Below, piece after piece: positions 1 through 64,000 of a stretch of DNA of 64,000 nucleotides; positions within the stretch are counted from its first letter, which is position 1; each line of letters starts with the position of its first letter. Origin of the DNA: an uncultured Candidatus Rokubacteria bacterium (GTDB lineage: Bacteria > Methylomirabilota > Methylomirabilia > Rokubacteriales > DASRDR01); NCBI GenBank assembly GCA_963826115.1, contig CAWGVS010000005.1:288001-352000 (forward strand), in the 5' to 3' direction. A model generated the notes under the pieces. It made no database searches and was not told the DNA's origin. It saw nothing but the letters and a program-made list of their open reading frames with translations. A program made the translations under genes and the position numbers.

Positions 1-99
1 CGTCCCGGCGACGTCGTCCTGGTGATGAGCAACGGCGCCTTCGGCGGCTTCATCGATCGCCTGCTCGCCGCGCTCAGGTCCGGCGTCACGATGCGCTGA
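1..99 (+). CDS. mpl: C-terminal end of a Mur-ligase family protein, probably murein peptide ligase Mpl (partial, runs off the window start)
   Basis: Frame 1 reads RPGDVVLVMSNGAFGGFIDRLLAALRSGVTMR*; GDxxLVMSNGxFGG is the characteristic Mpl C-terminal motif. Confidence 0.65.
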   Translation, partial: RPGDVVLVMSNGAFGGFIDRLLAALRSGVTMR

Positions 100-313
100 C
101 GCCGCGCGGCCGGATTACCGCGCGGGCCCATCCGACTCGACCCGGCACGCGGCCGAGGTCTGCCGACACGGAGCCACGCGGCGGTGTCGACACCCGACGC
201 CGGCTCTCGGCTTGTCAGGATTTCTCCCCCTTGCAGGCGTTGGAGTTGGCGCTACCTTCCCGCTCAGGGCGATGCGACGGGGGAGTTCCCGGGTGCGCCC
301 GAGGAGGCACGGC

Positions 314-1714
314 ATGGCTGTGATCGAAGCGGTGACCCTGGACGGGGGGCGTATCACCCTCGACGACGGGACGGTCGATGGCCTGCGCAAGGGATTGCGG
401 GGCGAGCTGATCCGGAGCCGGGAGGCCGGTTACGAGACCGCGCGCCGGGTGTGGAACGGCAACATCGACCGCCGACCGGCGCTCATCGCGCGGTGCGCCG
501 GCGTCGCCGACGTGCAACGGGCCGTCGACTTCGCGCGCGCCCACGGCCTCCGCCTTTCCGTGCGGGGCGGTGGGCACAGCGCGCCGGGGTACGGCACCAA
601 CGACGGCGGGCTGGTCATCGACCTGTCGCCGATGAAGGGCATTCGCGTGGACCCGGCCGCCCGCACGGTCGAGGCGCAGGGTGGCGCGCTCTGGCGCGAT
701 CTCGACCACGAGACCCAGGCGTTCGGGCTCGCGACGACCGGCGGCACCGTCTCCAACACCGGCATCGCCGGGCTGACGCTCGGCGGTGGCCTGGGGTGGC
801 TGATGGGCAAGCACGGGCTCACCGTCGACAACCTGATCGCCGTCGACGTCGTGACCGCCGACGGACGGTTCCGCACGGTCAGCGCGACCGAGGACCCGGA
901 TCTCTTCTGGGCCCTGCGGGGCGGCGGCGGCAACTTCGGGGTGGTCACGTCGCTCCGGTACCGGCTGCACCCGGTGACGACCGTGCTCGGAGGGCTGGTG
1001 ATCCATCCGCTGGACCACGGACGGGACGTCCTCCGGTTCTACCGGGACTTCTGCGCCGGGCTGCCGGACGAGGCGGAAGCCTACGCCGGCGTCCTGACCT
1101 CGCCCGAGGGACAGCCAGTGGTGGCGCTGATCCTCGGCTACAACGGGCCGATCGTAGACGGAGAGAAGGCGCTCGCGCCGGCGCGCCGCTTCGGGCGGCC
1201 GGTCGCCGACCTCGTCGGGCCGATGCCGTACGGCGCGCGCCAGACGCTCCTGGACGACCCGAACGCGAAGCACGGTCTCCATCGGTACTGGCGGGCCGCG
1301 TTCACCGAACGCATCACCGACGAGTTCATCGATGGCGTCATGTATGGGGCCGCCCGATTCAGCTCGGCGCTCAGCGCCATGGTCTTCTTCTACGTGCACG
1401 GCGCGGCGACGCGCGTCCGGCCGGCCGAGACGGCGTTCGCGGCCCGGCGACCCCAGTGGGACTTCGACCTCATCGGGCAGTGGACGGACGGCGCGGAGTC
1501 CGCCAATCACGTCGCCTGGGTGCGCGCCATGTGGAGCCGGCTGGAGCCCCATCTCGAGGACAGCGGGTACGTCAACCACCTCGCCGAGGACGACCGCCCG
1601 GAGAAGGTGCGCGCGTCGTACGGAGAGAACTACCAGCGGCTGCGCCAGATCAAGACGGTCTACGATCCGACGAACCTCTTCCGCGCCAACGCGAACATCC
1701 CGCCCGCGTCGTAG
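314..1714 (+). CDS. FAD-binding oxidoreductase, berberine-bridge-enzyme (VAO/BBE) family
   Basis: GAGGAGG SD before ATG 314; RGGGHS FAD motif, LFWALRGGGGNFGVVT, C-terminal YVN...KTVYDPTNLF BBE motif. Confidence 0.93.
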   Translation: MAVIEAVTLDGGRITLDDGTVDGLRKGLRGELIRSREAGYETARRVWNGNIDRRPALIARCAGVADVQRAVDFARAHGLRLSVRGGGHSAPGYGTNDGGLVIDLSPMKGIRVDPAARTVEAQGGALWRDLDHETQAFGLATTGGTVSNTGIAGLTLGGGLGWLMGKHGLTVDNLIAVDVVTADGRFRTVSATEDPDLFWALRGGGGNFGVVTSLRYRLHPVTTVLGGLVIHPLDHGRDVLRFYRDFCAGLPDEAEAYAGVLTSPEGQPVVALILGYNGPIVDGEKALAPARRFGRPVADLVGPMPYGARQTLLDDPNAKHGLHRYWRAAFTERITDEFIDGVMYGAARFSSALSAMVFFYVHGAATRVRPAETAFAARRPQWDFDLIGQWTDGAESANHVAWVRAMWSRLEPHLEDSGYVNHLAEDDRPEKVRASYGENYQRLRQIKTVYDPTNLFRANANIPPAS

Positions 1715-1723
1715 GCGGGCGAG

Positions 1724-1761
1724 GGGGGCGCGCCAGCGCCACGACGCTGTGCGCGCGCCCC
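1724..1761. terminator. GC-rich hairpin between convergent genes, possible terminator
   Basis: ggggcgcgc-cagcg...cgctg-t-gcgcgcgcccc imperfect inverted repeat between the stops at 1714 and 1790; no clear U-tract. Confidence 0.35.
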
Positions 1762-1789
1762 TGGCGCCTCGCGGCGCTCGGGCGAGCCT

Positions 1790-2917
1790 TCAGCTGCGCG
1801 TCGGCGCGACGTCGGTCGGCCGGCCCGTGACCTCGTAGCGCCGGAGCGCGGCCTCGTCGAGGACGATGCCGTGTCCCGGGCGGGCGGGGGGCGCCATCTC
1901 GCCCCGCTCGACGCGGATCGGCTCCGCCAGGAGCCCGATGTCGGTCAGCGATCCGCCCTGGAGGTCCTCCAGGATCAGCCCGTTCGGCACCGCGCAGAGC
2001 GCGTGGATCGACAGCTCCATCGCGAAGTGCGGCGCCACGGGCAGGTTGAAGCTCTCGGCGAGCTTCGCGATCTTGAGCCACTCCGTGAAGCCGCCGACGC
2101 GCACGATGTCCGCCTGCACGACGTCCAGCGCGCCGGCTCGCATGAAGTCGGCGAACTCGTACCGGGTGTACATGGTCTCGCCCGCGGCGAGCGGGATCCC
2201 CGCGCCCTCCCGGACCCGGCAGTGGGCGACCCGGTCGTCCGCCAGCACGGGCTCCTCCAGCCAGAACGGGGCGAAGCGCGTGAGCATCTGCGCCCGCCGG
2301 ACGGCCTCGCCCGCCGTCCACTTCTGGTTGGCGTCGAGCATGACCAGCACCTCCGGTCCCACCAGCCGCCGGACGGCGCCCACGCGCTCGACGTCCTCCT
2401 CGGGGTTGTCGCGCCCGACCTTCATCTTCACGGCCCGGTAGCCCTGGTCGAGGAAGCCGCGCATCTGATCGAGGAGCGGCTCGCCCTCGAGGTGCATGTT
2501 GATGCCGCTCCCGTAGGCGCGGATCCGGTCCCGCGCACCGCCCATGAGCCGGTACACGGGCACTCCGGCGTGCTTGCCCAGGATGTCCCAGAGCGCGACG
2601 TCGACGGTGGCAAGGGCGTAGCGGGTGAGGCCGCCGGAGCCGAGAGAGTGGAGCTCCCACCAGCAGCGCGTCCACACGCGCTCGACATCCCGCGGGTCCT
2701 GGCCCCGGACGAGCGGGGCGAGATAGGTGTCGATCAGCTCCCGGATGGCGGTGCCGCCGAGCCCGCCGGTGTAGGCGAAGCCGGTCCCGGTCAGCCCCGA
2801 GTCGGTCGTGACCGTGGTCACGATCCACTCCCAGTGGTTGACCCTCTGGATGGAGTCCTGGATCCGAATGGGCGGGGGAATGCGGTACAGCCGGGCCGAG
2901 ACGTCCTTCACGCGCAC
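1790..2917 (-). CDS. Mandelate racemase/muconate lactonizing enzyme (enolase superfamily) protein, possibly a sugar-acid dehydratase
   Basis: AGGAG SD then GTG at 2917; VDVALWDILGK, KMKVG, DANQ, WLEEP, GE metal-ligand motifs; only the 3' part of the listed 1088-aa ORF is real. Confidence 0.9.
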   Translation of the reverse strand: MRVKDVSARLYRIPPPIRIQDSIQRVNHWEWIVTTVTTDSGLTGTGFAYTGGLGGTAIRELIDTYLAPLVRGQDPRDVERVWTRCWWELHSLGSGGLTRYALATVDVALWDILGKHAGVPVYRLMGGARDRIRAYGSGINMHLEGEPLLDQMRGFLDQGYRAVKMKVGRDNPEEDVERVGAVRRLVGPEVLVMLDANQKWTAGEAVRRAQMLTRFAPFWLEEPVLADDRVAHCRVREGAGIPLAAGETMYTRYEFADFMRAGALDVVQADIVRVGGFTEWLKIAKLAESFNLPVAPHFAMELSIHALCAVPNGLILEDLQGGSLTDIGLLAEPIRVERGEMAPPARPGHGIVLDEAALRRYEVTGRPTDVAPTRS

Positions 2918-3120
2918 TGGAGATGCTCCTCTCGTGGGAATGGGTCGCTGCTCGTCGTCGCGCCGCCAGGGTACCCCGAATCGTCGGAGCACGAGGTGCG
3001 TTCCCCCGACGGACTGCTCATCAGCCGGCGCCGACGTCCCCGGGGCCTGGCGCCCCGCCGACGCCTTCGGGTATCTTCGGTGACGAGGACAGGACGACTC
3101 AGGTGCGCGGGTCGTTCGCC

Positions 3121-3189
3121 CTCGTGCTCGTGTTCCTGCTGCTCCAGAAGTGGTTCGTGTCGGGCCTGACCATGGGCGCGGTGAAGTGA
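3121..3189 (+). pseudogene. Orphan C-terminal fragment of a carbohydrate ABC transporter permease (MalG-like)
   Basis: LVLVFLLLQKWFVSGLTMGAVK* matches the typical MalG-family C-terminus (FLxLQRYFVxGLTxGAVK); the rest of the gene is absent. Confidence 0.7.
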
Positions 3190-3244
3190 TCGCCGCCCCG
3201 GGCCGTCCGCGCCGGGCCATGACCCCATCACGGAGGCCGATCCC

Positions 3245-4591
3245 ATGAGCGGAGCGAGCGACCGATCCAGGACAAAGCGGTACATCCGGGCCGCGCGCGT
3301 CGTCACCGCGAGCGCGAACGGCGTCATCGAGGACGGCGCGGTCGCCGTCGAGGGCTCCCGCATCACGGCGGTGGGACCGGCGGCCGAGGTGACGCGCGGG
3401 GCCGTTCCGGGGGCGGTCGAGACGTACGCCGACGCGACCCTGATGCCCGGGCTGGTCGATGCCCACGCTCACCTCACGCTGGCCGCCGACCGCCGGACCT
3501 ACGAGCAGATGGTGCTCGACCCCGACGAGATGATGGCGCTGGTCTCGGTGTCGAACCTCCAGCGGCACCTCGCCTGCGGCGTGACCACGCTCCGAGACAA
3601 CGGGGGCCGCAATCGCGTGACGTTCATCGTGCGGGAGGCGATCAACCGCGGGTACTTCATCGGGCCCCGGTTGCTGCTGAGCGGCCGGCCGGTGACGCAC
3701 CGCCACGGCCACTTCTACTGGTGCAACGGCGTGGCCGACGGCATCGAGGCGATCCGCGCGACCGTCCGGCAGCTGGTGGCCGAGGGCGCCGACCACATCA
3801 AGATCATGGCCTCGGGCGGCGCCACCGCCGGCAACATCCCGTACTACGCCTCCTACGGCGTGGACGAGCTCCGCGCCGCCGTCGACACCGCGCACGGGCT
3901 CGGCCGGCTGACCACCGCCCACTGCCGGGCCAAGCAGTCGATGATCAACGCGCTCGAGGCGGGCCTCGACTGCATCGAGCACGGGGAGTTCCTGATCCCC
4001 GGCAAGGTGGTCGAGTACGGGGAAGGCATCTCGTCTCGCGGTGTCATGGAATACGATCCGGCGGTCGCGGAGCGCTTCGCCCAGCAGGGCACGTTCATCA
4101 GCTACACGTTCCAGGCCGGCGGCTACGACTCGCTGGTCGAGCTGCGCCAGAAGGCGGGCCACGAGCGGCTGACCGCCGTCGAGACGGCGCGCCGGGACGC
4201 TCTCGAGGCCTACTACGACATGAAGCTCGAGATCTTCCGGCGCCTCCTCGGCGACCGCATGCACCCGTACCTGGTGGTCAGCAGCGACGCCGGGCCCTTC
4301 GACTGCGAGTTCGGACGGATGCACTACGGGCTGGAGCTGGCGGTCGAGGCGGGCATGAGCCCGCTCCAGGCCATCGAGGCGGCGACATCCCTCGCGGCGC
4401 GCGCCTGCGGCGTCGCCGACATCGTGGGTTCTCTCGAGGTGGGCAAGGAGGCCGACCTCCTCGTCGTCCACGGCAACGCCCTCGCCGACGTTCGGCGGAT
4501 GGCCGAGGTCGCCGCGGTCTACAAGGCGGGCCGGAAGGTCGGCGTCCTGCCGGAGCACTCGCTCCTGCCGACGACGGAGCGCCTGGGCTAG
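3245..4591 (+). CDS. Metal-dependent amidohydrolase (Xaa-Pro dipeptidase-like subgroup)
   Basis: GGAGG SD; MPGLVDAHAH, GVTTLRDNG, KIMASGG, IEHG, GSLEVGKEADLLVV motifs. Confidence 0.9.
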   Translation: MSGASDRSRTKRYIRAARVVTASANGVIEDGAVAVEGSRITAVGPAAEVTRGAVPGAVETYADATLMPGLVDAHAHLTLAADRRTYEQMVLDPDEMMALVSVSNLQRHLACGVTTLRDNGGRNRVTFIVREAINRGYFIGPRLLLSGRPVTHRHGHFYWCNGVADGIEAIRATVRQLVAEGADHIKIMASGGATAGNIPYYASYGVDELRAAVDTAHGLGRLTTAHCRAKQSMINALEAGLDCIEHGEFLIPGKVVEYGEGISSRGVMEYDPAVAERFAQQGTFISYTFQAGGYDSLVELRQKAGHERLTAVETARRDALEAYYDMKLEIFRRLLGDRMHPYLVVSSDAGPFDCEFGRMHYGLELAVEAGMSPLQAIEAATSLAARACGVADIVGSLEVGKEADLLVVHGNALADVRRMAEVAAVYKAGRKVGVLPEHSLLPTTERLG

Positions 4592-4618
4592 ACGGAGTGG
4601 GGATGGAGGTCGTGCGCC

Positions 4619-4873
4619 GTGGCGGCCTATCGGAGTCTCCTGGCCCGGGCGGAGGTGCTCTTCGCCACGCGCATCCCGCCGGAGGTCGTGGAGCCAGCGG
4701 CCGCTGCCGCGAAGCTCCAGGCCGAGATCGTGGCCATCTATCGTCGGATGAACGAGCCGGTCCGACGGGGTTCCGGCGGCGGCCGGAGGATACGGGGCGC
4801 CGTCCTGCTGGGCGACGCGAGACTGGCGACAGTCTCGCGTTCGCTCCGTGGCTGGCGACCGTCCAACCCCTGA
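4619..4873 (+). CDS. Small hypothetical protein or gene remnant
   Basis: GGAGGT upstream of GTG 4619; no recognisable domain. Confidence 0.35.
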   Translation: MAAYRSLLARAEVLFATRIPPEVVEPAAAAAKLQAEIVAIYRRMNEPVRRGSGGGRRIRGAVLLGDARLATVSRSLRGWRPSNP

Positions 4874-4967
4874 ACCGCGCCTAGTTCCTCTCTCGCGCGC
4901 TCCGGTACATGGATTGCCCGGACGTCGCGGCGACCCTCGAGCACGATGCAACGGGCGGATTGATGGC

Positions 4968-4996
4968 TTGTGTAGCGTGCGCCACCATATTAGGCT
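4968..4996 (+). promoter_or_regulatory. Putative sigma70-type promoter for the histone-like gene
   Basis: TTGTGT-17 nt-TAGGCT in an AT-richer intergenic stretch about 95 nt upstream of ATG 5093. Confidence 0.45.
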
Positions 4997-5092
4997 TGCG
5001 TCGGGCTTTCCAGCGTCCCCATATGTGGCGTGAGAAAGGACTGGTAAGCGTTTCACCCGGGCCTTTCCGCGACACTCAGAAAGGAGACTAGG

Positions 5093-5389
5093 ATGGCACG
5101 AAAAGCGGTCAAGAGAGCAGCAGCGAGGCGCGCCGTGAAGAAGCGCGCGGTGAAGAGGGCCGTCGTCAGGCGCGCCGTGAAGAAGCGCGCGGTGAAGAAG
5201 GCCGTCGTCAGGCGCGCCGTGAAGAAGCGCGCGGTGAAGAGGGCCGTCGTCAAGCGCGCCGTGAAGAAGCGCGCCATGAAGAAAGCCGTGGCGAAGAGAG
5301 CCCTGAAGCGCGCGATCGTCAAGCGCGCGATCAGACGAGCCATCATCGCCAACGCACTGCAGGAAAGGGGCGCCGCTTCAACCGAGTAA
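5093..5389 (+). CDS. Lys/Arg/Ala/Val-rich histone H1-like (Hc2-like) basic nucleoid protein
   Basis: Strong AAAGGAGA SD; 41 of 98 residues are K/R with only 2 acidic; repetitive (K/R)(K/R)AV(V/K) units. Confidence 0.75.
   Translation: MARKAVKRAAARRAVKKRAVKRAVVRRAVKKRAVKKAVVRRAVKKRAVKRAVVKRAVKKRAMKKAVAKRALKRAIVKRAIRRAIIANALQERGAASTE
5126..5293 (+). repeat. Four tandem 42-bp coding repeats (RRAVKKRAVKRAVV)
   Basis: Units at 5126, 5168, 5210 and 5252: aggcgcgccgtgaagaagcgcgcggtgaag(agg/aag)gccgtcgtc, the fourth degenerate. Confidence 0.9.
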
Positions 5390-5773
5390 AGGTCGCTCCG
5401 GGCGCGTTTGCGTCCGGGCTTCGCATTTAGGGCCAGCGGCGGGGACCTGGGGCGGCCGTCGCCCGCGCGTCGGCCGGCGTCGGCAGTGGGACAATTGTCG
5501 ATCGCCGGTGGGCGCGCGGGTGAGCGGGCCGTGATACTCGGGCAACGGCCGCGCGGCGGCGGCACGAGGGCTGCCAAGCGCACCAGCAAACTTCAGCGGC
5601 GCCACGAGAGCGCTGTCGAACCGGCGCGCCACGGCGGCTCATGCTCCGACGAGGTTGGCGTCGTTGCCACTTCGTGGCCATGGCGATGGGCGCTCGGGCT
5701 CTCGGGGGTGCTCAACGGTTTTCAGCGAACGCCCGTGCGTGAACACCGGTCGCTGCGCCTAGTCGCGTCGATC

Positions 5774-6673
5774 GTGTCGACGCCGATCACCTTCGTGCAG
5801 ATGGCCGACCCGCAGTTCGGCCAGTTCGCCCACTTCTCCGGCCGCACGCCCGAGGAGCTCGCTCGCTACCGGCGGCACGGGCTGAACGTGCGCCCGGCTC
5901 CCAAGGTCGAGCATTTCCGCGAGGAGACGCGGCGGTTCGAGGCCGCGGTGGCGATGGCCGGGGCCGCCCGGCCGCGCTTCGTCGTCGTGTGCGGCGACAT
6001 GGTGAACGCCGCCGGCGACCCCGCCCAGGTCGCCGAGGTGAAGCGGATCGCGGCCGGCCTGCCGGCCGGCGTGCCGCTCCGCTACGTGGCGGGGAATCAC
6101 GACGCGTGTCCCGACAACGAGGTGCCCGACCCCGAGAGCCTGGCGCGCTACCGCGCCGACTTCGGCCCCGACTACTACGCCTTCCGCGAGGACGACGCGC
6201 ATTTCCTGGTCCTGAACGCCTGTCTTCTCCAGCATCCCGAGCGGGCGCCCGAGGACTTCGACCGCCAGATGGCCTGGCTCGAGGGGGCGCTCCGGGACGC
6301 GGCGCGCGCCGGCGCGTCCCACATCGTCGCCTTCACCCACCAGCCGCTCTTCATGGCAAATCCCGAGGAGCCCGACGAGGACTACCCGTGGGCGCCGAGC
6401 CCCCCGGGCCGTCCGCCGGGCTACTGGGCCGTCCCGCGCGCGCGGCGCATGCCGGTCATCGAGCTGTTCCGCCGCTACGGGGTCCAGGCGACGTTCTGCG
6501 GCCACTGGCACCGGAACCACGAGACGCGGGACGGGGACATGCTGGAAGTGCTCACGAGCTCGGTGGGCTACCCCCTCGGCGACGACCCCTCCGGGATCCG
6601 CGTCGTCCGGCTGACGGCGTCGGGCGTCGAGCACGAGTATCGCCCGCTGCCGCTGGCCGGCGCGGCCTTCTGA
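5774..6673 (+). CDS. Calcineurin-like metallophosphoesterase (CPPED1-like)
   Basis: ADPQFG, CGDMVN, AGNHD, FTHQP, GHWHRN motifs; start uncertain (GTG 5774 chosen). Confidence 0.85.
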   Translation: MSTPITFVQMADPQFGQFAHFSGRTPEELARYRRHGLNVRPAPKVEHFREETRRFEAAVAMAGAARPRFVVVCGDMVNAAGDPAQVAEVKRIAAGLPAGVPLRYVAGNHDACPDNEVPDPESLARYRADFGPDYYAFREDDAHFLVLNACLLQHPERAPEDFDRQMAWLEGALRDAARAGASHIVAFTHQPLFMANPEEPDEDYPWAPSPPGRPPGYWAVPRARRMPVIELFRRYGVQATFCGHWHRNHETRDGDMLEVLTSSVGYPLGDDPSGIRVVRLTASGVEHEYRPLPLAGAAF

Positions 6674-6783
6674 GCACGCCCGCGGGCCGCCGGGGCCGGG
6701 GGCCGCTCCGATCTGCCCCGACCGCCCGTCTAAGTGTAGAGTGAACCTGCCGGGGACGATCCCCCGGCCCCGAGGAGGTCTCG

Positions 6784-7443
6784 ATGGCGCTCTTCTCGTT
6801 CAGGAAGAAGGCAGGCATCCCCACGGCCGAGGAGGCCCTTCCCGGCCGGAGCGAGCCGATCGCGGTGACGGACCGGCACTTCGTGACGCGGCGGTCGATC
6901 AAGCCGCCATTCCCGGAGGGGCTCGAGCAGGCCGTGTTCGGGCTCGGCTGCTTCTGGGGCGCCGAGCGGAAGTTCTGGCAGACCGAGGGCGTCCATACGA
7001 CCGCGGTCGGCTACGCGGGCGGCGCCACCCCGAACCCGACCTACGAGGAGGTGTGCTCCGGGATGACCGGCCACACCGAGGCGGTGCTGGTCGTGTTCGA
7101 CCCCAAGGTCGTCTCGTACGACTCGCTGCTCCGCGTCTTCTGGGAGACCCACGACCCGACGCAGGGCATGCGCCAGGGGAACGACGTCGGCACGCAGTAC
7201 CGATCGGCGATCTACACGTACGGCGATGCCCAGGCCGCGGCCGCGATCGCGTCGCGCGACGCCTACCAGCCCGCGCTCTCGCGCGCGGGTTACGGCCCGA
7301 TCACGACGGAGATCCGTCCCGCTCCGCCCTTCTACTACGCCGAGGGATATCACCAGCAGTACCTCGCGAAGAATCCGGGCGGGTACTGCGGGATCGGCGG
7401 CACGGGCGTGGCGTGCTCCGTGGGGGTGGCCGCCGCGCGCTAG
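6784..7443 (+). CDS. msrA: Peptide-methionine (S)-S-oxide reductase
   Basis: GCFWGAE active site, [45 protein letters not shown]. Confidence 0.97.
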
Positions 7444-7567
7444 CCGCTGAACGCCTTCCTCTTCGCGCGCGGCGAGGGGAAAGCCCGGCACTCGTCCGCC
7501 GGGTCGGGTGTCGTCCGACCCTTGACTTGATCGGACCGCAGGTCCAGTGTGGGTCGTGGAGTTGATC

Positions 7568-7864
7568 GTGACCAGACGGACCCGTTTCGCGTCCCTGTTG
7601 CCCGTCGTCGTCTTCCTTGCCCTGCGCGCCCTGTCGCACGCTCACCCGTTGCCGCTGCCGTGGACGACGGGCGTGTACGACGGCGGTGGGCTCGACGACG
7701 TCCTGCAGACGATCCGCATCTCGTACACGTCGGGACTCGACGTCCGTCACGTCGTCGCCGGCGTGCTGCGCGCCCCGACCGGGCTGGTCACGGTTCCCCG
7801 GGCGTCGTTCGTCAGGGTCGCCGCGCTCAGCCTGGCCCACTCCCGGGCGCCGCCTCTCGCCTGA
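7568..7864 (+). CDS. Small signal-peptide-bearing ORF with C-terminal RAPP motif (candidate translation-arrest leader peptide)
   Basis: GGAG SD then GTG 7568; MTRRTR plus hydrophobic stretch plus ALSHA; GVYDGGGLDDV; ends SRAPPLA*. Confidence 0.7.
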   Translation: MTRRTRFASLLPVVVFLALRALSHAHPLPLPWTTGVYDGGGLDDVLQTIRISYTSGLDVRHVVAGVLRAPTGLVTVPRASFVRVAALSLAHSRAPPLA

Positions 7865-7983
7865 TCTCCGCCCTCTCGCCGCTCCCCGCCGGCGCCGCCG
7901 CGTCCAGTGCGGCCTCTCGCCGGCTCACGACCGAATGAGACACGGATCGGTCGCGCGTCTCGCGCGACCGTGGGAGGACAACC

Positions 7984-8235
7984 ATGTTCAGGAAGCTCGC
8001 GATCGTGGCGCTCTTGCTCGTGTTCGCCGCCGCCCCCGCGTGGGCGGACGAGATCTCCGGGAAGATCCAGAAGGTCGACGCAAGCGACCGCTCCATCGTG
8101 CTCGAGGACGGCACGCAGCTCTGGCTGGGCGACTCGGTGGCAGCCGACGCGCTCCAGGAGGGAGCCACCGTGAAGGCGTCCTACGAGGAGAAGGACGGCA
8201 AGAAGATCGTCACCGAGATCGAGGTCTCGCAGTAG
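7984..8235 (+). CDS. Secreted small OB-fold protein, DUF1344-like
   Basis: GGGAGG SD; Sec signal (AWA|D); GKIQKVD...IVLEDGT...LQEGATVKASYEEKDGKKIV pattern. Confidence 0.8.
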   Translation: MFRKLAIVALLLVFAAAPAWADEISGKIQKVDASDRSIVLEDGTQLWLGDSVAADALQEGATVKASYEEKDGKKIVTEIEVSQ

Positions 8236-8247
8236 CAGAAGAGGGCG

Positions 8248-8278
8248 ACCGGGCGCGCCGCGCGTCGGCGCGCCCGGT
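8248..8278. terminator. Perfect 13-bp hairpin between convergent genes (possible bidirectional terminator)
   Basis: accgggcgcgccg-cgcgt-cggcgcgcccggt. Confidence 0.6.
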
Positions 8279-8280
8279 GG

Positions 8281-9051
8281 TCACCGGGGCGGAGGCGCGT
8301 CGAGCTCCGCCCCGGCCAGGAATCGCTGGATCGCCTCGGACGAGATGACGAGCGTCTCGCCCGGCACAGGGATCTCCATGACCCGGCCGGGCGCATCGCG
8401 CGCGGCGATCTGCGCGGTGCGGTAGCCCTCGACGACGCCGACCAGCTCGCCGGTCTCGGCGTCGAACACCCCGGCGCCGCTGGCGCCGTAGCTCACCGTC
8501 GTGTCCACGAGCCGCACCGGGCCCTCGGTCGCGGTCGTCTCCGTGCCGGTGCCCACCTGGCTGACGGTGCCGCTGGCGAGCGTCATCCGGCGGCCGCGGG
8601 GGAACGCCACCACCCACACGTCGTCGCCGAGGTGCGCGGTCTCCCGCCGCCGCGCCGGCGGCAGCACGAGGTCCGGCACCAGGAGGAGCGCCAGGTCCAG
8701 CTCGCCGTCCGCGCGCACGACGGTGGCGGGGAACCGCTCGGCCGCGCCGGTCGTCCGGACGTGGATGGTCTCCGGGACGGGCGGGGCGACGAAGTGGCCT
8801 GCCGTGAGGATCCAGGTGCACCGGCGGTCGGGATCCGACGCGATCACGACACCCGATGCCGCGCGGCGTCCACCGCCGGGACGCTCCGCCAGGAGCTGGA
8901 CGGCGGAGGGGAGGACGCTCCGGAGGACCTCCGCGCGGACCGGTGAGCGGGACGCCGTCGCGCATCCCGCCGTCAATACGAGCGCGGCGACGACTGCGAG
9001 CGCGATCCGTTCATCGACCGGTCGTCTCACGCGGCCCTCCTGCTTTCCCAC
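8281..9051 (-). CDS. Trypsin-like (S1) serine protease, probable lipoprotein
   Basis: LTAG|C lipobox; TAGH, DLALL, GASGAG catalytic-triad motifs; start uncertain. Confidence 0.8.
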   Translation of the reverse strand: MGKQEGRVRRPVDERIALAVVAALVLTAGCATASRSPVRAEVLRSVLPSAVQLLAERPGGGRRAASGVVIASDPDRRCTWILTAGHFVAPPVPETIHVRTTGAAERFPATVVRADGELDLALLLVPDLVLPPARRRETAHLGDDVWVVAFPRGRRMTLASGTVSQVGTGTETTATEGPVRLVDTTVSYGASGAGVFDAETGELVGVVEGYRTAQIAARDAPGRVMEIPVPGETLVISSEAIQRFLAGAELDAPPPR

Positions 9052-9086
9052 GGGCCAGCAAGCCCAGCTCGATCGGGCTGGAGGGA

Positions 9087-9102
9087 TGCTAGCAGAGTGC
9101 CA
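9087..9102 (-). promoter_or_regulatory. Possible sigma54 (-24/-12) promoter
   Basis: TGGCACTCTGCTAGCA (GG-N10-GC) upstream of the protease gene. Confidence 0.35.
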
Positions 9103-9138
9103 AGTCGGACCGACAAGGAAACCTGGCCGGGCCCTCGG

Positions 9139-10209
9139 TCAGGGCGTCGCCCCGGCGCGCTGCCTGATGAGCTCGTCGAACGGCCCGGAGATCCGGACGA
9201 TCTCGTTCACGGGCCAGGCCCCCTGGTTGATCGTGGCGACGAAGAGGTCGCCGGCGATCCCCGCCCGGCGCGTCTCCGGTGTGTCTGGGGCGAAGGCCAG
9301 CCCGCGCGGCGCGTCCCCCTGGCTGTAGGCCGCGAACGGGACGCGCCGCCCGTCCGGCGTGACGACGAACAGCTCGGCGCCCTGGCGATCGGCGACGAAG
9401 AGGTGGCCGCCCGGCGTCGCGGCGATCGACGCCGGGATCGGGCCCCGCAGGAGCAAGGCCGGCGACCCGTCCGGCGTCACTCGCCAGACCTCGCCCGGGC
9501 CCTGCTGCCACGGCGCCTCGGCGTTCGCGTCGGCGCCGATCCACAGGGCGTCGGACGCGTCCATGGCGAGGACCCGCGGGCGCTGCACCGAGACGTAGCG
9601 CGGGTCCAGGACGCGGCCGCCGGGGTCGAGACGGAGGACACGCCCCGCCTCCCGGTCGGCGACGTAGAGCCGTCCGGCCGAATCGACCGCAACGCCCTCC
9701 GGCTGGCGGAGGAGCGGCGTCTGGTCGCGAGGGGGCGTTCCGCCCGCGAACAGCTCGGCGCGCCCGTCGATCATGCGATAGAGGACGCCGAGCCGGCGGT
9801 CACGGTCGAACGTCGTCACGAACAGCTCGAGTCCCGATCGGACGGAGGCGATCTGGGCGTTCCGGAGGGGCGGCCCGTAGAGGTACCGGGACTCGGTGTC
9901 GGGGGTGATCCGGCCTCCGCCCGGAGGCACGCGATAGACGGGCGCGAGGTCGTCCGTCTCGCCCGTCTGGTAGCGGCCGCCGGTTCGGGCGAGGTAGAGA
10001 CTCCCGGTCCGGTCGAACACGAGCGTCGAGGTGGAGGGGATGCCGCGCGACGCGCGCCCCGTGGCGAACCCTTGCCCCGAGACGTAGACCTCCTTCGCGA
10101 AGCCCGCGGGCAGCCGGATCTCGGCCGAGACGCCCGTCGCGACGAGGGCGAGGGTGACGAGGACAACCGGGGTGGCCAAGCCTCGGAGCCGGGCGGACGT
10201 TGCGATCAT
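9139..10209 (-). CDS. Secreted beta-propeller (NHL/SMP-30-like repeat) protein
   Basis: Signal peptide; LRQPEGVAVDSAGRLYVADR NHL repeat; GGAGG SD. Confidence 0.75.
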   Translation of the reverse strand: MIATSARLRGLATPVVLVTLALVATGVSAEIRLPAGFAKEVYVSGQGFATGRASRGIPSTSTLVFDRTGSLYLARTGGRYQTGETDDLAPVYRVPPGGGRITPDTESRYLYGPPLRNAQIASVRSGLELFVTTFDRDRRLGVLYRMIDGRAELFAGGTPPRDQTPLLRQPEGVAVDSAGRLYVADREAGRVLRLDPGGRVLDPRYVSVQRPRVLAMDASDALWIGADANAEAPWQQGPGEVWRVTPDGSPALLLRGPIPASIAATPGGHLFVADRQGAELFVVTPDGRRVPFAAYSQGDAPRGLAFAPDTPETRRAGIAGDLFVATINQGAWPVNEIVRISGPFDELIRQRAGATP

Positions 10210-10272
10210 CGCCTCCGCGTGCCTCGCTCTCCAATCAGCACGGTAGTCGACCCGAATGCGGCTCGCAAGCCG

Positions 10273-11109
10273 TCAGTGCGCGCCGGCCGGGACCTGACCG
10301 ACCGCCAGGATGTGGGCGTGCAAGCCCAGGAGCGAGGGCTCGCTCTCGACCGCGCGGGCGGCGACCATGATTTCCCGGCGCCGCTCGGGATCCGCCCAGC
10401 GCGCGGCGAGGTCGGGAAGCGCCCACGCCGGTCCCTCGACCCCGAGGAGGGCGTCCAGCGAGAGCCCCGCCTCGAGGACCTCCGCCCGTAGGTCGTCCGG
10501 ATGGTGAAAGAACGTGGTCGTGAAGTAGTCGTGGGTGGTCGGGTTGCGATGCTGGCCGTCGGCGAGGTCCCGCTCGACGATGGCGCGGAACGCGGGGTCG
10601 GCGAGGAACCCGTCGACGAGTCCCGAGAGGAGCGAGGCGAAGCGTGGGACCCCCGCCGCGAAGACGCGCCCGCCGGGACGGAGGACGCGGCCGGCCTCGC
10701 GGAGGGCCGCGATCCGGTCTCCGCGTTCCGTCAGGTGGTAGAGCGGCCCAAGGAGGAGCACCGCGTCCGCGGATCCCGACGCTTCCTCGAGGCGACGGGC
10801 GTCCCCCACCCGCGCCGCGATCGTCTGGCCGGCCTTCGCGGCCGCGTCCCGGGCCTGGTCCACGTGGAGCGGCACCGCGTCGATCAGGGCGACGCGGTAG
10901 CCCCGCCGCGCAAGCCACACGGCGTACACGCCGGGGCCGCCGCCGACGTCCAGGACCGTCGCGGGCGGGGCGGGGAGCCACCGCTCGAGGATGTCGCAGG
11001 TCCGCGCGAGCTCGAGAAGCCCGTGGCCCTCGCCGAGGCGCGCGGCCTCGCGCCCTCGCGCGTAGTAGGCAAGGGCTTCGGGCGGGAGCGCGGCGGGCGG
11101 CTCGGCCAC
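10273..11109 (-). CDS. Class I SAM-dependent methyltransferase
   Basis: VLDVGGGPG motif I, GDARRL, DAVLLLGPLYHL, RVLRPGG. Confidence 0.9.
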   Translation of the reverse strand: MAEPPAALPPEALAYYARGREAARLGEGHGLLELARTCDILERWLPAPPATVLDVGGGPGVYAVWLARRGYRVALIDAVPLHVDQARDAAAKAGQTIAARVGDARRLEEASGSADAVLLLGPLYHLTERGDRIAALREAGRVLRPGGRVFAAGVPRFASLLSGLVDGFLADPAFRAIVERDLADGQHRNPTTHDYFTTTFFHHPDDLRAEVLEAGLSLDALLGVEGPAWALPDLAARWADPERRREIMVAARAVESEPSLLGLHAHILAVGQVPAGAH

Positions 11110-11262
11110 GGGGCGAGTGTATCGTGGCGTGCCCCGCCCGGCCATGAAGGGCGGCCGCGCGCGTTGACGGCCTCTCCGTCTCCTGACACGATGCCCCGCG
11201 CGGGTGGCGGGACAGGCCGCGCGGCGGCCGATCGGCGCCGACCCGCCCACGGGGAGGAAGGG

Positions 11263-12021
11263 ATGAAGCTCGAGGGAAGGCGCGCCCTGGTGACGGGCGC
11301 GGGGTCCCGCGGCATGGGGCAGGCGATCGCCGAGGCCCTCGGAGCCGAGGGGGCCGACGTGGCCGTCCACTACTACGGCGACGGCGCCGTGGCGCGGGAG
11401 CTGGTCGACCGGCTGCGCGCGTCGGGCCGGCGCGCCGTCGACCTCGGCGCCGACCTCGGCGACCCGACGGTGGCCCGCGCGCTCGTGCGGCGCGCGATCG
11501 ACGCGCTGGGCGGTCTCGACGTCGTCGTGTGCTGCGCCGCGGTCCTCTCCCGGGTGCCGTTCCTCGACCTGACCGACACCGAGTGGGATCGCGTCCACGC
11601 CGTCAACCTCCACGGGTACTTCGCCGTGGGCCAGGAGGCGGCGCGGCACATGGTCGAGCGCGGGGGCGGCGGCCGGATCGTCATGGTGAGCTCGGTGAAT
11701 CAGGTCACCGTGAACCGCGGCATCGCCCACTACGTCGCGACCAAGGGCGGCGTCATGCAGCTCGCCAAGGCGATGGCCCTCGAGCTCGCGCCCAGCGGAA
11801 TCACCGTAAACCTGATCGCGCCGGGGACCGTCGAGACGGACCTGAACCGCGCGTTCCTCGCCGACCCCGAGAATCGGCGGGCGAAGCTCGGCCTGATCCC
11901 CATGGCGCGGATCGGCCGTCCCGAGGACGTCGCGGGCGCGGCGGTGTTCCTGGCGAGCGACGCTGCCGCCTACGTGACCGGCGCGACGATCGTCGTCGAC
12001 GGGGGTCTGACGCTCGAGTGA
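11263..12021 (+). CDS. SDR family NAD(P)-dependent oxidoreductase
   Basis: ALVTGAGSRGMG, YVATK catalytic motif, VNLIAPG, VDGG; GGAGG SD. Confidence 0.93.
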   Translation: MKLEGRRALVTGAGSRGMGQAIAEALGAEGADVAVHYYGDGAVARELVDRLRASGRRAVDLGADLGDPTVARALVRRAIDALGGLDVVVCCAAVLSRVPFLDLTDTEWDRVHAVNLHGYFAVGQEAARHMVERGGGGRIVMVSSVNQVTVNRGIAHYVATKGGVMQLAKAMALELAPSGITVNLIAPGTVETDLNRAFLADPENRRAKLGLIPMARIGRPEDVAGAAVFLASDAAAYVTGATIVVDGGLTLE

Positions 12022-12110
12022 GGGGCGTCCCCCGACAGGGCGATCACCGGCGCCACCGGGTAGAATGAGGGCGCCCGGCCGTCGAGCCGGGCAGACCCGT
12101 GAGGAGGGGC

Positions 12111-13298
12111 ATGGACAGGGAAACGCGGCTGGTGCACGCCGGCCGGGACCCCGAGCGGCAGGAGGGGATCGTCAATCCGCCCCTCTATCGCGCCTCGACG
12201 ATCCTCTATCCGACGATGGCCGCGTACGAGGGCCGCTTCGAGCGCCGGTACACGAGCTACGCCTACGGCATCCACGGCACGCCGACCACGATGGCGCTCG
12301 CCGAGGCCGTGGCGGAGCTCTCCGGGGGCGCCCGGACGGTGCTCCTTTCCTCCGGCCTCTCGGCGGTGACGCAGGCCCTGACCGCTTTCCTCCGGCGAGG
12401 CGACCACCTCCTGATCGCGGACACGGTGTACCAGCCGACCCGCGCCTTCTGCCAGGACGTCCTCGCGCGCTATGGCGTCGACGTCACCTTCTACGATCCG
12501 CGGGTGGGCGCGGACATTGCCGGTCTCATCCGCCCGACGACGCGCGTCGTGTACCTCGAGTCGCCGGGCTCCCAGACCTTCGAGGTCCAGGACGTCCCGG
12601 CGATCGCCGCCGCCGCCCGCGCGCGCGGCGCCGTCGTGATGCTGGACAACACCTGGGCCACGCCGCTCCACTTCCGTGCGTTCGACCACGGCGTCGACGT
12701 CGAGATCCAGGCGCTGACGAAGTTCGTCGCCGGTCACTCGGACCTCCTCCTGGGCGCGGTCACGACGCGGACCGAGGAGCTGTACCGGGCTGTCCGCGAC
12801 GGCGCGTCGACGTTCGGGGACTGCCCGGCGCCCGACGTGTGCTACGAGGCGCTGCGGGGCCTCCGGACACTCGCCGTCCGCCTCCGCCATCACGAGGCCT
12901 CGGCGCTCCGCGTGGCGGAGTGGCTGGCGCGCCGGCCCGAGGTCGCCCGCGTGCTCCACCCGGCGTTGCCGGACGACCCGGGGCACGCGCTCTGGAAGCG
13001 GGACTTCCGCGGCGCGTCGAGCCTGTTCGGCGTGCTGCTGCGCACGGGCTCGGTGTCGGCGGTGGCGGCGATGGTCGACGGCCTCGGGCTGTTCAAGATC
13101 GGCGCAAGCTTCGGGGGCTTCGAGAGCCTGATCGTGCCCGTGCGGCCGGACCGCACGGCGCGACCCTGGCGGGAGCCCGGGTTCCTCCTGCGCTTGCACG
13201 TGGGCCTGGAGACCGTCGAGGACCTGATCGCCGACCTCGAGGCGGGCTTGGCCCGGCTCGGAGCGGCGCTCCAGCATGAGGGGGAGACGCGGAGATGA
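12111..13298 (+). CDS. metC: Cystathionine beta-lyase
   Basis: VNPPLYRAST, ESPGSQTFEVQD, DNTWATP, LTKFVAGHSD PLP-lysine, RGLRTL, SFGGFESL. Confidence 0.9.
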   Translation: MDRETRLVHAGRDPERQEGIVNPPLYRASTILYPTMAAYEGRFERRYTSYAYGIHGTPTTMALAEAVAELSGGARTVLLSSGLSAVTQALTAFLRRGDHLLIADTVYQPTRAFCQDVLARYGVDVTFYDPRVGADIAGLIRPTTRVVYLESPGSQTFEVQDVPAIAAAARARGAVVMLDNTWATPLHFRAFDHGVDVEIQALTKFVAGHSDLLLGAVTTRTEELYRAVRDGASTFGDCPAPDVCYEALRGLRTLAVRLRHHEASALRVAEWLARRPEVARVLHPALPDDPGHALWKRDFRGASSLFGVLLRTGSVSAVAAMVDGLGLFKIGASFGGFESLIVPVRPDRTARPWREPGFLLRLHVGLETVEDLIADLEAGLARLGAALQHEGETRR

Positions 13299-14617
13299 CG
13301 GCGGACGCGGGACAGCCGGCGGTGGCGTTCGAGGGCAGGGCGGAGGGGACCGCGCGCGCGGCGAGCCGCGACGCGTCGCTCCGGGATCGGGCGCGCCGGG
13401 TGATTCCCGGCGGCATGTTCGGCCACCAGAACGCGGCCAGCTGGCCCACCGAGTTTCCGCAGTTCCTCGAGCGCGGGCGGGGATGCCGCATCTGGGACGT
13501 GGACGGCCGCGAGTACCTGGACTTCGTGTGCAGCTTCGGCCCGATCGTCCTCGGCCACGCGCACCCCGCGGTCGAGGCGGCGGTCGAGCGCCAGCGTGGC
13601 CTCGCTGACTGCCAGAACGGCCCGTCCCCCCGGATGGTGGAGCTCGCGGAGCGGCTGGTCGATCTGGTGCCGCACGCGGACTGGGCGCTGTTCCAGAAGA
13701 ACGGCACCGATGCCACGACGCTCGCCCTCTCGATCGCGCGCGCGGCGACGGGCCGGCGGAAGGTCCTGGTCGCCCGCGGGGCCTATCACGGCTCGGCACC
13801 CTGGTGCACGCCGCGGCCGGCGGGGACGACGTCCGAGGACCGCGCCCACCTGATCCACTTCGTCTACAACGACCTGGCGAGCGTCGAGGCCGCCGCGGAC
13901 CAGGCTGGCGGCGACCTCGCGGCGGTGCTGGTGTCGGCGTTCCGCCACGACGCGCGCTTCGATCAGGAGGAGTGCGATCCGGCGTTCGCGCGCGGGATCC
14001 GGGCGCTCTGCGATCGGCGGGGCGCGGCGCTCGTTCTCGACGACGTGCGCGCCGGCTTCCGGCTCCACCTCGGCGGGAGCTGGGAGCCGCTCGGCGTGCG
14101 CCCGGACCTGTCCGCGTACAGCAAGGCCATCGCCAACGGCTACCCGCTGGCGGCCGTTGTCGGCCGGGACTCGCTCCGCGCCGCCGCCCAGCAGGTCTTC
14201 GCGACCGGGTCCTTCTGGTGCGCGGCCGTGCCGATGGCCGCCGCGATCGCGACGCTCGAGGCGCTCGAGGCGGAGCGGGGGATCGAGCGGATGGCCCGCG
14301 CCGGGACGCTCCTCCGCGAGGGGCTCGCCCGTCAGGCGAGGGCGCACGGGCTCCGGGTCCGGCAGACCGGCCCGGTGCAGCTTCCGTTCATGACGTTCAC
14401 CGCCGACGTGGCCGCGGGCACGTTCGACCGCGCGAACCTCTTCACGGGCGAGGCCGCGCGGCGCGGCGTATGGCTCCACCCCTGGCACAACTGGTTCATG
14501 TCGGCGGCGCACACCGAGGCGGACGTGCGGGCGGCGCTGGAGCGGACCGATCCCGCCTTCGCGGCGGTGCGCGCCCGGTTCGGGCCGGACGGGGACGACT
14601 CGGGAGGGCGGGCGTGA
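13295..14617 (+). CDS. Class III PLP aminotransferase (glutamate-1-semialdehyde aminomutase-like)
   Basis: WDVDGREYLD, KNGTDAT, YHG, DDVRAGFR, SKAIANGYP; ATGA overlap with metC. Confidence 0.88.
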   Translation: MTADAGQPAVAFEGRAEGTARAASRDASLRDRARRVIPGGMFGHQNAASWPTEFPQFLERGRGCRIWDVDGREYLDFVCSFGPIVLGHAHPAVEAAVERQRGLADCQNGPSPRMVELAERLVDLVPHADWALFQKNGTDATTLALSIARAATGRRKVLVARGAYHGSAPWCTPRPAGTTSEDRAHLIHFVYNDLASVEAAADQAGGDLAAVLVSAFRHDARFDQEECDPAFARGIRALCDRRGAALVLDDVRAGFRLHLGGSWEPLGVRPDLSAYSKAIANGYPLAAVVGRDSLRAAAQQVFATGSFWCAAVPMAAAIATLEALEAERGIERMARAGTLLREGLARQARAHGLRVRQTGPVQLPFMTFTADVAAGTFDRANLFTGEAARRGVWLHPWHNWFMSAAHTEADVRAALERTDPAFAAVRARFGPDGDDSGGRA

Positions 14618-15537
14618 AGGTCTATGACGGGCTGACGGAGTACGTCGCCTCGGCCGAGGAGGCCGAGCGCCTCCGGCAGACGCTCTATCGCACGGACCTG
14701 TCGGCGCGGGCCACCGTCCTGCCCGGCTACCGGGCCCGCCTCGAGCCGGCCGACCTCGCGCGGTTCCGTGGCCAGGGCTATCTCGCGATGGAGGGCCTCC
14801 TCACGCTCGACGAGGTCGCTCGCTGCGCCGGCGCGCTCGACGACCTCGCCCGCCGGAGGCCGGAGGGCGTCGGCATCCAGGACGAGCCCTACTACCAGAC
14901 GGGTGGCGACGCGTCCCAGGCCGTCCCGCCGGAGCTCCGGGTGCGGAAGCTCTGGAAGTTCGCCGGTGTCGACCCGGTTCTGGGCGGGGCGGTGGCGGCG
15001 CCGCGGATCACCGCGATCCTGGACCAGCTGATCGGCCCCGGCGCGCGAATGATCCAGGACATGGCGCTCATGAAGCCGCCGCACCGCGGCGCCGAGAAGC
15101 CCTGGCACCAGGACAACGCCTACTTCGACTGGACGCCGCTCGACGGCGTGCTCGGCGTGTGGATCGCCCTCGACGCCGCGACGGTGGAGAACGGCTGCAT
15201 GCAGATCGCGCCCGGATCCCACCGGGCGGGGCCCGCGCCCCACTACCACGTGCGCGACTGCCAGCTCGTCGATCAGGAGGCGCGGGTGGCCGGCGCGGAG
15301 GTGGTGCCGCTCGCGCCGGGAGGCGCCCTCTTCTTTTCGGCGCTCCTCCACCACGGGACGCCGCCGAACCGGAGCGTCGATCGTCGGCGGGCGCTCCAGT
15401 TCCACTACGCGGCCGCGCGCTGCACGCGGATGACGTTCCAGGAGCACATGGCGTACTTCGACATCGGCGGGGCCTACGTGGGCTGCCGGGACTGGGACAT
15501 GGACGCCGGCGTATCGCGCGCGAGGCTCTCGCCGTGA
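14614..15537 (+). CDS. Phytanoyl-CoA dioxygenase (PhyH) family Fe(II)/2OG oxygenase
   Basis: WHQD, WIALDAATVENGCM, PGSH, HGTPPNRS...RR motifs; GTGA overlap with the upstream gene. Confidence 0.88.
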   Translation: MKVYDGLTEYVASAEEAERLRQTLYRTDLSARATVLPGYRARLEPADLARFRGQGYLAMEGLLTLDEVARCAGALDDLARRRPEGVGIQDEPYYQTGGDASQAVPPELRVRKLWKFAGVDPVLGGAVAAPRITAILDQLIGPGARMIQDMALMKPPHRGAEKPWHQDNAYFDWTPLDGVLGVWIALDAATVENGCMQIAPGSHRAGPAPHYHVRDCQLVDQEARVAGAEVVPLAPGGALFFSALLHHGTPPNRSVDRRRALQFHYAAARCTRMTFQEHMAYFDIGGAYVGCRDWDMDAGVSRARLSP

Positions 15538-15559
15538 TCGCGGGAACGAGGGGAGCGCG

Positions 15560-15853
15560 ATGAGCCAGCAGGCGCGGGCGACGGTCCAGGCGGACAACGA
15601 GCACGTGAAGGTGACCGAGTGGCGGTTTGCGCCGGGCGAGGCGACCGGCTGGCATCGTCACGGGTACGATTACGTCGTCGTCCCGATGACGACCGGGCCC
15701 CTACGCATCAAGTCCGCCCAGGGCGAGATATCGAACGACATCGTGCCCGGCCAGTCGTACTTCCGGACGGGCGGCGCCGAGCACGACGTGTGGAATCCGA
15801 CCAACCGCGAGGTGGTCTTCGTGGAGATCGAGCTCAAGTCTCTACCGCGATGA
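15560..15853 (+). CDS. Small cupin (BauB-like)
   Basis: VTEWRFAPGEATGWHRHGYDYVVVP...EHDV...FVEIELK. Confidence 0.85.
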   Translation: MSQQARATVQADNEHVKVTEWRFAPGEATGWHRHGYDYVVVPMTTGPLRIKSAQGEISNDIVPGQSYFRTGGAEHDVWNPTNREVVFVEIELKSLPR

Positions 15854-17121
15854 AGCTCACCGGCATCCCCCGCGCGTCGAGCTTCCCGCGGATGGTCCGC
15901 GTGAAGCAGACCTTCCGCGGCCCGACGGTGGAGAACGTGCCCGACGCGGTGCGATCGGCGCTGAGCCGCCTCGCGCTGCCCGTCAAGGCGGGCCAGTCGG
16001 TGGCCCTGACCGTCGGGAGCCGCGGCGTCGTCAACATCGACGCGATCGTCCGCTCGACCGTCGACCACCTGAAGGGGCTGGGGGCCAGGCCCTTCATCAT
16101 CCCCGCCATGGGCAGCCACGGCGGTGGGACGGCGGAGGGCCAGCGGTCGGTCCTCGAGCACTACGGCGTCACCGAGACCACGATGGGCTGTCCGGTGCGC
16201 GCGACGATGGACGTGGTCCAGGTCGGCGAGGCGCTGGGGCTCCCGATCTGGCTCGACCGCTACGCGGCGGAGGCCGACTGGGTCGGCGTGATCAACCGGG
16301 TCAAGCCGCACACCGGCTTCACCGGCGACATCGGCTCGGGCCTCCTCAAGATGATGACGATCGGCACCGGCAAGCACCGCGGGGCCGTCCAGGCCCACCG
16401 GGCGAACATCCGGCTCGGCTACGAGCGCATGATCACCGAGCTCGGCTCGGCGATGCTCCGGAGCGGACGGATCGCGTTCGGGCTCGGCGTGGCCGAGAAC
16501 GGCTACGACGAGACGGCGCTGGTGGAGGCCTTCCTCCCCGACGAGCTCGAGGCCGGGGAGCGCGAGCTCCTCCGGAAGGCGCGCGCCTGGATGGCGAAGC
16601 TGCCGTTCGACCAGGTCGACCTCCTGATCATCGACGAGATCGGGAAGGAGATCTCCGGCACCGGCATGGACACGAACGTGATCGGCCGCCACGCCACGTG
16701 GTTCGAGCGGCCGTTCACGACGCCGCGGGTCACGTTCATCGTGGTGTGCGACGCGACGGCGAACACGTACGGCAACGTCAACGGCATCGGGCTCGCGGAC
16801 TTCACGACGCGCCGCCTGGCCGACAAGGCCGACTGGGAGCCGACCTACGTCAACGCGCTGACCGCCTGCTCGCCCGGCGGCCCCAAGCTCCCCGCGGTGC
16901 TCGACACGACCCGGGAGGCGATCGCGGTGGCGCTGTCGTGCCTCGGCCTCGACCGGCCGGAAGACGCGCGCGCCGTGCGGATCCAGAACACGCTCCGGCT
17001 GACCGAGGTGGAGGTGTCGGAGGCCTTCGCGGGCGACCTCGTTGGTCGCGACGACCTCACGGTCCTCGGCGACCCCGCCGAGATGGCCTTCGGCCCCGAC
17101 GGCGCGCTCCCGCCCTTCTGA
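15850..17121 (+). CDS. Lactate racemase (LarA) N-domain / DUF362-like protein
   Basis: GSRGVVNI, PAMGSHGGGTAEGQ, NRVKPHT, IGKEISGTGMDTNVIGR; ATGA overlap. Confidence 0.8.
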   Translation: MKLTGIPRASSFPRMVRVKQTFRGPTVENVPDAVRSALSRLALPVKAGQSVALTVGSRGVVNIDAIVRSTVDHLKGLGARPFIIPAMGSHGGGTAEGQRSVLEHYGVTETTMGCPVRATMDVVQVGEALGLPIWLDRYAAEADWVGVINRVKPHTGFTGDIGSGLLKMMTIGTGKHRGAVQAHRANIRLGYERMITELGSAMLRSGRIAFGLGVAENGYDETALVEAFLPDELEAGERELLRKARAWMAKLPFDQVDLLIIDEIGKEISGTGMDTNVIGRHATWFERPFTTPRVTFIVVCDATANTYGNVNGIGLADFTTRRLADKADWEPTYVNALTACSPGGPKLPAVLDTTREAIAVALSCLGLDRPEDARAVRIQNTLRLTEVEVSEAFAGDLVGRDDLTVLGDPAEMAFGPDGALPPF

Positions 17122-17124
17122 GCC

Positions 17125-17538
17125 GTGAACCCGCTGGGACTCGAGGTCGGGCAGCGCGCCCGCCGGACCAAGACCGTCACCGCACGCGACGTCGAGCTCT
17201 ACGCGGAGATCACGGAGGACCGGAATCCCCTCCACTTCGACCCCGGGTTCGCCGCGCGCACGAAGTTCGGCCGCCTGGTCGCCCAGGGCGGGATCACCGC
17301 CGGCATGCTGAACGCGCTGGTTGCCATGGACCTGCCCGGCCCGGGCACGGTCTTCATGAGCCAGTCGCTCCGCTACCTCGCGCCGACGTACCTCGGCGAC
17401 ACCCTGACGGCCGAGGTCGAGGTCCTGGCCGTCAAGCCGGACAAGCCCGTCTGCCAGCTCAAGGCGACCATCACCAACCAAAGCGGGACCGTCGTCCTCG
17501 AGGGGGAGTGCTGGACCTACACGCTGAGGCCGGCGTGA
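17125..17538 (+). CDS. MaoC family dehydratase
   Basis: EDRNPLHFD, LPGPGTVFMSQSLRYLAP hot-dog motifs. Confidence 0.9.
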   Translation: MNPLGLEVGQRARRTKTVTARDVELYAEITEDRNPLHFDPGFAARTKFGRLVAQGGITAGMLNALVAMDLPGPGTVFMSQSLRYLAPTYLGDTLTAEVEVLAVKPDKPVCQLKATITNQSGTVVLEGECWTYTLRPA

Positions 17539-17604
17539 GGGCGCGGATCGAGGAGGCTCCAGGCTCGCGCGGACCGCATCGATCAGGAGTCGACGTCTGA
17601 CCCC

Positions 17605-18000
17605 GTGATCCGGCGGCTCGACCACCTCGTCCTGACGACACGCGACCGCGATCGCTGCGTCGACTTCTACACCCGCGTCCTCGGGATGGGGCTCGAGACG
17701 TTCGGCGAGGGGCGTCTGGCCTTCCGCTTCGGAGACCAGAAGATCAACCTCCACGAGGCGGGGCGGGAGTTCGAGCCCAAGGCCGAGCGGCCCACGCCCG
17801 GCGCGCTCGACCTCTGCTTCCTCGCGCGGGAGCCGCTCGACGTGGTGATCCGGCGTCTCGAGGCGGCGGGCGTCCCGATCGAGCTCGGCCCGGTGCCGCG
17901 GACCGGCGCGACGGGCCCGATCCGCTCGGTCTACGTGCGCGATCCCGACGGGAACCTCGTCGAGATCTCGGAGCCCGTCCCACGGTCGGGGCGCTCGTAG
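17605..18000 (+). CDS. VOC (glyoxalase) family protein
   Basis: LDHLVLT, QKINLH, DLCF, GPVPRTGA, SVYVRDPDGNLVEI. Confidence 0.92.
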   Translation: MIRRLDHLVLTTRDRDRCVDFYTRVLGMGLETFGEGRLAFRFGDQKINLHEAGREFEPKAERPTPGALDLCFLAREPLDVVIRRLEAAGVPIELGPVPRTGATGPIRSVYVRDPDGNLVEISEPVPRSGRS

Positions 18001-18004
18001 CGCG

Positions 18005-19624
18005 GTGCGAGCGCGCATCCGGCCCCCGGCGCAGCGCGGGCCGCTCCTCGGTCGCCGGGCGTTCCTCGGCGGCGTTGCGGCGCTCGCGGCGTCCGGCCTC
18101 GGCGGCTGCGCGACCCCGGCGCTGCCGGACCTCGCCGGCCGGGACCCCTTCAGCCTCGGGGTGGCGTCGGGCGAGCCGGGGCCGGACGGGTTCGTCCTGT
18201 GGACCCGGCTGGCGCCGCTTCCGCTCTGGCCGGATCCGGCCGCGCCGGGCGGGCTGACGACCGGCGACGTGCCGGTGCGCTACGAGATCGCCGCCGACGC
18301 CGGCATGCGCACGATCGTCCAGTCCGGCCACGCGATCGCGGAAGCCGCCTACGCGCACTCGGTCCACGTCGAGGCGAGCGGGCTCGAGCCGGCCCGGCCC
18401 TACTGGTACCGCTTCACGCAGGGGGACGCGCGGAGCCGCGTCGGCCGCGCATGGACCGCGCCGCCGCCCGGCCAGCCGCTCCGGACACTCCGCTTCGGCT
18501 TCGTGTCCTGCGCGAACTACGAGCACGGATACTTCTCCGCCTACCGGCACCTGGCCGACGAGTCGCCGGACCTCGTGGTGTTCCTCGGCGACTACATCTA
18601 CGAGTACGTCGAGCGGGTCCGTCCCACGGTCCGGCGGCACAGCGACGGCGTCGAGGCGAAGACGCTCGCCACCTACCGGAACCGATATGCCCAGTACCGG
18701 CTCGATCCCGATCTCCAGCGACTCCACGCGGAGGTCCCGGCGCTCGTCACGTGGGACGATCACGAGGTCCAGGACGACTACGCGGACCGCTGGTCGCCGT
18801 CGTTCGACGATCCCGAGGTCTTCCTCGCGCGGCGCGCGGCCGCGTACCAGGCTTTCTACGAGCACATGCCGCTCCGTCCGAGTCGATCCCGGCCGGAGGG
18901 ACTGGCGCTCCGGATCTACGACCGCTTCGCGTACGGCGACCTGGTGGAGTTCTCCGTGCTCGACGGGCGGCAGTACCGCTCCCGCGAGGCCTGCGCGACG
19001 GTGCCGGGCTACGGGGGCGGCCACTTCGAGGCCGACGCCTGGTGCCCGGAGCGCCGGGACCCCGGCCGGTCCATCCTCGGCGCCGCGCAGGAGGCCTGGC
19101 TCTTCGACGGGCTCGCGCGCTCCCGGGCGCGGTGGAACGTCCTCGCGCAGGACGTGCTGATGGCGCAGCTCAAGCAGCGGGTGCCGCTGGTCGACATGGT
19201 CGGCCACTGGACCGACGCCTGGGACGGCTACCCGGCGACTCGCGACCGGCTCCTCGCCCGGGTGGCGGTGACCCGCGTGGCGAACCCCGTGGTGATCACC
19301 GGGGACCTCCACTCCTTCTGGGTCAACGATCTGAAACAAGACTTCAACGACCCAAGGTCTCTCACCGTCGCCACGGAGCTCGTCGGCTCGTCCGTCTCGT
19401 CCCCGGGGCCGTCGTACGAGCAGTTCATGCGCTGGATGCCCGACAACCCGCACGTGCGGTACTTCGAGAGCCGCCAGCGCGGCTACGCGATCGTCGATCT
19501 CGCGCCCGAGCGCATGGCCGCGCGCTTCCGAGCGCTGTCGGACGTCCGGGATCCGCAGGCCACGGTGTCCACGCTGCGGAGCTTCGTCGTCGAGTCCGGC
19601 CGGCCCGGCGCGGTTCCGGCCTGA
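18005..19624 (+). CDS. phoD: Alkaline phosphatase D family, Tat-exported
   Basis: RRAFL Tat motif; FSLGVASG, LGDYIYE, WDDHEV, WDGY, TGDLHS. Confidence 0.93.
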   Translation: MRARIRPPAQRGPLLGRRAFLGGVAALAASGLGGCATPALPDLAGRDPFSLGVASGEPGPDGFVLWTRLAPLPLWPDPAAPGGLTTGDVPVRYEIAADAGMRTIVQSGHAIAEAAYAHSVHVEASGLEPARPYWYRFTQGDARSRVGRAWTAPPPGQPLRTLRFGFVSCANYEHGYFSAYRHLADESPDLVVFLGDYIYEYVERVRPTVRRHSDGVEAKTLATYRNRYAQYRLDPDLQRLHAEVPALVTWDDHEVQDDYADRWSPSFDDPEVFLARRAAAYQAFYEHMPLRPSRSRPEGLALRIYDRFAYGDLVEFSVLDGRQYRSREACATVPGYGGGHFEADAWCPERRDPGRSILGAAQEAWLFDGLARSRARWNVLAQDVLMAQLKQRVPLVDMVGHWTDAWDGYPATRDRLLARVAVTRVANPVVITGDLHSFWVNDLKQDFNDPRSLTVATELVGSSVSSPGPSYEQFMRWMPDNPHVRYFESRQRGYAIVDLAPERMAARFRALSDVRDPQATVSTLRSFVVESGRPGAVPA

Positions 19625-19825
19625 CCGACGCCCGGTGACGCTCGCCCTCGGTGCGCCGCCCGCCCGCCGTCCGAGGCCGTTGCCGTACCGCCACGGGGAG
19701 CAGCCGCCCGGCGCGACGATCCTCTCCCCGTCCGACTGACCGGCCGGTCGCCACGGTCCGCCGTGGTCGACCGAGCCGGCCAGCCGGTACAGCTGACTAC
19801 CCCGGCACGCTTGCGGCCGGGGCCC

Positions 19826-20644
19826 TCACGGGTGGCTGGGTGTGTTCACCCACACGGCGTCGATCCGGGCGTCCATGGCCGCCAGGCTCGGGGTCGGACA
19901 GTTCGGCGCGAAGCTCCCCACGCGGAGCGACTTGAAGGGCTCTGCCGCGGGGTTGTGGCGGGCCTGGGGGAGGACGTCGCCGTAGTGCATGGTCTGCTCC
20001 ACGACGAATGGCCGCGTGAGCGTCCGCACGATTCGCACGACGAAGGCCCTCGCCGCGCGATCCCAGCGAAGCGTTGCGACTGCCGGCTCGCCGATCCTCA
20101 CGGTCCCGAGGTCGACGTTGTTGAAGAACCCGATGCTCGTCGACATGAACCCGCCGACGCGGAGGGAGGTGGCGGGCAGCGACGGGTCGTCCGTTCGCCG
20201 CTCGACCATGAGGTACGCGATCACGTCCTCGTCCGGGTTTCCCGTCGCCCCCGCGTTGAAGAAGGCGCCATGGACGAGCATCTGCGGGTGCGCCGCCTCC
20301 TCGGGGTTGGCCGGGCAGGCCCGGGCGCTGGCGCCCTTGACGACGAAAAGCGCGCGGATCGTCTCGATCGCCTCGGGCTCCGCGAACAGGACCTGCGACT
20401 CGGCGAACGTCACCTCGCCGGGCGGCTCCTCGGCGCCGTAGCCCCGCACCGCGAGGCGCAGATGGCCGTTCTGCACCTCGCGCGCGCAGATGGCCGTCGG
20501 CCCGCACATGGGCGGGGTGATCCACTTGTCCGGATCGATGTCGTTGCCCTGGAAGTGATCGTAGATCCGCATGCCTTCGGCGTGGGCGGGCAGCCACGCG
20601 AGGCACACCAGCAGCGCACACCCGACCGGACTCAATCGCTTCAT
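19826..20644 (-). CDS. Secreted hypothetical protein
   Basis: GGAGG SD before ATG 20644; signal peptide MKRLSPVGCALLVCLAWLPAHA; beta-rich with several Cys. Confidence 0.7.
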   Translation of the reverse strand: MKRLSPVGCALLVCLAWLPAHAEGMRIYDHFQGNDIDPDKWITPPMCGPTAICAREVQNGHLRLAVRGYGAEEPPGEVTFAESQVLFAEPEAIETIRALFVVKGASARACPANPEEAAHPQMLVHGAFFNAGATGNPDEDVIAYLMVERRTDDPSLPATSLRVGGFMSTSIGFFNNVDLGTVRIGEPAVATLRWDRAARAFVVRIVRTLTRPFVVEQTMHYGDVLPQARHNPAAEPFKSLRVGSFAPNCPTPSLAAMDARIDAVWVNTPSHP

Positions 20645-20768
20645 CGTCGCCTCCACCAGTTGATGGGTTTCGGACACGTCGCCCCGCGGCCCCTCGTGTG
20701 CCCGGCGCTCTCGGGGAACCCCCGGCCGCCCGGCGGCGGGTCGCGGCCTGGCGAACGCCAGACGGGTG

Positions 20769-20784
20769 AGCACGGGTCATGCCA
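20769..20784 (-). promoter_or_regulatory. Probable sigma54 (-24/-12) promoter
   Basis: TGGCATGACCCGTGCT (GG-N10-GC) about 125 nt upstream of ATG 20644. Confidence 0.45.
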
Positions 20785-20987
20785 CGGGGACGCCCAATGA
20801 AGTCAACAGTTTGGAGAGGCCGTGGGTCTCCCCGTAATGGGGGAACGGGTGGAGGCTCGGCGAATTGGGGGGCCGGCGTGACGGACGGCGGCGTCGGCAA
20901 TCGCCCGTCGCCGCGCGCGGCGGGCGCGGGTATCCTGGGACGGCTCGGATTCCTAGTCAGCGCGTCCTCAAAACCACAGGAGGCCTC

Positions 20988-21938
20988 GTGGAGACCGTCG
21001 GGTTGATCGGGCTCGGGAACATGGGCGGGGGCATGGCGGGGAACCTCTTGAAGGCGGGCTACCCGCTGGTGGTCCACGATCTCAGGCCGGAGGTCGTGCG
21101 GGACTTCGCCGCGCGGGGCGCGCGGCCGGCGGGCTCGGCGGCCGAGGTCGCGCGGCTCGCCGAGGTGACGCTGACGTCCTTGCCGGGCCCCAAGGAGGTC
21201 GAGGCGGTGGCGACGGGCGCCGACGGGCTCCTGGCCAGCATGCGGACGGGGAGCGTCTGGGTGGACACGACGACCAGCCGGCCGACGCTGATCCGCCAGC
21301 TCGAGCCGCGCTTCCGGGCCAAGGGCCTCCACGTCCTCGACGCGCCGGTGAGCGGGGGCAAGACCGGAGCGGCGACACGCAACCTGGCGGTGATGGTCGG
21401 CGGCGAGCGGGCCGTCTACGACCGGGTGAAGCTGGTCCTCGACGCGATCGGAGACAAGGTCTTCTACGCGGGGGCGATCGGCGCGGGCTCGGTCTGCAAG
21501 CTGGTCCACAACATGGTGGGCCACAGCGTGCGGCAGGCCGTGGCGGAGGCGCTCACGCTGGGCGTCAAGGCGGGCGTGGACGCCGAGTCGGTGTGGGAGG
21601 GCCTCCGGCGGGGCGCCCTCGGCCGGATGCACTACCTCCACGAGGGCATGCCGAAGACCGTGTTCCGCGGCGCGTACGACCCGCCGATGTTCAGCCTCGC
21701 GCTCGCTCGGAAGGACATCGGGCTCGCCACCGAGCTGGCCCGCGAGTTCGACGTGCCGCTGCCGATGACGAACCTCGCCGAGCAGATCGCCATCGAGGCG
21801 ATGAACCGCGGCTGGGGCGGGCTCGACAACAACGTCGTCTTCCGGCTCCAGGAGGAGGCCGCGCGGGTGGAGGTTCGGGCGCCCGGGATCGACCCCGCGC
21901 GCGCGGCCCGATTCATCACGACGCACCCGGACGCCTGA
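20988..21938 (+). CDS. NAD(P)-dependent 3-hydroxyisobutyrate dehydrogenase family oxidoreductase
   Basis: [23 protein letters not shown] motifs; AGGAGG SD. Confidence 0.92.
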
Positions 21939-22016
21939 GACGGGACCGATGCCTCCCGCGCGACGGGGGTGCTATCCTGACGAGACGCTCGACGACGAGC
22001 GGAAGGAGCGGAGCGC

Positions 22017-22454
22017 ATGACGCACGCCGAGACGACCGGACGTCATCAGCCGGCCCGGGCCGTTCACGAGGACGAGCGCCCGTGGGAGCTGCTCCGCTGG
22101 CCGGGGCAGTGGAGCAAGATGCTCGTGCACCCGACCTCCGAGCGGCCGACGGACCCGAACGCGGGCCTCGTCCGCTACGAGCCGGGCTCGCATCATCCGT
22201 TCCACAAGCACGAGTTCGCCCAGGTCTGGTACATCGTCGAGGGCCAGTTCCGGATCGGCGAGCGCACCTACGGCCCCGGCACGATGCTCTTCTACCCGGA
22301 CCCGCACTTCGAGGACCCGCTCCAGACGGACACCGGCGGGGTCATGCTGTTCGTGCAGTACCAGGGTCCGGACACCGGGGGGCGGCCCGTCTACGACGGC
22401 CGGTTCAACATGACGGCGCGAAAGCGAATCGAGGAGGAGAACGTCGAGGCGTAG
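22017..22454 (+). CDS. Cupin domain protein (ChrR-like)
   Basis: [24 protein letters not shown] cupin motif. Confidence 0.8.
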
Positions 22455-22471
22455 GCCCGCGGCGTCCCGTC

Positions 22472-23572
22472 ATGGGGAACACCTTCGGCCAGCTGTTCCG
22501 GGTGACGACGTGGGGCGAGTCCCACGGCGCCGCCACCGGCGCGGTGATCGACGGCTGCCCGCCGCGCCTGCCGCTCGGCGAGGCCGACATCCAGCCGGAC
22601 CTCGATCGCCGCCGCCCGGGCCAGAGCCTCCTCACCAGCCAGCGGAAGGAATCCGACACCGTCCGCATCCTGAGCGGGGTCTTCGAGGGGCTGACTCTCG
22701 GGACGCCGATCGCCCTCGAGATCCAGAACGAGGACATGCGGCCCGGCGACTACCGCGAGATGCAGGAGAAGTACCGGCCGAGCCACGCGGACTACACGTA
22801 CGACGCGAAGTACGGGGTCCGGGACTGGCGGGGCGGGGGACGAACGAGCGCGCGCGAGACGGCGGCCCGCGTTGCGGCGGGCGCGGTGGCGCGGAAACTC
22901 CTCCACGTCCGCTGGGGCGTCGAGGTCGTGGCCTGGGTGGCCCGCGTCGGCCGCATCGCCGCCGAGTGCGACGTCGAGCGCGTGACCCGGGAGGACGTGG
23001 AGCGGACGCCGATCCGCTGTCCCGATCCCCCGGCGGCCGAGCGGATGATCGCGGCGGTCGAGGCGGCGCGGAAGGACGGCAACTCGCTCGGCGGCCTGGT
23101 GACCTGCGCCCTCCGGGGCTGCCCGCCCGGCTGGGGCGAGCCCGTGTTCGACCGGCTGGAGGCGGATCTCGCCAAGGCGGCGCTGAGTCTCCCGGCGAGC
23201 AAGGGGTTCGAGATCGGCTCCGGGTTTGCCGGGACCGAGCTCACCGGGCGCGAGCACAACGACGAGTTCTACATGGACGGCGACCGCGTGCGCACCCGGA
23301 CGAACCGGAGCGGCGGCGTCCAGGGCGGCATCTCGAACGGCGAGACGATCTACTTCCGCGTCGCCTTCAAGCCCACCGCGACGATCATGTCGCCCCAGCG
23401 CACCGTGGACGTCCGTCACGAGGACACGGTGCTCCAGGCGAGGGGGCGCCACGATCCCTGCGTCCTCCCGCGCGCCGTGCCCATGGTGGAGGCGATGGCC
23501 GCCCTGGTCCTCGCCGACCACGCGCTCCGGCAGGAAGCCATCCGCGCCGGCGCGTCCCCCCCGAAAGACTGA
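22472..23572 (+). CDS. aroC: Chorismate synthase
   Basis: [39 protein letters not shown]. Confidence 0.97.
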
Positions 23573-23584
23573 CGGGAGGTCTCC

Positions 23585-24805
23585 GTGCACGCCTTCCTCG
23601 CCCCGCTCCGGGGCATGGGACGGGAACGCCTGGTGTTCCTCTGGCTGGTGACCGGCGGGCACACCGCCATCCACTGGTTCCAGACGATGTTCGCGGTCGT
23701 CCTGCCGTCGGTCACCCAGGGGCTCGGACTCAACGAGGTCCAGACCGGCTACCTCCAGTCCGCCCGTCAGCTCACGTCCGGCAGCATGAACCTGCCGTTC
23801 GGCATCCTGGCGGACTCGTTCGCGCGCCAGCGCGCGGCGATCCTCGCCTCGGCGCTCTTCTTCATGGGGCTGGGCTACTTCTGCTTCGCGGCGGCGCCGA
23901 ACCTGGTCGGGGCCTTGGTGGGCGCCGCCCTCGTAGGCCTCGGCACGGCCGCGTGGCACCCGCCCGCGATGGGCGCCCTGTCGGCGCGCTTCCCCGAGCG
24001 GCGGGCCACGGCGCTGTCGATTCACGGGATGGGGGCCACCGTCTCCGACACGCTGACCCCGCTCGCGGTCGGCGCGCTGCTCGTCGCGATGTACTGGCGA
24101 GACTTTCTCCACGCGCAGCTCCTGGTGGGCGTGGTCGCAGCGGTCCTGGTGTGGCTCGGCCTGGCGCGACAGTTCACCCAGGCCACCGCGCGCCCGACCG
24201 GGCGGAGCTTCGCGGGCGACGTGCGGACGATCCTCGTCAATCCCGCGTTCCTGGCCGTGTCCTTCGCCGACGGTCTCATGGCCATGGCGCGGCAGGTCAT
24301 CCTGACGTTCTTCCCCCTGTACATCCAGATCGGCCTCGGCCGCGGGGCCTTCGAGCTCGGGGTCTACGTGGCGCTCCTCCACGGCATGGGGACGGTCTCC
24401 CAGCCGCTCCTGGGTATCCTGGCCGACCGCGTGGGGCGCAAGGCCGTGCTGGTCCCGTCGTTCCTGCTCCTGACCGTCTTCTATCTCCTCCTGGGGCGCG
24501 TCGCGCCGGGCTGGCCGCTCGGAGTCCTGGTCCTGGCGATCGGCGTGTTCTTCTACACGCTCGTGAACATCACGAGCGCGGCGGTCCTCGACGTGGCCGG
24601 CTCCCGCACGCAGTCGTCGGCGTCGGGGCTCAGCACCGCGATCACCCAGCTTATCGTGCTGCCGTCGCCCGTCCTGGCGGGCTGGCTGGTCCACCGCTTC
24701 GGGTACGGCGCGGCGTTCAACCTGGCGGCCAGCTTCATGGCCATCGGCATCCTCGTCATGCTGCCCGTCCGGCTCTACGGCGGCCAGGGCCGGGCCGCGG
24801 CCTGA
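23585..24805 (+). CDS. MFS transporter
   Basis: About 12 hydrophobic segments; GILADRVGRK motif A. Confidence 0.9.
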   Translation: MHAFLAPLRGMGRERLVFLWLVTGGHTAIHWFQTMFAVVLPSVTQGLGLNEVQTGYLQSARQLTSGSMNLPFGILADSFARQRAAILASALFFMGLGYFCFAAAPNLVGALVGAALVGLGTAAWHPPAMGALSARFPERRATALSIHGMGATVSDTLTPLAVGALLVAMYWRDFLHAQLLVGVVAAVLVWLGLARQFTQATARPTGRSFAGDVRTILVNPAFLAVSFADGLMAMARQVILTFFPLYIQIGLGRGAFELGVYVALLHGMGTVSQPLLGILADRVGRKAVLVPSFLLLTVFYLLLGRVAPGWPLGVLVLAIGVFFYTLVNITSAAVLDVAGSRTQSSASGLSTAITQLIVLPSPVLAGWLVHRFGYGAAFNLAASFMAIGILVMLPVRLYGGQGRAAA

Positions 24806-24825
24806 CCCGCGCGGAGGGAGACCCC

Positions 24826-25839
24826 ATGGAGCGTCGCGCCTTCGGAAGGACGGGCCTCGCGGTGTCGGCTCTCGGCTTCGGAAGCTGGCCGATGAGCGGG
24901 GGGAACCGCTACGGCGCGATCGAGGATGCCGAGGCGATCCGCGCGATCCACCGGGCGCTCGAGGGCGGCGTGAACGTGGTCGACACCGCGCCGGCGTACG
25001 GGTTCGGCCACGCCGAGGAGGTGGTGGGCCAGGCCCTGCGGGGACGCCGGCCGGGGGTCATCCTCGTGACCAAGTGCGGGCTCGCTTGGGATCCCGGCAG
25101 CCCCGTTATCCGTCGTGACACCTCGCCCGCGAGCCTCCGGCACGGGGTCGACCTCTCGCTCCGCCGGCTCCAGACCGACGTGATCGACGTCTACCTGATC
25201 CACTGGCCGAACGCCGACACGCCGTTCGAGGACGCCTTCGGCGCGATGGACGACATCGTCCGCGCGGGCAAGGTGCGGTTCGTCGGCGTGTCGAACTTCA
25301 CGGTGGCGCAGATGGAGGCCTGCATGCGCGTGCGCCGCGTGGACGTCGTGCAGGTGGGCTACCACCTTCTCGACCGCCGGATGGAGCAGGAGGTGTTCCC
25401 GTACTGCGCGCGTCACGGGATCGGTGTCATGGGCTACGGGCCTCTGGGCCACGGTCTGCTCACCGGCGCGTTCACGGCGACGACGCGCTTCGTGGACCCC
25501 GACTGGCGGGCGAAGGGGATTGCCTTCGGCCAGCCCATCTTCACGCCGGAGAACTTGCCGAGGAACGCGGCGGTCGTGGACCGGCTGCGACACGAGGTGG
25601 CGGAGCCGCTCGGCGTGCCGGTTAGCTACGTCGCCCTCGCCTGGGCCCTCCGGAACCCCGTCGTCACCACGGCGCTGGTGGGCGCGCGCCAGCCGTCCGA
25701 GGTCGAGGACAACCTGAGGGGCGTGCAGCTTAGCCTGTCCGCCGCCGACGTCGCGCGGATCGACGAGATCCTCCGGGACGCGGCCGGAACGATCCGTGCG
25801 TTCACGCCGCTCCGCCCGGCGATGGAGCTCTGGGAATAG
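24826..25839 (+). CDS. Aldo/keto reductase
   Basis: DTAPAYGFGHAEE, TKCG, IDVYLIHWP, GVSNF. Confidence 0.93.
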   Translation: MERRAFGRTGLAVSALGFGSWPMSGGNRYGAIEDAEAIRAIHRALEGGVNVVDTAPAYGFGHAEEVVGQALRGRRPGVILVTKCGLAWDPGSPVIRRDTSPASLRHGVDLSLRRLQTDVIDVYLIHWPNADTPFEDAFGAMDDIVRAGKVRFVGVSNFTVAQMEACMRVRRVDVVQVGYHLLDRRMEQEVFPYCARHGIGVMGYGPLGHGLLTGAFTATTRFVDPDWRAKGIAFGQPIFTPENLPRNAAVVDRLRHEVAEPLGVPVSYVALAWALRNPVVTTALVGARQPSEVEDNLRGVQLSLSAADVARIDEILRDAAGTIRAFTPLRPAMELWE

Positions 25840-26032
25840 TCTGATCGCGGGGTTGCCGGCTTCTTCTCCCCTCGGCATCGACGGGAGCCGGAGCCGGGCT
25901 GCGCCCCTGGACTGCCGGGGAGCGCTGTGGTAGCCGTGGCCGGTAGCCGGTATGACGTGGCCGGCGGCCGTGCGGACCTGAACCCTCCAGGCATGAGGGC
26001 CTCGATGGCCGTGACAGCGTGATGTCGATGCT

Positions 26033-28777
26033 GTGGGACGACCGGTGGCTGGATCCGTAGAAGCGCGCGATCCAGAGGGCTCGCCGTCGCCCGCCTCGTC
26101 TCTCGGGTGGCTGGCCGCCCTCGTCTCCTACGCGACCTACGTCGCGGGAGTTGTCCTCTTCACCTGGCCGCTTGCCCTGCATCCCGCCACTACGTGGGCC
26201 AACCACCACGACCCGCCCCTCTTCACATGGGTCATGGCATCCATGGCGCGCTGGCTGGCGGCCGGCCCTCGGACGCTCTTCGATGGGGGCGCCTTCTATC
26301 CCTACGGGGAGAGCCTGGCGTTCAGCGAGCCGCTGCTCCTGCCCGCGATCCTGGGTCTGCCGGGCTTCGCATGGGGCGACCCTATCCTCACGTACAATCT
26401 CCTGGTCCTGCTGCTGTGGCCGCTGAACGGCCTGGCGATGGCGTGGGCGGCGTGTGAGCTCACCGGCTCGCGCCGGGGCGCCTGGATCGCCGGCGCCGTG
26501 TTCAGCGTCTCCCCCTACTTCGTCCAGTACCACCTCGAGTTCAACATGCTTCCGGCCGCCCCGGTCCCAGTGGCGCTTGTCGCCTGGGTCCGGTGGCTCG
26601 AGCGCCAGGAGACGCGTTGGCTGGCTCTGGCGCTTGGCGCGCTCACGCTCCAGGGCCTCACGTCCTGGTACTACACGATTGCCACCGGGTTCGCGTTCGT
26701 GGCGCTGACGGTCGCTTACGCCTGTTTGCGCTGGCACGGGTGGCGCATCTGGCGCGACGCGGGGATGCTCGCCGTGGGCATCGTGGCCGTCGCCGCGATT
26801 CTCGTGCCTGTGGCGTGGCCGTACGTCATCGTCAAGAGCGAGCTCGGACTGGAGCGTGACATCCGAGACGTGCTAGAGCACCATGCGGACCTCCTCGGCT
26901 TCGTCGAGTCGGTGTCGCGGTTTCCCATCCCGCGGGGGCCCTGGCGCCATGAAGGCACCGAGACGTCGCCGTTCGTGGGGTTCGGCGTCATGGCTCTCGG
27001 AGCTCTCGCGCTCGCTCGCGGATGGCGCGAGGATTTCCGGTCGTCGGGCGGCCCCGCATGGCTCGCCCGTGGCGCCGGCCTGACCCTGCTCCTCACGATG
27101 GGCGGTTTCGCGGCCCTCGTCCTGCACCGTCGCCCCTTCAACCTTCGAGCCGTGGGGGTTCACCGACACCTCGGCGCCGGCATCTTCGTGACGCTCGCGC
27201 TCGCGATGGTGTTCGTTCTTCTCCTCGCGCGGGGATGGAGGGAGGCGCGGGCCCGCGCCTCGCGGCGGCTCGACGCCGGGGACTGGGCGGCGCTGCTCGC
27301 CGCACTGGCAGCCGTGTCCGTGGTGCTGGTGCTCGGTCCCGTCGTGCACGTCGCCGGCCGTTCGCTCGGCCGAGGGCCGTACGCCGAGCTCTACCGGGTG
27401 CTCTTGCCGCTGCACGCGGTGCGAATCAGCGTCCGCTTCGCCATCCTCTGGGTGGCCGCGCTCGGCCTCCTGAGCGCCTTCGGATGGCGGCGGCTGGAAG
27501 CACGGGTGCCGGGAGCTTCGCGGCGGCGGCTCTGGTTCGCCTGTGTCGTGGTGGCGCTCGTCGTCGAGTACACGATGAAGCCCATCGACATCGTGGGAAT
27601 CGAGGCCCCACGACCCGTGGATCTCGTGTTGCGCGCGGATCCCGCGGACGTCGCCGTCCTCGAGTGGCCCACCGCCGTGCCGGGCGTCGACGCCGATGCG
27701 ATGTTCCGGTCCCTGTTCCACGGCAAGCGCGTCGTGAACGGGTTCTCGGGATTCCGCGTGGAATCGCTTCACGACCTGTCGGGGCTCTTGACGAGGCCGG
27801 GCCGGCCGTTTCCGTCGGAGCGGGCCCAGGCGGCCCTGCGCGAGATCCATCCCCTGCGGTACCTCGTCGTTCGGACGGCGGCCGTCAGTCCCGCCTGGCG
27901 ATCGTCGTGGCGCGAGACGAGCGGCGCACCGCCGCCGACTCTGCGGTTCCTCGGCACGTACGACACCGAGGATCTGTATGAGGTCATCGCCGAGCCCGAT
28001 CGGGGGACGCATCTCGAGCGCCACGTGTCCGGCGGCTTCATCCGGGAGCACCCGGAGCTGGAGCTCGAGGTCGCCGCGGTCCGCGCGGCAGCCTCTTCGG
28101 GCCCGTCGCCCTTCGTGGACGTCACGCTGAACGGCGGCGCCCTTGGGCGGGTCGCCATGTCGGAGGCCGGCGTCACCCTCAAGGCGCGCGCGGATCGGCA
28201 CATCTACCGGGCGGCGCCGAATGCGTTTGCCCTCGACTATGGCTATGCCTGGCCGCTGGCCCACCTGGGAGCGCGCCACCGGATCGGGACGACGGGCGTA
28301 CTCAGCCCCGTGGATCTCCGGGTCTGGAGCAGCGGCGGCCCCTTCCGACGGCCCGGCAGCCGCATCCGGCTGAACGTCGACGAGCTGTCGCCGGACCTTC
28401 GAGGCTACAACCTGGTCGCGATAGGCGCGGACGGACACATTCTGGCGATCGCGGCGTTCGACACCTTCGGCGAGGCCGGCGCGTCGGCGAGGCTGCGGGA
28501 CTGGGTCCGCGCCCTCCCCGGCGGCACCATCGTGGCGGGGGCCGTCCGCGACGAGGCGTCGCGGCTCCTCGAGGCGGACGCGGTCGCGGCGCTCCGGGAC
28601 CTCGGGGTGGCCGGCGACCTGAGAGGCCGGTTCCGGTCTGCCCACGCGTTCGTCGGCGTCAAGGGCGCGGCGGTCGGCGCCGCGGCCGAGGCGACCGGCC
28701 CCCCCGAGGCCGAGGTGGCCATCGGGGACCCGCCGCCGGAGCCGGGCTTCACGCTCCGCCGCTTCTCTCTGCACTGA
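26033..28777 (+). CDS. Multi-pass membrane protein (YfhO/GT-C-like N-terminal region) with C-terminal ILEI/PANDER-like domain
   Basis: Many TM segments, AFSEPLL, VNGFSG; C-terminal RGYNLVAI...FDTF...IVAGAVRDEAS...FRSAHAFVGVKG; start uncertain. Confidence 0.75.
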   Translation: MGRPVAGSVEARDPEGSPSPASSLGWLAALVSYATYVAGVVLFTWPLALHPATTWANHHDPPLFTWVMASMARWLAAGPRTLFDGGAFYPYGESLAFSEPLLLPAILGLPGFAWGDPILTYNLLVLLLWPLNGLAMAWAACELTGSRRGAWIAGAVFSVSPYFVQYHLEFNMLPAAPVPVALVAWVRWLERQETRWLALALGALTLQGLTSWYYTIATGFAFVALTVAYACLRWHGWRIWRDAGMLAVGIVAVAAILVPVAWPYVIVKSELGLERDIRDVLEHHADLLGFVESVSRFPIPRGPWRHEGTETSPFVGFGVMALGALALARGWREDFRSSGGPAWLARGAGLTLLLTMGGFAALVLHRRPFNLRAVGVHRHLGAGIFVTLALAMVFVLLLARGWREARARASRRLDAGDWAALLAALAAVSVVLVLGPVVHVAGRSLGRGPYAELYRVLLPLHAVRISVRFAILWVAALGLLSAFGWRRLEARVPGASRRRLWFACVVVALVVEYTMKPIDIVGIEAPRPVDLVLRADPADVAVLEWPTAVPGVDADAMFRSLFHGKRVVNGFSGFRVESLHDLSGLLTRPGRPFPSERAQAALREIHPLRYLVVRTAAVSPAWRSSWRETSGAPPPTLRFLGTYDTEDLYEVIAEPDRGTHLERHVSGGFIREHPELELEVAAVRAAASSGPSPFVDVTLNGGALGRVAMSEAGVTLKARADRHIYRAAPNAFALDYGYAWPLAHLGARHRIGTTGVLSPVDLRVWSSGGPFRRPGSRIRLNVDELSPDLRGYNLVAIGADGHILAIAAFDTFGEAGASARLRDWVRALPGGTIVAGAVRDEASRLLEADAVAALRDLGVAGDLRGRFRSAHAFVGVKGAAVGAAAEATGPPEAEVAIGDPPPEPGFTLRRFSLH

Positions 28778-29024
28778 CCCTGGGCCGGGGGATCCTTCCC
28801 GCTCGGGGTCCGCCGGACGTTCCGGTGGGGCCGGCCGGGAGGTCGAATACTCCGTGAGATTCACGCGTTTCGGTCCATCCGACGGCGGCCGTCGGGGCCT
28901 GATCGACGCCTGCCCGGGCCCTCGCGCCGGGTGGCCGGGGCCGGATCGGCTACTATCGATGCATGGAGGCAGGTCGACCCCGCGGGGGTGCCTTGCGCGG
29001 GCCGCTCGACTCGGGGCGCGAGCC

Positions 29025-30530
29025 GTGACGCCCCCGTCGCGGTCGGAGGAGCGCGCCGCCCTCCAGCAGGAGCTCCGCGAGCTCCGCACCGTCAACGAGC
29101 TCATCCGGACGCTCACCTCGACGCTCGAGCTCCCGGAGATCCTCCGAATCGTCCTCGACCGGCTGAAGAACCTGACCCAGGCTGAGGCGCTGTCGCTGAT
29201 GCTGTACGACGCGGAGCGCGACGAGCTGGTGTTCGCCGCGACCGAAACGCTCCGCGAGAACGCGGCGGTCGGCCTTCGCCTGCCGCCGTCGCGGAGCCTT
29301 GCCAGCTGGGTGGCGCGGAGCGGCGAGAGCGCCATCGTCAACGACGTGGAGCACGACCCGCGCTTCTACCCCGAGATCGACCGGCTCACTCGCTTCACCA
29401 CGCGCAACCTCCTGGCGGTGCCGATCCTCCGGCAGGGCCGCCTGATCGGCGTCCTCGAGGTCGCCAACCGCTACGGTGGCATCGCCTTCGAGGAGGACGA
29501 CCGATTGCACCTCGAAGGGCTCGCGCGGGAGGTCGGGGAGGCGTGCGACCCCGACCGGCTCTGCCACGACGCGGACGCGATGAGGGACCTCCTGTCCCGG
29601 GCCGTCCGGACGGCCCCCAGCGAGGCCGCGGCCCTCCTGCTCCTCGATCCGTCCGGACGGGAGCTCGTGTTCCAGGCGTCGCGCGCCATCCAGCCCGGCA
29701 TGATCGACGGCCTCAGGCTGCCCACGACCCGCGGGATCGCGGGGTGGGTCGCGCGGCATCGCGAGGCTGTCCGGCTGGACGACGTTGCCGCCGATCCGCG
29801 GCATTTCGCGGGCGTCGGCACCCAGACGGGCCTCGTGCCGCGGACGATGATCTGCGTGCCGATGGTCAGCAAGGGCGAGCTGCGCGGCGTGATCCAGGTG
29901 ATCAACAAGGTCGACAACTCGACGTTCACGGAGACGGAGCTCGGCGTCGCCCAGACGCTCGCCGACCACGCGGCGATCGCGATCGAGAACGCGTCGCTCT
30001 ACCGACAGGCGTACCTGGCGTCGATCACGGACGACCTGACCGGGCTCGGCAACACCCGGCACTTCCATCGGAGCCTCGCGGAGGTCATGGCGCGCGCCCG
30101 GTCGGTCTCGCTCGCCGTGCTCGACCTCGACAACTTCAAGGCGGTGGTCGACCGGTGGGGACATCTCGCGGGCTCTCGGGCGATTGCGCAGATCGGCCGC
30201 ACGATCGGCGCGCTGGTCCGGCCCGGCGACGTCGCGGCCCGCTTCGGCGGCGACGAGTTCGTGATCGTCCTCCCCGAGACGGACGTCGCCGAGGCGCAGC
30301 GGGTCGCGGAGTCGATCCGCAAGGCCATCGAGGCTTGCCAGACCCTCGAGGGGGAGGACGTCGATCTCTCCCGGGTCACGGCAAGCGTGGGTGTCGCCTC
30401 GTTCCCGGCGCACGCGGCCGACGGCGAGAGCCTGTTCCGGCAGGCGGACGCCGCCATGTACACGGCCAAGCGGCAGGGCAAGAACCGGGTGACGGTCGCC
30501 CCGCCCCCGGAGGCCGCCACCGGGGCCTGA
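29025..30530 (+). CDS. Diguanylate cyclase with two tandem GAF domains
   Basis: Two GAF repeats (...NDVEHDPRF / DDVAADPRHF...), DDLTGLGN, DLDNFK, RPGD I-site, GGDEF; start uncertain. Confidence 0.92.
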   Translation: MTPPSRSEERAALQQELRELRTVNELIRTLTSTLELPEILRIVLDRLKNLTQAEALSLMLYDAERDELVFAATETLRENAAVGLRLPPSRSLASWVARSGESAIVNDVEHDPRFYPEIDRLTRFTTRNLLAVPILRQGRLIGVLEVANRYGGIAFEEDDRLHLEGLAREVGEACDPDRLCHDADAMRDLLSRAVRTAPSEAAALLLLDPSGRELVFQASRAIQPGMIDGLRLPTTRGIAGWVARHREAVRLDDVAADPRHFAGVGTQTGLVPRTMICVPMVSKGELRGVIQVINKVDNSTFTETELGVAQTLADHAAIAIENASLYRQAYLASITDDLTGLGNTRHFHRSLAEVMARARSVSLAVLDLDNFKAVVDRWGHLAGSRAIAQIGRTIGALVRPGDVAARFGGDEFVIVLPETDVAEAQRVAESIRKAIEACQTLEGEDVDLSRVTASVGVASFPAHAADGESLFRQADAAMYTAKRQGKNRVTVAPPPEAATGA

Positions 30531-30570
30531 GACCTCCGGCCACCTCACCCGGCCGCGCCGGGGCAGACCG

Positions 30571-30732
30571 TCAGCCGCCGTGATCGTGGGGCTGGGGCTG
30601 CGCCTGTCCGAGGGTCACCCTGAGGCAGCCGTAGCAGACCGGCGCCGCGCAGTCCGGGCTCTCGCAGAGCTCGCAGCACTCGACCTCGTCCCCGCACTCC
30701 GAGCACCGGTAGGCGAGGGGGCGATCGCTCAC
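30571..30732 (-). CDS. 53-aa Cys-rich mini-protein (8 Cys, C-terminal HDHGG)
   Basis: GGAGG SD, GTG 30732 overlapping the upstream stop (GTGA); MSDRPLAYRCSECGDEVECCELCESPDCAAPVCYGCLRVTLGQAQPQPHDHGG*. Confidence 0.75.
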   Translation of the reverse strand: MSDRPLAYRCSECGDEVECCELCESPDCAAPVCYGCLRVTLGQAQPQPHDHGG

Positions 30733-31457
30733 AACTTTCCTCCCGAGCCGGGCTCCGCGGGCCGCGCGTCCCCGAGCTCCCGCGCGACCCTGACCGCGTC
30801 CTGGCGGCGGAGCAGGCCGACCAGCCTCCCGTCCGACGTCGTGATCGGCACGCTCGTCAGGTCGTGCTCGGCCATGACTCTCGCCATCTCCTCGATCGAG
30901 ACGAACGGGCGGAACGTGCTGGGTCCCGGACGCATGGCGCGCTCGATCCGGAGGTCCGGCGCCGCTTCGAGCTCCGCGGCCCGCAGCAACCCCAGGACGA
31001 TCCGCTGGGCGTTGATCGCCACGCAGGCGTCCCAGCCGGCCGCACGCACCCGGGCGCGCACCTCGCCCAGCCGCTCGTCGAGCGAGCAGGTCGGGACGTC
31101 CGCTCGAGCCACGGTTCCCGCGCGAGGGCGGGCGGCATTGGCGCCCTCCGAGGGCAGTCCCGCCGCCAGCCAGTCGAGCTTGCCGGCGTCGTAGTCGTAG
31201 ACCCGCGTGAATCCGAAGCGCTCGAGCCGCCACGCGGCCCGTGAGCTGAGGTCTCAGGCCGAGTCCCAGCAGTAGACGACGATCGGTCGGCCGGGATCGA
31301 GCGCCTGGCGGGCCTCGGCCTCGAGCTTGCGAAGCGGCAGGCTCATGGCCCCTGGCAGATGGTCCTCTTCGTATTCCTTGGCGGGGAGGACCTCCACGAT
31401 CTGCGCGCCGGCGCGCATGAGCCGCCGGACCTCTTCTCGACCGATCGACTCCGGCAT
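30729..31457 (-). CDS. Rhodanese-CBS fusion protein with in-frame UGA (candidate selenocysteine at residue 68)
   Basis: One frame of 243 codons; HLPGA, VVYCWDSA-UGA-DLSSRAAWRLERFGFTRVYDYDAGKLDW completes the rhodanese fold, followed by a CBS pair; GGAGG SD. Confidence 0.8.
31220..31246 (-). promoter_or_regulatory. Bacterial SECIS-like stem-loop 3' of the UGA
   Basis: mRNA GCUC-AC-GGGCCGC-GUG-GCGGCUC-GAGC, from +8 to +34 after UGA; apical loop starts with GU at +21. Confidence 0.6.
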
Positions 31458-31521
31458 GATGGTCGCCTCCTCCCAGACGCGCTGGGTCGCTCGAGGAGCC
31501 TTGCCGCTCAGCGTAGCCCGG

Positions 31522-32974
31522 TCAGCGCCACTCGGGGTAGGTCTGGGGCGCGAGCTCGTCCGCGCCCCGGCCCGCCCAGTCGAACTCGCGCATCCGGGGC
31601 CACATGCGCTCGCCGCCGGCCTGGAGCGCGTCGAGGATCGCGCGCTCGTCGGCGGCCAGGACGCGGCCGCCGTCCACCACGACGCGCCCGTCGACCCAGA
31701 CGCGGTCCACGTCCTCGGCGGTCGCGTTGTAGACGAGGTTCTTCACCGGGTCGCGGAGCGGCGTCATGCCGAAGGAGCGGCCCTTCCAGAGGACCAGGTC
31801 GGCCCTCGCGCCCGGCGGCGATGCGGCCGAGGTCGTCCCGGCCCAGCGCGCGCGCCCCGCCGAGGGTGGCCGCGTCGAAGACGTGGGCCGCGGTCGTGGC
31901 CTGGGTGTTGCGCTCCATCGTCTTCGACAGGACCGCCGCCCAGCGCATCGCCTCGATCACGCTCTGCGGGTTGGTGTCGGTCCCGAGCGACATGTTCACG
32001 CCGGCGTCGCGATAGCGAGCGAAGGACTCCATCGGCACGCCGCGGCGCGCGAAGACCCAGACGGCGTGGGCCACGCTGCAGCCCGCGTCCCCCATGATCC
32101 GGATGTCGCCGGCGGGGTGGTTCGCCCAGGACGAGCCCCCGACGATGATCGCGTGGCCGAGGATCGTGCTGGGGCCGAGGAAGCCCAGCTCGGCGAGCCA
32201 GGCGACCGGCGTCTTTCCGTGGCGCTGCAGCATCTCCTGGAACTCGATCACCGACTGGGAGGCGTGGAGCGTGATCGGGCAGCGCCGCTCGTCGGCGGCC
32301 TGCCTGGCCGCGCGCAGGAGCTCGGGCGTGCACGTGTCCACCTGGGCCGGGGCGAGGCAGCAGCGGACGAGCCCGCCGTGAGCCCCGTCCAGACGATCGT
32401 GGAGGGCGAGCGCGCGGGCGAGGCCCTGGCGGCCGCGCTCCTCGTCCCACTCCCAGTGGACCCGCCGGCCGTCCCGCGTGAGCCAGCGCCCGGAGCGGAA
32501 CGAGAGGCCGAAGTAGACGCGGAGGCCGTAGTGGCCCGCGCGCTCGGCGACGTGCTCGCCGAGCTGGCCGATCTCCAGCACGGTGGTGACGCCGCCCCGC
32601 AGCAGCTCGGCCATCGAGAAGTCGACGCACGCGCGGCTCGCCGCGTCGTCCTGCGCCCCGTCGCGCACCGGCAGGGTCTCGAAGAGGCCCGAGTAGTAGA
32701 ACTGGGCCCGCCCGGTGTCCTCGATGAAGGAGCGGTCGAGCGGGGACCCCGCGATGTGGGCGTGCGTGGAGATGAGCCCCGGGGTGAGGACGCGGTCCGG
32801 CGCGTCGACCGTCTCGTCGACGGGGCCCGTGAGCCGCGCGTCCCCGCGGGGCCCGACGTGCGCGACGCGGCCGCCCTCGAGCAGGACCGCCCCGTCCCGC
32901 AGGAGGCGGTGGCCCTGGCCGTCGAAGGCGATGACGTGACCGGCGCGGATCAGGGTGCGGCGCGGAGTGCTCAT
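31522..32974 (-). pseudogene. Amidohydrolase (chlorohydrolase/MTA-SAH deaminase-like) with a 1-nt frameshift near 31818
   Basis: PGLISTHAH, LHASQS, LGTD motifs; LGRIA continues as PGARADLVLWKG...MTPLRDPVKNLVY in another frame; may be a sequencing error. Confidence 0.8.
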
Positions 32975-35349
32975 GGGAGGTCTCCCTGGTCGAAGAGGCC
33001 CAGCTGGCGTCCCTCGGGCCGGTGGATCCCGGCGATCGTGTCGAAGTCGGGGGCGCCCAGGAAGTGAAGCAGCGCGTCGGCAATGGGCCGGAGCTGCTGC
33101 GTGACGTAGTGCTCGTAGTCGGGCGGCGCGGTCGTCTCGCCGACGGCCTCGGGGCCCGCGGTGGTGACGACGTAGGTGACGATGCGGCCGGGCCCGCCCG
33201 CCTGCTTCCGCGCGGCCTTCACGTGGGGCGGCGTGGTCTTCGTGTAGGACTCGAGCGGCTTCCGGATCGCCTTCCGGTAGGCGAGCTCGTCGTCGAAGCG
33301 CCCGGCCCGGAGCTCGGCGACGAAGTCGCGGACGAACGGCTCGACCGGCTCGTCGTGGAACGCGCGCTGGAGGAGCTCCCGCTGGAAGCGCCGCGCGACG
33401 CCGCTCCAGTCCCGGCGCACGGCCTCCAGGCCCACCAGCTCGAGCGTCTCGCCCCGGGGCCCGTCGACCAGCCCCGCGTAGCGCTTCTTGCTGCCCGTCG
33501 CGCCGCCGCGGACCTCGGGCATCCAGAAGCGGACGTAGACCTTCTCGAACTCGAGCTCGAGCCAGCTCCGGACGCCGAACTCGGCGCGGAGCGAATCGGC
33601 GACATGGGCGCCGATGGTTTCGCGGAGGCTCTCTGCGCGCTTGACGGCGGCGGCGGGGTTGACCTCGCCCGCGTCGACGAAGAGGGAGTCGGTATCCCCG
33701 TAGATCACGCGGTGGCCCGCCTGCTCGACGGCGGCCGCCGCCAGGCGGATCACGTGCTGGCCGGCCATCGTGATGGCGTTCGCGACGGCGGGCGAGAAGA
33801 GCCGGGAGGCCGAGGCCCCGAGGACCCCGAAGAGCGAGTTCATGAGGATCTTCGTCGCCTGGGCGCCCACGGGGTCGCCCTCGGCGCGGGCGCGAGCCCG
33901 CTCCTCCCAGAGGCGCGCGACCAGGTCGGGGAGGATGCCCGGCTCGTCGGCGCGGAACCGAGCGGGGCTGGGCGTCCGCACGAGCGGCCGGTCGGCCGTC
34001 TCGCGGGCGGGGACGACGTGCGTCAGCGGGTCGATGTTGAACGTCCGGATCAGGCTGGGATACAGACTCTTGAAGTCGAAGACCAGGATGTTCCGGTACA
34101 GGCCCGGGATCGAGTCGAGGACGAGGCCGCCCGCGATCGTCGTCCCCTCGCCGTCCTCGAAGTGGACCGACGGCGCGACGCGCCCGCGCGCCCGGAGCTC
34201 GGCCAGATAGAGCGAGTCCACCGCCGCGATCTGGGCGCCGACCCGGTCGATCTGCATCCCGGTGAGGAGACTCCGACGCACGGTCAGCTCGACGAGCCCC
34301 GTGTGTCGGAGGATCTCCACGACGAGCCGCGCGTCGTTCAGGTTGTACGCGGCGAGCCGCTCGGGGTCGTCTCGCCACGCGGCCTCGATCTCCCGGCCGC
34401 GGTGCTCCGCGGCGAAGAGCTTCCCCTTGCCGAGGATCGCCTGGGCCGCCGTGTCGAGCCGGTAGTCGTCCAGCTTGACGAAGGCGCTCCGGAGGAGCGC
34501 GAGGCCGTCGAGGACCTGCCGCCCCGACAGGATCACCCGCGGATCGCGGGTGAAGCCGAGGTCGCGGCGCACCTCGGCCTCCTCGTCGGTGCGCCCGAGC
34601 GTCAGCCGGAGGCCCGTGCGGCGGGCCACTCGCTGGAGGACCGTGACGTCGAAGTCGCCGATGTTCCAGCCGGTCAGGACATCCGGGTCGGTGGCGCGAA
34701 GGTGCTCGAGAAACGCCTCGACGCATGCGCGCTCGTTCGGCACGAGTGCGCCGGTGGCGCCCTCGGGCAGGCCGGCCAGGGGCCCGATTTCGCCCGGCCG
34801 GACCATCCACACCCGCTCGCCACCATGGCCCGCCACGGCGATCGAGTAGAGAAAGCGGCCGTCCAGGCTCGTCTCGATGTCGAAGGAGAGGACCCGAAGC
34901 GTCGGCACGAAGGTGGCTGGCTCGAGGCGCGGATTCCGGTAGACGCGCCCCACGCCCGGGCGGCGCTCGAACGGCCCGTCGACGGCGAACGCACCGCGGA
35001 TCCCGTAGTCGATGAGGAAGCGGTACGCGAAGCGCACGTCGGCCTCGAAGCACTGCGCGCCGGCTTCCTGAAGGCGCGCGCGAAGCGGCGGCACCTCGCC
35101 GGGGAGGTCGACCTCGACACGGAGGACGGGCTCGTCGGCGAAGGTGAGGTATGGCGTGTCGGCCACGCGCGCGGCGGGGGCCACCCGGCGCAGGGCGTCC
35201 CGATCGGTCGCGCGGACGAAGAAATAGGGGGCAAAGCGGTCGTCGACGACGAGCGCGGCCTCGCCGTTCTCGAGGACGGCGTGGAGGTGGACCTCCGCGC
35301 GCTCGCGGGCGACGCGGTAGGTCGGGGTGAGGAGGAACCCTCGGGTCAG
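32971..35349 (-). CDS. polB: DNA polymerase II (family B)
   Basis: SFDIET exonuclease, FDFKSLYPS, KILMNSLFG, YGDTDS, KKRYAG; the frame stays open and PolB-like (RGFLLTPTYR...PYFFV) upstream of GTG 35184, so the start is uncertain (CTG 35349 or 35373). Confidence 0.92.
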   Translation of the reverse strand: MTRGFLLTPTYRVARERAEVHLHAVLENGEAALVVDDRFAPYFFVRATDRDALRRVAPAARVADTPYLTFADEPVLRVEVDLPGEVPPLRARLQEAGAQCFEADVRFAYRFLIDYGIRGAFAVDGPFERRPGVGRVYRNPRLEPATFVPTLRVLSFDIETSLDGRFLYSIAVAGHGGERVWMVRPGEIGPLAGLPEGATGALVPNERACVEAFLEHLRATDPDVLTGWNIGDFDVTVLQRVARRTGLRLTLGRTDEEAEVRRDLGFTRDPRVILSGRQVLDGLALLRSAFVKLDDYRLDTAAQAILGKGKLFAAEHRGREIEAAWRDDPERLAAYNLNDARLVVEILRHTGLVELTVRRSLLTGMQIDRVGAQIAAVDSLYLAELRARGRVAPSVHFEDGEGTTIAGGLVLDSIPGLYRNILVFDFKSLYPSLIRTFNIDPLTHVVPARETADRPLVRTPSPARFRADEPGILPDLVARLWEERARARAEGDPVGAQATKILMNSLFGVLGASASRLFSPAVANAITMAGQHVIRLAAAAVEQAGHRVIYGDTDSLFVDAGEVNPAAAVKRAESLRETIGAHVADSLRAEFGVRSWLELEFEKVYVRFWMPEVRGGATGSKKRYAGLVDGPRGETLELVGLEAVRRDWSGVARRFQRELLQRAFHDEPVEPFVRDFVAELRAGRFDDELAYRKAIRKPLESYTKTTPPHVKAARKQAGGPGRIVTYVVTTAGPEAVGETTAPPDYEHYVTQQLRPIADALLHFLGAPDFDTIAGIHRPEGRQLGLFDQGDLP

Positions 35350-35374
35350 ACCGGGCGTCCCGGCTCGACTCAGC

Positions 35375-36004
35375 TCAGCGCGGACCGGGCTCCGGCATCA
35401 GCTGGGCGACGGCACGGGCCAGGGCGTCGTCCTCCGCGGAGAGCGCGGCGCGAACGCGCGCCTGGTCCTCGGCGGGCCGGTTCTGGCTGAGCTTGGCCTT
35501 GCCCTCGAGGCGGTCGATCGGGATCTCGAAGGCGACGATCCCGCGCATCATCCCGTCCAGATACTTGTCCGTCAGCTCGCCCATGCGCCAGGGAGTCGGC
35601 CGGCCGTCCTCGAACGTGCTGACCAGTCGCTCGAGGACCGCGCGCACCCGGCCCGGGTCCTCGACGACTCGGGGGACGCCGTAGGCGTGGACCGCGACGT
35701 AGTTCCACGTCGGCACGCTGGGGTGCTGGCCGTACCACGACGGCGACACGTACGCGTGGGCCCCCGGGAAGACGACCAGCACGGGCCGGTCCGGGGCGAA
35801 GAGCTGCCACTGCGGGTTCTGGCGGGCCACGTGCGCGAGAAGCGTGCCGAAGGGCGCCGGCGTCTCGTCCAGGAGGACGGGCAGGTGCGTCGCGAACGGC
35901 GCGCCGGTGTCGTCGACGCCAACCAGGACCGCGAAGGGCTCCCGGCGCATGTGCGCGTGGCACCACGCGACATCCGGCGCGGCGAAGTGCTTCGGGACGT
36001 ACAT
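35375..36004 (-). CDS. FMN-binding split-barrel protein, PaiB family
   Basis: MYVPKHF, ATHLP, HVARQNPQW, HAYVSPSWY, VPTWNY, KAKLSQNR. Confidence 0.92.
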   Translation of the reverse strand: MYVPKHFAAPDVAWCHAHMRREPFAVLVGVDDTGAPFATHLPVLLDETPAPFGTLLAHVARQNPQWQLFAPDRPVLVVFPGAHAYVSPSWYGQHPSVPTWNYVAVHAYGVPRVVEDPGRVRAVLERLVSTFEDGRPTPWRMGELTDKYLDGMMRGIVAFEIPIDRLEGKAKLSQNRPAEDQARVRAALSAEDDALARAVAQLMPEPGPR

Positions 36005-36082
36005 GGCCCTTATCCTACCGGTCGCGGGCCGCGTGTACAGGGCCGCCGGCGGTCGCCGGCGAGGGGCCATTTCCCCGGCGGC

Positions 36083-36640
36083 TCACCACCACCGCACGCG
36101 GCCGACGTCGACGTGGATGAAGTTCGAGGCGGGGTAGTACCCGACGCCGCCGAGCCGGAGCGCGAGCGCGGTATCCCGCAGGACCCTCAGGGGACGGTCG
36201 GGGACCCGTACGTCGATCGCCATCGCGCGCATGTGGAGGCTCACGCGCGAGACCCCGTGCCCCTCGCGCGCGAGCTTCGCGTTGGTGACCGGGGACCGGT
36301 AGCCGGAGACGACCTCGAAGGGCTCCTCGGTGTCGAGCTCGGTGCGGAGCCGCCACAGGAGGTCCAGGAGCCGCCGGTCGACCGGCCGCGCCTCGCCGGT
36401 CCGGAAGTCCCGTAGCACCCAGTCGATCTCCCGGAGGGCCCCGGCGTCGACCTGCCCGTCCGCGCGGTACACGACGTCCACCGACTCGCCGGTGTGGAGG
36501 TTCCGGAACGCGAGCGCCCGCGGCTCGTCCGGCCGCTCGTTGCCGGCCGCATGACGTGTCCAGGGCAGGGCCACCGCCATCGCGGCGAGGCGCAGCACGG
36601 CTCGGCGGTCCGGGCGGGACGGGTCGGGGGGCCGCCTCAC
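36083..36640 (-). CDS. YcbK/MepK (DUF882) M15 family peptidoglycan peptidase
   Basis: NLHTGE, LRDFRTGE, SGYRSPVTN, SLHMRAMAID, GVGYY, FIHVDVG; GTGA overlap with the upstream gene. Confidence 0.9.
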   Translation of the reverse strand: MRRPPDPSRPDRRAVLRLAAMAVALPWTRHAAGNERPDEPRALAFRNLHTGESVDVVYRADGQVDAGALREIDWVLRDFRTGEARPVDRRLLDLLWRLRTELDTEEPFEVVSGYRSPVTNAKLAREGHGVSRVSLHMRAMAIDVRVPDRPLRVLRDTALALRLGGVGYYPASNFIHVDVGRVRWW

Positions 36641-38100
36641 CGGCGGAGGCTCGAGCCCGCGGAGCGGGCAGGGGGCGGCGCGGCGGCGGGGGTCGCGCCG
36701 CGCGGGGCGGGCGCCTGCGCGCGGGCCAGGGCGGCGGCCACGCGGTCGTCTCGGTCGTAGGGGTCGTCCCGCACCTGGAGGCGGCCCTCCTCGTCGACGA
36801 ACGCCGTCCAGTAGAGGAGGTACACGGGCAGGGGGCGCTGGACGGTCACGACGCTGGTGCCGCCCGCCAGCGCACGCTCGACGGCGTCGGGCCGCCCCGC
36901 CGTCTGGCCGGCCAGGACGTGCGCGACCAGCTCGCGCGCCTGCTCCACGCGGACGCAGCCGTGGCTCAGCGCGCGATCGGTTCGCGCGAAGAGCTCCGGC
37001 AACGGCGTGTCGTGGAGGTAGACGTCGAAGCGGTTCGGGGTGGCGAAGCGGATCCGGCCCAGCGGGTTCCAGCCGCCGGGACGCTGCTGGAGGCGGAACG
37101 GGAAGCGCTCCGCCGAGACGGCGGCCCAGTCGACGGCGAGCCCGTACGGGTCCTCGCGGCGGTCCAGGATGACGATGTCGTTGTCGGCGAGGAAGCGGGC
37201 ATTCGCGCGGAGCTTCGGCAGGAACTCGTCGACGGCGATGCTGGTCGGCACCGTCCAGGGGGGATTGAACACGATCGCCCCGACCTCGGAACGGACCACC
37301 GGCGTCGGGTGGAGCTCGTCCCCGACCACGACGCGCGACGCCAGGCGGACCCGCCCGTCCTCGACGAGCGCGAGCGTGGCGTCCGCCGCATTGACGACGA
37401 CGCGCCGGGACTCGAGCTGACGGGGGAGCCACCGCCAGCGCTCCAGGTTCACGGCGATCTGGCGCGCCCGCGGGTCGGGCCGGCCCGCCGCGGCGTGGAG
37501 CGTCCGGAGCGCCGTCACCAGCCGGGCGTAGCCCTCGTGGGGCGGGGGCAGCGCGTCGAGCCACGCGGCCAGCGTCCCGCCCTCGACCGCCTCCACGAGC
37601 TCGCGCACGGGGTCCTCGCGCTCGGGCGCCGGGATGCCCCAGTCCGGCTGCACCGCCGTGGGGCGCAGACGGCCGGCCCGGACGTCCACGGCGTAGCGCA
37701 ACACGGCGTCGCTGAGGAGCAGCTCGCGCTGCACGGCCATCGCCGGCGTCGTCGGCTCCGCGCGGCGCCGGAGCGCGGCCAGCCCGTAGTGGGTCGGCGT
37801 GAGGCCGTGGTCCCGGGCCCCGGCCAGGGCCTCCAGCGCGAGCGCCGCGCGGGCGATCCCGCCCGGATCCGGCCCCCAGATCGGCTCGTGCGCGATCGCG
37901 CCGTAGAGCTGCCGGAGGACGCCGGTCCGGAGCGCCTGGCCGTCGACCCGGAGCATGGACCCCGACTCCAGCGCGGCGCTCAGCTCGCCCGGCGTCGGGC
38001 CGTCGTCCGCCCGGGCGACGGCGGCCAGGAGGGCGAGGCTCGCGACGACCATGGCCGTCGCGCCGCGCATGTAGCGCCGGGCCCGCGAGGTCGCGGTCAT
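36637..38100 (-). CDS. L,D-transpeptidase, YcbB/LdtD-like
   Basis: NLERWRWLP, NPPWTVP, QRPGGWNPLG, VYLHDTP, SHGCVRV catalytic motif; paired with ycbK as in the ycbB-ycbK locus. Confidence 0.9.
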   Translation of the reverse strand: MTATSRARRYMRGATAMVVASLALLAAVARADDGPTPGELSAALESGSMLRVDGQALRTGVLRQLYGAIAHEPIWGPDPGGIARAALALEALAGARDHGLTPTHYGLAALRRRAEPTTPAMAVQRELLLSDAVLRYAVDVRAGRLRPTAVQPDWGIPAPEREDPVRELVEAVEGGTLAAWLDALPPPHEGYARLVTALRTLHAAAGRPDPRARQIAVNLERWRWLPRQLESRRVVVNAADATLALVEDGRVRLASRVVVGDELHPTPVVRSEVGAIVFNPPWTVPTSIAVDEFLPKLRANARFLADNDIVILDRREDPYGLAVDWAAVSAERFPFRLQQRPGGWNPLGRIRFATPNRFDVYLHDTPLPELFARTDRALSHGCVRVEQARELVAHVLAGQTAGRPDAVERALAGGTSVVTVQRPLPVYLLYWTAFVDEEGRLQVRDDPYDRDDRVAAALARAQAPAPRGATPAAAPPPARSAGSSLRR

Positions 38101-38471
38101 CAGGACGCGCCGCCGCGCGGCGGGAGCTCGATGGGTTTCCCGTGAGGGGTGGCTCGCGCGGCCGCCTCCCACTCCGCCTTTCGCCGCGAGAGCTCTTTGG
38201 CGCCGACCAGGCCCTTCTCGGCCACGATGCCCTCGAGCGTCGCGAGCCAGTGGTGGTAGTACGTGTCGCCCCGGTCCGGATCCCCGGAGGCCTGGGCGCG
38301 CTCGATCTCGCGGGCCAGGCGCTCGGCCCACTCGGACCAGGTGAAGTGGCCCGCCTCGTGGAGGCGGACGGCCATGGCGAAGGCCTGCGCCTCCCATGGA
38401 GCCCCGAACACCGGCGCGCCCGCCTGGTCGCGCGGCAGCGCCGGGAGATCCGGCGCGCGATCACTGGGCAT
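38100..38471 (-). CDS. Nitrile hydratase accessory (activator, P14K-like) protein
   Basis: PVFGAPWEAQAFAMAV, FTWSEWA, YYHHWLATLE, TPHGKPI. Confidence 0.9.
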   Translation of the reverse strand: MPSDRAPDLPALPRDQAGAPVFGAPWEAQAFAMAVRLHEAGHFTWSEWAERLAREIERAQASGDPDRGDTYYHHWLATLEGIVAEKGLVGAKELSRRKAEWEAAARATPHGKPIELPPRGGAS

Positions 38472-38535
38472 ACGTTCCTCCAGTCACGAGCATCGTATCG
38501 CGACGGGAGCCCGGGAACCTACCGTCTGCGCGCGG

Positions 38536-38759
38536 TCACCTGGCGGCCTTGATCCAGTCGGCGATCCGGATGACCACCTTCCGCCCTGAGGACGAGCGTC
38601 GCGAGCGGCAGGCCGGTCCGAGGGGCCAAGGTCTCGACCTTGATCTCCTCGGCCGGCGCGGGCCGCGTGCCGACGGACAGGCTCGCCCAGCACCAGCCCG
38701 AGGAGGAGCGCGCGGCGAGTCAGGCCCCGCCGCCGCGCGCGGGTGTCGCTACGGATCAG
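38536..38759 (-). pseudogene. Internally deleted, frameshifted remnant of a secreted alpha/beta-hydrolase-like gene
   Basis: Three frames give LTRRALLLGLVL / ASLSVGTRPAPAEEIKVETLAPRTGLPLATLVLR / KVVIRIADWIKAAR*, resembling the N- and C-termini of the 51680-52534 protein. Confidence 0.45.
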
Positions 38760-39427
38760 GCCGGGTCGAGGTAGTCGTCCCAGAGGTCCACGTAGACCGC
38801 GTCGCGGGGGTGGGCGTCGGGGCCCCAGAGCTCCCGGGCGGTGAAGCGGACGCTGTAGACGTGCTGGGGCTTCTTGCCGAGCCCGGCCGCGTGGGTGTCG
38901 GCAAAGACGAAGACCCCGTAATCCTGGTCGACCACGCCCTGCCGGCCCCGGACGTAGCGGGGGAGGCGCGTGTGCCCGAGGGGATTGATGTTCCGGGCCA
39001 CGACGCCGTCCCCGGCCTTGAACTTCGGGGGGACCGGATCGTCGAGACGAGCGGCCCGCCGGTTCTGGAGGAGCCGCGGGACGCCCTCACGCGACAGCGC
39101 GCCGGGCAAGGGCTTCGACGGGGCGGGATCCGATGGCGCCAGGACGCGTCCGTCCAGCTCCGACCGCTGGAGGAACCCGTGCTGCTCGAGGAGCCGCTCG
39201 AGCCCCCAGAGCCAGTGCTCGTAGTAGCCGGTTGCGAGGTACTCGGCCGGCGGCATCTGCTCCCGCGCGAAGCGAGACATGTCGAGGTTCCACCGGCGCC
39301 ATCCGCCCATCGCCATGTTGAGCGCGAACACGCGCCGCTCCCATTCTGCGTGGAAGACGGGCTCGTCCGCCTCGATGGCGACCGGCCCGAACCCGTGCAT
39401 GCCGCCCAGATCGTGGGCGCCGTTCAC
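38756..39427 (-). CDS. nthB: Nitrile hydratase beta subunit
   Basis: [42 protein letters not shown]. Confidence 0.96.
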
Positions 39428-40125
39428 CGCGGGCCTCCCGGCGGCGCCACCCGGGCGACGCCGATCATGGAGTCGCGGGTGACGAGCTCCGCGAGCTGCG
39501 CCTCGGTCAAGCCGTCGGTCCCCGTCGGCCGCTCGGGCAGGACGAGGTAGCGGAGCTCGGCCGTCGAGTCCCACACGCGCACCTCGACGTCGTCGGGCAG
39601 GTCGAGCCCGACCTCGCGCAGGACGCCGCGCGGGTCGATGACCGCGCGGGCGCGGTAGGGCGCGGACTTGTACCAGACGGGCGGGAGCCCGAGGACGGGC
39701 CACGGGTAGCACGAGCAGAGCGTGCACACGACCACGTTGTGCACCGCGGGCGTGTTCTCGAGGACCACCATGTCCTCGCCCTGGCGGCCGATGTAGCCGA
39801 GGTCCGCGAGCGTCGCCGTCGCGTCGGTGAGGAGCCGGCGCCTGAACTCGGGATCGACCCAGGCCTTGGCCACCACGCGCGCCCCGTTACGCGGCCCGAC
39901 CTTCGTCTCGTAGGTGTCGATCAGCTCGTCGAGCGCGGCGGGGTCGACCAGGCCCTTCTCGGTGAGGAGGGACTCCAGCGCCTTGACCCGGAGCTGGACG
40001 TCCGACAGCGGCGCGTTGTGGGGGTGGGCGGGGTCGTCGATCCCGTGTCCGTGGTCGTGCCCGTGCGCGCGGTCGTGCGCGTGCGGCGAGTCGTGCTCGT
40101 GGTCGTGGGTATCGTGAGGGGTCAT
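39424..40125 (-). CDS. nthA: Nitrile hydratase alpha subunit, cobalt type, His-rich N-terminus
   Basis: [10 protein letters not shown] metal motif (Thr/Tyr indicates the Co type), [21 protein letters not shown]. Confidence 0.97.
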
Positions 40126-40261
40126 GTCTTCCTTGATGTTAGCCCGAGCGAGGCCGCGCGTGCCAGCGGACCGTGAGTGGGCGTCAATCGAGCCCGGCGC
40201 CCGCCGAGGGCCTCGGTTGGCGGTCCGTGACGGCGAGCATCGGTCGTATCATGAGGGCACG

Positions 40262-42208
40262 ATGACGACAGGAGCCCCCGACATCATCTGGCGTCCCACC
40301 CCCGAGATCGTCCAGCGCGCCCGGATCGGCCGCTTCATGCGCGCCCACGGGATCTCCACGCTGGCCGAGCTCCATCGCCGCTCCGTCGCCGACCCGGCGT
40401 GGTATTGGGCGGCCGTGGAGCGGGACCTGGGCGTCCGGTGGACGACGCCGTACGCGCGCGTCGTGGACGAGTCTCGGGGTGCCCCGTGGGCCCGCTGGTT
40501 TCCGGACGGCCGGCTGAACTTCGCCGAGAACTGCCTGGACCGTCACGTGGAGGCTGATCGGGGGGGCAAGCCGGCGATCGTTTGGGAAGGGGACGGCGGC
40601 GAGTCGCGAGTGATCACCTACGCCGAGCTGCTGGCCGAGGTTGCCCGGCTGGCGAACGCGCTCACGCAGCTCGGCGTCGGGGAAGGCGACCGCGTCGGGA
40701 TCTTCCTCCCCATGTCGCCCGAGGCCGCGATCTCGACGCTCGCGGTGGCCCGGATCGGCGCCATCTACACGCCCTGCTTCTCCGGGTTCGGGGCGGGCGC
40801 CGTGGCCTCGCGCCTCGCCGACTGCGAGGCGAAGCTCGTCATCACCGCCGACGGCTTTCATCGCCGCGGCCAGCTCGTGCGGCTGAAGGAGACGGCGGAC
40901 GAGGCCGTGGCCCAGTGCCCCTCGGTCCGGACCGTGCTCGTCCACCGGCGCCTCGGCCGCGAGATCCCCTGGGTGACGGGGCGCGACCACTGGTGGGACG
41001 AGGTCGTCGCCGGCCAGCCCGCCCGGGCACCGGCGCTCCCGGTCGAGGCCAACCAGCCGTTCCTCATCATCTACACCTCGGGGACGACGGGTCGGCCGAA
41101 GGGAGCGGTTCTCACGCACGGCGGCTTCATGATCAAGACCGCGCACGACTTCGCCTACTGCATGGACGTCGGCGAGGGCGATCGGCTCTTCTGGCTGACC
41201 GACCTCGGCTGGCTCATGGGCCCCATGACGCTGACCGCGGGCCTCTTCCTGGGCGCCACCACCGTGGTGTTCGACGGCGTGCAGGACCATCCCGGGCCCG
41301 ATCGGCTGTGGAGCCTCGTGGAGCGCCACCGCATCAGCGTGATGGGGATTTCGCCCACCGCGGTGCGCGCGCTCATGGCCCACGGGGTCGAGCCGGCGCG
41401 GGCGCGCGACCTGTCGTCGCTCCGCATCATCGGGTCCACCGGCGAGCCGTGGAATCCCGAGCCCTACCGGTGGCTGTTCGAGAACGTGGGGCAGGGGCGG
41501 GTCCCGATCATCAACTACACCGGCGGCACGGAGATCTCCGGGGGCATCCTGGGGTGCTTCCCGATCGCCCCCCTCAAGCCCTGCGCGTTCTCCGGGCCGA
41601 TCCCGGGCATGGCCGCCGACTGCTTCGGCGAGGACGGCCGGCCGGTGCGCGGCCAGGTCGGCGAGCTGGTGATCACCCGGCCGTGGCCGGGGATGACGGC
41701 GGGGTTCTGGCGCGACCCGGAGCGCTACGAGGAGACGTACTGGTCGCGCTGGCCCGGCGTCTGGGTCCACGGCGACTGGGCGCGCGTGGACGACGACGGG
41801 TACTGGTTCATCCAGGGCCGCTCCGACGACACGCTCAAGATCGCCGGCAAGCGGCTCGGTCCGGCCGAGGTCGAGTCCGCGCTGGTCGGCCATCCCGCGG
41901 TCGCCGAGGCGGGCGTCATCGGCATTCCCCACCCGATCAAGGGAGAGGCGGTGGTCTGCTTCGTCGTGCTGCGCCCCGGCCACGCGCCGGCCGAGGCTCT
42001 CCGGACCGAGCTCGTCGACCGCGTGGCCGGCGTGATGGGCAAGGCGCTCAAGCCCGAGAAGGTCCTGTTCACCCGTGACCTCCCGAAGACCCGGAGCGCC
42101 AAGATCATGCGCCGGGTGATCCGGGCGACGCATCTCGGCCAGCCGGTGGGCGACGTGTCGTCGCTCGAGAACCCCGGGGCGATCGCCGCGATCTCCGAGG
42201 CCAGCTGA
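40262..42208 (+). CDS. Acetate/acyl-CoA synthetase (AMP-forming)
   Basis: YTSGTTGRPKG, STGEPW, GGTE, GRSDDTLKIAGKRLG, LPKTRSAKIMRR. Confidence 0.92.
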   Translation: MTTGAPDIIWRPTPEIVQRARIGRFMRAHGISTLAELHRRSVADPAWYWAAVERDLGVRWTTPYARVVDESRGAPWARWFPDGRLNFAENCLDRHVEADRGGKPAIVWEGDGGESRVITYAELLAEVARLANALTQLGVGEGDRVGIFLPMSPEAAISTLAVARIGAIYTPCFSGFGAGAVASRLADCEAKLVITADGFHRRGQLVRLKETADEAVAQCPSVRTVLVHRRLGREIPWVTGRDHWWDEVVAGQPARAPALPVEANQPFLIIYTSGTTGRPKGAVLTHGGFMIKTAHDFAYCMDVGEGDRLFWLTDLGWLMGPMTLTAGLFLGATTVVFDGVQDHPGPDRLWSLVERHRISVMGISPTAVRALMAHGVEPARARDLSSLRIIGSTGEPWNPEPYRWLFENVGQGRVPIINYTGGTEISGGILGCFPIAPLKPCAFSGPIPGMAADCFGEDGRPVRGQVGELVITRPWPGMTAGFWRDPERYEETYWSRWPGVWVHGDWARVDDDGYWFIQGRSDDTLKIAGKRLGPAEVESALVGHPAVAEAGVIGIPHPIKGEAVVCFVVLRPGHAPAEALRTELVDRVAGVMGKALKPEKVLFTRDLPKTRSAKIMRRVIRATHLGQPVGDVSSLENPGAIAAISEAS

Positions 42209-42281
42209 CCGCGCGCCGCTGACCGCCCCGGCCTCATTGCGTCCTTTCGGTCGCGATCCGCCTCCAGTAGAATCCGGGCCG

Positions 42282-43622
42282 ATGCGTGGGCCCGCCCAGG
42301 CCGATCGTGGTGTCCCTCTCAGAGTCGCCTGCCTCTCCGAAACCTATCCGCTCCTGACCTTCACCGTGGTCTGGCGCGAGGCCCAGGCGCTCCGCGCCCA
42401 GGGGATGGACGTCGAGCCATTCTCGGTGTGGCGGCCCTCGCCCGGCGAGGCCCTCGGGGGTGGCGAGGTGTCCCGGACCTCGTATCTCGCCGAGGCAGGT
42501 GCCCGGGAGATCCTCGGGGCGCATGCGGTGCTCCTCGCGACGCGCCCGGCGCGCTACGTGAGGGCGGTCCTGCTCACGCTCCGCACCGGCACTCCGGGGT
42601 GGGGCCGTCGCCCCGGGATTCGCCGCCTGACCTGGGCCGCCCTCCTGGTCCGGCAGATGCGCGCGCGCGGGCTCGCGCACCTGCACGTCGACGGGACGAG
42701 CGCGGGGTCGGCCGTGGCCATGATCGCGGCGGAGCTCGGCGGGATCCCCTTCAGCGTCACGGTCCACGGCCCGCGGGCCTTCTTCATGGTGAAAGCGCGT
42801 CACCTCGACGAGAAGCTGCGGCGCGCGCGCTTCGTGCGCTGCATCAGTCACTTCTGTCGGAGCCAGTGTCTCCTGTGGGTGTCCCGGGATCACTGGCCGC
42901 GCATCCATGTCGTCCATTGCGGGATCGACACCGCGGACTACGCGCCCCGGGTCCACGAGGGCGCCGGCTCGCACGTTCTCTTCGTCGGGCGCCCCGGCGT
43001 CCGGAAGGGTCTGTCGTTCCTGCTCGAGGCGGTTGCCCGTCTCCGTGCCGAGCGGCCGGACGTCCGGCTCACGGTCGTCGGCGATGGGCCCGAGCGTGCG
43101 GAGGCGGAGGCCACCGCCCAGGCGGCGGGCATCGGCGATCGCGTGCAGTTCACCGGGTACCAGTCCTCGGCGCAGGTCGCCGAGTGGCTGTCGAGGGCGG
43201 ACGTGTTCGTGCTGCCGAGCCTGGCCGAGGGCGTTCCGATCGTCCTCATGGAGGCGATGGCGGCCGGGGTGCCGGTGGTGGCCACCAATGTCGGCGGGAC
43301 GAGCGAGCTGGTGGTCGACGGTGAGAACGGGTTCCTGGTGCCCCCGACGGTGACCGACGCGCTCGTGTCCCGGATCGGCCAGCTCCTGGACGACCCGGAG
43401 CTGCGGGGGCGCCTCGGACGCGCCGGCCGGGAGACAGTGGTCCGCGATTTCAGCCTGGAGCGGAATACGGCGCGTCTGCGCGACCTTCTCGCGAGCGCGG
43501 TTGCCGGCGAGGGGACTACCGAGCCGGAGGGCGTCGTGGCGTCGCACGGTCCGGCCGGCTCGGTTTCCACGGAGAGCGGATCACGGCAGCCTCACGTGGC
43601 CGCCGGCGACCCGACGAAGTAG
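42282..43622 (+). CDS. Glycosyltransferase family 4
   Basis: VTVHGP, FVGR...KG, EGVPIVLMEAMAAGVPVVATNVGG. Confidence 0.92.
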   Translation: MRGPAQADRGVPLRVACLSETYPLLTFTVVWREAQALRAQGMDVEPFSVWRPSPGEALGGGEVSRTSYLAEAGAREILGAHAVLLATRPARYVRAVLLTLRTGTPGWGRRPGIRRLTWAALLVRQMRARGLAHLHVDGTSAGSAVAMIAAELGGIPFSVTVHGPRAFFMVKARHLDEKLRRARFVRCISHFCRSQCLLWVSRDHWPRIHVVHCGIDTADYAPRVHEGAGSHVLFVGRPGVRKGLSFLLEAVARLRAERPDVRLTVVGDGPERAEAEATAQAAGIGDRVQFTGYQSSAQVAEWLSRADVFVLPSLAEGVPIVLMEAMAAGVPVVATNVGGTSELVVDGENGFLVPPTVTDALVSRIGQLLDDPELRGRLGRAGRETVVRDFSLERNTARLRDLLASAVAGEGTTEPEGVVASHGPAGSVSTESGSRQPHVAAGDPTK

Positions 43623-43717
43623 TCGACGTCGGCCCGGCGCCGGACGCGCCCGGCGGCCGTCACCGTGGCGCCGGCGCCCTCGAGCCTACCTCGGGGCCGA
43701 CGCGGTCGTGCCCGGCC

Positions 43718-44686
43718 TTAGCGGGGCGGAACGACGACGTCTCGTGGCCGGCCCGCCAGGAAGTGCTCGACGTTCTCCACCGCGCGGAGGAGCCCCGCGT
43801 CGATCACCTCGCGGGTGTTCCCGCCGTTGTGGGGCGTCAGCACGACGTGCTGGAGGCCGAGGATCGGGTCGCCGGCGGGGATCGGCTCCTCGTGGAAGAC
43901 GTCGAGCCCCGCGCCGGCGATGCGGCCCTCGCGGAGCGCGTCGACCAGCGCGGCCTTGTCGACGAGGCCGCCGCGCGCGGTGTTGACGAGGAACGCCGTC
44001 GGCTTCATCAGCGCGAGCCGGTCTCGCCCCAGGTAGTTCTGCGTGTCCGCGCTCAGCCGGAGGTGGAGGCTCACGATGTCCGACTCGCGGAGGAGCGTCT
44101 CGACCGGAACGTGTCGCGCGCCGGCCTTGGCCGACCGGCCCCCGTCCGGCCCGTAGGTCGCCGCCAGGAGGCGGACGCCGAACGGTTGCAGGAGCTCCGC
44201 GACCCGTCCACCGATCGCGCCCAGGCCGATCAGACCCACGGTCTTGCCCTCGAGCTGGACCAGCTGCGCGCGCGGCCACTGGGCTGCCCGGGTCTCGCGG
44301 TCCATGGTCCCGATGCGGCGCGTGGCGGCGAGCATGAGCGCGAGGGTGTGCTCGGCGACGGCGTGGGCGTTGACTCCGGGCGTGTTGGTCACCGCAACGC
44401 CGCGGGTCCGGCACGCGGCGAGATCGACGTTGTCGGTCCCCGTGCCCCAGATCGAGATGAGCCGGAGGCTCGGGCAGGCGGCGAGAACGCGGTCCGTGAA
44501 CTTCGCGTGGGCGCGGATGTTGATCACGACCTCCGCGTCGCCGATCCGCCGGACGAGCTCCGCCTCCTGGTCCGCCCCGCGCTCGGTGTGCACGGTGACC
44601 TGACCCAGCCCGCGCAGCCTCGGCTCGGCGGCGGAGCCGGTGAAGGCGGCGGGGAAGTCGTCGGGGACCACGATCTTGAGGCTCAT
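43718..44686 (-). CDS. D-2-hydroxyacid dehydrogenase (phosphoglycerate dehydrogenase family)
   Basis: GLIGLGAIG, VNTARG, LDVFHEEP, TPHNGG. Confidence 0.92.
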   Translation of the reverse strand: MSLKIVVPDDFPAAFTGSAAEPRLRGLGQVTVHTERGADQEAELVRRIGDAEVVINIRAHAKFTDRVLAACPSLRLISIWGTGTDNVDLAACRTRGVAVTNTPGVNAHAVAEHTLALMLAATRRIGTMDRETRAAQWPRAQLVQLEGKTVGLIGLGAIGGRVAELLQPFGVRLLAATYGPDGGRSAKAGARHVPVETLLRESDIVSLHLRLSADTQNYLGRDRLALMKPTAFLVNTARGGLVDKAALVDALREGRIAGAGLDVFHEEPIPAGDPILGLQHVVLTPHNGGNTREVIDAGLLRAVENVEHFLAGRPRDVVVPPR

Positions 44687-44750
44687 CGGAGAGGCTCCCT
44701 TTGGCGGTGGTAGTGGGGTCGGTGAATGGGAGGGTGGCGCTCCACGCGGC

Positions 44751-45926
44751 TCACTCCGCGTCCGGAGCCTTCGAGCCTGGCTCCTCGCCGGGCAGTAACG
44801 GCGCACGGCCACCGAAGCGGGCGGGGTCGAAGAGCGAGAGGTCCATCGACGGCCGGCCGTCGATGATCCACTCGGCGACCAGGCGTCCGGTCGCGGGCGA
44901 GTGCTGGAAACCGTGGCCGCCCCAGCCGACGGCCAGGAAGAAGCCCTCGACGCCCGGCGCCCACCCGATGATCGCGTGGTCATCGGGCGTGAGGGGTCGG
45001 AGACCGGCCCAGCCGCCCGCGATCCGCGCGCGCTCGACGATCGGGACGCGGTGGAGGGCCTTGGCGACGGTCTCCTCCATCCTGTCCCAGTCGACGGGCG
45101 CGACCTGGTCGTCTCCGATGTCCTGGACGTCGCCGGGGCTCAGCAGGAGCTGCTGCATCTCCTTGCGGAAGTAGAAGCCGCTCCCGGTGTCCGTCGTGAT
45201 CGGGACGGGGCCCGGTAGGTCGGGGAACGGATCCGTGTAGAAGATGTGACGGCGGCGGGGATAGACCGGCAGCGATAGGCCGGCCAGGCGGCCGACCCGG
45301 GCGGCGGCCGGCCCGGCGGCGTTGACCACCACCGGCGCGGCGATCGCGCCGTCGGACGTCGTCACGCCCCGGATGCGGCCAGTCTCCACGGTCAGCCCCG
45401 TCGTGTCGACGCCCTCGAGGATGCGCGCGCCGAGCTCGCGCGCCCGCCGCGCGAATCCGGCGGTCACCTCGGCGGGGCCCGCGACGCCGTCGTTGGGGCC
45501 CCACACGGCGGCGACCAGGTCGTCGACGTGGAGCGCGGGGACGATCGCCTGCGCTTCCTTCGGCGTGATTACCCGCACGTCCACGCCGAGGCGCCGCTGG
45601 AGGGCGATGCGCGTCTCGAATCCTCGGAGCGCCGCGGGGGTCGAGATGAGGAACAGGTAGCCGATGCGCTGGAAGCCCGGGTCGCCCCCGAACTCCTCCT
45701 TGAAGGTCTCGAGGACGTGCTGCCCCTCGAGCGAGAAGCGGATCTCGGGCTCCGTGCCGAACTGCGCCCGGATCCCGCCCGCGGCCTTGCTCGTGGTGCC
45801 GCTGCCGACAGTCTCCCGCTCGAGCACGACGACGTCGCGGACTCCGCGCCGGGCGAGGTGGTAGGCGATGCTGCAGCCGACCGCGCCTCCGCCGATGACG
45901 ATGACGCTCGCGGTCTTGGGGGTCAC
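44751..45926 (-). CDS. FAD-dependent oxidoreductase (sarcosine oxidase beta / DAO family)
   Basis: IGGGAVG, AAGGIRAQF, WAGLRPLTPD, GHGFQHSPATG. Confidence 0.9.
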   Translation of the reverse strand: MTPKTASVIVIGGGAVGCSIAYHLARRGVRDVVVLERETVGSGTTSKAAGGIRAQFGTEPEIRFSLEGQHVLETFKEEFGGDPGFQRIGYLFLISTPAALRGFETRIALQRRLGVDVRVITPKEAQAIVPALHVDDLVAAVWGPNDGVAGPAEVTAGFARRARELGARILEGVDTTGLTVETGRIRGVTTSDGAIAAPVVVNAAGPAAARVGRLAGLSLPVYPRRRHIFYTDPFPDLPGPVPITTDTGSGFYFRKEMQQLLLSPGDVQDIGDDQVAPVDWDRMEETVAKALHRVPIVERARIAGGWAGLRPLTPDDHAIIGWAPGVEGFFLAVGWGGHGFQHSPATGRLVAEWIIDGRPSMDLSLFDPARFGGRAPLLPGEEPGSKAPDAE

Positions 45927-45990
45927 TCAGTTCCCTCCACGCGCGGCGCTTCAACCGCGCGTCGAGCGGCGGGGACCGTGTCCGTGCGCA

Positions 45991-47946
45991 TCAGAGCGCG
46001 CGGGCGACGCGGGTGCCGTCGAGCATGGCGTCGTGGATGCGGCGGGGGGAGACGGCGTCGCCGACCAGCCGGAGCTCCGGGACGCGCCCGTCGAGCTCGT
46101 GGTACAGGGTGTCGTTCGCCCTGCCGCCGAACGAGAGGACGACGGTGTCGGCCTCGATGGTCGCCTCGGCGCCGGAGAACGTGTGCCGCGTCCGGAGGCC
46201 GCCGGGCACGATCGCCTTGGCGGCCGTGAGCGGCTGCAGCACCACGCCCTGCTCGAAGAGGCGCGCGTAGATGTCGGAGCGGATCCCCTCGTCGATGTCC
46301 TCGCCGACCATGAAGTACTTCGAGATGAGCGTCACCTGGCAGCCCTTGCCGGCCAGGAGGTCGGCCGTCGTCGGCGCCGCGTAGTGACCGTCCTCGTCGA
46401 CGACCACCACGCGCCGGCCGGGGGTCACGCGGCCGAGCAGCGCCTCGACGGTGGTCGTGACGTGCGGGAGGTCCACGCCCGGCAGGTCCGGGATGCGCGC
46501 GGTCGCGCCCGTCGCGACGATCACCGCGTCGGGCTCGAGCGCGAGCACGGCGTCCGCCGTCGCCCGCACGCCGAGGCGCACGTCGACGCCGGCCTTGTCG
46601 ACCTGGCGGCCGAGCCAGTCGGCGATCTTCGCGTAGTCCTCGCGCTTCGGCGCCTTCGCGGCAGCGAGGATCTGGCCGCCCAGATCCCGGGTCGCCTCGA
46701 GGAGCGTCACGCGGTGCCCGCGGATCGCCGCCACGCGCGCGGCCTCGAGGCCGGCGGCGCCGCCACCCACGACCACGACCTTCTTCGGCCGATCGGCCGG
46801 GCGGATCACGCCGAGCTCGGCCTCGCGGCCGATCATCGGGTTCTGGACGCAGCCGATCGCCTTGCCCTGGCGGAGCCGGCCGATGCAGCCCTCGCTGGCC
46901 CCGACGCAGACGCGGATGTCGTCGACCCGCCCCTCGACGGTCTTCCGCGGCAGCTCGGGATCGGCGATCAGCGCCCGCGTCATCCCGACCATGTCGCAGA
47001 CGCCGGCGGCGAGGGCGGCCTCGGCCTGCTCGACCGTCATCACGCGGCCGGCGACGATCACCGGGACCTTGACGACGGAGCGCGTGAGGGCGGCCAGGTC
47101 GTTGAAGAGGCCCTTCGGATGGTAGAGCGACGGGGTGACCATCGCCTCGTACTTCAGCGTCTCGGGATTGGAGCCGCTCACCATCCAGTAGTCGGAGATC
47201 CCGAGGCCGTCGACCAGGCGCGCGACCTCGAGCAAATCCTCCCGGCTCATGCCGCCCGGGACGAAGTGGTCGCCGCTGTGGCGGACGCCGACGATGAACT
47301 CGGGGCCGACGGCGTCGCGAATGGCGCGCAGCACCTCGCCGATGAGGCGGCACCGGTTCTCGAGGCTCCCGCCGTACTCGTCCGTCCGCTTGTTGGTGAG
47401 GGGCGAGAGGAAGTTCTCGAGCAGGTGGCCGCCGTAGAAGGGGACGTCGCAGCCGTCGTAGCCGCCCTTCTGGAGCCGAACGGCCGCGGCCGCCCAGGCG
47501 TCCACCACCTCGCGGATCTCGCGTGTCGTCATGACGTGCGGCCACTCGCGGTGACGCTCCTCGCGGGTGTCCGACGGCGCCCAGAGCGGCACGCCCGAGT
47601 ACCAGGAGTGGCCGCGGCGGCCGCGGTGGGAGATCTGGGAGAGGCAGAGCGCGCCGTGGCGATGGATCGCGTCGCTCATCTGCCGGAACTGCGGGATGAT
47701 GCTGTCGTCCCAGTTGTTCACCTCGCCCCAGTCGTTCACCGAGGTGGGGTGGATGCTGGACGAGCCGAACATCATCACCGTGCCGCAGCCGCCCTTCGCC
47801 TTCTCCTCGTGGTAGCGGATGTAGCGGTCGGTGAGCCCGCCCTTGTCGCCGAACGCCGCCCCGTGCGGGGTGGACACAATGCGGTTCTTCGCCTCGCGGC
47901 GTCCGATCTTCACCGGGCTGAACAGCCGTCGGAACTCCGTGGTCAT
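45991..47946 (-). CDS. NADH:flavin oxidoreductase (OYE TIM barrel + Fe-S + FAD domain; FadH/TMADH-like)
   Basis: NRIVSTPH, FLSPLTNKRTDEYGGSLENR, CVGASEGC...CVQNP, VVGGGAAGLEAA. Confidence 0.9.
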   Translation of the reverse strand: MTTEFRRLFSPVKIGRREAKNRIVSTPHGAAFGDKGGLTDRYIRYHEEKAKGGCGTVMMFGSSSIHPTSVNDWGEVNNWDDSIIPQFRQMSDAIHRHGALCLSQISHRGRRGHSWYSGVPLWAPSDTREERHREWPHVMTTREIREVVDAWAAAAVRLQKGGYDGCDVPFYGGHLLENFLSPLTNKRTDEYGGSLENRCRLIGEVLRAIRDAVGPEFIVGVRHSGDHFVPGGMSREDLLEVARLVDGLGISDYWMVSGSNPETLKYEAMVTPSLYHPKGLFNDLAALTRSVVKVPVIVAGRVMTVEQAEAALAAGVCDMVGMTRALIADPELPRKTVEGRVDDIRVCVGASEGCIGRLRQGKAIGCVQNPMIGREAELGVIRPADRPKKVVVVGGGAAGLEAARVAAIRGHRVTLLEATRDLGGQILAAAKAPKREDYAKIADWLGRQVDKAGVDVRLGVRATADAVLALEPDAVIVATGATARIPDLPGVDLPHVTTTVEALLGRVTPGRRVVVVDEDGHYAAPTTADLLAGKGCQVTLISKYFMVGEDIDEGIRSDIYARLFEQGVVLQPLTAAKAIVPGGLRTRHTFSGAEATIEADTVVLSFGGRANDTLYHELDGRVPELRLVGDAVSPRRIHDAMLDGTRVARAL

Positions 47947-48115
47947 GTCAGGGCTTCCTCCAGTGCGGGACGAGCCGGGCGGACTCCGCTTCGGCCGGAC
48001 CATCGCGCTGTTTCCGAGACCAGACGGAGGAATCGCCGCGGACTTCCGGCAGGTCGGTCCGCGGTTCTCCGTTCGGTCAAACTGTATAACGCGAAGCCAT
48101 GACGCGGAAGGGCCG

Positions 48116-51100
48116 CTACCGCTGGCTCGTGAATCTCTCGGCCTTGTCTAGCCAGAGGCGCATCTCCATCTGGCGATACATGGCCACCGCGGTGGCCAGG
48201 TGCTCTTTCGCCGTCGTCGTACCCCCGGTTCCGCGGCGGAGGGTGCCGAGGCCGAGGTGACAGTGGGCGACGAGCGGACGCATCCCGAGCTCGGTGGCGA
48301 GGCCCAGGGCTGCGTCGTAGTGCGCTTCGGCCGCCGGCACGTCGGGACGGTCGCCATGCGCGGCGATCTCACCGAGGAGCCGAAGGGCCCACGCCTCGGA
48401 GCCACGGTGGCCGCGCTCGCGGGCCAGGGCGAGGCAGCGTCCCGCCTGCGCGAGGGCGTCCTCACGGCGGCTCTCGAGCAGGTATGTCTCGCCGAGGTGC
48501 GCCAGCAGGGGCGTCCGCCACTGGACCATGCTCATTTCTTCCATGGCCGCCCGAGCCTCCTCGAGCACCGCCAGGCCCTCGGCTGTTCGGCCAGACAGGG
48601 CGTACGCGTAGCCCAGCTGGTCCGAGATGTCCGGCGACAGCTGAGGGAGATGCCGTTCGCGGGAGAGCGCGAGACCTCGCTCGGCCGGGGGGATCGCGAG
48701 ATCGAGGTTGCCTCTCGCGCCGTGGACTTGGCTTAGGCCCCGCAAGGCGTTGATCAGAGTGTAAGGGTGGTCGAGGATTTCGGCGAGTCGGACCGCTTCC
48801 TTTGCCTCGGCCAGACCACGGTCGAACTCGCCGCGCTCGGCGAGGGCAAACGCCCAGAAGAAACGAGACATCGCGACCGGGAAGCCGGCGAGGCCGCAGC
48901 GCTCGCGGAATCGATCGCCCTCGAGTAGCTCGAGGATCCGGGAGAAGTACTCGTCGACCCGCCGGTAGTCGCCAGCGACGAAATAGGCCGAGCCGAGATA
49001 GTAGTTCGCGGCGACGGCGAGCTGCAGATCGTCGACTCCCCGGGCGATCGTCAGGGCGCGCTCAGCGAATGGGGGCGCATCCGCCGCATGCCCCGTCTGG
49101 CGCGTGTGCTCGCTGAGGTACGCGGCGATCCAGCCAAGCCGTCGCCGGTCGCCCAGCGTGGTGGCCAGGCGCTCGGCGTCCTGGAGATGCCCGAAGCCGA
49201 CCTCGAAGCGGCCGAGGGGCCAGAGCGCGTTTCGGAGCGCGAGCCGAACGTCGATGCCCTGCTCCATCGTCTCGCCAGTCTCGGGCAGATGGGCCAACGC
49301 CGCCAGCGCCTGCTCGTAAGCGGTGACCGCCTCGCGGTTCGCCGATCGGCCGAAGGCCTTCATCCCGGCCTGCCGGAGGTACGCGAGCCCCTTGTCCCAG
49401 AGCTCGCCGCGGATCGCGTGGTGAGCCAGCCGTTCGACGTGCTCCGTCAGACGCTCGGTGTGGAGGGTCTCAATGGCCTCGACGATCCGGGCGTGGATCG
49501 CGCGCCGGCGGTCCTGGAGGAGACTCCCGTACGCGACCTCGTGGGTCAGCGCGTGCTTGAAGGTGTACTCGAGGTCCGGAAACAGGCTCGTCTCGTACAG
49601 GAACTCGGCCGCCTGGAGGTGGCTGAGCCCCCGGCGAAGGCCGTCCTCCGGCATATCCGCGACGGCGTGAAGGAGTGCGAACGGGACGTTCTTCCCGACG
49701 ACGGAGGCCGCCTGGAGCAGCCACTTGTCCTCGGGCGGGAGCCGGTCGATGCGCGCGGCGACAATCGCCTGTGCCGTCGCCGGGATCTGCCAGGTGTCCC
49801 CCGTCTTGGCCAGCCGATAGGCCCCGCGCTCGCCGACCAACACCTGGGTCTCCGCGAGGGTCCGGACACTCTCCTCCAGGAAGAAGGGATTGCCCTCGGT
49901 CCGCTCGATCAGGCGCTGCTTGAGTGGCTCGAGGGCCCGGTCCGTCCCGAGCAAGGCGGCGAGCAGCGCACCCGCGCTCTGGGGCGGCAACGGGTCGATC
50001 CTCAGCTGGAGGTAGTAGGTCTTGCGGCCCCAGGGGTGCTCGTACTCGGGGCGGTAGTTGACGAGGAGCAGGATGCGCGCCGTCGGCAAGCTCTCGATGA
50101 CCCCGTCGAGCACCGCCTGGGTCTCCGAGTCGATCCAGTGGAGATCCTCGAAGAGCACGAGCAGCGGTTGGATCTGGCTCTCCCGGAGGAGGAGCTGCTT
50201 GACCGCGTCGAGGGTGCGTTGCCGCCGCTGGGCCCGGTCGAGAGCGTCCCAAGCGGCATCCTCCACGGGGACGTCCAGCAATTGCAGCAGAGGCGCCAGG
50301 AGCGGCTCCAGCGCTCGATCCAGCATGAGGAGCTTGCCGGCGACGCGCTCGCGGACCACGCGCGGGTCATCGCGCTCCTGGATCCGGAAATAGCCCTTCA
50401 GCAGTTCAATGACGGGCAGGTATGGTGTGGCCTTTCCGTAGGAGACCGCGCCGCTCTCCAGAGTGAGCCAGCCGTGAGTGCGATGCGATCGCGTAAACTC
50501 CCAAGCGAGCCGAGATTTCCCCACACCGGCCTCGCCCACCACGGCGACCACTTGCCCCTGACCCTCGGCGGCGCGATCGAGCGTCTGGGCGAGCTGCTGC
50601 AGCTCGCCCTCGCGGCCGACGAAGCGGGTCAAGCCACGGGCAGCGCTGGCCTGGAGCCGGGAGCGGGCCGGCACGCTCCCGGTCAGCTCATAAACGGGCG
50701 TCGGGGTCGCGAGCCCCTTCACGGGGACGGCGCCGAGCGGTCGCACCTGGACGTAGCCCTCGGCGAGCTTCAGGATGTCGCCGGTGACGAGCGTGGAGCC
50801 GGGCTTGGCCATCTGCTCCATTCTGGCGGCGAGGTGTGTCGTCTGCCCGACGGCGGTGTAGTCCATGCGGAGGTCGCTGCCGATCGAGCGCACGACCACC
50901 TCACCCGAGTTGAGGCCCACGCGGATCTGCACGGGCGTCCCGCCCGCGCGCTGAATCTCGTCGGCGTAGAGGGAAACTCGGCGCTGCATGCGCAGGGCGG
51001 CGTAGCAGGCGCGGACGGCGTGGTCCTCGTGCGCGATCGGGGCTCCGAAGAGCGCCATGATCCCGTCGCCCATCACCTGGTTGACCGTCCCCTCGTAGTG

Positions 51101-51478
51101 ATGGACCGCTTCCATCATCCGCTCGAGCACCGGATCGAGGAGCTTCCTGCCTTCTTCGGGGTCCCGTTCGGCCAGCAGCTCCGTCGACCCCTTCAGGTCC
51201 GCGAACAGGACGGTCACCTGCTTCCGCTCGCCCTCGAGGGCGGCCTTCGAGGTGAGGATCTTCTCGGCGAGGTGCCGGGGGGTGTAGGCGTCCGGAGCCA
51301 TGGGCTTCGGCTGCGCGGATGCTGGGGCGCCGAGTCGCGCTCCACAACCTCCGCAGAACTCGTCGCCCGGCTCATTTGTGAAGCCGCAGGACGAGCAGGC
51401 GGCGGCCAGCGCGGCGCCGCACTTCGAGCAGAAGCGGCGGCCCTCGCGGTTCCCGTGTTGGCACCGTGGACAGTGCAT
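48116..51478 (-). CDS. Double zinc ribbon + class III nucleotidyl cyclase + STAND-type ATPase + TPR protein
   Basis: Four CxxC motifs; ERKQVTVLFADLKGS, MGDGIMALFGAP; Walker A GEAGVGKS, Walker B LFEDLHW; GNPFFLEE; helical repeats. Confidence 0.92.
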   Translation of the reverse strand: MHCPRCQHGNREGRRFCSKCGAALAAACSSCGFTNEPGDEFCGGCGARLGAPASAQPKPMAPDAYTPRHLAEKILTSKAALEGERKQVTVLFADLKGSTELLAERDPEEGRKLLDPVLERMMEAVHHYEGTVNQVMGDGIMALFGAPIAHEDHAVRACYAALRMQRRVSLYADEIQRAGGTPVQIRVGLNSGEVVVRSIGSDLRMDYTAVGQTTHLAARMEQMAKPGSTLVTGDILKLAEGYVQVRPLGAVPVKGLATPTPVYELTGSVPARSRLQASAARGLTRFVGREGELQQLAQTLDRAAEGQGQVVAVVGEAGVGKSRLAWEFTRSHRTHGWLTLESGAVSYGKATPYLPVIELLKGYFRIQERDDPRVVRERVAGKLLMLDRALEPLLAPLLQLLDVPVEDAAWDALDRAQRRQRTLDAVKQLLLRESQIQPLLVLFEDLHWIDSETQAVLDGVIESLPTARILLLVNYRPEYEHPWGRKTYYLQLRIDPLPPQSAGALLAALLGTDRALEPLKQRLIERTEGNPFFLEESVRTLAETQVLVGERGAYRLAKTGDTWQIPATAQAIVAARIDRLPPEDKWLLQAASVVGKNVPFALLHAVADMPEDGLRRGLSHLQAAEFLYETSLFPDLEYTFKHALTHEVAYGSLLQDRRRAIHARIVEAIETLHTERLTEHVERLAHHAIRGELWDKGLAYLRQAGMKAFGRSANREAVTAYEQALAALAHLPETGETMEQGIDVRLALRNALWPLGRFEVGFGHLQDAERLATTLGDRRRLGWIAAYLSEHTRQTGHAADAPPFAERALTIARGVDDLQLAVAANYYLGSAYFVAGDYRRVDEYFSRILELLEGDRFRERCGLAGFPVAMSRFFWAFALAERGEFDRGLAEAKEAVRLAEILDHPYTLINALRGLSQVHGARGNLDLAIPPAERGLALSRERHLPQLSPDISDQLGYAYALSGRTAEGLAVLEEARAAMEEMSMVQWRTPLLAHLGETYLLESRREDALAQAGRCLALARERGHRGSEAWALRLLGEIAAHGDRPDVPAAEAHYDAALGLATELGMRPLVAHCHLGLGTLRRGTGGTTTAKEHLATAVAMYRQMEMRLWLDKAERFTSQR

Positions 51479-51679
51479 GATCACTCGGCTCGCGATCGCA
51501 ACGTCTGCGCGGCTATCGGCTCGACAGGGATGGCGACCGACCCGCTTCCGGGGACGGTCGCTGCAATGTTCGCTTGTCCGGGCAGCGCGTTCCGCGCCAG
51601 AGTTATACCACGCGTCTGAAAGATGAGGACAGGGGAGGCCCGCGCCCTCCATCGGTGAGGCGCGGTAGAGAGTGACGCG

Positions 51680-52534
51680 TCAGCGCGCCGGCGTGAGCTT
51701 GATCCAGGAAGCGAGCCGGTCGATGAGGATCTCTTCGAGACCGAAGAACGCGTGCGGCGATTCTGGGCCGCAGGGGAGGCCGCGCGCTGGCGGACCGCCT
51801 TCCACCGTCACCAGTTCCACTCGTTTGGCATTTGTCAGCCGACGCGGCAGCGCCGAGGCGTCCTCGTACGGTGTGATCTCGCACGGGTCCTGCCGGTGGT
51901 GGATGATGAGCGTCGGCACCTGGATGCTCTCCAGGGGGACACTGGCGAGCGATTCGCGCATGGCGGGATGGGTGCGAGTCACGCTCGAGATCAGGATGAG
52001 GCCGTCGGGCCCCTCGGTGCCGAGTCGTGCCGTGACGCTCGCCGCCGAGACCGTGCCCATGCTGCTCCCGACCAGCCACAGCGGCACGGGGTCGTCGTGG
52101 CGGAGCCGTGCGACGACGGCGCCGATGTCGACGGAGTGCTCGCGACTCGTTCGAAAGGCGATCAGCCCCTCGCCGAGCCGGTCGGATGGCGCGTCGACGA
52201 ATGCCACTACGAACCCCTGGCCGGCCAGTTGCTCCCGTCGCTTGATGAGTGGGCCGGGCACGTCTCTCGGAAGCCCACGGGGGGTGAGGTCGAGCTTGCC
52301 TGATCCACCAACCAGGACGACGAGGGTTGCCACCGGCTTCGTCGATGGTCGCACCACCACGACGGTCTCCGTGATACGGGGGCGTGTCGGCACGCTGATG
52401 ACCTGCTCGCTCGCCCCCTGGCTCTCGACCGATGACGGCGACAGCGGCAGGATCAACGCGGCAACGATCAGGAAAGCGATCCGGATCGCTCGCTGCTGGA
52501 TCGGGCCAGCGATGGCGGAGGAAGCACCCCGCAC
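51680..52534 (-). CDS. Secreted alpha/beta hydrolase-fold protein
   Basis: Hydrophobic N-terminus; GSSMG nucleophile elbow, HHRQDPC, PHAFFG; start uncertain. Confidence 0.8.
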   Translation of the reverse strand: MRGASSAIAGPIQQRAIRIAFLIVAALILPLSPSSVESQGASEQVISVPTRPRITETVVVVRPSTKPVATLVVLVGGSGKLDLTPRGLPRDVPGPLIKRREQLAGQGFVVAFVDAPSDRLGEGLIAFRTSREHSVDIGAVVARLRHDDPVPLWLVGSSMGTVSAASVTARLGTEGPDGLILISSVTRTHPAMRESLASVPLESIQVPTLIIHHRQDPCEITPYEDASALPRRLTNAKRVELVTVEGGPPARGLPCGPESPHAFFGLEEILIDRLASWIKLTPAR

Positions 52535-52593
52535 CCGGGCCGACCGGGCCGAGTGCGGGGTGTCGATGCCCAAGGAAAGTGGACGTCCGACCC

Positions 52594-54156
52594 CTACTTC
52601 ACCTTGGCGTCGTAGAGGAACAGCATGTTGTCGATCCAGGGCGACCAGTCGAGGCGGTTCGAGATCCCGAAGATGTGCGCCTGCTGGTACGCCTTGATGA
52701 TGGGCGCGTCCTCGTAGATCATCTCCTGCGCCTTCCAGTAGAGCGCCTTCCGCTTCTCGGGGTCGTTCGACCCCTGGGCGTCCTCCAGGATCTTGTCGAG
52801 CGCCTCGTTCTTGTAGATCGACAGCGCCGACTTCGAATGGAGCGAGTTCACCAGGAGATCGCCGTCGAAGAGGCCGGCGCCGCCCCACGCGACCATGTAG
52901 ACGGGCAGCAGCTGGCGCTGGCGCCACTTGGTCGTGTAGACGCTCTGCTCGCCGACCTCGACGTTCGCCTTGATGCCCACCTTGCCGAGCATCTGCGCCA
53001 TCGCCTGGACGACCTCGATGTCGTTCATGTATCGGCGGTTCGGGACGTGGAGCGTGACCTCGAAGCCATTCGGGTGCCCGGCCTCCTTGAGGAGCGTCTT
53101 GGCCCGCTCCGGATCGTACCCGTACCACTTGATGTTCGGGTTGAACCCGAATGCCTCCTTCTCGAGCGGCACGCCGAGCACCTGACCGTTGCCTTCGAGG
53201 ACGGTCTTGATGATGGTGTCCATGTCGATGGCGTAGTTCATGGCCTTGCGGACGCGCGCGTCCTGCCAGGGGCCCGGCATCAGGTAGTTCGTGATCTTCA
53301 TCATGATGACGAAGCCGCCGAGCGTGGACAGCTCGATCTTCGCGACGCCGCTCGACTTCACCTTGCCGACCTGGTCGGGCGGTATGTCGCTGACGAGGTC
53401 GGCCTGGCCCGACAGGAGGGCGGCCACGCGCGTGGTCAGCTCGGGTATCGGCCGGAAGACCAGGCGGTCAATGGCCGGCGCGCCGCGGTGGTAGTCCTTG
53501 TTCGCGTCGAGGACGAGGCGGTCGTCCTTGATCCACTCGACGAACTTGTAAGGCCCGGTCCCGACGGGCTTGACCGCGAACTCGGCGTCTCCCACCTGGG
53601 CGATGTACTTCGGCGGCACGATGCCGACGGTGCCGCAGTGACCGGGGCTCATCCGCACGGGCAGGAGCGGGAACGGCGTCTTCGTGATCACGTTGACGGT
53701 GAGCGGGTCGACGACGTCGACGTGATCGATGGTGGCGATGCTGGTGCGGCCCGGCGCGCCTTGCTTGGGGTTGAGCATCCGCTCGATGCTGAACTTGACG
53801 GCCGCCGCGTCGAAGGGCTCGCCGTTGTGGAACTTCACGTTGCGGCGGAGCTTGAACTGCCAGGTGGTGTCGTTGACCAGCCGCCAGGACTCGGCCAGGT
53901 TGCCCTCGAGCTGGAGGGTCTTCAGGTTCCGCCGGAGGAGCGTGTCGAAGATCTGGCGGTCCGGCTCGTGCGCGTTCTTGTCGCAGTGCATGTGCCAGTC
54001 GAGCGTGGCGGCCTCGCCCGACTGCACGACGACGACGGGCTTCTGTTGGGCTAGGGCCTCCCGCCCCGCGGGCGCGAGGACGGCGGACAGCGCGAGGGCC
54101 CAGATCAGCCCGAGGCGCAGCCGGCGCGGACGTGGGGTGGTCTCCGGTCGCGTCAT
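52594..54156 (-). CDS. ABC transporter substrate-binding protein, family 5 (peptide/nickel)
   Basis: LAESW, FKLRRNVKFHNG, PVGTGPY, VRKAMNYAID; signal peptide. Confidence 0.93.
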   Translation of the reverse strand: MTRPETTPRPRRLRLGLIWALALSAVLAPAGREALAQQKPVVVVQSGEAATLDWHMHCDKNAHEPDRQIFDTLLRRNLKTLQLEGNLAESWRLVNDTTWQFKLRRNVKFHNGEPFDAAAVKFSIERMLNPKQGAPGRTSIATIDHVDVVDPLTVNVITKTPFPLLPVRMSPGHCGTVGIVPPKYIAQVGDAEFAVKPVGTGPYKFVEWIKDDRLVLDANKDYHRGAPAIDRLVFRPIPELTTRVAALLSGQADLVSDIPPDQVGKVKSSGVAKIELSTLGGFVIMMKITNYLMPGPWQDARVRKAMNYAIDMDTIIKTVLEGNGQVLGVPLEKEAFGFNPNIKWYGYDPERAKTLLKEAGHPNGFEVTLHVPNRRYMNDIEVVQAMAQMLGKVGIKANVEVGEQSVYTTKWRQRQLLPVYMVAWGGAGLFDGDLLVNSLHSKSALSIYKNEALDKILEDAQGSNDPEKRKALYWKAQEMIYEDAPIIKAYQQAHIFGISNRLDWSPWIDNMLFLYDAKVK

Positions 54157-54170
54157 CGAAGGTCTCCTCT

Positions 54171-55115
54171 CTACAGGCGGTCCACGGAGCTTCGGGTGTG
54201 ACGGGTCTGGAGGTACGGGTCGAGGGCGTCGCGGAGCGCGTCGCCCAGGAGGTTGATCCCCATGACGGTGACGAACAGGGCCGCGCCGGGGAAGAGCGCC
54301 AGCCAGTACCGCGTGTCCACGAACTGTCGCCCCTCGGCCAGCATGCCGCCCCAGGAGGGGATCGCGAGGGGGACGCCGAGCCCGAGGAAGGAGAGCCCGG
54401 CCTCGGTCAGGATGGCGCCGGCCACACCGAACGTCGCCACGACGATGAGCGACGCGCTGACGTTCGGGAGGACGTGGCGCCACACGATCGACCCGAGCGG
54501 CACGCCGAGCGCGCGGGCGGCGTCCACGAACGCCTTCTCGCGGACGGCGAGCGTCTCGGCGCGCACGACGCGCGCGTAGGCCACCCAGTTGCTCAGGCCG
54601 ACCACCAGGATGATGTTCCGGACGCTCGCGCCGAGGACGCCGATCACGGTGATGGCCAGGAGGATGAAGGGGAAGGCGAACTGCATGTCGGCGAGCCGCA
54701 TGATGGCGTGGTCCCAGGGCCCGCCCCGCATGCCGGCCGCGAGGCCGAGGCTGGTGCCGACGGCGCCGGCGACGAGCACGGCGGACAGGCCGATGAGCAC
54801 CGAGGTCTTCGCGCCGTGGACGACGCGGCTCAGGATGTCGCGGCCGAGCTGGTCGGTGCCGAGGACGGCGAGCGTGCCGTCGGCCGCGCGGGTGGCGGGC
54901 CGGGTGAAGCGCGCCAGGAGATTCTGCTCGTTCGGGTCGGCGGGGGCGATCCATCCCGGCGTCGCCGCGCAGACCCCGACGACGAGGAGGATCGCGGCGC
55001 CGATCCGCGCGCCGCCCGACCCGAGGAGGACGCGGGTGCGGCGCCACGCCCGCCGGGGCCGGGGGACCGAGGGGTCGGCGAGGCCGACCGGGAGGGCGGG
55101 CGCGTCAAGCCGCAC
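54171..55115 (-). CDS. Peptide ABC transporter permease (DppC/OppC-like)
   Basis: LGTDQLGRD, EAA-loop FVDAARALG, EAGLSFLGLG, NLLGDALRDALDP. Confidence 0.93.
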   Translation of the reverse strand: MRLDAPALPVGLADPSVPRPRRAWRRTRVLLGSGGARIGAAILLVVGVCAATPGWIAPADPNEQNLLARFTRPATRAADGTLAVLGTDQLGRDILSRVVHGAKTSVLIGLSAVLVAGAVGTSLGLAAGMRGGPWDHAIMRLADMQFAFPFILLAITVIGVLGASVRNIILVVGLSNWVAYARVVRAETLAVREKAFVDAARALGVPLGSIVWRHVLPNVSASLIVVATFGVAGAILTEAGLSFLGLGVPLAIPSWGGMLAEGRQFVDTRYWLALFPGAALFVTVMGINLLGDALRDALDPYLQTRHTRSSVDRL

Positions 55116-56037
55116 GGTAGCCGCCCAGGCGCACGCGCGGGTCGAGCGCGGTGTAGGCGAGGTCGATGAGGACGTTCACCAGCAGCAGCACCGCCGCCAC
55201 GGTGAACACGACGGCCTGGATGAGCGGCACGTCCTTGTTGACGACGGCCTCGACGGCGAGCCGGCCGACGCCGGGATACGCGAAGACCGCCTCGGTGATG
55301 ACCGCGCCGCCCAGAAGGTTCCCGAGCTCGAGCCCGATCGCCGTCACGATGGGGATCGCGCCGTTGCGGAGCGCGTGCCGGAGGATCACCGACCACTCGC
55401 CGATGCCCTTGGCCCGCGCCGTCCGGAGGAAGTCCTGGTTCAGGACCTCCAGCATGCTCGACCGCGTGATGCGGGCCGTGCGCGCCATCGCCCAGACGCC
55501 GAGCGTGATCGCGGGCAGGACGAGAGTGAGCCAGCCGTCGCCGCCGTACACCGGCATCCAGCGAAGGTTCACGGCGAACGCCAGGATCAGGAGGATGCCC
55601 AGCCAGAACGTGGGCATGCACTGGCCGGCCAGCGCGAGCGCCATCGCCCCGGAGTCCAGCACGGAGCCCCGCCAGACGGCGGCCATGATGCCGAGCGGCA
55701 GGGCGAGGAGCACCGCCAGGACGATGGCGGCCACCGCGAGCCTGGCCGTCGCGGGGAAGCGCTCGAGGACCAGGGGCAGCGTGGGCTGCCGGTGCCGGAG
55801 GGAGCGCCCGAAGTCACCGTGGATCGCGCGCGCCAGGAACTGGCCGTACTGCTCGGGCAGCGGCCGGTCGAATCCGAGCGCCGCCCGCATGATGTCGTAA
55901 TCTGCCTTCGTGCCCTCGGGACCCATGTAGAGCGCGGTCGGGTCCCCCGAGAGGTGGACGACGAGGAAGACGGCGAGGGTGATGGCGACCAGGACGGCCA
56001 GCGCCCAGACCAGTCGCTGGCCGAGGTACGCGATCAC
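55105..56037 (-). CDS. Peptide ABC transporter permease (DppB/OppB-like)
   Basis: GDFGRS, RTARAKG, HALRN, GAVITEAVF, YTALDPR. Confidence 0.93.
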   Translation of the reverse strand: MIAYLGQRLVWALAVLVAITLAVFLVVHLSGDPTALYMGPEGTKADYDIMRAALGFDRPLPEQYGQFLARAIHGDFGRSLRHRQPTLPLVLERFPATARLAVAAIVLAVLLALPLGIMAAVWRGSVLDSGAMALALAGQCMPTFWLGILLILAFAVNLRWMPVYGGDGWLTLVLPAITLGVWAMARTARITRSSMLEVLNQDFLRTARAKGIGEWSVILRHALRNGAIPIVTAIGLELGNLLGGAVITEAVFAYPGVGRLAVEAVVNKDVPLIQAVVFTVAAVLLLVNVLIDLAYTALDPRVRLGGYRAA

Positions 56038-56091
56038 GCGCCGGGCACCGCGCGGAGGAGCCCGTGCCCCACTGGCGTTCGTCGCCCTCGC

Positions 56092-56763
56092 TCAGCCGAG
56101 GTGCTGGCGGAAGAAGGCGAGCGAGCGCTCGCGCGCCAGGCGCGCGCTCGGCTCGTGGTAGCTCCCGCGCGCGTCGCAGCTGAAGCCGTGGCCGGCCGGG
56201 TAGACGTGGACGGGGATCGTCGGGTGGATGCGCCGCACCTTCTCGTAGTGCTCCTTGGGGATGCCGGTGTCGGTCTCGCCGAAGTGGAGCATGACCGGGC
56301 AGCGGGGCGACTCCTCGGCCGTCTCGGCGATCCCGCCGCCGTAGTAGCCCACCGTGGCCGACAGGCCGTCGATGCGCGTGGCGGCGAGCCAGGCCAGGGT
56401 CCCACCCCAGCAGTAGCCGACGACGCCGACGCCGAGGCCGGCGCGCGCGAGCTCGCGGACGGCGGCGCGCACGTCGCGCACGCTGTCGTCGGTGGAGATC
56501 TTGCCCCGGAGCTCGCGGCCCTGCTGGATGTCCTCGGCCGTGTACCCGATGTCCACGCCGCGCTCCACACGGTCGAACAGCGCGGGGGCGAGCGCGACGT
56601 AGCCGTCGGCGGCCCAGCCGTCGGTGACCTTCTTGATGTGCGAGTTCACCCCGAAGATCTCCTGCACCACCACGAGCCCGCCCCGCGGCGTCCCCGCGGG
56701 CGTCGCGCGGTAGCCGGCGAGCTGGTGTCCGTCCTCGGCGTTGAGCGTCAGCATCTGACCCAT
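56092..56763 (-). CDS. Dienelactone hydrolase family protein
   Basis: QEIFGVNSHI, GYCWGG nucleophile, YPAGHGF. Confidence 0.93.
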   Translation of the reverse strand: MGQMLTLNAEDGHQLAGYRATPAGTPRGGLVVVQEIFGVNSHIKKVTDGWAADGYVALAPALFDRVERGVDIGYTAEDIQQGRELRGKISTDDSVRDVRAAVRELARAGLGVGVVGYCWGGTLAWLAATRIDGLSATVGYYGGGIAETAEESPRCPVMLHFGETDTGIPKEHYEKVRRIHPTIPVHVYPAGHGFSCDARGSYHEPSARLARERSLAFFRQHLG

Positions 56764-56839
56764 CGTGGCTCCTCCTTGTCGTGGGACCGATCAGGCCGCC
56801 AGTCTAGCAAGCCCGCCGGGTCTGCCAAGGGCCGCCCCG

Positions 56840-57397
56840 CTACGCGTCGGCCCGCACGTCTCCCGAGGGGTAGGGGATCGGCCCCGCGTAGTCGACCCGG
56901 AGCGGCGCCCAGCGCAGCGCCCACTCTCGCGTCAGGGTCCCCGCGAGCTGGCGGAGGTGGAGTCCGTCGTGCGCGACCCAGGCCGCCACGAGGTCGAGGC
57001 CGGAAAGCCGGAGGCCGGACGGACTCTCGCCGGTGGCGAGCAGGCCCTCGGGCGTGGCCTCGGCCAGGAGCGCCAGGCTCGCGCGGCGCTCTTCGTGGAA
57101 CGCGGCGAGAGCCGCGCCGGGATCCGCATCGCGGTAGCGCCGCGCTTTCGCCCAGCCCTCGGGGTCGACGGGCGCGAACGCGCCGCCGCCTCCGAGGACG
57201 ACGCGGACGCGCGCGCCGAAGTCCTCGGCCTCCTCGTCGCGGAGGTGGCGCACGATCTCGACGGCCGCCCACTCGTCGGGAGCCGGCCGCGCCCGCCACG
57301 TGGCGGGCGTCAGCCCGGCGACGAGACCGTCCAGCAGGGCGGGGAAGCGCCCGAGCTCCTGGCGCGCATCGCGGAGCAGCGTCGCGGCATCCGTCAT
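56840..57397 (-). CDS. DinB/DUF664 family protein
   Basis: WRARPAPDEWAAVEIVRHLRDEE, HDGLHLRQL. Confidence 0.85.
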   Translation of the reverse strand: MTDAATLLRDARQELGRFPALLDGLVAGLTPATWRARPAPDEWAAVEIVRHLRDEEAEDFGARVRVVLGGGGAFAPVDPEGWAKARRYRDADPGAALAAFHEERRASLALLAEATPEGLLATGESPSGLRLSGLDLVAAWVAHDGLHLRQLAGTLTREWALRWAPLRVDYAGPIPYPSGDVRADA

Positions 57398-58737
57398 GAC
57401 GGGCTCCTCTCTCCGGGCCGGCGCGGCACGCGGCCGGCGACGAGGCGGACCTTGCGCGGCGCCGCCAGCCACATGGCGGCCACCGTGACCACGCTGCACG
57501 CGATGGCGAGCCAGAACGCCGGCGCGTAGCTTCCGGTGCGGTCGTAGACGAGCCCCGTCACCCAGGGCCCGGCCCCTGCGCCGGCGTTGGAGGCGAGGTT
57601 CAGCACCGCGAAGATGGAGCTGTAGCGCGCGCCCTGGAAGAGCTCCATCGGGATCGCCCCGAAGACGGACGCGGCCCCGTAGCCGAGCAGGCCCTGCGAG
57701 GCGACCATGACGTAGACGAGCCACCGCGACGGGTGCGCCGGGAGGGCGAGCAGCGCCGCGTAGCAGACCACGTACCCCAAGCCGGCCGCGGTCCACGCCC
57801 ACTCGCGGCCGATCCGGTCGGAGACGTAGCCCCACAGGATCTGGCCGGCGATCCCCGTGATCCCGACGACGCCGAGTGCCCACGCCGCGAAGTCGGCCGG
57901 AAAGCCGAGCTCGAGGAGGTACTTCGTCTGGTGGACCTGGACCGCGTACCAGGCGAAGAGGCAGGTGAAGTACCCGATGAAGACCCACCAGAACCGGCTC
58001 GTGCGCACGGCCCGCGCGAGGGTCCACTCGACCGCGGCCCACCGCGGGTCGACGACGTGGACGGGCGCGGGCCGGGCCGTCTTGCCCGACCTCTCGTCAC
58101 CGTCGGGGCGGAGGCCGAGCTCTTCGGGCCTCCGTCGCGGGACGAGGAGGTTCAGCGGCAGGATCAGGAACAGGAGGATGGCAGCGAAGGCCCAGCAGGC
58201 GCCGCGCCACCCCGTGCGCTCGATGAGATGCTGGGCCCACGGGAGGAGCACGAACGAGCCGACGCCGACGCCCGAGAAGGCGATGCCGAGCGCGAGGCCG
58301 CGCTGGCGCACGAACCAGTTCGGGATCAGGAGCGAGTGCCCCATGTAGCTCACGAAGACACTGGCGCCCGCGACGAGAACGCCCAGGGTGAGGTGGAGCT
58401 GCCAGGGCGCGTGGGCGCCCGTCGCGAGCGCGAGCCCGAGGCTCATGAGCGCGAGCCCGAACGGGAACACGACACGCGGGCCCAGCCGATCCATGAGGAC
58501 GCCGAGGAACGGCGTGAAGGCGTTCGCCGCGAGGAGGCCGGTCGTGAAGGTCGCGGCCGTGAGGGCGCGCGACCAGCCGAACTCGTCCAGGATCGACGGG
58601 AAGAAGAGGGAGAAGACCGTGCGGGAGTTCACCACGACGCCCATCGTGACGAACGCCGTCGCGACCAGGATCCAGCCGTAGAAGATCGGCACGCGCGCGG
58701 CCGCCGCGCGGACGGGTCCCGCCGTCTGGGCCGCCAT
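57394..58737 (-). CDS. MFS transporter (OFA/MCT-like)
   Basis: FYGW, EFGWSRA, GVLMDRLGPR, WFVRQRGLALG; about 12 TM segments. Confidence 0.9.
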   Translation of the reverse strand: MAAQTAGPVRAAAARVPIFYGWILVATAFVTMGVVVNSRTVFSLFFPSILDEFGWSRALTAATFTTGLLAANAFTPFLGVLMDRLGPRVVFPFGLALMSLGLALATGAHAPWQLHLTLGVLVAGASVFVSYMGHSLLIPNWFVRQRGLALGIAFSGVGVGSFVLLPWAQHLIERTGWRGACWAFAAILLFLILPLNLLVPRRRPEELGLRPDGDERSGKTARPAPVHVVDPRWAAVEWTLARAVRTSRFWWVFIGYFTCLFAWYAVQVHQTKYLLELGFPADFAAWALGVVGITGIAGQILWGYVSDRIGREWAWTAAGLGYVVCYAALLALPAHPSRWLVYVMVASQGLLGYGAASVFGAIPMELFQGARYSSIFAVLNLASNAGAGAGPWVTGLVYDRTGSYAPAFWLAIACSVVTVAAMWLAAPRKVRLVAGRVPRRPGERSPS

Positions 58738-58768
58738 GGACCGGCGCTCGCGTGCCCGAGCGGTCGGG

Positions 58769-60439
58769 CTAGAGGCCGAGCGCGACGCCGCCCGGGCGCG
58801 GGTCGCTGCCGCCGCGCAGGAGGCCGCGCGCGGCGTCCACCTGGATCAGCTGGACGGCGCCGCCGCCGGCCCAGGCGCCGAGGGTCTCGACGACGTGGCC
58901 CCGGTCCGCGAGCTCGCGGCGGGTCGCCTCGGGGACGAGCTCCTCGATCCGCACCGCCGCGGGGAGCCCGAGGTTCGCGGGGTCGGTCCCCGGGAAGCTG
59001 AACCAGCGCGGCGTCTCCACGGCCTCCTGGGGCGAGAGCCCGTGGTCGATCATGCTGCTGATGACCTGGGTGCTCCACTGGGTCTGCTGGTCGCCGCCGG
59101 GGGTCCCGCCGACGAGCCAGGGCGCCCCGTCCCGGCAGACGAGGAACGCGTTCAGCGTGTGCATCGTCCGCTTGCCCGGCGCGATGACGTTCGGGTGGCC
59201 CTCGTCCAGCGAGAAGCCGCGGCCGGCGCGGTTGTTCAGCGTGATCCCCGTGTCCCCGGCCACGACACCGGAGCCGAACGCGGCGGACAGGCTGTGGATG
59301 AAGGAGAGCGCGTTGCCGTCCCCGTCGACGACGGCGAAGTAGCTCGTGTCACCGTCGTGCTCGGGCGTGAGCGCGCGCCGGGCGAACCGCGCCCGCGCGA
59401 GGTCGATCTCGGCCCGGCGGCCGGCGGCGTGGTCCTTGCCGATGAGCTCGTCGAGCGGCCACTTCACGAACGCCGGGTCTCCGGCCACTCGGTTCCGGTC
59501 CTCGAAGGCGAGCTTCTTCGCCTCGACGGTGAGGTGGATGCGGTCCGCGCTCGTGATGGGCAGGCTCGCGAGGTCGAATCCCTCCAGGATGTTCAGCTGG
59601 GAGAGCACGAGGAACCCCTGGGAGACGGGGGCCGTCTCGTACACCGTGTAGCCCCGGTAGTCGCTCGAGATCGCCGGGTAGAAGAAGGTCTCGTCCCGCT
59701 GGCGCGCGAAATCGTCGGCCTCGAACGGCCCGCCCTCCTGGCGGAAGAACGCGAGGAGTCGCTCGGCGAGCTCGCCCCGGTAGAACGTCTCCGCCCCGCC
59801 GGCGGCCACGGCCTTGAGGGTCCGCGCGAGATCGGGCGCCGCCCAGCGCTCGCCCGGCGCCGGCGGCCGGCCGCCCGGCAGGAAGAACCGCGCCGAGTGC
59901 GGGAAGCGGCGGAGGACCTCGGCGCGCTCACCGATCCACCGGCTCACCCAGGTGGTGATGGCGACACCGTCCTGGGCGAGCTTGATGGCCGGCGCCCAGA
60001 GCTCCTCCCAGGGGATCGTGCCCCAGCGCTTCCAGATCGACTCGTAGAAGGCGACCGCGCCCGGGACGGCGACCGCGTGGACGCCGTCGAGCGGCATGAG
60101 CTTCTGGCCGTTCGACGTGTAGCGCTCCCGTGTGGCACCCGCGCCCGCGACGCCGCTCCCGTTCAGGCCCAGGACCTCCCGCCGGCGGGCGTCGTAGATG
60201 ACGGCGAACCCGTCGCCGCCGAGGCCGCACATCATCGGCAGGAGCACGCCCTCCGCCGCCGCGACGGCGATCGCCGCGTCGAAAGCGTTCCCGCCGCGGT
60301 CGAGCACGGCTACGCCGATGGCGGCCGCCCGCGGGTGGGCTGAGGCGACCATGCCACGCGCGCCGAAGGCCTCGGGGTAGCGGGTCGGTGAGGAGGGAGC
60401 TCGCCAGGCGCCGTCGTGGGATTGGCTGGGATTCGTCAT
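58769..60439 (-). CDS. ggt: Gamma-glutamyltransferase
   Basis: GGNAFDAAIA, GLGGDGF, DTSYFAVVD autoprocessing Thr, PGKRTMHT, GTPGGD, DPR. Confidence 0.92.
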   Translation of the reverse strand: MTNPSQSHDGAWRAPSSPTRYPEAFGARGMVASAHPRAAAIGVAVLDRGGNAFDAAIAVAAAEGVLLPMMCGLGGDGFAVIYDARRREVLGLNGSGVAGAGATRERYTSNGQKLMPLDGVHAVAVPGAVAFYESIWKRWGTIPWEELWAPAIKLAQDGVAITTWVSRWIGERAEVLRRFPHSARFFLPGGRPPAPGERWAAPDLARTLKAVAAGGAETFYRGELAERLLAFFRQEGGPFEADDFARQRDETFFYPAISSDYRGYTVYETAPVSQGFLVLSQLNILEGFDLASLPITSADRIHLTVEAKKLAFEDRNRVAGDPAFVKWPLDELIGKDHAAGRRAEIDLARARFARRALTPEHDGDTSYFAVVDGDGNALSFIHSLSAAFGSGVVAGDTGITLNNRAGRGFSLDEGHPNVIAPGKRTMHTLNAFLVCRDGAPWLVGGTPGGDQQTQWSTQVISSMIDHGLSPQEAVETPRWFSFPGTDPANLGLPAAVRIEELVPEATRRELADRGHVVETLGAWAGGGAVQLIQVDAARGLLRGGSDPRPGGVALGL

Positions 60440-60449
60440 GGGGGCCATC

Positions 60450-61452
60450 TTACGCGACGCCCGGCGTCTCGGCGAGTTGTCCGATCTCGCAGAGCGGCTC
60501 ACCGGCGGTGACCGGCGGCGTGCTCACGACGTACACCACCTCGCCGGCGAACGGCGCGCGTACCTCGTGGAGGACGGCGCCGAAGGCGTCCGTCAGCCGG
60601 CCGAGGAGCCGTCCCGTCGACACGGACTGCATCTTCTCGACCACCGGGTGCCAGACCCCGGTTACCGGTGCCCGCAGGACCTCCGCGCGCGTGATCCACA
60701 CGGGGTGCGTGACGCGCGCGGACGGCCCATCCATGATCCCGAGGTGCGCCAGGAGGGACCGGGCGCCCGCCTCGTGGGCCGCGACCGACGGTTCGTCCGT
60801 CAGCCCCATGCCGCCCGACTCGGCGGTGATCGCGGGCTTGCCGCGGGTGATGGCGGTGTTGGCGGTGAAGCTGCTCGCGGCCGGGTCCTTCGGCCGTCCC
60901 CGGTCGACCAGGATGTGCTCGAGGCCGTAGGCGAGCGCGAGCTCGCGCGACCCCGCGTCGACGGCGGCGCTCCCGCCCACGATCCAGTAACTGTACGGGC
61001 GGAGGGACTCGTTGCCGTCGCCGCAGTGCATGTCGGCGAGGTGCGTGCACGGGTCGATGACCTCGCGCGTGATGGCGAACGCCATCCGGTCGCTCACCGT
61101 GCCGTCGGCCTTCCCCGGATAGACGCGGTTCAGGTTTTTTCCCGTCGGGGCTGTAGTAGACCCGGCGCCCGTAGAACGCGGGCGGATTCGCCATGTGGAC
61201 CAGGATCGCCGCGCCCCGCATCCGCGCGGGCTCGAGGCGCGGCCGGAGGCGCTGGAGCGCGAGGATCGAGGTGTACTCCGAGCCGTGCGTCCCGGCGACC
61301 AGGGCGAGGACCGGCCCGGGGGCGGCGCCGTTGGCGACCGTGACCGGGATTCGCGTGCCCGGGTCGACGCCGTCCGGCACCTCGATCCAGCCGGACGCCA
61401 TGTGGCCGGGGTCGGCGGTCGCGCTTCCAACGGTGAGGGGCGTGGGGGTCAT
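60450..61452 (-). pseudogene. Succinylglutamate desuccinylase/aspartoacylase (M14) family gene with an extra base in a poly-A run at 61135-61140
   Basis: GTHGSEY then YYSPDGK in one frame, NLNRVYPG, DMHCG, ESGG in the next; A6 where A5 would restore the frame; probably a sequencing error. Confidence 0.8.
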
Positions 61453-61598
61453 CGGTCGCTCTCCTTCTCGTCCGGTCCGGGATGGCCGCGGCGCCGCGGC
61501 GGGGCCTCCATCGTGCCTCGGCTCCGCGGCGCGCGCCACCCTGGCCGGGACGAATCCGCGGGCTTGACGCGGAAGGGCCGGCGACGACACTGGAGCGG

Positions 61599-62582
61599 AT
61601 GCCCGGCCAGGCGCCCGAGGACGAGCCCGAGCGTCGACGCCCGCTGTGGCGGATCGGGCAGGGGTGGCGGCGCGGCCGGCGCCAGGTCTCGCCGTGGACG
61701 CTCGGCGGCCTCTCGGTCAAGCAGCTCGCGAGCCTCGTGTGGGTGGAGATCCAGAAGGACGAGCTGCTCGACCGCGCGGCCGCGCTGTCGTATTACTTCG
61801 TGTTCGCGCTGTTCCCCACGCTCCTCTTCCTGACGACGCTCCTCGGGATGTTTCCCGGCCGGGACCTGATGGAGCGACTCCTCCAGACGGCACAGGACGT
61901 GCTCCCGCCCGACGCCGCCTCGCTGCTCCGGCGGACGCTCTCCGAGGTCCAGCAGGGCGCCGGCGGTCGCCTCCTCTCGGTGGGGGCGGCGGCGGCGCTC
62001 TGGGGCGCCTCGCGCGGGATGGTGTCGATCATCACGACGCTGAACGTCGTGTACGGGGTCACCAGCCGGCGCCCCTGGTGGCGAAGGCAGCTGGCGTCCA
62101 TCGTGCTCACCATGATCTTCTCGATCCTGGCGCTGGGCGCGCTCCTCTCGATCGTCTTCGGCGAGCGCGTGGGGCGCGCGATCGCGGTCTGGGCTGGATA
62201 CGGCTACGTGTTCACCGCGGTGTGGGAGCTCCTCCAGTGGCCCGTCGGCCTCCTGTTCGTCCTCACCGGGATCGACCTCGTCTACCACCTCGCGCCGGCG
62301 GTTCGCCAGCGCTGGTACTGGCTCACTCCCGGCTCGGCCTTCGCGGGGGTGGCGTGGACGGTGGTGTCCCTCGGCCTTCGCGCCTACGTCAACCAGTTCG
62401 CGAACTACAACGCGACGTACGGCTCGATCGGCGGGGTGATCCTGCTGCTCCTGTGGCTCTACCTCTCGGGGATGGCGCTCCTGATCGGCGGGGAGATCAA
62501 CTCGGAGATCGCGCGGGCCGCCGCCGCGCGCGGCGAGGAGATCGCGGTTCCCCTCGACGCGCCCGGCGACGGAGCTACTTGA
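61599..62582 (+). CDS. YihY/virulence factor BrkB family membrane protein
   Basis: AAALSYYFVFALFP, YNATYGSIGGVILLLLWLY, GGEIN. Confidence 0.92.
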   Translation: MPGQAPEDEPERRRPLWRIGQGWRRGRRQVSPWTLGGLSVKQLASLVWVEIQKDELLDRAAALSYYFVFALFPTLLFLTTLLGMFPGRDLMERLLQTAQDVLPPDAASLLRRTLSEVQQGAGGRLLSVGAAAALWGASRGMVSIITTLNVVYGVTSRRPWWRRQLASIVLTMIFSILALGALLSIVFGERVGRAIAVWAGYGYVFTAVWELLQWPVGLLFVLTGIDLVYHLAPAVRQRWYWLTPGSAFAGVAWTVVSLGLRAYVNQFANYNATYGSIGGVILLLLWLYLSGMALLIGGEINSEIARAAAARGEEIAVPLDAPGDGAT

Positions 62583-63276
62583 CGATCTCGAGGAGCTCCA
62601 CCTCGAACACGAGCGTGGCGCCGGGCTTGATCCGGGGCGGCGCGCCGCGGTCGCCGTAGGCGAGGGCCGCCGGGCAGACGAGCCGGCTCTTGCCCCCGAC
62701 CTTCATCAGCTGCACGCCTTCGGTCCAGCAGGGGATCACGCCGTTCAGGGGGAACGTCGCGGGCTCCCCGCGCTGGACCGAGCTGTCGAACACGTGGCCG
62801 TCCGCGAGGGTGCCGTGGTAGTGGACCTTGACCCGATCGGTCGCCTTCGGCGACGGACCGGTGCCGGGCTTGATCGGCACGATGACGAGGCCCGACGCGG
62901 TCTTCGTCGCGCCCTTCTCGGCGGCCGCCTTGTCGAGCACCGCCTGCCCCGCCTTCTGCTCGCCCGCCGCCACCGCCACCGCCCGCGTGCGCTGGAGGTC
63001 CTGGATCTTCGTGCGGTAGGCCTGCAGGTCGACCTGGCGCGTGCGGTTCAGCACGCCGTCGGTGATGCCCGCCTTGACGAGCTCGAGCTCGGCCGGCGTC
63101 AGCACGAACTGCGTGAGGCTGTCGGCGACCGCGAGGCCGATCGCGTAGAAGGCCTTCTGCTCCTCGGTCTTGAGCTCGGGGCCGGACTGGGCGCCCGCCG
63201 GGAGGGCCACTCCCGCCGCCAGCGCGCCGAGGAGGGCCGCGGCCGCTCCGATCTGAAGGTGATGCCGTATCGTCAC
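62575..63276 (-). CDS. FKBP-type peptidyl-prolyl isomerase (FkpA/Mip-like, exported)
   Basis: Signal peptide; VKVHYHGTL...FDSS, VIPCWTEG, AYGDRG, LVFEVELL. Confidence 0.94.
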   Translation of the reverse strand: MTIRHHLQIGAAAALLGALAAGVALPAGAQSGPELKTEEQKAFYAIGLAVADSLTQFVLTPAELELVKAGITDGVLNRTRQVDLQAYRTKIQDLQRTRAVAVAAGEQKAGQAVLDKAAAEKGATKTASGLVIVPIKPGTGPSPKATDRVKVHYHGTLADGHVFDSSVQRGEPATFPLNGVIPCWTEGVQLMKVGGKSRLVCPAALAYGDRGAPPRIKPGATLVFEVELLEIVK

Positions 63277-63328
63277 GTTGGTGTCCTTTCGTAGGAGATT
63301 CGCGAGACTCGCCCGGCCGCCGGTCCGG

Positions 63329-64000
63329 TCAGGAGCGCGGGAACGCGCCCAGGAACTCCTTGGTTCCGGGCGCGAGGACCGCGGCGAGTCCCACGTAGAG
63401 GAACAGCGCGCCGATGTCGAGGTAGTGGCGGACGGTGGCCGGCGTCGAGAGGACGCCCGGCGCCTTGCCGGCCGCGCGGATCCGCTTGATCGCGTCGTCC
63501 ATGGCGGACTTCACCTCGGGGTGGTCCATCTGGCCCGGGTGGCCCATCGACTGGGCGAGGTCGCCGGGGGCCACGAAGAAGACGTCGATGTGCTGGGTCT
63601 TCAGGATGTCGTCGAGGTTGTGGAGCGCCTCGACCTCCTCCAGCATGACGACGACCATCGTCTCCTCGTTCGCGCGGCGCGTGAAGTCGTGCATCTTCTC
63701 GCCGAACGCCGCCCGGCCGCCCGCGAAGCCCCGGTGTCCGATAGGGGAGAACTTCGCGTGGCGGACGACTGCCTCCGCCTCGGCCCGCGTGTTGATGTGC
63801 GGGATCTGAACGCCGCCGGCGCCGCGGTCGAGGGCGCGCGTGATCGTGGACGGGTCGTGGCTCTGCACCCGGACGATCGGCGTGACGTCGCACAACTCGG
63901 CCGCCCGCACCATGTCCTCGACCGCGTCCCAGCTCGCGGGCCCGTGCTCGCAGTCGATGAAGATAACGTCGTACCCCGCGCGCCCCAGCAGCTCGACGAG
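63329..64000 (-). CDS. HpcH/HpaI aldolase family protein (partial, start beyond the window)
   Basis: GYDVIFIDCEHG upstream of the listed ORF, RALDRGAGG, PIGHRG, MLEE, APGDLAQSMG. Confidence 0.9.
   Translation of the reverse strand, partial: LVELLGRAGYDVIFIDCEHGPASWDAVEDMVRAAELCDVTPIVRVQSHDPSTITRALDRGAGGVQIPHINTRAEAEAVVRHAKFSPIGHRGFAGGRAAFGEKMHDFTRRANEETMVVVMLEEVEALHNLDDILKTQHIDVFFVAPGDLAQSMGHPGQMDHPEVKSAMDDAIKRIRAAGKAPGVLSTPATVRHYLDIGALFLYVGLAAVLAPGTKEFLGAFPRS

Follow-up and report, generated by a model that had tools for sequence, protein, structure and literature searches.

A probable rhodanese–CBS selenoprotein, annotated as two pieces, in the genome of an uncultured Rokubacteria bacterium

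Introduction

Selenoproteins with a rhodanese domain have been catalogued in five forms (PMC13188914): form 1, with a Geobacter sulfurreducens protein (WP_010941598.1) as its exemplar, carries the motif UxxS; forms 2 and 4 carry UxxG; form 3 carries CxU (NCBIfam model NF041203); and form 5, TsoB, carries UxxxxU (NF045694). TsoB is a fusion of rhodanese and DsbD with two selenocysteine (Sec) residues. None of the five forms is described there as having a CBS pair, and the term 'CBS' is absent from that review. Among the papers listed by a search of the selenoprotein literature, likewise, none describes a rhodanese–CBS selenoprotein, while the main texts on BSepDB (PMC13326102) and deep-Sep (PMC12013277), whose supplements or databases may list the family, contain neither 'rhodanese' nor 'CBS'.

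Among rhodaneses of solved structure, the closest system is BH2092 from Bacillus halodurans (3NHV, 3O3W), a structural-genomics protein that relies on cysteine only, consists of a single domain and lacks a CBS pair; a literature search on BH2092, 3NHV and 3O3W found no functional paper. For the CBS pair, the closest systems are the nucleotide-binding modules of the MgtE cytosolic domain, AcuB and plant CBSX1/2, none of which is fused to a rhodanese or contains Sec.

Here, we follow up an earlier note on a 64,000-nucleotide stretch of DNA (the window: positions 288,001 to 352,000 of contig CAWGVS010000005.1, GenBank assembly GCA_963826115.1) from an uncultured Candidatus Rokubacteria bacterium, which had proposed that a Sec-containing rhodanese–CBS fusion was being missed by standard annotation. 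Because rhodanese selenoproteins have already been catalogued in five forms, the novelty is smaller than that note implied: the kind is known, and it is the CBS-fused variant that the catalogue does not describe.

Results

Two open reading frames (ORFs) are listed on the minus strand of the window, one at 31254..31457 (67 aa, with the C-terminus YCWDSA) and one at 30729..31112 (127 aa). The earlier note had taken them for a single gene split by a TGA, and this proved correct: both lie in the same frame, the sole in-frame stop between them is the TGA at 31256-31254, and reading through it yields 242 residues, ending at a TGA at 30731-30729. The features of the locus are as follows, with the basis for each in brackets.

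31466..31474, minus strand: Shine-Dalgarno-like GGGAGGAGG, 8 nt upstream of the ATG (sequence inspection)
30729..31457, minus strand: candidate rhodanese + CBS-pair selenoprotein gene, 242 aa, with ATG at 31457-31455 (read-through translation, Pfam, AlphaFold2, full-length Cys homologs)
31143..31457, minus strand: rhodanese domain, approximately residues 1-105 (Pfam, AlphaFold2 model, 3NHV as closest solved rhodanese)
31254..31256, minus strand: in-frame UGA, predicted Sec68, sixth position of the loop C63-W-D-S-A-U (column conservation)
31223..31241, minus strand: SECIS-type hairpin, 8-bp stem and GUG triloop (minimum-free-energy fold, synonymous invariance, selD-like spacing)
30768..31121, minus strand: CBS pair (Bateman module), approximately residues 113-230 (Foldseek, Cys column counts)
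30571..30732, minus strand: 53-aa ORF with seven invariant Cys, two invariant His and a C-terminal PHxHGG (alignment of homologs)

An amidohydrolase gene adjacent to this locus seems to be frameshifted near 31800-31830.

The N-terminal part of the read-through product belongs to the rhodanese family PF00581, as evidenced by its profile score (residues 8-98, 54.3 bits against a cut-off of 22.2), its fold match to 3NHV and the cysteine at the start of its loop, C63, which aligns with the loop Cys of the solved rhodaneses 3NHV and 1YT8 domain 4 (the latter with a two-residue gap). Only one CBS motif scores above the Pfam cut-off (PF00571 at residues 174-225, 40.2 bits against 24); an AlphaFold2 model of the 242-residue protein (pLDDT 96.3, pTM 0.88), analysed with Foldseek, contains both an entire rhodanese domain and a full CBS pair, with two tandem motifs forming one module. 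In this model, the active-site region consists of a strand (59-62), a loop (63-69) and a helix (70-80). Two further cysteines lie in the CBS part, Cys124 being kept in 80 of 88 homologous loci and Cys145 in 61 of 88.

With all five catalogued forms of rhodanese selenoprotein, the protein shares the PF00581 domain and the placement of Sec within or beside the active-site loop. Compared by the tabulated motif, U68-D-L-S71 fits the UxxS of form 1, and C63 and U68 are spaced as are the two Sec residues in the UxxxxU motif of TsoB. It is nonetheless not a member of either modelled family: it has C-x4-U rather than CxU and scores 20.6 bits against the 115-bit cut-off of NF041203 (rhodanese_LYCAU), and it scores 23.6 bits, through the rhodanese part only, against the 805-bit cut-off of NF045694; unlike TsoB, it has one predicted Sec, a CBS pair and no DsbD. 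No NCBIfam model fits the rhodanese–CBS protein, and residues 56-112, compared with short proteins, matched three unnamed ones. BH2092 is the best match among solved rhodaneses (phmmer E 1.4e-9; 107 columns superposed by Foldseek with an rmsd of 1.6 A) and has the same extended loop, reading YCWGPAC against YCWDSAC(U) here. The C-terminal half superposes on the CBS pairs of MgtE, AcuB and CBSX proteins with E-values of 3.7e-9 to 1e-7 and rmsd of 2-3 A, at sequence identities of 13-26%.

The codon at position 68 was compared across homologs, where the expectation of Cys or TGA was borne out. Among 88 motif-bearing loci from reference genomes (from 90 examined), TGA occupies the column in 84 and TGC in four; among 80 metagenome loci, TGA does so in 79 and TGC in one. 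This gives totals, for loci with DNA, of 163 TGA against five Cys (TGC). A survey of the genus (15 genomes, namely this one, G000, plus 14) found 12 strong matches in ten of the genomes, each with exactly one TGA, which falls in the identical column in all ten of the genus loci compared. In the protein records of 31 full-length database homologs, column 68 holds Cys in 21, Trp in eight, Arg in one and Ser in one; if those eight Trp codons are true TGG, rather than TGA read under another code, the column tolerates a non-redox residue. The Cys-form homologs are uninterrupted proteins of 223-243 aa.

Conservation extends to both sides of the TGA: Y62, U/C68, D69, R73, A74, A75, R77 and L78 are invariant and S71 is at least 90% conserved. 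All 88 loci have Sec or Cys at position 68, whereas one has Ser in place of C63, so position 68 is probably the indispensable one of the two; the Cys63-x4-Sec68 layout first proposed is supported. In a tree of the family, Cys forms are interspersed among Sec forms, with 12 changes by parsimony, at least four of which are forced by well-supported branches.

By consensus, a bacterial SECIS element is a hairpin that closely follows the UGA on its 3' side and has a G near the start of its apical loop. Here, counting from the U of the UGA, nt 16-23 pair with nt 27-34 around a triloop at nt 24-26; in window coordinates, the 5' arm runs from 31241 to 31234, the GUG loop from 31233 to 31231 and the 3' arm from 31230 to 31223, with a gap of 20 nt between UGA and loop. 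The predicted element thus has the position, the early loop G and the conservation in TGA forms that characterise bacterial SECIS elements. The hairpin is present as the earlier note had drawn it, except that its outer GCUC/GAGC extension, found in the window and in one relative (locus L016), is absent from the family consensus, leaving a conserved core of 7-8 bp.

Although the minimum-free-energy fold does contain the hairpin, its energy is ordinary for DNA of 72% G+C (z = -0.62; 55 of 200 shuffles fold equally well or better), and we dropped fold energy as evidence for a SECIS. A covariation test of the stem found no compensatory pairs, with 500 of 500 shuffles reaching the observed values, and speaks neither for nor against the hairpin, the stem being almost invariable: 95.1% of alignment cells are paired, and the changes observed preserve pairing (A-U/G-U, G-C/G-U). 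An Rfam scan of 30400-31700, with E-values up to 1, found no family. With no covariation and an ordinary energy, the RNA argument is therefore carried wholly by synonymous-site invariance, and it is the comparison across relatives, more than anything in this one sequence, that gives the hairpin its significance; taken singly, the sequence gives none.

That invariance is sharply localised. Each of the 84 TGA sequences has GCC at codon 74, GCG at codon 75 and CGG at codon 77, and codon 78 is nearly as constant (CTC in 81, CTT in three). Of 70 comparable columns, all four- or six-fold degenerate, only these four have a synonymous entropy below 0.3 bit; in the remaining 66 it is 1.03 bit or more, with a median of 1.5. 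The unpaired G that opens the loop (G24) is the third base of codon 75 and is likewise invariant. Conservation of the hairpin in TGA-bearing homologs, which the proposal called for, is thus found; the hairpin codons deviate in four of the five Cys forms with DNA versus one of 163 TGA forms (a wobble-compatible GCT). The fifth Cys form, locus L118, retains the canonical hairpin codons, which shows that the hairpin can occur without TGA; this case would be explained if its TGA had changed to TGC recently.

All the genes anticipated for Sec insertion are present in the same genome: adjacent selA (576.5 bits, cut-off 267.9) and selB (347.8 bits, cut-off 242.25), a tRNA-Sec near them (76.9 bits; called tRNA-SeC with anticodon tca by ARAGORN) and a Sec-type selD (393.2 bits), which itself carries one in-frame TGA. 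The hairpin of that selD has a matching layout, with a stem from nt 16 and a G-first triloop at nt 24. Two further rhodanese-type Sec genes occur in the genome (G000:C5:920483-920980 and G000:C6:1155961-1156425), which, like our locus, encode a rhodanese domain with a TGA in frame within its loop and are predicted to form a hairpin 3' of it, but which differ in their motifs (LY-U-AC and LYCS-U) and in lacking a CBS pair. By eye, both have a hydrophobic N-terminus, which looks like a signal peptide in the one and like a membrane segment in the other, and both resemble NF041203 (51.6 and 84.9 bits, under the cut-off of 115). No RNA run containing this stretch was found.

There is a small chance that the UGA is read through as something other than Sec—by near-cognate Trp or Cys decoding or under a reassigned code—with the hairpin serving as a read-through stimulator or arising as a by-product of coding. 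Such a reading would accommodate the Trp at this column in eight of the 31 database homologs, the lack of stem covariation and the Cys form that keeps the hairpin, but it sits poorly with a genome that has a complete Sec system, with a DNA-verified alternative that is Cys, the classic partner of Sec, at all five non-TGA loci, and with a hairpin that matches the SECIS of selD in the same genome in spacing and loop G. The terminators of the gene, of selD and of the other rhodanese genes are all TGA, so this codon is not a reassigned one.

That the gene escapes standard annotation, as the earlier note proposed, is supported by the database records of its homologs. Among the best 120 database homologs, 89 are truncated calls that begin just past the TGA position, 53 of them at a Met two codons beyond it, and such truncated homologs are labelled 'CBS domain protein' or 'MgtE'. 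Taken at face value, these calls—and the GTG at 31112 that opens the 127-aa ORF in the window—would make the TGA a true stop between a separate 67-aa rhodanese fragment and an internally started CBS protein. We regard this as very improbable: the split would fall, in the model, between the central strand and loop of the rhodanese and its next helix; in the window, residues 69-115 lack any start codon ahead of 31112, yet they are conserved in the family; the Cys-form homologs run continuously across the site; and the internal start sites vary between lineages, as gene-caller artefacts predict.

A nonsense mutation in a pseudogene, or faulty assembly of an intact Cys or Trp gene, could also put a TGA here. 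The apparent frameshift in the adjoining amidohydrolase suggests that this assembly may contain errors or real pseudogenes, but such an origin of the TGA has a practically negligible probability: TGA recurs in the same column of separately assembled loci (84 of 88 from genomes of several phyla, 79 of 80 from metagenomes), the protein is conserved past the TGA, and a dedicated RNA constraint lies downstream of it. Two independent contigs cover the codon, and none of their listed differences from the window falls on it; as 42 more differences are unlisted, we give this comparison no weight.

Immediately downstream, the GTG start of the 53-aa ORF overlaps the TGA stop of the rhodanese–CBS gene (GTGA). 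Homologs of this ORF lie downstream of the gene in 22 of the 88 reference loci and in 41 of the 68 metagenome loci with sufficient flank, while in another bacterial class the gene ahead of the ORF proved to be a TGA-type rhodanese–CBS gene in all 11 cases where this could be determined. Among the loci examined, it occurs solely behind TGA forms; the Cys-form locus L118 has no such ORF. The 53-aa protein matches no Pfam or NCBIfam family, its fold has no significant match in the PDB (best E 1.7) and in the ESM Atlas it falls in clusters labelled only 'hypothetical'; we report this partner gene as new. Beyond it, no conserved neighbourhood emerged, with no gene cluster in more than six of the 88 loci.

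Discussion

Gene structure, conservation of the TGA, alternation of Cys and Sec, constraint at the RNA level and the presence of the Sec machinery all support the view that the in-frame TGA is, very probably, a selenocysteine codon. With high confidence, we read the whole as a single gene in which UGA is decoded as Sec with the help of the hairpin, giving a rhodanese with C63 and U68 followed by a CBS pair.

On this reading, SelB and Sec-tRNA(Sec) would be recruited by the 8-bp hairpin with its G-first triloop, which begins 13 nt 3' of the UGA, inside the coding sequence at codons 73-79. The product would be a cytoplasmic protein of 242 aa, whose rhodanese active-site loop exceeds the usual length by about two residues and in which C63 would be the canonical rhodanese Cys and Sec68 would lie five residues further on, at the N-terminus of the next helix, ahead of the CBS pair. 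C63 and U68 may form a redox or sulfane-carrying pair, passing through a selenenylsulfide or Se-S-S intermediate and acting on reactive sulfur or thiol substrates. The CBS pair would probably modulate this activity through ligand binding, and in the part of the family that includes the window the translationally coupled Cys7-His2 metal-knuckle protein would probably be a direct partner or substrate.

The earlier note had gone further, suggesting a sulfur/selenium transferase with an adenylate-binding CBS module and an energy-sensing role; these assignments draw entirely on fold resemblance to the nucleotide-binding CBS pairs of MgtE, AcuB and CBSX and may be read as suggestions. The active-site loop here is acidic (D65, D69), unlike that of thiosulfate-binding rhodaneses, so the chemistry of a classic sulfurtransferase is not the most secure assumption.

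More speculatively, the selenoprotein and the 53-aa Cys7-His2 PHxHGG protein might constitute a dedicated two-component selenium-dependent relay, in which the mini-protein, as a two-metal knuckle with a flexible Gly-Gly tail, would exchange redox equivalents, sulfur or metal directly with the C-x4-U loop, as acceptor or as donor, and the CBS pair would gate the exchange in response to a cellular ligand. We consider this possible but on balance doubtful. If true, it would represent a new, undescribed functional module, beyond a Sec variant of a sulfurtransferase, and one with a wide distribution among soil bacteria of the Actinomycetota, Dormibacterota and Chloroflexota and of the Rokubacteria type.

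The family is common in soil bacteria, with a cultured Micromonospora strain (locus L107) among its carriers, and belongs to phyla in which, to our knowledge, the use of selenocysteine has been little studied; its systematic annotation as two pieces has concealed a large selenoprotein family. The preponderance of Sec over Cys (163 loci to five) argues for a real catalytic advantage of selenium at this position of the loop. The family offers a tractable rhodanese scaffold for Cys-x4-Sec chemistry, within a C-x4-C/U rhodanese subfamily that is otherwise uncharacterised and whose sole solved member, BH2092, has no known role, and the exclusive, translationally coupled mini-protein provides a concrete handle on the function of that subfamily.

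Gene structure and protein model

Two open reading frames on the reverse strand of the window share one frame and are separated by a single TGA (31256-31254), as the earlier note had claimed for a split gene:

31254..31457, reverse strand: N-terminal open reading frame, 67 aa, ending YCWDSA
30729..31112, reverse strand: C-terminal open reading frame, 127 aa

Translation across the TGA, the candidate selenocysteine (Sec) codon for residue 68 (U68), gives a product of 242 residues, in which Pfam places Rhodanese at residues 8-98 (54.3 bits, cut-off 22.2) and CBS at residues 174-225 (40.2 bits, cut-off 24). A Shine-Dalgarno-like stretch, GGGAGGAGG, lies 8 nt upstream of the ATG. An AlphaFold2 model of the 242-residue product, with 56 relatives as the input alignment, reached pLDDT 96.3 and pTM 0.88; it contains a complete CBS pair beyond approximately residue 113 and a rhodanese active-site region made up of strand 59-62, loop 63-69 (C-W-D-S-A-U-D) and helix 70-80. 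In Foldseek searches, the CBS pairs of MgtE, AcuB and CBSX were matches for the C-terminal half (E from 3.7e-9), and the rhodanese BH2092 (PDB 3NHV; rmsd 1.6 Å over 107 columns) was the match for the N-terminal half. In sequence, BH2092 shares this loop, YCWGPAC against YCWDSAC (Cys in place of U68). C63 falls opposite the loop cysteine of 1YT8, a classical rhodanese domain, once a gap of two residues is allowed. These alignments identify C63 as the canonical rhodanese cysteine and place the UGA codon five residues past it, where the lengthened loop ends.

Conservation of the TGA column

Searching 61 genomes (the window's own and 60 relatives) gave 12 strong matches, in the window's genome and nine of 14 same-genus genomes; each of the 12 had exactly one internal TGA, in an identical column in all ten loci fetched. 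A wider scan, limited to a single genome per species, yielded 80 loci, whose records carry the names Actinomycetota, Dormibacterota, Chloroflexota, Rokubacteria, Gemmatimonadales, Acidobacteria and a Micromonospora isolate. The loop motif was present in 88 of the 90 collected loci (L106 and L112 are left out of the 88-locus counts), and the proposed search for Cys in some homologues and TGA in others found both in the same column (84 TGA and four TGC). Among metagenome loci, 79/80 carried TGA and 1/80 TGC, although that scan was seeded with Cys forms.

That annotation misses the gene was borne out by the best 120 database proteins, 89 of which are truncated calls; 53 of these 89 start at a Met two codons past the TGA position. 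The 31 full-length proteins among the 120 have Cys (21), Trp (8), Arg (1) or Ser (1) in the column. The Trp homologues covering the loop are P0014, P0015, P0018, P0020, P0023, P0079, P0081 and P0068. A quick maximum-likelihood tree (116 rows) disperses the Cys forms among Sec forms, with 12 changes by parsimony, at least four of them forced by well-supported branches. The seven Trp homologues placed in this tree (P0068, which ends at 170 aa, was left out) adjoin Sec forms, which fits, without proving, a gene-caller artefact; the Trp is probably a TGA rendered under another code.

Hairpin downstream of the UGA

The earlier note had described a hairpin directly 3' of the UGA; an 8-bp stem with a GUG loop does fold in the window's mRNA, but the outer GCUC/GAGC extension is not conserved.

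31241-31234, reverse strand: 5' arm of the 8-bp stem
31233-31231, reverse strand: GUG loop
31230-31223, reverse strand: 3' arm of the 8-bp stem

Its fold energy in the window is not unusual (z = -0.62). Across 82 distinct TGA-bearing sequences pairing is kept in 95.1% of cells, no pair is altered on both sides and shuffles equal the observed values, so there is no covariation evidence for the stem. Stem and loop occupy codons 73-79 (R-A-A-x-R-L-E), and codons 74 (GCC), 75 (GCG) and 77 (CGG) are each identical in 84/84 TGA sequences, while codon 78 is CTC in 81/84 and CTT in 3/84. Among the 70 columns whose amino acid is well conserved and four- or six-fold degenerate, synonymous entropy falls below 0.3 bit only in codons 74, 75, 77 and 78; in the other 66 it is never lower than 1.03 bit (median 1.5). 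The loop opens with an unpaired G, the third and invariant base of codon 75. Observed stem changes preserve pairing: one position alternates between A-U and G-U and a second between G-C and G-U, and in one metagenome sequence GCT produces a U-G wobble. DNA was available for five Cys forms: four have altered hairpin codons, and the fifth (L118) has them intact, as a recent TGA-to-TGC change would leave them. At the level of sequence, synonymous invariance in the hairpin codons, rather than fold energy or covariation, is the decisive RNA evidence for the predicted element.

Selenocysteine machinery and alternative explanations

The genome assembly (6.24 Mb, 12 contigs, estimated 99% complete; G+C of the window 72.4%) was checked for Sec genes, and selA, selB, tRNA-Sec and selD were all found. 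selB scores 347.8 bits (cut-off 242.25) over the whole model length and adjoins selA (576.5 bits); tRNA-Sec lies near both (76.9 bits; tRNA-SeC with anticodon tca in ARAGORN). selD (393.2 bits) has one in-frame TGA of its own, and its hairpin shares the layout of the rhodanese-CBS hairpin, with a stem from nt 16 and a G-first triloop from nt 24. Two further rhodanese-type genes have an in-frame loop TGA and are listed here after selD:

G000:C5:561687-562604 (L011): selD, itself a selenoprotein, HGAG-U-ACK
G000:C5:920483-920980 (L116:184-681): rhodanese-type gene, LY-U-AC
G000:C6:1155961-1156425 (L117:262-726): rhodanese-type gene, LYCS-U

The latter two each have a downstream hairpin and are nearest to NF041203 (51.6 and 84.9 bits, respectively, below its cut-off of 115). 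By eye, their hydrophobic N-termini resemble a putative signal peptide (LY-U-AC) and a putative membrane segment (LYCS-U); other genomes of the genus contain further matches of this kind with a single TGA.

Readthrough of the UGA without Sec is improbable, and nothing favours it. Two separate products either side of the TGA would cut the rhodanese fold and leave the conserved residues 69-115 with no start codon in the window. A reassigned genetic code is excluded because TGA is the terminator of the rhodanese-CBS gene, of selD and of this genome's other rhodanese genes, and the comparative data across loci rule out an assembly error or nonsense mutation. A real selenoprotein gene, predicted from sequence, is the well-supported reading.

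Small putative partner ORF and gene neighbourhood

Behind the stop of the rhodanese-CBS gene lies a small ORF, with other genes nearby:

30571-30732, reverse strand: 53-aa ORF, GTG start overlapping the selenoprotein stop (GTGA)
~31522-32977, reverse strand: chlorohydrolase-family amidohydrolase, upstream (NF004801, 328.5 bits, N-terminal 386 aa)
28854-30530, forward strand: GAF-GAF-GGDEF diguanylate cyclase, convergent (Pfam GGDEF 139 bits, GAF 129 bits)
32971-35184, reverse strand: 737-aa ORF, YGDTDS motif in translation

The 53-aa ORF is translationally coupled to the rhodanese-CBS gene through GTGA. Across an alignment of 22 such ORFs, seven Cys and two His never vary and a C-terminal Gly-Gly is present, the arrangement being CxxC-x6-CxxC-x4-C-x4-CxxC ... 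PHxHGG; L209-L211 have another ending in place of the PHxHGG tail. The ORF follows 22/88 loci (4-nt overlap in 16) and 41 of 68 metagenome loci with at least 200 nt of flank (4-nt overlap in 40). It occurs once each in 12 of 151 genomes sampled from the class around one carrier, where 11/11 determinable copies lie directly behind a TGA-type rhodanese-CBS gene. It was found in none of the 60 relatives searched and behind 0/5 Cys-form loci; among loci examined, it was seen only behind TGA-type genes. No Pfam or NCBIfam family matched, none of 72 database clusters has a Pfam domain (those named are 'hypothetical protein', except two McsA), and ESM Atlas matches were unnamed clusters only. Searching PDB with a moderately confident model (pLDDT 81.2) gave nothing significant; the best of the weak hits were two-zinc fingers. 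We read this small protein as a putative dedicated partner or substrate of the selenoprotein.

The upstream amidohydrolase changes frame near 31800-31830, its last ~95 residues lying in another frame; it is a pseudogene with a frameshift, or else the assembly carries an indel error there. The diguanylate cyclase gene is not conserved beside the rhodanese-CBS gene in other loci, and the 737-aa ORF looks, by eye, like a family-B DNA polymerase.

Proposed chemistry and relation to known selenoproteins

Residue 68 is Sec or Cys in 88/88 loci and C63 is Cys in 87/88, with C124 and C145 kept in 80/88 and 61/88, respectively. In the exception at C63, the Cys form L111 (an Acidobacteria record), Cys68 is retained while the canonical Cys63 is Ser. 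The loops of thiosulfate sulfurtransferases are cationic, whereas the rhodanese-CBS loop is acidic (D69 invariant, D65 nearly so). Given this conservation and acidity, classical thiosulfate:cyanide transfer is a less favoured reading than a C63/U68 pair that would have a redox or sulfane-carrying role, take thiols or persulfides as substrates and use U68 as its key nucleophile. The likeness of the CBS pair to nucleotide-binding CBS modules is one of fold only; adenylate regulation through it would be plausible.

In its tables, a 2026 review (PMC13188914) lists five rhodanese selenoprotein forms: UxxS with a Geobacter exemplar (form 1), UxxG (forms 2 and 4), CxU (form 3, NF041203) and UxxxxU (form 5, TsoB, NF045694). 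The local U-D-L-S of our protein fits the motif of form 1, and its C-x4-U spacing equals that of TsoB; it falls well outside both NF041203 (20.6 bits, cut-off 115) and NF045694 (23.6 bits, cut-off 805). The main texts searched contained no mention of a CBS-fused rhodanese selenoprotein. Rhodanese selenoproteins as such are already known; the CBS fusion, the C-x4-U arrangement and the putative dedicated mini-protein partner are new, in a selenoprotein family that is widely mis-annotated.
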